Shown here in pieces: positions 1 to 32,000 of a stretch of DNA of 32,000 bases (its first letter is position 1; every line of letters starts with the position of its first letter). The notes beneath the pieces are model-generated. The model made no database searches and had not been told where the DNA came from. It saw nothing but the letters and a program-made list of their open reading frames with translations. The stretch comes from Horticoccus luteus (GTDB lineage Bacteria > Verrucomicrobiota > Verrucomicrobiia > Opitutales > Opitutaceae), in NCBI RefSeq assembly GCF_019464535.1, contig NZ_CP080507.1:3540001-3572000 (forward strand), in the 5' to 3' direction. Position numbers and translations under genes: made by a program.

Positions 1-72
1 GTGATAAGGCGCTCCGCTCGGTCGCTCGGTCCGCGCCGGACCTTCGCTTGCTGCTGCCTGTAAAAAATTAAA

Positions 73-102
73 CCGGGGCGAAGGATTTCTCCTCCGCCCC
101 GG
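73..102. terminator. Bidirectional intrinsic-terminator-like hairpin
   Basis: Stem ccggggcg(a)agga, loop tttc, stem tcct(c)cgccccgg (8+4 bp, one mismatch). T-runs flank it on both strands: tattgttttct on + and tttaatttttt on -. It lies 14 nt past the stop of ORF 117..374(-) and just after + strand stops at 61-63/69-71. Confidence 0.6.
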
Positions 103-116
103 TATTGTTTTCTCTG

Positions 117-374
117 TTATGCTGCGAACCGCAGGGTTTTACGCAGCGGGGACCAGATCAAGCGACGGAACGCCTCTGGGAAGCGAACCACCGTCTGGGA
201 CCAGTCACGGTTCTCCTGATTTTGCAGCCGTGTCTCGGCGGGCAACTCTGCAGCCGGGGGCAAATCTGCCTCTTCACGCGAGTTTTCAGGAAACTCATAC
301 GTGGCGAGCATCATCGCTCCCGAGCCGTAGCAGCCCGGATGCACGACATACATGGTCTTGGACTTTTTGTTCAT
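117..374 (-). CDS. Hypothetical small protein (85 aa), no family recognised
   Basis: ATG-initiated ORF with mostly G/C third positions, ending 14 nt before hairpin 73..102, which has a T-run in this orientation. The overlapping + ORF 105..536 translates to Cys/Arg/Pro-rich sequence that does not look like protein. Confidence 0.4.
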   Translation of the reverse strand: MNKKSKTMYVVHPGCYGSGAMMLATYEFPENSREEADLPPAAELPAETRLQNQENRDWSQTVVRFPEAFRRLIWSPLRKTLRFAA

Positions 375-599
375 GATCGGACGGAGGACTCAAGTGCATG
401 GCACCAAGGCCTCCTGGCCGACCACCAACAGGCAAAGAACAAACGCACCATTAACGGTCCTCCCCTGCTCGTCAATGGCCCGTGTGCTTCTTGGCCCGAC
501 AGCAGTCCGGCTCTCACCCGCAACAGCGCGTCTTAACTCCGTCCGCGTCCCCGCTCTCGGGCTGCCGCCTCGCTGCGCCGATCCTAGCGTGTCCTAAGC

Positions 600-1196
600 T
601 CAGGTCTGCCGCAACTTGCGCAACCCTTGGTTGATCCGATCGAGGTTGCAAACGCTCGGGTCGTAATCAGGCCCCACCCACTCCCGCCACTCGCGTCCCA
701 GCTCCGTGTCCGGCTCCGCGAGGCTCTTCAAAAGATCGTGAAACGCTTCGAGTCCGCCGCAATCCTCCGGCGGCCCAGCCCGCTCTCCCGCCGTGCACAA
801 CGGGTAACGCACGCCCTTTTCCATTTCGCCGATCTTCTCCACGACGAGATCGACCGACCAGCCTTCGCCGAAGTGATAGCAATACCGAAACCGCTCGCGC
901 TGATCCAACCCCGCCTCGCCGAGCGTGACGTCGCGGTCGTCCTCCACGAGCAAGTCGTCGCGCTTCACCGGATTGCCGAAGCGCAAGTCGTCGAATTGAA
1001 AAACGTGCGTCTGGTAGTCGAACCACTCCAGCGCGACCTGGATCGCGTCGTGCAAGCCGGAGAGCCACATGGATTCGCGCACGACGAGACGCCGCCAGAT
1101 CGATGGCTCAGTGCCGGCCACCGACAACCGCAACGTAAAGGTGCGCTCGCGCACCTTCTTCGCTTTGGCCCCGCGTCCTTCGTGAAGTCCGATCAT
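600..1196 (-). CDS. PRiA4b ORF-3-like (PF07929 / MM3350-like) domain protein
   Basis: 198 aa with ATG at 1196. The N-terminal block TFTLRLSVAGTEPSIWRRLVVRESMWLSGLHDAIQVALEWFDYQTHVFQF fits the family hallmark (P-x-IWRR ... L-x-x-LH-x-x-IQ ... W ... H-x-x-F). Confidence 0.8.
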   Translation of the reverse strand: MIGLHEGRGAKAKKVRERTFTLRLSVAGTEPSIWRRLVVRESMWLSGLHDAIQVALEWFDYQTHVFQFDDLRFGNPVKRDDLLVEDDRDVTLGEAGLDQRERFRYCYHFGEGWSVDLVVEKIGEMEKGVRYPLCTAGERAGPPEDCGGLEAFHDLLKSLAEPDTELGREWREWVGPDYDPSVCNLDRINQGLRKLRQT

Positions 1197-1221
1197 ACCG
1201 CCGGTAGCTCAACCTCCCCGC

Positions 1222-1283
1222 CTTGCGCGCGCAAGAACGGTCGCGGTCGACCTCGCTTCACCCGAGCAGACGCACCGCGACCG
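1222..1283. promoter_or_regulatory. Palindrome and inverted repeat in a divergent intergenic region (possible operator)
   Basis: Perfect 14-bp palindrome cttgcgcgcgcaag (1222..1235), 26 nt from the ATG of the 600..1196 gene. A 10-bp inverted repeat follows: cggtcgcggt (1238..1247) and accgcgaccg (1274..1283). Function is not demonstrated. Confidence 0.3.
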
Positions 1284-1393
1284 ATTGCTTACCGGCACCG
1301 CCAACCGCGGCACACATAGTCACCACCGCACGCACGCCAAACGGGGTTAGGCCTTGCCACACCTTTTTCGGCCTGCCACGTCGATTTCACGTG

Positions 1394-2869
1394 ATGTCCG
1401 CCGCGCCTGCCCAGTTGCCGTTCTTTCACCTCGTGAGCTTTACGGGGCATCGACAGCTTGCCGACCCGGCAGCCGTGGGCGCATTGCTCCGCCAGGAGCT
1501 GGCCGCCCTGCGTCGCGAATCGCCGGGCGAATGGATCGCCCGCTCCTCCGCCGCGGCTGGCGCCGACCTCCTGTTCGCTCGCACCGCTTTGGACCTTGGA
1601 CTCGGCTGGGAAGTCACGCTGCCGCTCCCTATCGGGGATTTTCAGCAGGATTTCGCGCCCGAGGACTGGCGCGAAGTGCGCGCCACCCTTGACCGCGCCG
1701 AACTGATCGAAGTCGTCGCCGAGCCAGGCTCGCGTGAGGAAGCGTATCTTACCGCTGGCTACGAACTCGTGCACCGCTGCGATGTGCTCCTCGCCGTGTG
1801 GGACGGCCTGCCCGCGCGCGGCAAAGGCGGCACGGGCGACATCATCGCTTATGCGCGGGCGATGGACGTGCCGCTCGTCATCATCAACCCGCTCGATCTT
1901 TCCGTCCGCCGGGAGAATTTCGCCGCGCTCCGCCTCCACGATGCGCACCTGCGTTTCCTTAACGCCGTGCCCGGTCCGGCCACGGCAGACAACGCCGATG
2001 CCCGCGAACAAATTGCCGCCTTTCAACGCAAACTCGACGACACCGCGACCCACAGCTCCCCGCATTTCCGCCGCCTGACGGCGCTCACGGTCTGGCTGCA
2101 CGTGGGCGCGACCACTCTCGCGACGGCGGCGCTCGCATTCGGCTGGCACTGGGGCGGCTTGCCCGTCGGCAAACTCCTGCTGCTCCTCGGCGCCCTCGGC
2201 GTGGCCTACTACATGCGCCGGCAAAGCACGCAAAGCCGCTGGACGCGCTGCCGCCTCGCCGCCGAAATCACCCGCTCGGCGCTCGCGATCTGGGGCCTGC
2301 CGCGCGCCACCCGGCTGTTTGCCGATTTTGACTGGGTGGGCCTCGAACCGCTGCGCCGCTCACTCGATGTGCTCCACCGCCGGGGCGCCCGCGGGCAGCC
2401 GCGCGACTTCGAGCGGTTCAAACAAGAATACCTCAGCACGCGCATCGACGACCAGCTCGCCTACTTCGCGCGGCAGAAAGCCAAGGCCGAGCCGCTGCTC
2501 GCGCGCCTGCGCTTCGGCTTCGGCGCGAGCACGATCGCGGCCATCGCGCTCACCGCACTCTACGCGCTGGATGAAGTCTTCGGCCTGGAGCTGCTCCCGC
2601 GCCCCGCCGCCGAGCTCCTTTATTATTTTGGCCCGATCGTGCTGCCCGTCGTGGCGGCCGCCTTCATTTCGCTGATTTCCATCAACGACCTGCATCGCCG
2701 CGTCGCCCGTTATCATGAGATCGGCGCGCGGCTCGTGACGGCGCGCCGCGAAATTGCTTTCAGCCAGACGTGGGCCGGCCTTGAGCGCGCGATCGCCAAG
2801 GCCGAACGCGTGCTCGTGCAAGAAGTGTTCGAGTGGCACTCGATCACCAGTTTCACCGAATCGCACTGA
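1394..2869 (+). CDS. YpsA/SLOG-like Rossmannoid domain fused to a 4-TM tandem SLATT/DUF4231-like membrane domain (491 aa)
   Basis: Start trimmed to ATG 1394; the ORF-track start at 1223 is a TTG with an Arg/Pro-rich leader. N-terminal motifs: VSFTGHR, SSAAAGADLLFA, LPLP, CDVLLAVWDG, GKGGTGD, PLVIINP. C-terminal half has two TM pairs (about aa 227-250/257-273 and 372-392/405-429), each followed by an Arg-rich helix. DDQLAYFARQKAKA precedes the second pair. Confidence 0.75.
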   Translation: MSAAPAQLPFFHLVSFTGHRQLADPAAVGALLRQELAALRRESPGEWIARSSAAAGADLLFARTALDLGLGWEVTLPLPIGDFQQDFAPEDWREVRATLDRAELIEVVAEPGSREEAYLTAGYELVHRCDVLLAVWDGLPARGKGGTGDIIAYARAMDVPLVIINPLDLSVRRENFAALRLHDAHLRFLNAVPGPATADNADAREQIAAFQRKLDDTATHSSPHFRRLTALTVWLHVGATTLATAALAFGWHWGGLPVGKLLLLLGALGVAYYMRRQSTQSRWTRCRLAAEITRSALAIWGLPRATRLFADFDWVGLEPLRRSLDVLHRRGARGQPRDFERFKQEYLSTRIDDQLAYFARQKAKAEPLLARLRFGFGASTIAAIALTALYALDEVFGLELLPRPAAELLYYFGPIVLPVVAAAFISLISINDLHRRVARYHEIGARLVTARREIAFSQTWAGLERAIAKAERVLVQEVFEWHSITSFTESH

Positions 2870-2943
2870 CGGCGCGCGGAACCCGCGGGTGCGTGCCTAC
2901 CCGTCACGTCGGCCGCCGGCCCCTTCGAGCGCGCTGGCCGCCA

Positions 2944-5061
2944 TTAAAATCGATACGTCGCCGTCGCTCCCACCTGGCGAGGATCAGCGCGATCTTCGTA
3001 ACGCGTCTCGATATAGTCCGGATCCTCGTTGCCGAAGAAAAACACGCGCTTCTCGTAACGTTCATCGAACAGATTCTTCGCCCACACCGTGAACGTCCAG
3101 TCGCGCCACACGTAACCGACACTCGCATTGACGAGATGGTAGGCGCGACGCTGCTGATCCTGGTCGTTCGAATCATACTGGCTCGCCCGTCCGAGCAGGT
3201 CGACGTCGCCAAACACCCCCCGGCTCGCGCCGTAGTGCGCGCCCACCGTGAAGCCGTAGGCCGGCGTATTCGCCAACCGCCGACCGCCGCCCGCGTTGCC
3301 GTTGCTCAACACAAACGGCTCCAGTTCCGAATCCATGAGCGCCAAGGTGCCCCGCACTGACCACATCGCCGTCATTCGATACGTCGCCGTCGCCTCCGCT
3401 CCCGTCACGTGCGCGCGTTGACCGTTGTCGGTGAAGAATCGGTAGCTGCCGCCAAACCCCGCCGAGTCCCGCACCTGCGTGGCGTGGCGGTCCAGGTAGA
3501 AGACCGTGAGTTCGCCGCGCAGGCGTTGATCAACCGAGTGCCCGCGCCAACCGGCTTCGTAATTCCACAACGTCTCCGTGCCGTAGGTCAGCGGATCCGC
3601 CGTTGGATCGATGCGCGCATCGACATTGATCCCGCCCGCCTTGTAACCGCGCGTCACCGAGGCAAACACCACCGCTCTCGGGCTCAGGTCGTGTTCGATT
3701 GTCAGTTTACCGCCGAACATGGTGACATCGAAGCGGGGGTTCAACGCGATGGGCGGTGCCGACGTGCCGGCGATTGGATCAAACTTCGTTTTTACGCCGC
3801 CGCCGCGAAGATCAATTCCTTCCACGCGCAAACCAACGATGACGCGTGTCTGCGAGGTGAAGTCGTGCGCGATCTGCCCAAAAAGCGCGGTGTTGTCCGC
3901 ACGGTAGCGGGTATCCAGGCCGCTGATCTCGTAAGCACTTGTGTCGGTGTAATGGCTCGTCTCGTCGAGCCGGGCAAAGAATGCGCCGAGCGTCCAACGG
4001 TCGATCCAGCCCAGCGCACCTTTCGCCACCGCTGAATCGAGGCGCAACTCCTGGTTGAACACGTTGCGCAGGCGGCGATCGTCACTGAAGCTTGCATACG
4101 AAGCCGAGGTCCAATCGTCGTCGTAACTGTAGATCGATCGCGTTCGCACTGCATTCGTGATCGTCGTCAACCGCACGTCCGGCCAACCCGAGAAGGTCCC
4201 GCGCACACTGCCGGCCAGCGAACGCTGCACGTCGCGGCCCGGCTGGTCGCTGTAGGTGAACCGGCCGTTGTTATCCAACGCGAACTCGTCGAAGCCATTG
4301 TTGAGATCGGCCCAGACCACCGCGGTATCCCAGCGCCAGAGAGGATTCGGATTATACGTCAGCCGCAGTCGCGCGGTGAATTCGTCCCGTGCATTGGTGT
4401 CGCGATTGAGAAACACATTATGGCGAAAGCCATCGCTCTTCGATTGCTCCACCGCCAGCCGCATCATCAACTGGTCCGGCCGGCCCGCATCCAAGGGCCC
4501 GCCGAGGGCGAAGCCGCCCGTGCGCAAATCGTCACTGCCCACACTGCCGTGCACGAAACCCGTCCAAAACGGCGTGGGCGCATGCGTGACGAGGCGGATC
4601 ACGCCGCCCGCCGCATTCGCGCCAAACGCCCCCGCCTGCGGTCCGCGCAACACTTCCACCTGCTGCACATCGAAGGTGCTCCCGATGCCGCCCAATCCGG
4701 TGAAATCGAGGTCATCGACGAGAAAACGCACGGCCGAGTCGGGCGTCTCTCCTTCGTATTGCGAATTTTCGCCGATGCCGCGGATTTGAAAATAACGCGG
4801 GCGAGACGTCCCGCCGGTCCACGTCAGATTCGGAATTTCGTTCGCCACATCGCCGAGGTGCTGCACCGCGCCGGCCCGCAAGGTCGCGTCATCGATCACC
4901 GTGACGCTCGCCGACATGCGGTCGAGCGGTGACGACCACAGATCCGCCGTTACGAGGACTGGATCCAGCATGACCGGCGGAGGCACCGTTTGCGCGCGGC
5001 CCAGCGCCGTTATCGCGGCGAGAGCGACTCCAGTGGTAAGAATTCGTATCGGGATTTGCAT
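2944..5061 (-). CDS. TonB-dependent outer-membrane receptor (riboswitch context suggests thiamine or thiamine-precursor uptake)
   Basis: 705 aa. Signal peptide MQIPIRILTTGVALAAITALGRAQT, TonB-box-like DPVLVTA, plug motifs (VEVLRGPQAGAFGANAAGGVI) and a beta-barrel ending in the typical aromatic terminus ...ATYRF. A TPP riboswitch lies in its 5' leader. Confidence 0.9.
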   Translation of the reverse strand: MQIPIRILTTGVALAAITALGRAQTVPPPVMLDPVLVTADLWSSPLDRMSASVTVIDDATLRAGAVQHLGDVANEIPNLTWTGGTSRPRYFQIRGIGENSQYEGETPDSAVRFLVDDLDFTGLGGIGSTFDVQQVEVLRGPQAGAFGANAAGGVIRLVTHAPTPFWTGFVHGSVGSDDLRTGGFALGGPLDAGRPDQLMMRLAVEQSKSDGFRHNVFLNRDTNARDEFTARLRLTYNPNPLWRWDTAVVWADLNNGFDEFALDNNGRFTYSDQPGRDVQRSLAGSVRGTFSGWPDVRLTTITNAVRTRSIYSYDDDWTSASYASFSDDRRLRNVFNQELRLDSAVAKGALGWIDRWTLGAFFARLDETSHYTDTSAYEISGLDTRYRADNTALFGQIAHDFTSQTRVIVGLRVEGIDLRGGGVKTKFDPIAGTSAPPIALNPRFDVTMFGGKLTIEHDLSPRAVVFASVTRGYKAGGINVDARIDPTADPLTYGTETLWNYEAGWRGHSVDQRLRGELTVFYLDRHATQVRDSAGFGGSYRFFTDNGQRAHVTGAEATATYRMTAMWSVRGTLALMDSELEPFVLSNGNAGGGRRLANTPAYGFTVGAHYGASRGVFGDVDLLGRASQYDSNDQDQQRRAYHLVNASVGYVWRDWTFTVWAKNLFDERYEKRVFFFGNEDPDYIETRYEDRADPRQVGATATYRF

Positions 5062-5091
5062 CGTTGGATGCCCGACCCAAAGCGGAATCCC

Positions 5092-5121
5092 GAGAAAAGG
5101 GGCGCCACGGGCGGCGCCTCC
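5092..5121 (-). terminator. Intrinsic terminator (expression platform of the TPP riboswitch)
   Basis: Minus strand reads ggaggcgcc-gcccgt-ggcgcccc followed by ttttctc. It sits between the aptamer (5138..5241) and the receptor ATG (5061). Confidence 0.55.
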
Positions 5122-5137
5122 GAGACGCCCACTCGCG

Positions 5138-5241
5138 CGCCTGCTGTTTCCTTCGTCGGCATGATCCGTTTCAGGTTCGAAGGGTCGAGCAGCCGATCGT
5201 GCCGCAATCTCAGCCCTCCGCGGAGGACACCCCTACAGGCG
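5138..5241 (-). promoter_or_regulatory. TPP (THI-box) riboswitch aptamer
   Basis: Minus strand: cgcctgtaGGGGTGtcctccgcggagggCTGAGAttgcggcacgatcggctgctcgACCCTTcgAACCTGAaacGGATcATGCCgaCGaAGGaAAcagcaggcg. All hallmark THI-box blocks are present, and a P1 helix (gcctg/caggc) closes the aptamer. Confidence 0.85.
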
Positions 5242-5324
5242 AGCCGAAACAAGCGCTCTCGTTGGATTGCGCGCAAGCCAAACCTGCGTCACCTCCCCGC
5301 CGCGCGTCCTCAGGAAACACAATA

Positions 5325-5462
5325 GCCGCTCCTTGCGAAGCGGCTATTGTGACCTAACACCAAGCAAACCGTAAAAACTACAAACATTCATCGTCCCCCA
5401 ACAAAAAAGAACGATGCTGACTACGGAAAGACAGACGCAGGCGGATTCGATTCGCTCAAAAA
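5325..5462 (-). ncRNA. Candidate sRNA, paralog 1 of a tandem ~140-nt repeat unit
   Basis: Shares a near-identical core with 5523..5664 (tgtgacctaacaccaagcaaaccgtaaRaactacaaacattcatcgt on +). On the minus strand there is a 5' hairpin (5389..5416), then a conserved unpaired stretch, then a terminator hairpin (5331..5358) followed by ttgtgttt. The true transcript ends are unknown. Confidence 0.4.
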
Positions 5463-5522
5463 TAATTCACTCTTTCTCCAACATTTTTTCGGGCGCCACG
5501 CGGGCCAAAGTTTGCCGCCTGC

Positions 5523-5664
5523 AAACACAAAAGCCGCTTCTTGCGAAGCGGCTCGTGTGACCTAACACCAAGCAAACCGTAAGAACTACAAACATTCATC
5601 GTTCCACCAAGAACGATGCTGACTACACCAAGCTAGACGCGGAATTTTGATTTCTGCTCAAAAA
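5523..5664 (-). ncRNA. Candidate sRNA, paralog 2 of a tandem ~140-nt repeat unit
   Basis: Same architecture as 5325..5462. Minus-strand 5' hairpin catcgttc/gaacgatg (5597..5618), conserved single-stranded core, then terminator hairpin agccgcttc-gcaa-gaagcggct (5532..5553) followed by tttgtgttt. Confidence 0.4.
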
Positions 5665-5697
5665 AACGCAGAAAAAAGTGCAGATCTTTTCATGCAC
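5660..5697 (-). terminator. Possible kamA terminator (weak stem, strong T-tract)
   Basis: Minus strand gtgca-tgaaaagatc-tgcac (5678..5697) followed by ttttttctgcgttttttt. It lies about 200 nt downstream of the kamA stop. The stem is only 5 bp. Confidence 0.35.
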
Positions 5698-5899
5698 AGT
5701 ATACCGTTGTTAATAAGCGATTTGCGAATATTCGTTTCTTCCTCTCGCAGCCGATTGTCTTTCTGAACGCTTTTTTTCGTGCCTTGGCCTGCGCCTGCAC
5801 TGCCGCGCTCACATTTTTCGCAGCGCCTTGACTAGACCGACCCATTCGCAGGCCGCCGTCCCCGGCGAACCACCCTGCGCCGCGTGAGGGCGTTTTCCG

Positions 5900-7105
5900 T
5901 CACCTCGCCGATGGCGCGGTCGTCGCTGGCGTTTGCTCAACCGGAGCCGTCTCGGGGGCGGCCGGCAACGGCGTGCTTTTCAACGGGTAAGTGAACCGTT
6001 TGCCCTCGTAGTTGCGGAAAACCACTTCGTCATCGGTGATTTTTTCCAGATACTCGGGGTTGATCGGCACTTTGCCTCCGCCGCCGGGTGCATCGATGAC
6101 GTATTGCGGCACGGCATAACCGGTGGTGTGACCGCGCAGCGCCGCGATGATTTCGATCCCTTTGCGGACGTCGGCCTTGAAGTGCGCGCCGCCCGTGATC
6201 AGGTCCATCTGATAGAGGTAGTAGGGCCGCACGCGCATCCGTAGCAGCCGGTGCACCAACGCCTTCATCACGTCGGCGTCGTCATTGATTCCTCGCAGCA
6301 ACACGCTCTGGTTGCCGAGCGGCACGCCGGCAAACGACAGCCGTTCGCACGCATCGCGCAACTCCGCCGTGCATTCCTTGGGATGATTGACGTGAATGCT
6401 CATCCAGATGGGGCCGTATTTCTTTAAAATCTCGCACAGCGCCGGCGTGATGCGTTGCGGCAGAAATACCGGGATGCGTGACCCGATGCGGATGAACTCC
6501 ACGTGCGGGATCGCTCGCAAACGGCTGATCAAGTGCTCCAGCTTCTTATCCGAAAGCAACAACGGATCGCCTCCCGACAGCAGCACATCGCGCACTTCCG
6601 GATGCGACTCGATATAACGCAGCCCCTGCTCGTATTCCGGATGAAAATTGTAGTCCTGCGCGTTGCTGACCAACCGGCTGCGCGTGCAATACCGGCAATA
6701 CGAAGCGCAACGGTCCGTCACCAAAAACAACACGCGGTCCGGATAACGGTGCACCAAGCCTGGCACGGGCGAATGCTCATCCTCGCCGAGCGAATCGAGC
6801 ATCTCCTCCGCCGCAATCTGCTGCTCCCCCGCGCGCGGAATCACCTGCTTGCGAATCGGACAATCCGGATCCTGACGGTCGATCAGATTGAAAAAATACG
6901 GCGTGATCGCCAACGAAAGCTTGTGGCTGGCAAACAGGCACCCGGCCTTCTCGTCCGGCGTCAACGTCATCAACTGCTCGAGCTGCTCGAGCGTGGTGAT
7001 GCGGTTTTTGAGCTGCCACGTCCAGTCGCGCCAATCCGATTCCGGAACGTGCTGCCAGAGTCCCTGGCCCTCGAACCAAGTGGAGCGGTCTTCGGTGTAA
7101 GGCAT
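5900..7105 (-). CDS. kamA: KamA-family radical SAM enzyme (lysine 2,3-aminomutase-like)
   Basis: 401 aa with the radical SAM cluster motif CASYCRYCTRSR. KamA-type blocks are present: LLSGGDPL, IRIGSR, HVNHPKE, PLGNQSVLLRGIND and YYLYQMDL. Confidence 0.8.
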   Translation of the reverse strand: MPYTEDRSTWFEGQGLWQHVPESDWRDWTWQLKNRITTLEQLEQLMTLTPDEKAGCLFASHKLSLAITPYFFNLIDRQDPDCPIRKQVIPRAGEQQIAAEEMLDSLGEDEHSPVPGLVHRYPDRVLFLVTDRCASYCRYCTRSRLVSNAQDYNFHPEYEQGLRYIESHPEVRDVLLSGGDPLLLSDKKLEHLISRLRAIPHVEFIRIGSRIPVFLPQRITPALCEILKKYGPIWMSIHVNHPKECTAELRDACERLSFAGVPLGNQSVLLRGINDDADVMKALVHRLLRMRVRPYYLYQMDLITGGAHFKADVRKGIEIIAALRGHTTGYAVPQYVIDAPGGGGKVPINPEYLEKITDDEVVFRNYEGKRFTYPLKSTPLPAAPETAPVEQTPATTAPSAR

Positions 7106-7271
7106 GGTGTGTGACGCGAACGATTAGGGTCCTAACCACTCCTGTCAAACGGTGCGCAGCGAATATCCGTCGAGCGGTGGCACCGCGAAACCGGTCTCGC
7201 GACCTTCTGCCCTGCCGCAATCCTCGCTTTCCCCTTGCGCGCGGGGCCCCGCGCCATTTCGTCAACCTGCA

Positions 7272-8444
7272 ATGCCTACGTTCCGACCCGCAATCCTCGC
7301 TTTGGAAGATGGTTCGATTTTTCGCGGCCGCGCCTTCGGGGCCGACGCCACCATCGCAGGCGAATGCGTGTTTAACACGTCCATGACCGGCTATCAGGAG
7401 ATCCTCACCGACCCCTCCTACTTCGGCCAGATCGTCACCATGACCGCCGTGCAAATCGGCAACTACGGCATCAACCCCGAAGATGCCGAAGCCGGCGCTC
7501 CCAAGTGCTCCGGCTTCGTCGTGCGCGAACTCTCTCCCATCGTCAGCAACTGGCGCAGCCAGATCTCGCTCGACGATTATCTCCGCCAATACGGCATCCC
7601 CGGCATCAGCGAAATCGACACCCGGGCGCTGACCAAAAAGCTTCGCGTCGACGGCGCCATGAAGTGCTGCCTCAGCACGCTGCCCCTCACCGACGCCGAG
7701 GCCGTTGAACGCGCCCGCGCATGGCGTGATATGAGCGGCTCCGATTACGTGAAAGACGTCACCTGCTCTGCGCCCTTCATCTGGAGCCCCACCGACCCCG
7801 CCAATTTCAACACCCCCTATCTCCCCGTCGGCACCTCGCTCAACGTGCCTCACACCCCGGCAAAAAAATTCCGCGTCGCCGCCTTCGATTACGGCGCGAA
7901 GCACAGCATCTTTCGCAAACTCGTGCAGCACGGCTTTGACGTGCAGGTTTTTCCCGCCATGGCCACGGCGGCTCAAGTCCGCGAACAAAAGCCCGACGCC
8001 CTCTTTCTCTCCAACGGCCCCGGCGATCCCGCCGCCCTCCCTTACGTGCACCAAACCGTCACGGAGTTGCTGCCCGAATATCCGACGTTCGGCATCTGCC
8101 TCGGCCACCAGATGATCACACACGCGCTCGGTGGTTCGACCTACAAACTCAAATTCGGCCACCGCGGCGGCAACCAGCCGGTCAAAAACATCGAGACCGG
8201 CCGCGTCTCCATCACCGCGCAAAATCACGGTTTCGCCACCGATCCCAAATCGATCGAAAGCCGCGGCGCCAAGGTCACCGAGATCAATCTCAACGACAAC
8301 ACCGTCGAGGGCCTGCGCCATAACACGCTTCCCGTTTTCAGCGTGCAATATCACCCCGAAGCCGCGCCCGGACCAAACGACGCCGACCCGCTGTTCGTGG
8401 ATTTCTACAAGATGGTCGAAGCCCGCAAGGCCGGCAAAATCTGA
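7272..8444 (+). CDS. carA: Carbamoyl-phosphate synthase small (glutaminase) subunit
   Basis: Start trimmed to ATG 7272 (MPTFRPAILALEDGSIFRG...). Motifs: NTSMTGYQEILTDPSY, catalytic Cys in GICLGHQ, HRGGNQPV and QYHPEA. 390 aa. Confidence 0.95.
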   Translation: MPTFRPAILALEDGSIFRGRAFGADATIAGECVFNTSMTGYQEILTDPSYFGQIVTMTAVQIGNYGINPEDAEAGAPKCSGFVVRELSPIVSNWRSQISLDDYLRQYGIPGISEIDTRALTKKLRVDGAMKCCLSTLPLTDAEAVERARAWRDMSGSDYVKDVTCSAPFIWSPTDPANFNTPYLPVGTSLNVPHTPAKKFRVAAFDYGAKHSIFRKLVQHGFDVQVFPAMATAAQVREQKPDALFLSNGPGDPAALPYVHQTVTELLPEYPTFGICLGHQMITHALGGSTYKLKFGHRGGNQPVKNIETGRVSITAQNHGFATDPKSIESRGAKVTEINLNDNTVEGLRHNTLPVFSVQYHPEAAPGPNDADPLFVDFYKMVEARKAGKI

Positions 8445-8481
8445 CCTCGACAGTAAGCGTAATTTGCTGTAATTAAATGTG

Positions 8482-8532
8482 ATGGCTTAATAGCCATACT
8501 TTTCTATTGCACAGTATGGCAGGGTAGCCATA
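8482..8532. promoter_or_regulatory. Two palindromic putative VapB operator sites in an A/T-rich leader
   Basis: atggct-taat-agccat (8482..8497) and tatggc-agggta-gccata (8515..8532) share the half-site ATGGC/GCCAT. They lie 11-60 nt upstream of the vapB ATG (8543). Confidence 0.4.
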
Positions 8533-8542
8533 CCTATTCGTT

Positions 8543-8803
8543 ATGAAGATGACGATGCACATCGACGAGGAAGTCCTCGACCGGGTCATGAAGATCACCG
8601 GTGCCTCCACCAAAACCGAAGCCGTCGAAATCGCGCTGAACGAGATGGCGCGGCGGCACAAGATGAAGGAGCTCTTTTCCGCGGGTCTCGGCTTGGCTCC
8701 GGACGAACTTCGGGAAGCCTTCGATCCTGCCTCTCTCGCCATAGACGACCACGGCCTCGCCGCCGAAGACAGCTCGCCGTATGGCCAACCTGATCCTTCC
8801 TGA
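8543..8803 (+). CDS. vapB: VapB-type antitoxin (DUF2191-like)
   Basis: 86 aa. MKMTMHIDEEVLDRVMKITGASTKTEAVEIALNEMARRHK is the typical N-terminal DNA-binding module of VapB/DUF2191 antitoxins. It overlaps the downstream PIN gene by 23 nt. Confidence 0.75.
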   Translation: MKMTMHIDEEVLDRVMKITGASTKTEAVEIALNEMARRHKMKELFSAGLGLAPDELREAFDPASLAIDDHGLAAEDSSPYGQPDPS

Positions 8804-9173
8804 TAGCAACATCTACATCGACGCCCTTCGCGCCGGGGTAGATCCATTTCAAACCTTCTCGCCTCACCTCGAAGAGTGGGAGTTTGGCACCTGTGGCATG
8901 GTGATGCTCGAGGTCTGCCGAGGTCTGCGCGATCCCGCTGTCCTCAAACGTTTCCGCGAGCGTTTCAGCGTGATGATTTACGTGCCGACCACGAACGCCA
9001 TCTGGGGTCGCGCCACCCATCTTGCATGGGCCCTCGACCGACAGGGCCGCACGTTGCCCTCCCAGGATCTGCTGATCGCCGGTTGCGCCCTGCATGCCGG
9101 CGCAGTCGTGCTCACGCGCGACGCCCACTTTCAAAACATCCCCGGCCTGCGCACAATGGAACGTCTGCCGTGA
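8781..9173 (+). CDS. vapC: PIN-domain toxin, VapC family
   Basis: 130 aa. N-terminal ILPDSNIYID carries the first acidic PIN residue. Later blocks are PSQDLLIAGCAL and VLTRDAHF. It is paired with an upstream small antitoxin. Confidence 0.85.
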   Translation: MANLILPDSNIYIDALRAGVDPFQTFSPHLEEWEFGTCGMVMLEVCRGLRDPAVLKRFRERFSVMIYVPTTNAIWGRATHLAWALDRQGRTLPSQDLLIAGCALHAGAVVLTRDAHFQNIPGLRTMERLP

Positions 9174-9216
9174 AGGCACGCCGCCGGACACCCCCGCTCT
9201 GGTAAGTTCCGCGCCC

Positions 9217-11325
9217 CTAACCGCCCACCTCGACGACCCGCTCTTCGCCGAGGTGCCGCAACGTCACCTGCGCCGGCGTCAGCTCCGGCGCTGCCACCGG
9301 CCCCAGTTTCACCCCCTCGAGCGTCGGCTCCACCCCCAACAGCCACCGCGGCAGCGCCGCCGCCACGAGCCCTTGGTCCGCCAAAAACGGCTCCGCTGAA
9401 ATCAGATCGTAGCTCGGAAACTCGCCCGGAATTTCCACCGGTATCATGGTGCGACTCGGCTCGCCCTGATAATCCCAATAGTTGCACCCCTCCACGAGCG
9501 CCGTCTGCTCGAACCGCGCGACCACGCGCCGCCACGCCTCCACCGCCTCCGCCGTATGGCCCGTCTTCATCAATGCGCCGATCCAGTGGTAGTTCCACGA
9601 CGCCAGACATCCCCCGTTCATCGTCTGCCCGAATCGCGTCACATCGCTCCCAAACGTGCGAAACATAAACGACTGCGTCTCCGCGTCGTAGAAGTTCGTC
9701 TGAATCGAGAAACAATTTTCCCACGCCGGCCCAAGCTCATGCCGCCGCGCGAGGATCGCCGCCACCACTCGCCGCGCCTTCTCCTCCGGCACCATGCCCG
9801 CGCAAATCGCCATCAACTGCGGTGGCGCATAGAGATAAAAATGCCCGCGGCCGTCCGCCTCCACCCAGTCGGCATAAAACCCTTTCTCTTCGCTCCAAAA
9901 CTCCGCGTTAAACGCCGCGCCCACGGCCGCCGCATCCCGCTCCGCCGCGGCCGCCTCGTCCTCGCGCCCCAGCCATCGCGCGACCTCGCTCGCCGCCCGC
10001 AGTCCCATCCACGCGAGGATATTTACGTAGCCGATGTGCCCCGTCCGCGCAATCCAGTCCCAGTAGTCGTTGCCGGTCTCACGCGCCGTGCTGATCAACC
10101 CGCCGCCCTCGGCGAGTTGCGCCCGCAACCGGGCCAACGCCGCCTCCGCTCCCGCCCACAACTCCGCCCCACTCTCGCGATCACCCGTCACCACCAACAC
10201 ATCCCGCATCGCCACCAGAAACGACGGATAAAAATCGAGCGACGTGCTGCTCTGGTAACCTGCGCCCACCGTGCCGCTCCGCCGCAGATTTTCCGCCATC
10301 CGCGTCACTTCCCCCACGAGCACGTCCTGTCCATCCGTGCTCGCCGGTCCGAGCGCGCCGCGGGGCACGCCAAACTTCAGCATCTCACTTTGCATGTAGC
10401 GGCAAAACAGCGCCACATAACCCGCCGGCTGATTCCCCAGCCGCCACAGCTGCGTGTCCGCCATGATCCCGCAGTTCGCATACACATCGAAAAAACGCCG
10501 CGTCACCTCCGCCTCGCGCCACCCCGTCGCACCGCGCTCCACCTCCACCCCGAGCGCCATGCCCGTCTCGCTCGCCGCCGGTTCCCACGCGATTTCAGTT
10601 TCGACCACCTCGCCCGCGCGAAACGTCCGCGGCCCGGCTGCGTCGCACCACGCGCTCTGTCCCAGCACCGACGCGAAGTTCAAAATCTCGCCCTTCTTTA
10701 AGTGGTGCGACGTCGCCACGCGCCAGTCGCCGTTCGGCACCGCGTGCGACAACAACTTCGCGACCACCCACCCGCCCCCTTCCCGCCGCGTCTGCCGCGT
10801 CCACGCCGTCACCGACTCGGTGCCGAGAATCGTGCCGTTTCCATAAAACCCATCGCCCGCCATTCCGCGTTCCCACAGTTGAAACACCGTCGCTTCGCCC
10901 CACGCCGCCTCCGCCGCGAAGAAAAGCCCCGGCGTCAACGCGTCCGCCACCTCCACGGTTTCCTTCCACTCCTGCCGGATCGTCCACGTGAGCCGCGCTC
11001 CATCGAGCCGCAGGCGCCACGTTTCCCGCACTGCGCCGAATTCGATCTCGCCCAATGTCACCTCCGTCGCCGTTCGGCCCGCGCTCAGTCTTGCCAGCAA
11101 CGATTCCCCGCTCCGCCGCCAGTTGCCCGACGCATCGACATACACGCTTTGCGCGCCAACGGGTCCGGTGAGGGGCAAATGCGACGAACGCGGCGCGCCG
11201 GTTTTCAACAAATTGGCGCACCACTTTCCCTCGCCCCATGCATCGAACTGCAACTCCGCCACGCGCGGCTGCTCCGCCGCGACCACCACCCGCCAAAACC
11301 CATTCCGCAGCACGTGCATGCTCAT
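9217..11325 (-). CDS. Six-hairpin (alpha/alpha)6 glycoside-hydrolase-like protein (GDE_C / rhamnosidase-like fold); family not resolved
   Basis: 702 aa with ATG at 11325 and no signal peptide. The C-terminal half (NDYWDWIARTGHIGYVNILAWMGLRAASEVARWLG...FNAEFWSEEKGFYADW...PPQLMAICAGMV...) resembles the glucoamylase/debranching-enzyme (alpha/alpha)6 pattern. The N-terminal half looks like a beta-sandwich. Confidence 0.65.
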   Translation of the reverse strand: MSMHVLRNGFWRVVVAAEQPRVAELQFDAWGEGKWCANLLKTGAPRSSHLPLTGPVGAQSVYVDASGNWRRSGESLLARLSAGRTATEVTLGEIEFGAVRETWRLRLDGARLTWTIRQEWKETVEVADALTPGLFFAAEAAWGEATVFQLWERGMAGDGFYGNGTILGTESVTAWTRQTRREGGGWVVAKLLSHAVPNGDWRVATSHHLKKGEILNFASVLGQSAWCDAAGPRTFRAGEVVETEIAWEPAASETGMALGVEVERGATGWREAEVTRRFFDVYANCGIMADTQLWRLGNQPAGYVALFCRYMQSEMLKFGVPRGALGPASTDGQDVLVGEVTRMAENLRRSGTVGAGYQSSTSLDFYPSFLVAMRDVLVVTGDRESGAELWAGAEAALARLRAQLAEGGGLISTARETGNDYWDWIARTGHIGYVNILAWMGLRAASEVARWLGREDEAAAAERDAAAVGAAFNAEFWSEEKGFYADWVEADGRGHFYLYAPPQLMAICAGMVPEEKARRVVAAILARRHELGPAWENCFSIQTNFYDAETQSFMFRTFGSDVTRFGQTMNGGCLASWNYHWIGALMKTGHTAEAVEAWRRVVARFEQTALVEGCNYWDYQGEPSRTMIPVEIPGEFPSYDLISAEPFLADQGLVAAALPRWLLGVEPTLEGVKLGPVAAPELTPAQVTLRHLGEERVVEVGG

Positions 11326-11520
11326 TCCCTTTCCGTTGAGCCGTGCTCGCGAGCCCGCAAGCGCGAACTAAACCCGATGCCGCTGGCTCCGCGGCATCTG
11401 CTAGCTCGACAAACGGGTCGATGAACTAGCGAAGGGAAAGACCTTGGACAAAATCCTCTCCGATTGACCGCCCGCGGGACGTTCACGCAGGGAACGAAGC
11501 GACGTCCTCCTGCACTTCTC

Positions 11521-12267
11521 TCATCCCAGCCACTGCTCAAACTTCACGGCGTCCTCCGGCGTATCGACGCCGATGGTCGGGTCCGTTGTCAGGTCGCACG
11601 CGATTTCGTAGCCGTTTTCCAGCACACGCAACTGCTCCAATTTTTCAATCTGCTCAAGTTTCCCGGCCGGCAGACCGGCAAACTTCTCCAGCAACTCAGC
11701 GCCATACGCATACAACCCAAGGTGCCGGTAGCACGGATTCGCCCGCACCCATGCATCGTCGACCACCCCGCCCCGCTCGCGCGCGAACGGCAGCGGCGAG
11801 CGCGAAAAAAACAGCGCCCGCTGCCTGGCCTCCGCCAGCACCACCTTCACTTGGTTGGGATTCGCGAAATCCGTCGCCGTCTGAAACCGCGTCGCCAAAG
11901 TTGCCATCGGCGCACCGCCGGCCAGCAGACCCGCCAGTGCCCGGATCTGCGCGCCGCTCACCAACGGCTCGTCCGCCTGCACATTGATCACCCGCTCCGC
12001 GCGCACCGCCCGGTTCGCCTCCGCCAGCCGATCCGTGCCGCTCACATGTGCCGCACTCGTCATGATGATGCGGAACCCTCCTCCCTTCAGGCAATTCGCC
12101 AGCAACACGTCGTCCACCGCGAAAAACAGCGGAAATTCCGGCGCTTCCGCGGCGATTCGCTCCGCCACCCAGCGCACCAACGGCTTACCCCTGATCTCAT
12201 GTAACAGCTTCCGCGGGAAGCGCGTAGACTCCAACCGGCACGGCACCACGATCGCGAGCGGGAACAT
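11521..12267 (-). CDS. kdsB: 3-deoxy-manno-octulosonate cytidylyltransferase (CMP-KDO synthetase)
   Basis: Start trimmed to ATG 12267 ([31 protein letters not shown]...). Blocks: [25 protein letters not shown] and [10 protein letters not shown]. 248 aa. Confidence 0.9.
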
Positions 12268-12352
12268 GCCCCCGACATTGCCCACCCGGTTTTTGGGTTG
12301 CAAGCCGCCGCACCTTCCCGGACTTTCCCGGCCCTTCCGTTTAACCGAGTTC

Positions 12353-12652
12353 ATGAATCCAAGCGACGCCAGCACTGCCAGTCAGCCCCAAATCAAGGAC
12401 CTGATCGTGCAGAACAAGATGGGCATTCACGCCCGTCCCGCCGCGATGATCGTGCGGATCACCAACAAGTTCAAAGCCGACGTCCTCGTCGAAAAGGACG
12501 AGGAGCAGGTCAACGGCAAGAGCATCATGGGCCTCATGATGCTCGCCGCTGGCAAGGGCTCGAAGGTCAAGTTCATCGCCACCGGCGACGATGCCGCCGC
12601 CATGCTCGCCGAGTTGGAGCAGCTCTTCGCCCGCAAGTTCGACGAGGCGTAA
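12353..12652 (+). CDS. ptsH: Phosphocarrier protein HPr
   Basis: Start trimmed to ATG 12353. 99 aa with the His-15 motif [11 protein letters not shown] and the Ser-46 motif [12 protein letters not shown]. Confidence 0.9.
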
Positions 12653-12723
12653 AGTCGCCCAACGCCCGCTCGCTTTAGCGCGTTCTTCGTCGCGCTCCGA
12701 TCGGTTCGAATCGCACCAACTTG

Positions 12724-12748
12724 TTGTGGGCGGGGTGCCCTCACCCCG
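12724..12748 (+). repeat. REP-like element, copy A (GTGG plus 8-bp GC palindrome)
   Basis: tGTGGgcggggtg-ccct-caccccgc. 19 nt (ggcggggtgccctcacccc) are identical to copy C at 29077..29095. Intergenic, downstream of ptsH. Confidence 0.6.
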
Positions 12749-12893
12749 CGAAAAAGAGCGCAAACTGCAGGCTAAGCGCTCCTCGCCACCGCGGCTCGCC
12801 CCAAACTTAAGCCACTCTGGCCCGACCGCTTTACAGGCGATCTATTTCACGAAACCGCGCTGGCTTTTTGCGGGATTGCACGGCGCGTTTCTT

Positions 12894-13697
12894 TCAAAGT
12901 CCGAAAAACGCCCGCGCATTCGCCGTGCTCGCCGCCGCCAGCGTGGCGAACGGCACCTCCAGCACCTCCGCGGCCGCAAATTCCGCCGTGTGCCGCACAA
13001 ACGCCGGCTCGTTCGGCTTCCCGCGGTGCGGCACCGGCGTGAGATACGGCGCATCTGTTTCGACCATGAAGCGCTCCAGCCCCTGCACCTTCGCCGCCGC
13101 CCGCACGTTCTCCGCGCTCTTGTAAGTCAAAATCCCCGTAAACGAACCGCGTCCGCCCCGGCGCATCACCTCGCGCATCTCCGCCTCGCCTTCCACGAAG
13201 CAGTGAAACACCACGCGCGCCCACTCCACTCCGCTCGCATCGATCATCTCCACGCACTCCGCAAACGCGCCGCGCGAATGCACCACCACCGGACAATTCA
13301 GCCGCTTCGCCCACGCCAACTGCGCCGCAAACGCCTCGCGTTGCCACGCGAAAACCGTCTCCGCCTCCGCCGGTTCCTTCGGCAAATGAAACCGATCCAG
13401 TCCGCACTCCCCCAGCGCCACTGGCCGCGGACCTCCTTTCTCCCCGTCCCAAAACGCCGCCATTTCCGCCACCTGCGCCGCCCAAGTTTCGTCCACGGAG
13501 CACGGATGCAGCCCCACCGTGTAATGCACGAAACCCGGCCGCGCCGCCGCGATCTCGCGATACAACGCCCAATCGTCATTCGCCGTGCCGATCGTGATCA
13601 TCGCCTCCACCCCCGCCGCGCGCGCGCGCGCCAGCGCCGCGTCCAGTGTGCCCTGTCGCGCAAACGTTTCCAGATGCGTGTGCGTATCGATCAACAT
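12894..13697 (-). CDS. tatD: TatD-family metal-dependent hydrolase/DNase
   Basis: Start trimmed to ATG 13697 (MLIDTHTHL...). Blocks: GLHP, ALGECGLD, VVVHSR and ETDAPYL. 267 aa. Confidence 0.9.
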   Translation of the reverse strand: MLIDTHTHLETFARQGTLDAALARARAAGVEAMITIGTANDDWALYREIAAARPGFVHYTVGLHPCSVDETWAAQVAEMAAFWDGEKGGPRPVALGECGLDRFHLPKEPAEAETVFAWQREAFAAQLAWAKRLNCPVVVHSRGAFAECVEMIDASGVEWARVVFHCFVEGEAEMREVMRRGGRGSFTGILTYKSAENVRAAAKVQGLERFMVETDAPYLTPVPHRGKPNEPAFVRHTAEFAAAEVLEVPFATLAAASTANARAFFGL

Positions 13698-13840
13698 GTC
13701 ACCACGTTCCCTCATTCCGCCTCCGTCCGCCAGCGAAACCCCGTCGCTCCCGCTCTTCCCGGCGATTTGCCGCTCCCAAGGCGTCTACTTTCGCAACGAG
13801 TAGCCAGCAGATCGCGTCAGGCGGATCGCGGGATCGCGCG

Positions 13841-14422
13841 TCACGCTCCGGGAAATGGCGAGTAGGACGCGCTCATGAGATCCTCCCGCAGATGCATGCC
13901 CTGCGGCCCCACTTCGATCGGCACGATGAACACGGACTCGCGCGGCTCACCATCCACTTTGCCCGCTGCAAACGTCCACAACTTCACCGCCTCAATCGCC
14001 GGTTCATTCAATCGCACATTCGTCGAACGCACGGCGCGCGCCTCGATGACCCGTCCATCCACCCCAATCCGCGCCGCCACCGTCACAAGCGCCTGCGCGG
14101 CTTCATGCCCCGCCCACGACGGGTATTGCGGCCACTCGATGTGCAGCAACTTCGGCGCTTCCACCGTTTGATCCGGCCCAAATATCGGCGGCCGATAGCC
14201 CGGCGATTTGGCAAACGCCCGATTTACTTCCGCCGGAGTCACGGCGTCCGGATCGTCCGGCGCCTGAAACCGCCGCGCCTCCTGCTCCTTCAATCCTTTG
14301 TTGGTCTCGTGAAGATAAGCCTGCTCCGGATCGGGTTCCGGCACCGTGTTGCAACCGGCGACTCCCAGAATTAACACCCCGACTGCAAGGACCGGCCAGA
14401 CCGACGACTTGGTTCGTTTCAT
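13841..14422 (-). CDS. Lipoprotein carrying a TonB C-terminal (energy-transducer) domain
   Basis: 193 aa. Lipobox signal peptide MKRTKSSVWPVLAVGVLILGVAGC. C-terminal TonB_C pattern: IEWPQYPSWAGHEAAQALVTVAARIGVDGRVIEARAVRST...AIEAVKLWTFAAGKVDGEP. Confidence 0.75.
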   Translation of the reverse strand: MKRTKSSVWPVLAVGVLILGVAGCNTVPEPDPEQAYLHETNKGLKEQEARRFQAPDDPDAVTPAEVNRAFAKSPGYRPPIFGPDQTVEAPKLLHIEWPQYPSWAGHEAAQALVTVAARIGVDGRVIEARAVRSTNVRLNEPAIEAVKLWTFAAGKVDGEPRESVFIVPIEVGPQGMHLREDLMSASYSPFPGA

Positions 14423-14486
14423 CGGCCGGCTTTTAGCCGTGGAGCGAAGAAAATTCCAGCCGCGTCTTCACGCCCCTTCGCCCCGG

Positions 14487-15965
14487 TCAGCCATACCGTT
14501 CCCGCAGATACCGCACGAGCGCCCGCGGCGAAAGCTCCTCGCCCGTCACCCGCTGCGTCAACTCCAGCGCGTCGAAGCGCCGTCCCTGCGCATGCACCTG
14601 CGTGCGCAGCCATTGCAGCAGCCACCCAAACTCCCCGCGGGCGAAATCGGCTTCCAGCGCCGGCCGTTCCGCCAACGCTCGATACCATAGCTGCGCCGCC
14701 ATCATGTTTCCCAACGTGTAACTCGGGAAATACCCAAACGAGCCGTCGCTCCAATGCACATCCTGCAGCACGCCGTCCCGATCACTCGTGGGCGTCAACC
14801 CGATCAATTCCGCCGACGCCGCGTTCCACGCCGCGGGCAGATCCCGCACCGCCAGACTCCCGTCAAACAACCGCCGCTCGATCTCGAACCGCAGCACGAT
14901 GTGCAAATTATACGTCACCTCATCCGCATCGACCCGGATCAACGTCGGCGCGACGGCGTTGATCGCCCGATAAAGCGCCTCCGAGGTCACGCCCGCCGTC
15001 TGCGCCGGAAACCGCTCCCGCCAGCGCGGCTCGAAAAACCGCCAGAACCCGCGGCTCCGCCCCACTTGGTTTTCCCACAACCGGCTCTGCGATTCGTGTG
15101 CGGCCATCCCCGCCGCCATACCCAGCGCGGTTCCGAAATCCGCCCGCGTCAACCCTTGTTCATAAAGGCCGTGCCCCGTCTCGTGAATGGCGCTGAACAG
15201 CGAATCAAGCGGCTCATCGTCTTTGAACCTAGTCGTCATTCGCACGTCGTCGCCCGAGCCGGAGCAAAACGGATGCAGCGACACATCAATCCGGCCGCGC
15301 TCGTAGTCGAACCCGAGCCGCTCCGTCACCTCGCGCAAAAACTCCTGCTGGGCCTCGACCGCAAATCCCCGCCACGCCAGCCCCGCCGGCTCACGCCTTG
15401 CCGCCGCCACCACCTCCCGCGCGAATGGCACCAGCTCCCGCTTCAACTCCGCAAACAACGCTCCGATCCGCGCGGCACTCAGCCCCGGATCATGCTTGTC
15501 GATCATGTAATCGTATTCGCGCCCCGCCCAACCAAGATAAGCCGCCTCCCGCCGCGCGAGATCCAGGTTTCGCTCCAACACCGCCGCGTAAAGTCCGAAA
15601 TCCGCCTTCGCGCGCGCCTCCGCCCACGCATGGTATCCACGGCTGCCCTGCTGCGCTTTTTCCCGCACGAACTCGACCGGCAGCTTCGTCGCGCGGTCGA
15701 AATCCCGCCGCGCCTGCTTCACCACCGCCGCCTCATCCGCGCTCAACGTCTCGCCTTCCAACGCGGTTAACAATTCCCCGATGCGGGGCGCCTTCGCCGC
15801 CGCGTGCTGCAGCTCCGCAATCGCCGCCTGCTGCTCACCGCGCTGGTCCGCGCTCGCCGCCGGCAGGTTCACCTGCTCGTCCCAGCCAAGCAATTGCCCG
15901 ACCGTATCCAAGGTAAACGCCCGCCGCAGCCATTGCCGCAGCTCATCCATCGTCGCGGAGCTCAT
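14487..15965 (-). CDS. M32 (Taq-type) metallocarboxypeptidase
   Basis: Start trimmed to ATG 15965 (MSSATMDELRQWL...). Motifs: HETGHGLYE (HExxH), DVRMTTRF, HESQSRLWEN and GYFPSYTLGN. 493 aa. Confidence 0.9.
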   Translation of the reverse strand: MSSATMDELRQWLRRAFTLDTVGQLLGWDEQVNLPAASADQRGEQQAAIAELQHAAAKAPRIGELLTALEGETLSADEAAVVKQARRDFDRATKLPVEFVREKAQQGSRGYHAWAEARAKADFGLYAAVLERNLDLARREAAYLGWAGREYDYMIDKHDPGLSAARIGALFAELKRELVPFAREVVAAARREPAGLAWRGFAVEAQQEFLREVTERLGFDYERGRIDVSLHPFCSGSGDDVRMTTRFKDDEPLDSLFSAIHETGHGLYEQGLTRADFGTALGMAAGMAAHESQSRLWENQVGRSRGFWRFFEPRWRERFPAQTAGVTSEALYRAINAVAPTLIRVDADEVTYNLHIVLRFEIERRLFDGSLAVRDLPAAWNAASAELIGLTPTSDRDGVLQDVHWSDGSFGYFPSYTLGNMMAAQLWYRALAERPALEADFARGEFGWLLQWLRTQVHAQGRRFDALELTQRVTGEELSPRALVRYLRERYG

Positions 15966-16050
15966 GGCCGCACTGAACGCGCACTTGCCCGCCAACACCA
16001 GCGCGATGTCGCTCCGCTCGCCACCTTCTCCAGTGCCGCCGCGACGCCCG

Positions 16051-17064
16051 TTACTTCCCCGCGACCGGCTCGCCCGCCTCGTTGGCAAACGCCGGTGATA
16101 ACGCATCCTTCCACGCGACGGGCTGCGTTTTGAGCACCACATCGCCCCCGCCCGCGTAAATCTCCACCGGCCATTTTCCCGCATTCAGCGCGCCCACGAC
16201 CCGCCCACGGCGGGCCTTCCCCTGCACCACGAGGCCCTTGGCCTTGTTGTCCACGCGCCCCCAAAAAGTCCCCGCCTCCACCCGGCAACTCGCGGCCGGA
16301 TCGAAAATCGCCACCACGTTGCCGCCGTCGGTCGTGAGTTTCGCCTTCCCGGCAAAATTTCCCGCCAGCGCCACCTTCACGTTACCGGTGACCGCCTTCA
16401 CTTCCGTGTTGCCCGATACGGCCTGCACGTCGGCATCGCCGCCGCCCGCCAGCACCGTTACGTCGCCGGCGATCGGCCCCGCGAACACCGAACCGGTTTT
16501 CGCCTTCAACACCGCTGATCCCGCGCACGATGCGAGCGTGATCGAGCCGCTCTTCGTGAGCGCGGTCACCGCGCCATCGATCTGCTGCAGCACGAGTTCG
16601 CCGGCATCCACTTTCAACGACACATTGCCGCGCACGGCGCCGATCGTCACATCCACGTGTTCTCCCACCAACGTGACAGAGCATTGCACTGGCACCTGCA
16701 AAACCAAGGAGACTTCCACCGGCGGCCAATCGAGCCACGTCGGATACATCCCTTTCTCGCCGTCGTAACGCGAGCGCAGCGTCACCACGCCGTGGTCGTT
16801 GGTGAACTCCACGTGATTCCGCCGCTCCATCTCCGCGACTTCCTTTTCCTCCGTCGTCGCGAACGCCCGGTGGATCGTCAGATGCACGTCCTTCGCGTCC
16901 GCCACCGGCTCGACCGAGACGATCGCGCGCGTGAGATCCAAATGCAGTTGCACCTCCGCGCCGGTCGTCAAAACGCGTTCTTCGGAGCGTTCAAACAACG
17001 CCCACGCCGGCGTCGCACAACACAACGCCAACACCCACCACCATTTCGAGCAAGCCACGCGCAT
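16051..17064 (-). CDS. Secreted DUF4097 (putative adhesin / beta-helix) protein, paralog 2
   Basis: Start chosen at ATG 17064, giving signal peptide MRVACSKWWWVLALCCATPAWA; ATG 17109 is an alternative. The C-terminal half is built of short G/V/T-rich rungs (GNVSLKVDAG, SGSITLAS, TGSVFAG, GDVTVLAGGGDADV, GNTEVKAV, GNVKVAL). Confidence 0.75.
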   Translation of the reverse strand: MRVACSKWWWVLALCCATPAWALFERSEERVLTTGAEVQLHLDLTRAIVSVEPVADAKDVHLTIHRAFATTEEKEVAEMERRNHVEFTNDHGVVTLRSRYDGEKGMYPTWLDWPPVEVSLVLQVPVQCSVTLVGEHVDVTIGAVRGNVSLKVDAGELVLQQIDGAVTALTKSGSITLASCAGSAVLKAKTGSVFAGPIAGDVTVLAGGGDADVQAVSGNTEVKAVTGNVKVALAGNFAGKAKLTTDGGNVVAIFDPAASCRVEAGTFWGRVDNKAKGLVVQGKARRGRVVGALNAGKWPVEIYAGGGDVVLKTQPVAWKDALSPAFANEAGEPVAGK

Positions 17065-17113
17065 GCCGGCAGTTCCAAGCCGGTCACGCGCGACGACGCA
17101 AGCCAGCAACGTT

Positions 17114-18052
17114 TTACGACCCGCTCGTGGTCACGCGCACATCGCCGCCCGACGTGCGCAATTTCAGCTCCTTGCCGCCGCCATTCACCTTGCCCTTGAG
17201 CTGACTCCGACCGCTCCCACCGCTCGCGAGCTCGATCGTCAGCCCGCCCGCCTCGACCTTTCCGCCGCTGGTCGCCGCATCCAAGTTAAACGCCACCCCT
17301 GGCTTCACGCTCACCCGCACATCGCCCCCCGATGTGCGCAATGAGCAGTCGCCTTTCAACGGCCCCGTCAGCGCCGCCGACACATCTCCGCCGCTGGTGG
17401 AGGCCTGCAAGACGCCCGTCACTTCGTGCACCTTGATGTCGCCCCCTGAGGTTTCCAAATCCGCGTCGCCGCCGATATGGTCAACCTTGATGTTCCCGCC
17501 CGACGTGCGGAGCTTCGTTGAACCCGTGGCGCTCGCGAGCCCGATGTTGCCGCCCGAAGTGGTGGCCGTCACCTCGCCGGTGATCTTGCCCACATTCACG
17601 CTGCCGCCCGATGTCTGCGCCGACACCGTTCCAATCAGGTCCTCGACGCCGATGTCGCCCCCCGAAGTGTGCAAATCGACGTTGTAGCGCGCGGGCACTT
17701 TGATCGTGAACGACACCTGCACGAGCTGCGGGCCGCTGGAAAACCAGCCGCTGCTCTTGGCGTATTTCGCCTCCGCGCTCACATCGTTGCCCGACTGCTC
17801 GATCTTCAAATCCAGATCGGCCAGAATCTTGTCCGCCTCCGCGTCGCTGGAAGCGCGGATCACCTCGCGCGCCTTCACTTCCACCCGATCGATCAAACCT
17901 GTTTCCACGCTGATATCGCCGCCCTGCGTTTTCACATTCAAGGTCCCGCCGGGTTTCACGTTAAACGTCTTCTCCACCGAGCGTTCGATCTTCGCCTGCA
18001 ACGCAGGGACGAGAGCCACCAAGCCAGCAAACAGGAATACGGTCGTTTTCAT
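17114..18052 (-). CDS. Secreted DUF4097 (putative adhesin / beta-helix) protein, paralog 1
   Basis: 312 aa with signal peptide MKTTVFLFAGLVALVPALQA. It contains ten (T/Q)SGG(D/N/S/K)(I/V)xV rungs, five of them at an exact 18-aa spacing. Confidence 0.8.
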   Translation of the reverse strand: MKTTVFLFAGLVALVPALQAKIERSVEKTFNVKPGGTLNVKTQGGDISVETGLIDRVEVKAREVIRASSDAEADKILADLDLKIEQSGNDVSAEAKYAKSSGWFSSGPQLVQVSFTIKVPARYNVDLHTSGGDIGVEDLIGTVSAQTSGGSVNVGKITGEVTATTSGGNIGLASATGSTKLRTSGGNIKVDHIGGDADLETSGGDIKVHEVTGVLQASTSGGDVSAALTGPLKGDCSLRTSGGDVRVSVKPGVAFNLDAATSGGKVEAGGLTIELASGGSGRSQLKGKVNGGGKELKLRTSGGDVRVTTSGS

Positions 18053-18130
18053 GGGTGTGTGTAAAACCCCTGACCCGCGCGAAAGTTACAGGTTCTTTCA
18101 CCGGGCGTCGCCCGTCCCCGAATCCCTCGA

Positions 18131-18155
18131 TGTGGGCGGAGTGTCGTCACCCCGC
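18131..18155 (+). repeat. REP-like element, copy B
   Basis: tGTGGgcggagtg-tcgt-caccccgc with one stem mismatch. As in copy A, an A-run follows it (gcaaaaa vs gcgaaaaa). Intergenic, upstream of the DUF4097 genes. Confidence 0.5.
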
Positions 18156-18193
18156 AAAAACGTCCTCCCGTCTTCCTCGCTCGCCTCGCCGCC

Positions 18194-18451
18194 TCACACT
18201 TTGGCGCTATTATCGCACTTGAAGTGAACCTGCGAACGCCGCAGCGCATGCGTGCGCAACGCCGCGACCTGCCCCGGCTGGTGCCGCACGATTTGCGACC
18301 CTTTCGGTCCGCCCGGCGCCGCCTCCGCCTCGGCCAAGGCCGCGAGGCACACCAACAGCTCCGCCCGCGCAGGCAGCCGCGTCGCGGGAAACCCAGCGTG
18401 CGCGCCCAGCCATGCCACCGTGCGCCCCAACGTTGTCTCTTGCTCAGTCAT
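18194..18451 (-). CDS. Hypothetical small protein (85 aa)
   Basis: ATG 18451 is preceded by gagggtgaggcgaa (SD-like). It lies 33 nt downstream of the ArsC-family gene on the same strand and has G/C-rich third positions. No family recognised. Confidence 0.35.
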   Translation of the reverse strand: MTEQETTLGRTVAWLGAHAGFPATRLPARAELLVCLAALAEAEAAPGGPKGSQIVRHQPGQVAALRTHALRRSQVHFKCDNSAKV

Positions 18452-18484
18452 TTCGCCTCACCCTCGCCGCAAACCGCGACGTTG

Positions 18485-18841
18485 TCATCCTAGAAACGCA
18501 CTCGCCCACGCCGCTTCATCGAAACCTGTCAGCGCCACCCCGTCGCCGAGCACGAACGGGCGCTTCACCAAATTGCCGTTGCCCGCGAGCAAAGCGACTA
18601 ACGCCGCCTCGCTCAACGCCGGCAGTTTTTCGCCCAGCTTCTGCTCGCGGTAATCGCGCCCCGACGTGTTCAACAACCGCCGCCGCTCTCCGCCCAGCGC
18701 TTTCAGCATGCGGCGCAATTCCGTTTCGCTCGGCGGCGTCTCGCGAATCGGCCGCTCCACGAAGGCCACGTCATGGGCGCGCAGCCACTTCGCGGCCCGA
18801 CGGCACGTCTCGCAATTCGCGTAAGTATAGATCGTGAGCAT
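18485..18841 (-). CDS. ArsC/Spx/YffB-family thioredoxin-fold protein
   Basis: Start trimmed to ATG 18841 (MLTIYTYANCETCRRAAKWL...). CxxC motif, followed by LLNTSGRDYRE and LVKRPFVL. 118 aa. It starts 8 nt after the nuclease stop. Confidence 0.85.
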   Translation of the reverse strand: MLTIYTYANCETCRRAAKWLRAHDVAFVERPIRETPPSETELRRMLKALGGERRRLLNTSGRDYREQKLGEKLPALSEAALVALLAGNGNLVKRPFVLGDGVALTGFDEAAWASAFLG

Positions 18842-18849
18842 CGCGCGCC

Positions 18850-20343
18850 TCACTTCACCCAGCTCGCATCCTGCACGATGAACTGCCACCGCCCGCGGTA
18901 TTGGCCGAGTTCGCCGTAGAACTTCATCGGTTCGCCCGCCTTGAATTGCGCCCGCATCTTCGCGCGCACCTGCGTATCGAAACTCCACACATCGTAGGTG
19001 TCGCCGCGAAATTCCACCGCGAGCCGCTTCGTGCGCCCTGTCGTGCCCACGACGTGAAAAATTTTTCCCTTATACGCATCCGTGCGCACCAACGCGCCCG
19101 CCGGCAACTGCTCCGGCTGGATCGCCACCTTCTCCAAGTCCACCCGCCCGTAATCGATCTTGTTCGCCTTCGCGTTGCCCGACTCCGCCGACGCATTGCG
19201 CAACGGCAGGTAATGATCCGTGCGATTGTCGCTCACCGTGAGAAATTTCGCGTAAACCGGAAAGTGATCCGAGAACCCGCTGCCCGCCGGCCCGTCGAAC
19301 GACCACCGCACCGGCAACCCTTTGTCATCCGCATTAAGCCCCGGAAACTTCGCCACCCCGAACGAATTATCCACATATTGCACTCCGCGGTAATCGTAGA
19401 GCCCGCGCGAGATGATGATCTGCATCAGCGTTCCCCATTCCCCGCGATACGTGTCGCTCCCGCGTTCGGCCACCGGCAACTCAAACCAAAGATTGTAGAG
19501 ATCGCGCTGCGTGCCGCGCACCGCCAGCTCGTTGCCCTGCGACCCGAGGATGTCGTTGATCCCTGTCGTCTTCATCTTCGGGTAACGCTGCTTCTGGTTA
19601 TATTGCGAATTGAAATCGCCTCCGATGATGATGTCCGCGTTCGGGTCATCCTTCAGAATCTCATCAATGCGCGTGCGCAAGGTCTTCGCGTTCGCGCGAC
19701 GCGAGACCTCCGTCAACGGGTCGCCCGCGCCCGACTTCCAGTGATTGTTAAACAGGTAGAGCGGCGCGCCATCGACATCCACTTCCACCTCCAAAATGGC
19801 CCGCGCATCGAGCGTCGCATGCGAATGCACCGCCTTCACCGGGAAGCGCGTGAAAATCACGCACTTTTGCGCCAGCGGATGCGTGCTGTCGGCTGACTTG
19901 ATGTTCGCCGCCGGCACCACGTGGTAACCGGTCAGGCCGCGATCCGCCATCGCCTTGGCCAGCAGCGCCTCGGCCGGCAGATCCTCGATCTCCGGCGAGA
20001 ACCGCGGACCGATCATCTCATCGATCGTCACGTTCTGATACTGCCGCAAGATCGCTTCGTAATCCAACGGCTTCGCGGACGGCGTTTGATCCGCCTCGAT
20101 CTCATCGAAGAAAATAATGTCCGGCCCGCGTCCGCCTTCGAACTTCGTCAGAATGGTCGCAATGTTATGGAGCTTCGTGAGCGCGTGCGCCTTCGAATAT
20201 TTGGCCGGCTGGTAGTCCTCGAACCCCGCTTTGCCGTCCACATCGAAAAGATTCTCGACGTTGTAAACCACTACCATGAAAGGCCGCGCCGCCGCCGAGG
20301 CGACGAGCACGGCACAAAAAAACAGACCAGTGAAAAGGCGCAT
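18850..20343 (-). CDS. Secreted endonuclease/exonuclease/phosphatase (EEP) family protein with a C-terminal OB-fold-like module
   Basis: 497 aa with signal peptide MRLFTGLFFCAVLVASAAA. EEP motifs: VVYNVENLF, FNNHWKS, GGDFN and SDHFPVYAKF. The last ~75 aa (GKIFHVVGTTGRTKRLAVEFRGDTYDVWSF...FYGELGQYRGRWQFIV) look like an OB fold. Confidence 0.85.
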   Translation of the reverse strand: MRLFTGLFFCAVLVASAAARPFMVVVYNVENLFDVDGKAGFEDYQPAKYSKAHALTKLHNIATILTKFEGGRGPDIIFFDEIEADQTPSAKPLDYEAILRQYQNVTIDEMIGPRFSPEIEDLPAEALLAKAMADRGLTGYHVVPAANIKSADSTHPLAQKCVIFTRFPVKAVHSHATLDARAILEVEVDVDGAPLYLFNNHWKSGAGDPLTEVSRRANAKTLRTRIDEILKDDPNADIIIGGDFNSQYNQKQRYPKMKTTGINDILGSQGNELAVRGTQRDLYNLWFELPVAERGSDTYRGEWGTLMQIIISRGLYDYRGVQYVDNSFGVAKFPGLNADDKGLPVRWSFDGPAGSGFSDHFPVYAKFLTVSDNRTDHYLPLRNASAESGNAKANKIDYGRVDLEKVAIQPEQLPAGALVRTDAYKGKIFHVVGTTGRTKRLAVEFRGDTYDVWSFDTQVRAKMRAQFKAGEPMKFYGELGQYRGRWQFIVQDASWVK

Positions 20344-20434
20344 GCGGCCTTCTCACTGGTCCGTTGCGGCCCCGGAGGCAAGTCCGGGGCGGAACCCGTT
20401 TCACTCGCTTGCGTCGCCCGGTGTGGCGTGCCGC

Positions 20435-20812
20435 TTAACGGTCGCCGCGGCGCAGCGCGGTGCGGTCCGGCGACGAGTTCATCGCCGTCGTGGTCTGGCC
20501 CCGCGCGCGCTCCCGACGTTGCATCGCCGCCGTGTCCGCTTGCTCGCGAGCCCGGCGTTGCCATTGGCCGATGGATTCGGCCGTGAGCCCCGGGTCGAGC
20601 TGGCCCGGAGCGGCGTTGAGTTTGCTGACCGTCGCACCGGTGCCGAATGTCGCCTTCGGCAGATACGGTTTATTTTGGCGCGGACCCGGCACGGCCGGCA
20701 TCGTTGAGGCTGCGGTGGGAGAAACGGCGGGCGAGGCGTCTTGCGCCCAGGCGCAGGTGGAAACCACGGCGGCAATGGCGCCTCCGCGTATCAAATTTTT
20801 GAGGGTAGACAT
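20435..20812 (-). CDS. Small secreted protein (125 aa), no family recognised
   Basis: Start trimmed to ATG 20812, preceded by aaaaaggaatacc. Signal peptide MSTLKNLIRGGAIAAVVSTCAWAQ. The C-terminal part is Arg/Gln-rich. Confidence 0.5.
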   Translation of the reverse strand: MSTLKNLIRGGAIAAVVSTCAWAQDASPAVSPTAASTMPAVPGPRQNKPYLPKATFGTGATVSKLNAAPGQLDPGLTAESIGQWQRRAREQADTAAMQRRERARGQTTTAMNSSPDRTALRRGDR

Positions 20813-20953
20813 GGTATTCCTTTTTCTTGGAGGTTTACTGGACGCTCCTTTTCGACCCCGCCCCTCCGGCCCGGTCTCCGTTGATCCGGTTCGCCCCGAT
20901 GACCGAAGCGCGCGTTGACGACTGCTGCTCGTGCCCCGCACTCTGACCGCCGT

Positions 20954-21739
20954 ATGACCGCAATTCTCGATGTTGCTGACCTGCGAGTGGAACGAGGTCG
21001 CACCACCATTCTGCACGATGTCAGCTGGCGCATCGCCCGTGGCCAGCACTGGGTCATTCTGGGGGCCAACGGCTCAGGGAAAACCTCCCTGCTCAAAACG
21101 CTGACTGGCTACCTCGTCCCCACCGCCGGCCGCATTGAGGTCCTCGGCCATCGCTTCGGGCAGAGCGACTGGCGCGAACTCCGACTCCACGTCGGCGTGG
21201 TGATGAACGTCTTCTCCGCCGCCATCCCGCTCGCGGAAGTCGCCCTCGATACCGTTATCAGCGGCAAATATGCCCAACTCGACCTCTGGCACCGCGTCAC
21301 TTCCGCCGATCGCGCCGCCGCCCTGCGCCAATTGCGCCGCGCGGGCATCGCCCATCTCGCGCAGCGCCCATGGGTCCACCTCTCCCAAGGCGAACGTCAA
21401 CGCGTCCTGATTGCGCGCGCCCTCATGGCCCGCCCTCGCCTCCTGATTCTCGACGAACCGTGCGCCGGCCTCGATCCCGTCGCGCGCGCCCACTTCCTCG
21501 CCTTCGTGCAACAACTCAGCACGCTCCGCGGCGCTCCGTCGCTTGTCCTCGTGACCCACCACGTCGAAGAAATCACCCCGGCGTTTTCCCATTTGCTGCT
21601 GCTGCGTCGTGGCACCGTCCTCGCCGCCGGCGAACGCGCCCGCCTCCTTACCTCCGCGAATCTCTCCGCCGTGTTCGAGGCCCCCTGCCACCTCCGCCGC
21701 TCCGCCGCCGGCCTGCGCCTCGAGGTGCGCCCGGTTTAG
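20954..21739 (+). CDS. ABC transporter ATP-binding protein (no permease in the window)
   Basis: Start trimmed to ATG 20954. Walker A GANGSGKTSLL, signature LSQGERQRVLIARAL, Walker B LLILDEP and H-loop VTHH. 261 aa. Confidence 0.9.
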   Translation: MTAILDVADLRVERGRTTILHDVSWRIARGQHWVILGANGSGKTSLLKTLTGYLVPTAGRIEVLGHRFGQSDWRELRLHVGVVMNVFSAAIPLAEVALDTVISGKYAQLDLWHRVTSADRAAALRQLRRAGIAHLAQRPWVHLSQGERQRVLIARALMARPRLLILDEPCAGLDPVARAHFLAFVQQLSTLRGAPSLVLVTHHVEEITPAFSHLLLLRRGTVLAAGERARLLTSANLSAVFEAPCHLRRSAAGLRLEVRPV

Positions 21740-21821
21740 CGGCTCGCGGCCAAAATCTGCCGCCGCGCCCCAGCGCTCACCTGTGCTGCTCGCCGGCGCG
21801 TTTCGTCCCGATTTCGTTTTC

Positions 21822-22577
21822 TCATTTCGGCGCGGAAAAGATCTCCTCGAAAAACACCTTCATCGCCATCCACGAGCGCCGGTCCGCCGTCTCGTTGTAA
21901 GCGATGCCTTCGATGCCCGCCTCGCGCGCCAGCTTGTCCGCGTCCGGATTCGTGAAGGCATGCACCGCTCCGGAATAGATGTTCAACTGGTAATCGAGTT
22001 TGCCCTCGTCCAGCGCGCGTTTGAACGCCGCCACTTCCTCCGGCGTTTCGAAATAGTCCAGCCCGCCATGGCAGATCAGCAGCTTCGCTTTGGTTCGCGC
22101 CGCCGCCTCCGCCGACGGCGGAATCAGCCCGCCGTGGAAACTCACCACACCTGCCAGCGGCGCTCCACTGAAGGCCAGCGATTGCACCACGCTGCCGCCA
22201 AAACAATAACCGATCGCCGCTACTTTTTCCGGCGCCACGCCTTTCACCGCCAACAACTGGTCCAGCCCCGCCCGCGCGCGCTCGGCCATCAGCGGCTTGC
22301 CATAAAACTCGCTCGCCCACGCGCGCGCCTGCTTCGGATCGCGCGTCGTCTTCTCGCCGCCATACATCTCGATCGCGAAAGCCACATAACCGAGGCGGGC
22401 GAGATGCTCCGCGCGCTGCTTCGGATAATCCAACAAACCCCACCACTCCGGCGCGACCAGCACGCCCGGCCGCAACGCTCCTCCGCCCCCGTCACCGTAA
22501 GCGAGGTAGCCGTTAAGCTTCACCCCGCCATGTTCGTAAGCGACGTTTCGCGTGACGATCTTTTCGGCTGCGTTCAT
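21822..22577 (-). CDS. Dienelactone hydrolase family protein
   Basis: Start trimmed to ATG 22577. Nucleophile elbow GYCFGG, plus SFHG and VHAF blocks typical of DLH alpha/beta hydrolases. 251 aa. Confidence 0.85.
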   Translation of the reverse strand: MNAAEKIVTRNVAYEHGGVKLNGYLAYGDGGGGALRPGVLVAPEWWGLLDYPKQRAEHLARLGYVAFAIEMYGGEKTTRDPKQARAWASEFYGKPLMAERARAGLDQLLAVKGVAPEKVAAIGYCFGGSVVQSLAFSGAPLAGVVSFHGGLIPPSAEAAARTKAKLLICHGGLDYFETPEEVAAFKRALDEGKLDYQLNIYSGAVHAFTNPDADKLAREAGIEGIAYNETADRRSWMAMKVFFEEIFSAPK

Positions 22578-22649
22578 TCCTTCACTCAACGCGAATAAAA
22601 TTCCCCGGCAACTTTTCGCGCCGGATCTGCGCAACGCTGCGCGCGCTCC

Positions 22650-23093
22650 TCACGTCACCATGCCGCCGGCGATATAACCCTTCAGGTGTTCTGCCTCCGC
22701 CTGATGCACCTCCGACACCCAGCGCGAAATATCTCCGATCGAAATCAACCCGCGACACCGACCGCCTTCGACCACCGGCAAATGGCGGCAACGTTTGTCC
22801 GCAAAGATCACCATCGCTTCCTCCACCGTCGTTGCCGGCGACACGGTGATGAGGTCCTTTGTCATCACGTCCGCCACCGGCGTGCGCTGCGGATCGAGCC
22901 CGCCGCCGACGATGCGGCGCAACACATCCCGCTCCGTAAAAATGCCCGCCATCTTTTCCCCGTGCGTCACCACGACGGAACCGATGTGCTGCCGGTTCAT
23001 CTCCTCCACGGCCTCCGCCACGGTTGCTGACGAATCGACGGTATAGAGAGCGGCGCCCTTCCGCTCCAACAAAATGGACAAGGGAGTATTCAT
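22650..23093 (-). CDS. CBS-pair domain protein
   Basis: Start trimmed to ATG 23093. Two CBS repeats: IGSVVV...GIFTERDVLRRI and HLPVVEGGRCRGLISIGDISRW. 147 aa. Confidence 0.85.
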   Translation of the reverse strand: MNTPLSILLERKGAALYTVDSSATVAEAVEEMNRQHIGSVVVTHGEKMAGIFTERDVLRRIVGGGLDPQRTPVADVMTKDLITVSPATTVEEAMVIFADKRCRHLPVVEGGRCRGLISIGDISRWVSEVHQAEAEHLKGYIAGGMVT

Positions 23094-23229
23094 AGGGGTA
23101 ACGGGGTAGATTTCATAGTGCGCCGACGCCTCCATCCCGCAACCCCATATCGCCGGAATTCTCCCGCTTTTTTCTCCCCCCGCCGCGCATGGCTTGCACC
23201 GCTTCCTCATCCGTGTTTTGTGCTGGCGC

Positions 23230-23853
23230 ATGACTGCAGGCAAAACCCTTCTCGTCGTGTTCGGCGGCATCGCGCTCATCGTGCTCTTGCTCGCTCTCTG
23301 GGCCGGCGGCACTTACAACCGTCTCGTCACCCTCCAGCAAGCGACCGACGCCCAATGGGCCCAGGTGCAAAACGTCTACCAGCGCCGCGCCGATCTCGTC
23401 CCCAACCTCGTCAACACCGTCGCCGGCGCCGCCAATTTCGAGCGCACCACGATGAACGAGGTCACCCAGGCCCGCGCCTCCGTCGGCAAAATCCAGCTCC
23501 CCACCGGCACCGCCCCCACCGATCCCGCGCAACTCCAGGCGTTCGCCGATGCGCAAGCCCGCCTCGGCGGCGCCCTCTCGCGCCTGCTCGCCGTGTCCGA
23601 AAATTATCCCGACCTCAAAGCCACCACCGCGTTTCGCGATTTGCAGGCGCAACTCGAAGGCACCGAAAACCGCATCGCCGTCGAACGCGGCCGCTTCAAC
23701 GAAGCCGTCCAGGCCTACAACACCGCCATCCGCCGCTTTCCCGCCGCGCTCCTCGCCGGCATGTTCGGCCACTCGCCTCGCCCGTATTTCAGCGCGACCG
23801 CCGGTGCCGACACCCCGCCCAAGGTTAACTTCGACTTCAGCCCAAAGCCGTGA
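23230..23853 (+). CDS. lemA: LemA family membrane protein
   Basis: Start trimmed to ATG 23230. N-terminal TM helix, followed by YNRLV...QWAQVQNVYQRRADLVPNLV...ENYPDLKA...LEGTENRIAVERGRFNEAVQAYN. 207 aa. Confidence 0.9.
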   Translation: MTAGKTLLVVFGGIALIVLLLALWAGGTYNRLVTLQQATDAQWAQVQNVYQRRADLVPNLVNTVAGAANFERTTMNEVTQARASVGKIQLPTGTAPTDPAQLQAFADAQARLGGALSRLLAVSENYPDLKATTAFRDLQAQLEGTENRIAVERGRFNEAVQAYNTAIRRFPAALLAGMFGHSPRPYFSATAGADTPPKVNFDFSPKP

Positions 23854-24758
23854 ACGCGCTTCGCCGCGCGCAACGTGGGCGCCGCCCGCTCTCCGCCTGC
23901 TCCTCTCGCGGCGGTCGGCGCGAAAGTCTGGACACCACCCGGAACGTGATTCGCTTGCCCCACCCATGCAGCGCCCCGCGCCGCGCACGCTGCGGCCTGG
24001 CGCTCGCGTGGCTCGCATTGCTGGTGATCCCCTTTTTCGTCCGCGCGGCAGAAGTCATCCCGCCCGCCCCGCGTGATCACTTTAACGACTACGCCGGCCT
24101 CGTCTCCGCCGACGCCGCCCGCTCGCTCGACGCGCAGCTCACGCAGTTCGAGCGCGACACCTCCACGCAACTGGTCGTCGCGATTTTCCCGACGATGCAG
24201 AGCGATTCATCGGTGGATGATTACGCTGTCCGCGTGGCCCAAGCCTGGGGCGTCGGCCGCAAAGACCGCAAAAACGGCGCCGTGCTCTTCTGCTTCATGC
24301 AGGAGCACAAAATCTATCTCACCGTCGGCTACGGCCTCGAAGGCGCGCTCCCCGACGCCACCGCGAAACGCATCATTGAGAACGAAATCACCCCGCAATT
24401 CCGCGCCGGCCATTTCGAAGCCGGCCTGCGCGCGGGCATCACCGCGATCGAAGCCGCCACGCGCGGCGAATACAAAGGCACCGGCCGCACCGCGCCAAGC
24501 CACTCCCGCGGCCTGCCCCCTGGCGCCCTCTTCGGCATTTTTCTGGTCATCGTAATCTTCTCCGTCTTCGCCCGCCAACGCTCGCGCCGCAGCGATTTTT
24601 ACGGCCGCCGCGGTCGGCGCACGTTCTGGATGGGCCCCGGCCCTTGGGGCGGCGGCGGCAGTAGCGGCGGCGGTGGTTGGTCAGGCGGCGGTGGCGGCGG
24701 CAGTTTCTCGGGTGGCGGCGGCAGCTTCGGCGGCGGCGGCGCGGGAGGAAGTTGGTAA
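23850..24758 (+). CDS. TPM-domain (YgcG-like) membrane protein with a Gly-rich C-terminal tail
   Basis: GTG 23850 overlaps the lemA stop (gtga). In-frame GTG 23946 is an alternative start just before the signal/TM segment. TPM blocks: NDYAGLVS...QLVVAIFPT...GAVLFCFMQEHKIYLTVGYGLEG. A TM helix (LFGIFLVIVIFSVFA) is followed by the GGGGS-type tail. Confidence 0.85.
   Translation: MNALRRAQRGRRPLSACSSRGGRRESLDTTRNVIRLPHPCSAPRRARCGLALAWLALLVIPFFVRAAEVIPPAPRDHFNDYAGLVSADAARSLDAQLTQFERDTSTQLVVAIFPTMQSDSSVDDYAVRVAQAWGVGRKDRKNGAVLFCFMQEHKIYLTVGYGLEGALPDATAKRIIENEITPQFRAGHFEAGLRAGITAIEAATRGEYKGTGRTAPSHSRGLPPGALFGIFLVIVIFSVFARQRSRRSDFYGRRGRRTFWMGPGPWGGGGSSGGGGWSGGGGGGSFSGGGGSFGGGGAGGSW
24645..24755 (+). 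repeat. Coding low-complexity (GGC/GGT)n tract
   Basis: Encodes WGGGGSSGGGGWSGGGGGGSFSGGGGSFGGGGAGGSW at the C-terminus of the TPM protein. This is a slippage-prone triplet repeat. Confidence 0.8.
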
Positions 24759-24759
24759 C

Positions 24760-25191
24760 ATGACTACGCCCGCTTCCTTTTCCGTCGATCATCCGCGCAT
24801 CGTCGCCGCCATCCGCGCGGCTGAGAAACGCACCTCCGGCGAGGTCCGCGTGCTCGTCGCCCGCCGGCCCACCGCCGACGCCGTCGCCGACGCCCAGCGC
24901 CATTTCGAACGCCTGGCCATGACGCAGACCCGCGAACGCAACGGCGTGCTCTTCTTCGTCGCGCCCCGCTCCCGCGCCTTCGCCGTGATTGGCGATACCA
25001 ACATCCACGCCCGCTGCGGCGATTCGTTCTGGAGCGACGTCGCAGCCGCGATGACCGACCACTTCCGCCGCGGCGATTTCACCGGCGGTCTGGAGCATGG
25101 CATCGCGCGCGCCGGGGCCCTTCTCGCCCACGAATTTCCCCGCCAGTCCGACGACCAGAACGAACTGCCCGACGAGATCGAAGAAGACTGA
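24760..25191 (+). CDS. TPM-domain protein (soluble paralog)
   Basis: ATG 24760 lies 1 nt after the upstream stop and is preceded by gggaggaag. Blocks: TSGEVRVLVA...NGVLFFVAPRSRAFAVIGD. 143 aa. Confidence 0.85.
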   Translation: MTTPASFSVDHPRIVAAIRAAEKRTSGEVRVLVARRPTADAVADAQRHFERLAMTQTRERNGVLFFVAPRSRAFAVIGDTNIHARCGDSFWSDVAAAMTDHFRRGDFTGGLEHGIARAGALLAHEFPRQSDDQNELPDEIEED

Positions 25192-25363
25192 CCCGGCGCC
25201 GCGCAGGCTTCGATTGACCGATCCGCGCTGCCCTCGCGGCAGTTTTGTTCCCGTGCCCGCGCCGCCCGCGTGGGCCGCGGCCGCCCGCGTGGCGGCGTTC
25301 GCCCACCCGTAAAACGCGCCAAGCTCTCCTCCATGCAACTGCGCGTCTCGCGCGGCCTCGCAG

Positions 25364-25561
25364 CTATTTTTTCGGCTTCCGGCCCGCGCCCCAAATGAGC
25401 CACGCCGACAGCGCCACCAACAAAATCAGCCACCACAGATACCGGAGTTCGCGCCCCGCCATTTCCACAAATGCAAACGCCGCCGGAAACAAAAAGAGCA
25501 GCAGCCCGATTGCCGCCACGAGCACGACAAACTGCACGATGGCTCGATTGCGCCGGGTCAT
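25364..25561 (-). CDS. Small 2-TM membrane protein (65 aa)
   Basis: ATG 25561 overlaps the upstream SPFH stop as ATGA. It has two hydrophobic helices (IVQFVVLVAAIGLLLFLFPAAFAF and LWWLILLVALSAWLIW) and a basic tail. Confidence 0.55.
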   Translation of the reverse strand: MTRRNRAIVQFVVLVAAIGLLLFLFPAAFAFVEMAGRELRYLWWLILLVALSAWLIWGAGRKPKK

Positions 25562-26445
25562 CGCGGCTTTGCCGGCGGCACGTTCGTGCGCCCCGCGGGA
25601 GCGCTGTGCCGGCGGAGATCTTCGAGCGACAGCAGCATGTCCGCTCCGCTTCCGCCCACCACGAGCGGCGAATGGCCGTTCCAATTCTGCACGATCTGCA
25701 GCTTGATGAAGTCCGGCGTGGCTTTCAATGCCGTGCCCCGCACCGAAATCGCCTCGGCCTCTCCCTTGGCGCGAATGATCGCCGTCTCCGCCTCGATCTG
25801 CGCCTTGAGCTGGAGAAACTTCGCCTTCTCCGCCTCCTGCTCCTGCACCATCTTCATCTCGATCGCCGCGCCGAGCTCCGGCGACAGCGCGAGATTGTAG
25901 ATCACGAGATCCGCCACCACGAGGAAACCCGGGCCGATCTTTTTGCGCGTGAGCTCCAGCGCGCGGGTCTTGATCGCCTCGCGATTCTTCACGATCTGCT
26001 CCGCGCTCTGCGTCGCCGCCACCTCCTTCAACGCCTCCTGCACCCGCGGCGCAATCAACGTGTCAAACGGCTCGCCCGAGTAGTCCTGGAAAATTTTCAC
26101 CACCGAGGCTTCCGGCACGCGGTAAAGCACATGCACTTCCATCGTCACCTGCTGCAAATCCGACGAATAGCACTCCGCCGGCATCGGCCGCGTCTGCTGC
26201 CGGATTGAAATCGGAATGACCTGCGTGACGAACGGTTGCTTGAACCCAAACCCCTCCGGCTTGAACCCCGGCGAGACGGTGCCCAGCGTCACCTCCACGC
26301 CGCGATAACCCGGCTGCACGACATACGTGGTCGACGCCGCCAGCACGACCGCGACAAACACCAGGATCGCGCCGCCGATCAATCGCTTGATCGTGCGCGG
26401 CTCGAAACCGCCATCCTGCGATCCATTAAATTCTGCGCGGCTCAT
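25558..26445 (-). CDS. Prohibitin-type SPFH/band-7 protein, paralog B
   Basis: Start trimmed to ATG 26445, which forms an ATGA overlap with the upstream paralog. N-terminal TM helix, then VVQPGYRGVEVTLG and the coiled-coil block AIEMKMVQEQEAEKAKFLQLKAQIEAETAIIRAKGEAEA. 295 aa. Confidence 0.9.
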   Translation of the reverse strand: MSRAEFNGSQDGGFEPRTIKRLIGGAILVFVAVVLAASTTYVVQPGYRGVEVTLGTVSPGFKPEGFGFKQPFVTQVIPISIRQQTRPMPAECYSSDLQQVTMEVHVLYRVPEASVVKIFQDYSGEPFDTLIAPRVQEALKEVAATQSAEQIVKNREAIKTRALELTRKKIGPGFLVVADLVIYNLALSPELGAAIEMKMVQEQEAEKAKFLQLKAQIEAETAIIRAKGEAEAISVRGTALKATPDFIKLQIVQNWNGHSPLVVGGSGADMLLSLEDLRRHSAPAGRTNVPPAKPR

Positions 26446-27278
26446 TTGCTCTCCTCCTTCGCCATCGCTGCGGCTCCGGTCGTGAAATCGCCCAGCGGCA
26501 GCATCATGTTGGCTCCGGTCGCGCCGGGCCCGACCACCAGCGGCGTCACGCCGTCCCAACGCTCGATCACTTGCAGTTCGAGGACGCTCGGGTTTTCGCG
26601 CAGCGCCTTTCCGCGCAGCACGATCGATTCCGCTTCGCCCTTCGCCTTGATCACGGCCGTGCTCGCTTCCACTTGCGCCTGCTGCTGGGCAAAACGCGCG
26701 CGGGCCGCCTCCTGCTCCTGCACCATTTTCGCCTCGATCGCGTTTTCGAGCGCCCGCGTCAGGTTGATGTCCTCCAGCACGAGATCCTCAATCACGAGCA
26801 CGTCGCCCAATTTCTGCCGCGCGCTCGCCAAAGCCTGGCTTTTGACCTCTTCCCGCTTCTGCACGATCAACTCCGCCGTGCGCCGCGCCGTGATTTCGTT
26901 GAGCGCCTCGGCGACGCGCGGTTTGATCAACGAATCAAAAGCGTCACCCGCATAATCGCGAAAAATCGTCACCACCGACGCCTGCGGCACGCGAAACAAC
27001 ACGCGCACGGCGATCTTCACCTGCTGCAAATCTGAAGAGTAGCAGTCCGCCTCCATCTTTGCCGTCTGCTGCCGGATGAGCTGCGGCGCGATGTGCGTGA
27101 CGAAGGGCAGTTTCATGCCGAAGCCTTCGGGTTTAAAGTTTGGCGACACTTTCCCCAGCGTCACCTCCACGCCGCGGTGGCCGGGCTCGACGACATACGT
27201 CGCCGACGAAGCCGCGATGATCACGATGAAAATCAGGATCGCGCCGACGATCAGGCCGAGAACTGTCTTGGGCTTCAT
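26442..27278 (-). CDS. Prohibitin-type SPFH/band-7 protein, paralog A
   Basis: Start trimmed to ATG 27278. N-terminal TM helix, then VVEPGHRGVEVTLG and AIEAKMVQEQEAARARFAQQQAQVEASTAVIKAKGEAES. This resembles the eukaryotic PHB block VEAKQVAQQEAERARF (recalled from memory). 278 aa. Confidence 0.9.
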   Translation of the reverse strand: MKPKTVLGLIVGAILIFIVIIAASSATYVVEPGHRGVEVTLGKVSPNFKPEGFGMKLPFVTHIAPQLIRQQTAKMEADCYSSDLQQVKIAVRVLFRVPQASVVTIFRDYAGDAFDSLIKPRVAEALNEITARRTAELIVQKREEVKSQALASARQKLGDVLVIEDLVLEDINLTRALENAIEAKMVQEQEAARARFAQQQAQVEASTAVIKAKGEAESIVLRGKALRENPSVLELQVIERWDGVTPLVVGPGATGANMMLPLGDFTTGAAAMAKEESK

Positions 27279-27434
27279 AGCTGGAAAGAATCGCCGAGAC
27301 TCACGTCTGCGCGCGGCAATACAAGCCAATCTGCGCCGTGCGACCCATCGTCGGCCCGACCCTGTCACACGACGCTGAAAACCGACGCCCCGCACGGAAC
27401 CGTGCGCGCGATTTTGCCCGCCGCTTCGCTCGAT

Positions 27435-30400
27435 TCAGCGCGGAAACAATCGTTGCAGCGCGTCGAGACTCTTCAACGGCGCCTTCTTCCCCGCATCAAC
27501 TGGCACGACGCGCGGCACCGGCGGCGGCGTTCCCTTGCTCGTCTTCGCCGCGCCTGCATTCACGGCTTTCCCACCCGGCGCCACTCCGCTCTCCTGCAAC
27601 GCCCGCTGCACTTTCACCACCGACACCGGCTCCGCCGTGCCCAGTTCCTGCGCAAACAAACTCACGCGCAACTCCTCCACGAGCCACCGCACCGGATCTT
27701 CACGACTCCGCTTCGCCACCGCTGCCACGAGCGGCGCCAGCTCCTTCGCCCGCTCCGCATCCTTCGCCGGATTTTTCCGCCAGCGCTCCGCGCGCAGCGT
27801 CATGCCTTTCAAATAGCGCGGGAAATTTTCCAGCCGCGGAAACTCCGTGTGCCGCAGAAAGTCCGCCGGCACCAGTTGCTCCAGTTCCGCCGCGAGTCCC
27901 GCGTAAGGCTGCGGATGCACCAGCAGCGCCTGCCGCAATGTCAGGATCTCCCGCAGCAACGCCACCAGGCGCGGAACCCCCCCCTGCAAATCCGCCCTCG
28001 CCTGCCGCAACGTCGCCGCAAACCCTTCCTCCGTCAGCCGCGGCGGCGTCCGCTCGATCAACCACCGCCGCAGCGCCAGAAACGCATCCGCCTGCAACGC
28101 CTCCGCCGGCGCGATCGACGCCACCAGCGCACCCAACTCCCGCAACCGCCGCAAATCTCGTTCCAGCCAGCCGAGGTCGCGACTCAACGCGTCCTCCAGC
28201 AATCGCGACACGCCACGGCGCGTCTCCCGCTCCGCCTCTTCCGCCGCGCGAAACAGCCGCAGCGCCACGCCGTCCGCCTCCGCGCGCAAACCCGGAAACG
28301 CATAAATCGCCACGCCCGCCTGGTCGCCGATCTGCACGCGGTCCGGCACCGCGCCAAAGGCCCACGTCGCCTGCGCCGGCTTCTCCCAGCGCGCCCGCGC
28401 GCGCCGCCACACCTCCGGCTCCTGCTGGGCCGCGTTCGCGCCCGCCGCGGGTGCGGGCTGTTTCAAAGCCGCGCGCACCTCCGCCAGTTCGCGGCTGCTC
28501 GCCAGTTCGCGCCCCGTGTCGTCATGCACCCGCAACCGCACGCGCAAATGCTCGGGCGGCGGTTTGTCGCTCCAAAAATCCGGCGCCACGCGCACGTTAA
28601 AACGCTCCGCCAGCACAGCCGCGAGTGCCTCGGGCAACGTCTCCCGCCGATCTGTCAACCGATCGCGTTGCGCCACCTGCTCCGACACGCTGCGCACCGT
28701 ATCCGCAAACGGAATCAACACGCGACGCACGTCCTTCGGCAGCACGCCCAAGTAATGCTCCACCTTCGCCGCCAGATGTCCCGGCACCGCCCAGTCGAGG
28801 GCCGCGGGCGTGAGTGCCGCCGCATCGCGCGCATGGACGTCGAGCGTCACGCCATCGTCGGGCTGCCCCGGCTTGTAGGTGTAGGCCAGCGGCAGCACTT
28901 GATTCGTCAACGGCAGCACCGCCGGAAACTCCGCCGCATCGTGTTGCAACGTCTCCGGATCGCGCAGATCGGCGAGCTCCATCATCAAAAACCGCGGCTC
29001 CGTCGCCTGCCGCCGCCGCACCAAATCCACCAGCTCAGCCACGCTGCTGACCCCTTGTTGCGCCGCCCGAACTGTAGGCGGGGTGCCCTCACCCCACTGC
29101 TCCCGCTCCACCGCGTCCCCCCGCAATCGCTCCGCGTAAAACCGATAAAACGCCTCGTCGAGATTCAAAAAACTGCTGTCGCGTGTGCGCGTGAGACTCG
29201 TCTCGACTTGCTCGCGCAACGCCCGGTTGTGCGCGATGAAATCCAGCGGCCACGTGATCGTGTCGTTCACCAAACCTTCGCGAATGAAAATCTCCGTCGC
29301 CCGCACCGGGTCGATCCGCCCGAAACTCACCGCGCGCACATCAAGCTCGAGCCCGTAGAGCCGCGAACGCTGTTTCACCATCACGCGCCCCTTCTCCTCG
29401 TTCCAAAACGGTTCGCTGTGCGACTGCTTGATCAGGTGCGACGCCAGCTCCAGCACCCACGCCGGGTCGAGCCGCGCACACGTGCGCGCAAACAACCGCG
29501 ATGTCTCCACGACCTCCGCCGCCATGATCCACGCCGGCGGTTTCGCCGCCCGCTTCGCCTTCGCCTCGCCGCCCCCGGGCGCCTTCTTCGTGTCGCCACG
29601 GTTCGCCAGCACCGAGCCGGGAAACAACGTCACCCGCCGGTCGTGCGTCGCCTTGTAGATCCGGTTGTCCTCGTCGTAATACGCGATGTTGCCGAGCAAC
29701 CCCGCGAGCACGCTGCGGTGGATCGCGCGATACGCCGGCGTCCCCCACGCCAGCGGATCCTTTCCCCGCTCGCGGTCTGCACCTCTCAGCGGAAGCCGTG
29801 TGGCTTTCGTCTCCTTGCCGCCCTCGCCCGCGGGCGCCACCGGCATGCCATCGGCCACCGAACTCATCCGCAAATTCGCACGCTCGCGCAGCACATCCGC
29901 CAATTGCGCATGCACGTCCCGCCACTCGCGCATCCGCGTGTAACTGAGAAAATGCTCCCGGCAAAACCGCCGCAGTTTGCTCTGCGCCATCGTCTCGAAC
30001 TCGCCGTGATACGCCTCCCAGATGTTGAGCAACGTGAGAAAATCCGAATCGCCGTGCCGGAACCGCCGGTGCGCCGCGTCGGCCGCCGCCTGCTTCTCCA
30101 GCGGACGTTCCCGCGGATCCTGAATCGAAAGGCCCGCCGCGATCACCAGCACTTCGCGCAGACACTTCTCCGTGCGCGCCTGCAAAATCATGCGACCGAC
30201 CGTCGGATCCACCGGCAACCGCGCCAGCTCCCGCCCGATCGCCGTCAGTTCCCGCGTGCCGCTCCCTCCGCCATTTCCACTCGCCGAGCTAGATGTAGGG
30301 CGGGTGCCTTCACCCGTCAGAAGCCTTCCGTGCGGCGGATCCTCCGCGCCCGCCTTCCTCGCGTCGCGCGCCCGTGCGTCTCCGCCGTCCGCCGCGGCTG

Positions 30401-31724
30401 CGCCCTCCTCCGCCAGCGCGCCCAGCTCCTCGAGTAACGCGTAACCGGAGCGGATCGCCTTCGTCGCCGGCGGATTGATGAACGGAAACCGCTCGATGTC
30501 GCCGAGGCCAAACGCCTTCAGCCGCAGAATCACGTCCGCCAGATTCGCGCGCTGAATTTCCGGCTGCGTAAAGCGCGGGCGTTCCAAAAAATCCGCCTCC
30601 GAGTAGAGCCGCACGCACACGCCTTCTGCCACGCGGCCCGCGCGGCCCTTGCGTTGATCCGCGCTCGATTGCGCCACGGGCTCGATCGGCAGCCGCCGCG
30701 TGCGCGCCTGCGGGGAATACCGGCTCAGGCGCGCCAGCCCCGTGTCCACCACGAACCGGATGCCCGGAATCGTCAGCGAGGTCTCCGCGATGTTCGTCGC
30801 GACGATGATCTTTCGCTTCGGCACCGGTGCGAACACTCGCTGTTGCTCCGCGTTCGTCAGTCGCCCGAAAAGCGGCACGAGCTCGCACCCGCGTCCCAGC
30901 GCTCCGTCGAGCGCCTCGCAGGTTTCGCGAATATCGCGCTCGCTCGGCATGAACACCAACACATCGCCCGCCGTGCTGTCGTCGACGATCCGCCGCACCG
31001 CCTCCACCGCGCCGTCGATGTAATGCAACGCCTCCGCCCGGTGGGCCGCGCGCGCGCCCGCATCCTCCGCTCCCGGCTGCTCCTCCGAAAAATCCCCGCC
31101 CAACGCGTCGAGCGGCGCGTAAATCACCTCCACGGGATACGTCCGCCCCGACACCTCGATCACCGGCGCCCCGTCAAACGCCTCGCTGAACATCTGCGTG
31201 TCGATCGTCGCCGACGTGATGATGATCTTCAGCTCCGGCCGCTTGAAACGCAGCGTGCGCAAATGCCCCAGCAGAAAATCGATGTTGAGCGAACGCTCGT
31301 GCGCCTCGTCGATGATGATCGTGTCGTAGGCGCGCAGCAACGGATCGCCCTGCACTTCCGCGAGCAGCATGCCGTCGGTGAGAAACTTGATCACCGTCTC
31401 GCGCGACGTCTGGTCGGCAAAGCGGATCTTGCAGCCCACCTCGCGGCCCCACGCCACGTTAAGCTCCTCCGCCACCCGCTTCGACACCGAGAGCGCCGCC
31501 ACCCGCCGCGGCTGCGTGCAGGCGATCCGCCCCTGCGTGCCGCGGCCCGCGGCGAGACACAGTTTCGGAATCTGCGTGGTTTTGCCCGAACCCGTTTCCC
31601 CCGCGAGAATCAACACCTGCTGTTCCTGCAACGTGGCCACAATTTCCTCCGCCCGCGCGCTGATGGGCAGCTCGGGCGGAAAATCGAGGCGGAACGGAAA
31701 AGACGTTGGAGGATTCGGCGGCAC
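27435..31724 (-). CDS. hrpA: ATP-dependent DEAH-box RNA helicase HrpA
   Basis: 1429 aa with a GTG start at 31724. Motifs: GETGSGKTTQ, IIIDEAHERS, TSATID and QRKGRAGR, then HA2/OB blocks (LPVDPTVGRMILQA, LSIQDPRERP) and a C-terminal WLVEELRVSLFAQELGT. Confidence 0.95.
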   Translation of the reverse strand: MPPNPPTSFPFRLDFPPELPISARAEEIVATLQEQQVLILAGETGSGKTTQIPKLCLAAGRGTQGRIACTQPRRVAALSVSKRVAEELNVAWGREVGCKIRFADQTSRETVIKFLTDGMLLAEVQGDPLLRAYDTIIIDEAHERSLNIDFLLGHLRTLRFKRPELKIIITSATIDTQMFSEAFDGAPVIEVSGRTYPVEVIYAPLDALGGDFSEEQPGAEDAGARAAHRAEALHYIDGAVEAVRRIVDDSTAGDVLVFMPSERDIRETCEALDGALGRGCELVPLFGRLTNAEQQRVFAPVPKRKIIVATNIAETSLTIPGIRFVVDTGLARLSRYSPQARTRRLPIEPVAQSSADQRKGRAGRVAEGVCVRLYSEADFLERPRFTQPEIQRANLADVILRLKAFGLGDIERFPFINPPATKAIRSGYALLEELGALAEEGAAAADGGDARARDARKAGAEDPPHGRLLTGEGTRPTSSSASGNGGGSGTRELTAIGRELARLPVDPTVGRMILQARTEKCLREVLVIAAGLSIQDPRERPLEKQAAADAAHRRFRHGDSDFLTLLNIWEAYHGEFETMAQSKLRRFCREHFLSYTRMREWRDVHAQLADVLRERANLRMSSVADGMPVAPAGEGGKETKATRLPLRGADRERGKDPLAWGTPAYRAIHRSVLAGLLGNIAYYDEDNRIYKATHDRRVTLFPGSVLANRGDTKKAPGGGEAKAKRAAKPPAWIMAAEVVETSRLFARTCARLDPAWVLELASHLIKQSHSEPFWNEEKGRVMVKQRSRLYGLELDVRAVSFGRIDPVRATEIFIREGLVNDTITWPLDFIAHNRALREQVETSLTRTRDSSFLNLDEAFYRFYAERLRGDAVEREQWGEGTPPTVRAAQQGVSSVAELVDLVRRRQATEPRFLMMELADLRDPETLQHDAAEFPAVLPLTNQVLPLAYTYKPGQPDDGVTLDVHARDAAALTPAALDWAVPGHLAAKVEHYLGVLPKDVRRVLIPFADTVRSVSEQVAQRDRLTDRRETLPEALAAVLAERFNVRVAPDFWSDKPPPEHLRVRLRVHDDTGRELASSRELAEVRAALKQPAPAAGANAAQQEPEVWRRARARWEKPAQATWAFGAVPDRVQIGDQAGVAIYAFPGLRAEADGVALRLFRAAEEAERETRRGVSRLLEDALSRDLGWLERDLRRLRELGALVASIAPAEALQADAFLALRRWLIERTPPRLTEEGFAATLRQARADLQGGVPRLVALLREILTLRQALLVHPQPYAGLAAELEQLVPADFLRHTEFPRLENFPRYLKGMTLRAERWRKNPAKDAERAKELAPLVAAVAKRSREDPVRWLVEELRVSLFAQELGTAEPVSVVKVQRALQESGVAPGGKAVNAGAAKTSKGTPPPVPRVVPVDAGKKAPLKSLDALQRLFPR
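29073..29097 (+). repeat. REP-like element, copy C (inside hrpA, antisense to it)
   Basis: tGTAGgcggggtg-ccct-caccccac. Read in frame by hrpA as WGEGTPPTV. Confidence 0.6.
30294..30318 (+). repeat. REP-like element, copy D (inside hrpA, antisense to it)
   Basis: tGTAGggcgggtg-cctt-cacccgtc. Read in frame by hrpA as TGEGTRPTS, within a low-complexity segment. Confidence 0.5.
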
Positions 31725-31803
31725 GCAGCTCGGGATTGGTCAGCGTCAAGAAGCGAAGTGCAGCTTGCGAACGCAAGCGAGCGTGGCATGCAAACAGGTT
31801 CTC

Positions 31804-32000
31804 ATGGTGAAGACGCCTCCGCTGCTGCCCGTCGAAGTTCTCTCCCGCGTCTTGCGAACCGCGCGGGTCAATGGCGCCAGCGTGCTGGTCATCGCCGGCG
31901 GCCTCGCACTGCTCTCCGCCGCGATTCGCGATGAATTTGGCACCATGGTGGGCCTCCTCGTCGCTGCCGCCGGGGCGATCGAGCTCCACGGAGCCGGCCT
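31804..32000 (+). CDS. 5' part of a membrane protein gene (runs off the window)
   Basis: ATG 31804, open to the window end (65 codons), with strongly G/C-biased third positions. Translation MVKTPPLLPVEVLSRVLRTARVNGASVLVIAGGLALLSAAIRDEFGTMVGLLVAAAGAIELHGAG has two hydrophobic stretches. It is divergent from hrpA. Confidence 0.45.
   Translation, partial: MVKTPPLLPVEVLSRVLRTARVNGASVLVIAGGLALLSAAIRDEFGTMVGLLVAAAGAIELHGAG

Follow-up and report, generated by a model that had tools for sequence, protein, structure and literature searches.

What does a membrane protein with its own predicted sensor domain respond to when no gene for a signal-making enzyme lies beside it? This question is raised by the gene at 1394..2869 (plus strand) of the 32-kb stretch of DNA analyzed here (the window), which encodes a 491-aa protein with a SLOG-like domain, a SLATT_3-like module, and a SLATT_1 module. 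Based on these domain families, the chain would combine a sensor, the SLOG fold, with a killing domain, the SLATT modules. We consider it probable that the gene is the sensor-effector of a Thoeris-like TIR signaling system whose linked TIR genes have been lost. We infer the identity of the ligand, the gating, the toxicity, and the role in defense.

The gene and its predicted domains

The reading frame is open from 1223, with an ATG at 1394 and a stop codon at 2867-2869. The start at 1394 is supported because homologs of 490 to 495 aa begin at the same point. The gene is monocistronic, with a divergent gene upstream and a convergent gene downstream, and its GC3 is 0.80. Our searches found 908 homologs, the best 120 of which are full length and 56 to 91% identical. 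The gene is under strong purifying selection, with a dN/dS of 0.077 (dS 0.72) against its closest relative, a 91%-identical ortholog. It encodes a real, conserved protein; a chance ORF and a pseudogene were both ruled out by the conservation and the dN/dS. The N-terminal domain occurs in 5410 clusters (50% identity), with full-length members mostly of ~470 to 540 aa, and SLOG plus four transmembrane helices (4TM) is the standard architecture of this very large family of thousands of clusters. A profile scan of species-representative genomes returned 209 relatives, all in Opitutaceae because alignment A1 was the query, alignment A4 being too diverse for this use. A scan of viral contigs found no relative of the protein.

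We assigned the N-terminal domain (aa 11-175; 1424..1918, plus strand) to the SLOG superfamily because of its predicted fold, as it reached no sequence-family threshold. The AF2 model of the domain has a pLDDT of 95, and its top Foldseek match is B. subtilis YpsA (2nx2; E 2.6e-7, TM 0.65/0.72, 178 columns). The top matches are all SLOG proteins (2nx2, then 8zva, 5mll, 3uqz, 7uxs, 1rcu, and 5wq3), YpsA being followed by ShosA, DprA, the ThsA SLOG domain with 3'cADPR, and LOGs. Weak matches extend to the SLOG-like domains of TRPM2, TRPM4, and TRPM8, including the ADPR-binding N-terminal domain of TRPM2. In the predicted structure, aa 11-175 thus fold as a SLOG-type Rossmannoid domain closest to YpsA, a putative sensor of nucleotide ligands, and this bears out the YpsA-like fold proposed in an earlier note on this DNA.

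The sequence HMMs that the same note had suggested for SLOG (YpsA and LOG) gave nothing at gathering score. The only SLOG-clan match was YAcAr, at 16.6 bits (E 0.007), below the gathering score of 28.2. For this domain no model in Pfam, NCBIfam, or PADLOC reached threshold, the Pfam YpsA (DUF1273), LOG, and LD-cluster models did not match, and a profile of 41 diverse N-terminal domains found nothing significant among PDB sequences. Those 41 relatives gave sub-threshold matches to YAcAr (9/41) and cpYpsA (5/41). The whole protein matched zero PADLOC models; this null, and a SLOG domain lying under every sequence-family threshold, count against a Thoeris-like reading. For annotation, our analysis shows that thousands of clusters carry an N-terminal SLOG domain missed by current Pfam, NCBIfam, and PADLOC models.

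In the SLOG superfamily, two glycine-rich loops line the ligand pocket: the first follows strand 2, and the second, which is GGxGT-like, follows strand 5. All of the motifs earlier read as SLOG-like are present: VSFTGHR (aa 14-20), SSAAAGADLLFA (aa 51-62), LPLP (aa 76-79), CDVLLAVWDG (aa 129-138), and the glycine loop GKGGTGD (aa 143-149). Three loops of the domain are conserved, FTGHR (aa 16-20), SxAxGxD (aa 52-58), and GxGGT (aa 143-147). S52, A54, G56, and D58, with G143, G145, G146, and T147, are fully or almost fully invariant in alignments A1, A2, and A4, and the glycine loops are nearly invariant among 150 diverse relatives. The polar residues H19, R20, D58, and D86 are invariant in the alignments of relatives.

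Such invariant polar residues would also be expected if the SLOG domain were an enzyme, such as an N-glycosidase or a hydrolase whose substrate is a nucleotide or the TIR signal; held at the membrane by the SLATT modules, it would make or degrade a signal. N-glycosidases are known among SLOG clades, LOG being one example, and sub-threshold matches to nucleoside 2-deoxyribosyltransferase occur in 14 of the 41 relatives. We nonetheless rate an enzymatic role as highly improbable, given that the closest folds (YpsA, DprA, ShosA, and the ThsA SLOG domain) bind ligands and are not known to be catalytic in these contexts and that fusion to a pore-type effector domain is better explained by a sensor-effector logic.

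The remainder of the protein consists of four hydrophobic helices in two pairs, as the earlier note had described, with hydropathy and the AF2 helices (aa 223-248, 255-276, 339-396, and 403-430) in agreement. These are TM1 (nt 2069-2137, ~aa 226-248), TM2 (nt 2156-2218, ~aa 255-275), TM3 (nt 2507-2581, ~aa 372-396), and TM4 (nt 2609-2683, ~aa 406-430), all on the plus strand; TM1 falls below the hydropathy threshold of 1.5 and the other three exceed it. An N-in/C-in topology fits the hydropathy and the distribution of K and R. The first pair is followed by the basic sequence RRQSTQSRWTRCRLAAEITRSAL (aa 275-297), a juxtamembrane helix with conserved W283, R287, E291, and R294. The second module has a long pre-TM helix (DDQLAYF...), with DDQLAYFARQKAKA at aa 352-365, and C-terminal cytoplasmic helices, with the basic sequence NDLHRRVARYHEIGARLVTARRE at aa 431-453.

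Both modules resemble SLATT domains. The second (aa 346-481; 2429..2836, plus strand) matches Pfam SLATT_1 (PF18181) over the entire profile (1-122 of 122), clearing the gathering score of 26.3 with 28.3 bits, and scores 23.2 against NCBIfam SLATT_1, below the cutoff of 41. The first (aa 213-294; 2030..2275, plus strand) matches positions 6-86 of 155 of Pfam SLATT_3 (PF18184) at 22.2 bits (E 1.8e-4), below the gathering score of 26.3, and NCBIfam SLATT_3 at E 9.6e-7, yet below its cutoff. SLATT_1 was matched in 66 of 83 relatives and SLATT_3 in 28 of 83, and many orthologs carry a precomputed PF18184 match. The C-terminal part is therefore two hairpins, one SLATT_3-like and near threshold, followed by one SLATT_1, in accord with the SLATT identity first proposed. 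The DUF4231 signature suspected ahead of the second pair was not significant (PF14015, 13.1 bits where the gathering score is 24.7, E 0.14). A tandem duplication of one SLATT module was also considered and dropped because hhalign found no similarity between the two modules, which match different SLATT families; a duplicated SLATT on one chain, which had seemed unusual, is thus neither a detectable duplication nor unusual, the layout being standard in the family.

Genomic context and linkage to TIR genes

The window extends only 1.4 kb upstream of the gene, and its other genes are housekeeping genes. Divergent from the gene, across an intergenic region of 197 nt (1197..1393), is a PRiA4_ORF3-family gene of 198 aa (600..1196, minus strand; PF07929, E 7e-48). 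It is a recurrent neighbor in the family, with homologs in 26 of 80 GTDB loci; it is usually convergent and downstream, and here it is divergent and upstream. Downstream of it are a small conserved ORF of 85 aa and no family (117..374, minus strand), which has a homolog in the related locus L017 (E 2e-32), and a strong intrinsic terminator of 14 pairs and a T run (103..72, minus strand). On the other side, a TonB-dependent receptor gene with a Pfam Plug domain (2944..5061, minus strand) is convergent with the SLOG-SLATT gene and is preceded by a TPP riboswitch (5244..5131, minus strand; Rfam TPP, 60.7 bits). This receptor is a syntenic housekeeping neighbor shared with L002, L009, and L017. 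Searches of the 32 kb for TIR, SMODS, and cyclase genes found none, as the earlier note had stated. The lack of a TIR or other signal-making gene in the window is an observation against a Thoeris-like reading.

We scanned all of the 80 Opitutaceae GTDB species loci that contain the gene for TIR domains and recurrent neighbor clusters. TIR ORFs were found in 60 of these loci and one more, L090, was added by Pfam, for at least 61 of 80. The usual partners are one to four TIR-TPR genes divergent from the ortholog, often accompanied by SIR2-TIR and nSTAND1 NTPases. The TIR_2 domains of these neighbors clear the gathering score of 28 with 63 to 78 bits and keep a glutamate where the catalytic one is expected. 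Every major clade of the tree shows TIR linkage, as do the distant relatives L095 and L096-98, and the linkage appears to be ancestral. The co-occurrence with TIR genes that the earlier note had proposed to look for is therefore found, in no fewer than 60 of the 80 loci, and its description of a one-gene system does not hold for the family; "orphan" is accurate locally, for the window copy, and inaccurate for the family. A SMODS partner, sought in the same comparison, was absent from the ortholog loci whose called genes were annotated by Pfam, as was any cyclase.

The window copy appears to have lost the TIR/STAND cassette secondarily, because it keeps the gene order of L017 without the cassette and nests inside a TIR-linked clade. 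At the position of the 197-nt intergenic region, the 72%-identical L017 carries ~8.7 kb, based on blastn and an ORF map, encoding an uncharacterized 488-aa ORF, an nSTAND-type gene of 1136 aa, a SIR2-TIR, and a TIR-TPR; TIR HMMs match in L017. The closest relative of the window copy, L003, likewise shows no adjacent TIR gene.

TIR adjacency might reflect no more than co-location in a defense island, the protein being an independent effector or toxin with another trigger (CBASS-type or another nucleotide) and the TIR-TPR and SIR2-TIR/nSTAND1 proteins being autonomous NAD-depleting systems. SIR2-TIR plus nSTAND1 does look like a self-contained sensor-effector pair, TIR-TPR copy number varies from 0 to 4 per locus, and the window copy, judging by its dN/dS, seems to function without any of these genes. 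We find this explanation very doubtful in view of the tight divergent pairing: in 34 loci the divergent TIR domain begins no more than 500 nt away, always on the strand opposite the effector gene, and in 50 it begins within 1.5 kb. The pairing also holds over 50 to 72% identity and in distant relatives. The defining feature of CBASS, a CD-NTase/SMODS cyclase beside the effector, was found neither in the window nor in the annotated ortholog loci; the remaining GTDB loci were searched for TIR and neighbor clusters only. That the TIR-TPR and SIR2-TIR/nSTAND1 proteins could be self-contained NADase systems merely sharing an island is a further point against a Thoeris-like reading.

The locus is syntenic across Opitutaceae, with the thiamine-regulated TonB receptor, lysine 2,3-aminomutase, and carA beside the gene, and it is apparently inherited vertically. 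Synteny and vertical inheritance are atypical of defense systems, which are sporadically distributed, and count against a Thoeris-like reading. They would suit a lineage-conserved housekeeping or stress-signaling membrane protein whose SLOG domain would sense a nucleotide metabolite of the cell itself, NAD-derived or other, and thereby control ion flux or membrane state, an analog of TRPM2 that TIR arrays came to exploit as later additions. Consistent with such a role, the position is kept across Opitutaceae clades at 50 to 72% identity, with 209 relatives in species-representative genomes; the Foldseek matches include the TRPM domains; and the window gene is retained among housekeeping genes, at a dN/dS of 0.08, with no visible adjacent TIR gene. 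Nineteen of the 80 GTDB loci also show no TIR gene, and the six of these in which the ORF immediately upstream was scanned (L019, L034, L036, L039, L066, and L084) have housekeeping or non-TIR neighbors. A housekeeping role seems unlikely to us, however, as TIR linkage, apparently ancestral, spans all major clades, the SLATT domains known elsewhere belong to conflict systems, and distant relatives sit in island-like contexts (TIR, patatin, and an integrase). The gene also reads as two ORFs in two relatives, due to either decay or assembly error.

Proposed mechanism

The combination of a SLOG sensor, SLATT hairpins, and apparently ancestral TIR linkage can be put together as a Thoeris-like pathway. 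In relatives, the adjacent TIR-TPR proteins would sense infection through their TPR parts and convert NAD+ to an ADP-ribose-derived signal. The cytoplasmic SLOG domain would bind this signal through its SxAxGxD and GxGGT loops, and the linker and juxtamembrane helices would relay binding to both SLATT hairpins. The hairpins may then oligomerize or open, breaching the inner membrane and stopping the infected cell.

For the window protein, the cassette appears to have been lost, yet the gene is under strong purifying selection; therefore, its trigger probably comes in trans, from TIR enzymes whose genes lie elsewhere in the genome. A trigger supplied in trans is viable. A broader possibility, which we hold only tentatively and think rather unlikely, is that Opitutaceae maintain a family-wide syntenic immune hub, in which one SLOG-4TM receptor-effector serves interchangeable TIR-TPR arrays and SIR2-TIR/STAND modules. 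The window receptor, alone and under strong purifying selection, would therefore be either wired in trans to unlinked TIRs or a TIR-independent sensor of an endogenous NAD-derived nucleotide. If sensing were TIR-independent, bacteria would have in this protein their own counterpart of ADPR-gated TRPM2.

Comparison with known systems

Effectors that combine SLOG and SLATT domains have been predicted since 2015, reportedly by Burroughs et al. Among SLOG proteins, type I ThsA (SIR2-SLOG, PDB 7uxs and 6lhx), which binds 3'cADPR, likewise fuses a SLOG sensor to a toxic effector and is a structural match (E 5.5e-4). The ThsA effector, in contrast, is a SIR2 NADase with no membrane module, and the window SLOG domain is closer to YpsA (TM 0.65-0.72) than to ThsA (TM 0.41). 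The match to B. subtilis YpsA (PDB 2nx2, of the "YpsA proper" clade) spans the whole YpsA chain, but at 16% identity, and YpsA is a soluble, cell-division-related protein without a TM part. TRPM2 MHR1/2, weakly matched by Foldseek, also places a SLOG-like nucleotide-binding domain and a membrane-permeability module on one chain; since TRPM2 is a six-TM tetrameric channel rather than 2x2-TM SLATT, its membrane part is an analogy, not a homology. Type III Thoeris, described by van den Berg et al. 2024, reportedly consists of several TIR genes and a SLOG-domain effector, ThsD. By description, this many-TIR, one-SLOG-effector layout is like the one to four tandem TIR-TPR genes of the relatives.

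Among SLATT proteins, TIR plus SLATT is the validated type VII Thoeris, with canonical cADPR as its signal (Yirmiya et al. 2025, bioRxiv 10.64898/2025.12.03.692087). [quoted passage not shown] ThsH is annotated as SLATT only, whereas here each chain has an N-terminal SLOG domain and two different SLATT modules.

The same preprint lists "SLOG and 4TM" as a putative Thoeris effector, and its Tables S1/S2 include such systems from Streptomyces sp. GKU 895 and Ca. Nitrospira nitrosa (bioRxiv 10.64898/2025.12.03.692087). Yirmiya et al. tried two "SLOG and 4TM" systems in E. coli, the sole published tests of the kind, and neither gave defense, so this class, proposed in 2025, is without a validated example or known ligand. 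That both were tried without defense is an observation against a Thoeris-like reading. The Opitutaceae loci offer a well-sampled natural series, with 80 species loci, zero to four TIR-TPR partners, and a clean case of cassette loss with the effector retained. The series could help to find the cognate TIR product, reveal whether a single membrane effector takes its input from several TIR sensors, and show whether such effectors work in trans or adopt nonimmune roles.

The TIRs of the listed systems share only distant similarity with the Opitutaceae TIR-TPR domains, and the window copy, unlike those systems, lacks a linked TIR gene. The portion of Table S1 compared contains none of the peptide motifs from the Opitutaceae TIRs, and contig L091, with the best relative of the Ca. 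Nitrospira nitrosa TIR from that table, has no SLOG-4TM effector. The shared features are a SLOG domain with four TM helices and, for the orthologs, adjoining TIR genes and a predicted response to a TIR-made signal. On these features, the window protein matches by description the already predicted, unvalidated "SLOG and 4TM" class.

Domain architecture of the SLOG-SLATT protein

The SLOG-SLATT gene (1394..2869, + strand) comprises 491 codons. Its reading frame is free of stops from 1223, but in alignments the orthologues, of 490 to 495 aa, begin at the ATG at 1394. It is a real gene, given its 908 homologues in the database, its third-position GC content of 0.80, and its low dN/dS of 0.077 (dS, 0.72) against L003, the 91%-identical orthologue. 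Computed separately, the ratio stays low for the N-terminal part (0.10) and for the membrane part (0.05). The best 120 of the 908 homologues are full length, 56 to 91% identical, and from Opitutaceae (Lacunisphaera, Oleiharenicola, and Opitutus). All eight motifs quoted in the earlier note were found (aa 14-20, 51-62, 76-79, 129-138, 143-149, 275-297, 352-365, and 431-453), and with the reading frame, homologues, and dN/dS they confirm its observation of the gene.

No family model in Pfam, NCBIfam, or PADLOC matched the N-terminal 200 residues at threshold; the sole family match was sub-threshold, to YAcAr, a YpsA-related SLOG family (E value 0.007). The AlphaFold2 model of the whole protein (pLDDT 82, pTM 0.72) has a seven-stranded alpha/beta domain at aa 11-175 followed by long helices, and a domain-only model built from 41 diverse relatives reached pLDDT 95 and pTM 0.90. 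Foldseek searches of the PDB with this domain returned exclusively SLOG-superfamily proteins as top matches, in the same order when the full-length model was used. The best match was Bacillus subtilis YpsA (2nx2; E value 2.6e-7; TM scores 0.65/0.72; 178/178 target residues aligned), followed by ShosA and then DprA from two species. The Bacillus cereus ThsA SLOG domain with 3'cADPR bound also matched (E value 5.5e-4), as did TM1055, several LOG proteins, and the ADPR-binding TRPM2 N-terminal domain. At least 90% conserved among 150 relatives of 22 to 62% identity are G18, H19, R20, A54, G56, D58, L76, P77, D86, F87, Y118, G122, W136, G143, G145, G146, and T147. Because the sequence profile of the domain found nothing among PDB sequences, the assignment rests on the modeled fold, the conserved loops, and sub-threshold family matches, which together identify a predicted SLOG domain, as the earlier note proposed. 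Such matches among the relatives were to YAcAr (9/41), cpYpsA (5/41), and nucleoside 2-deoxyribosyltransferase (14/41). We consider it quite improbable that the SLOG domain is an enzyme.

In the membrane part, Pfam SLATT_1 covers aa 346-481 over its whole profile (28.3 bits; gathering score, 26.3), and SLATT_3 matches aa 213-294 with the first half of its profile, just under threshold (22.2 bits; E value 1.8e-4). NCBIfam gives the same two assignments, both under its stricter cutoffs, and no PADLOC model matched the protein. The proposed SLATT/DUF4231 identity thus stands for SLATT; DUF4231 was not significant in Pfam (13.1 bits). The AlphaFold2 model, hydropathy, and K/R distribution give four helices in two hairpins. 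As the two short loops are nearly uncharged and the 96-residue inter-hairpin segment carries 20 K+R, the protein fits a predicted N-in/C-in topology, which would place the SLOG domain on the cytoplasmic side.

Profile-profile comparison by hhalign detected no mutual similarity between the two 2-TM modules (probability, 3%), and we rejected a recent duplication; they are two different SLATT-family modules. Nor is the pairing unusual, as had been suggested, since it is standard in a family that is widespread. The N-terminal domain alone matches 5,410 clusters (50% identity) at E values of ≤1e-3 and 2,085 at ≤1e-10, and 82 of the best 149 clusters exceed 400 aa, mostly at 460 to 540 aa. Among 83 full-length sequences (the 82 representatives and the window protein), SLATT_1 matched 66, SLATT_3 28, and DUF4231 20. 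A stand-alone form of the SLOG-like domain, of about 179 aa, also exists. It occurs in a Verrucomicrobiota MAG (L092/L093, 6001-6540) beside genes for a TPR-S/MAP3K_TRAF_bd-cyclase, DUF4190, a CHAT-TPR protease, and a CHASE2-cyclase, which is a different nucleotide-signaling context.

Gene neighborhood in the window

The window, which holds 1.4 kb upstream of the gene, contains no TIR gene by a TIR HMM run on all six-frame ORFs and no TIR, SMODS, or cyclase gene by Pfam among 25 candidate ORFs (18 matched a family), bearing out the earlier claim that no signal-producing enzyme is present. Upstream and divergent lies a PRiA4_ORF3 (PF07929) gene (600..1196, - strand), preceding a conserved 85-aa ORF (117..374, - strand) with no family match and a homologue in L017, a 72%-identical relative's locus (E value 2e-32). 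A strong intrinsic terminator (103..72, - strand) follows the small ORF, and the two genes are probably one unit. The remaining genes are housekeeping: a TonB receptor, lysine 2,3-aminomutase, carA, a glycosidase, CMP-sugar cytidylyltransferase, TatD, TonB, an M32 peptidase, SPFH proteins, and HrpA. A TPP riboswitch (Rfam RF00059; 5131-5244, - strand; 60.7 bits, full-length model) precedes the gene for the TonB-dependent receptor (2944..5061, - strand), hinting that this outer-membrane transporter is regulated by thiamine. Between the riboswitch and the lysine 2,3-aminomutase gene lies a long intergenic region in which an element of about 125 nt is tandemly duplicated (5315-5438 and 5523-5640; 208-nt spacing; two blocks of 93% and 84% identity). 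Each copy has a GC-rich hairpin, and L003 also has two matches.

TIR linkage in relatives and probable cassette loss

TIR genes adjoin all five orthologues examined on long contigs. We scanned GTDB species representatives, finding 209 relatives and keeping 80 loci, all Verrucomicrobiota and mostly labeled Opitutaceae. A TIR profile built from nine neighbors (Pfam TIR_2 scores of 63 to 78 bits; gathering score, 28) detected TIR ORFs at 60 of these loci, and the description "orphan" holds for the window but not for most of these relatives; L090 adds one divergent-sequence TIR by Pfam, outside this count. In 34 loci, a divergently transcribed TIR domain begins no more than 500 nt from the start codon of SLOG-SLATT, and 50 loci have one beginning within 1.5 kb. 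TIR-bearing loci carry one to four copies, and the domains keep a glutamate at the expected catalytic position (RREW, RLEW, or RIEW). The usual neighbors are TIR-TPR proteins (620 to 1,160 aa, TIR N-terminal), a SIR2_2-TIR_2 fusion (~460 aa), and nSTAND1 NTPases (~1,100 aa). Clustering of 85 loci (the window, four earlier loci, and the 80) counted TIR in 61, nSTAND1-type in 32, TonB-dependent receptors in 31, PRiA4_ORF3 in 25, and lysine 2,3-aminomutase in 14. PRiA4_ORF3 adjoins the gene in 26 of the 80 GTDB loci, with and without TIR genes, usually downstream and convergent; the window, L003, L012, and L017 instead have it upstream in divergent orientation. Distant relatives also adjoin TIR genes, both L095 (47% identical in the domain) and L096-98 (~42%), the latter with patatin, a TPR protein, and an integrase. 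That this adjacency reflects nothing more than a shared island with autonomous TIR/STAND systems seems very unlikely.

A recurrent cassette joins the SIR2_2-TIR_2 fusion (~455 to 472 aa) to one or two nSTAND1 NTPases (~1,080 to 1,290 aa, one with a beta-propeller), at L002 2823-7441, L005 11684-20245, L009 4078-8705, and L017 2931-7522. Within the locus, this cassette resembles a separate sensor-effector pair. At the TIR-less locus L019, the product of the divergent upstream gene (5723-7552, - strand) is a TPR-S (Tetratricopeptide Repeats-Sensor, PF20308) protein that lacks a TIR domain. The gene is split into two ORFs at TIR-less L094 (6001-7481; 335 and 158 aa) and at L095 (6001-7593; 278 and 171 aa; long-read assembly), where neighboring TIR-TPR genes are fragmented too, reflecting either decay or assembly frameshifts.

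L017 and the window share the order small ORF, PRiA4_ORF3, SLOG-SLATT, and, further downstream, TonB receptor. By blastn and ORF maps, L017 has about 8.7 kb between PRiA4_ORF3 and SLOG-SLATT where the window has 197 nt. This stretch holds an unknown 488-aa ORF (L017 1359-2825, - strand; no Pfam match) between PRiA4_ORF3 and an nSTAND-type gene of 1,136 aa, then SIR2-TIR and TIR-TPR genes; the ORF is absent from the window. The window and L003 nest in a TIR-linked clade of the neighbor-joining tree, and TIR-linked loci occur in all its major clades. Secondary cassette loss in the window's lineage is the simplest reading. The loss appears to be shared with L003, whose contigs end about 100 nt past the end of the PRiA4_ORF3 gene. 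Judging by dN/dS, purifying selection has kept the SLOG-SLATT gene since. Retention without a linked TIR gene, like synteny across the whole family, would suit a conserved nucleotide-gated membrane protein outside immunity, which we regard as unlikely.

Proposed mechanism and relation to known systems

The best-supported mechanism is probably Thoeris-like. Upon infection, TIR-TPR sensors would produce an NAD-derived signal, predicted to be bound by the cytoplasmic SLOG domain, after which the SLATT hairpins may compromise the membrane. Our data show the protein's anatomy, the TIR linkage, the cassette loss, and the selection on the gene. ThsA SLOG domains bind 3'cADPR; ligand, gating, toxicity, and defense would here follow the ThsA SLOG domain, type VII Thoeris, and SLATT effectors generally. 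The copy in the window would need a trigger supplied by unlinked genes outside the 32 kb. Of the one-gene effector proposed in the earlier note, the SLOG and SLATT domains and the lack of TIR, SMODS, or cyclase genes in the window survive; the duplication and the unusual layout do not.

Pfam spells out SLATT as "SMODS and SLOG-associating 2TM effector domain," a name that records the known SLOG association. The nearest validated or named systems are type VII Thoeris, a TIR+SLATT system that has been validated and signals with cADPR, and type III Thoeris, which combines several TIRs with a SLOG effector (bioRxiv 10.64898/2025.12.03.692087). "SLOG and 4TM" is among 29 putative Thoeris effector types, and the two examples tested in E. 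coli, taken from Streptomyces sp. GKU 895 and Ca. Nitrospira nitrosa, gave no defense (Yirmiya et al. 2025, bioRxiv 10.64898/2025.12.03.692087). Compared by description only, our protein is of the same class, one already known but unvalidated. To this class our analysis adds a predicted SLOG domain that current models miss, a locus whose synteny extends through an entire bacterial family while its TIR arrays vary, and, in the window, an orphan copy maintained by selection.
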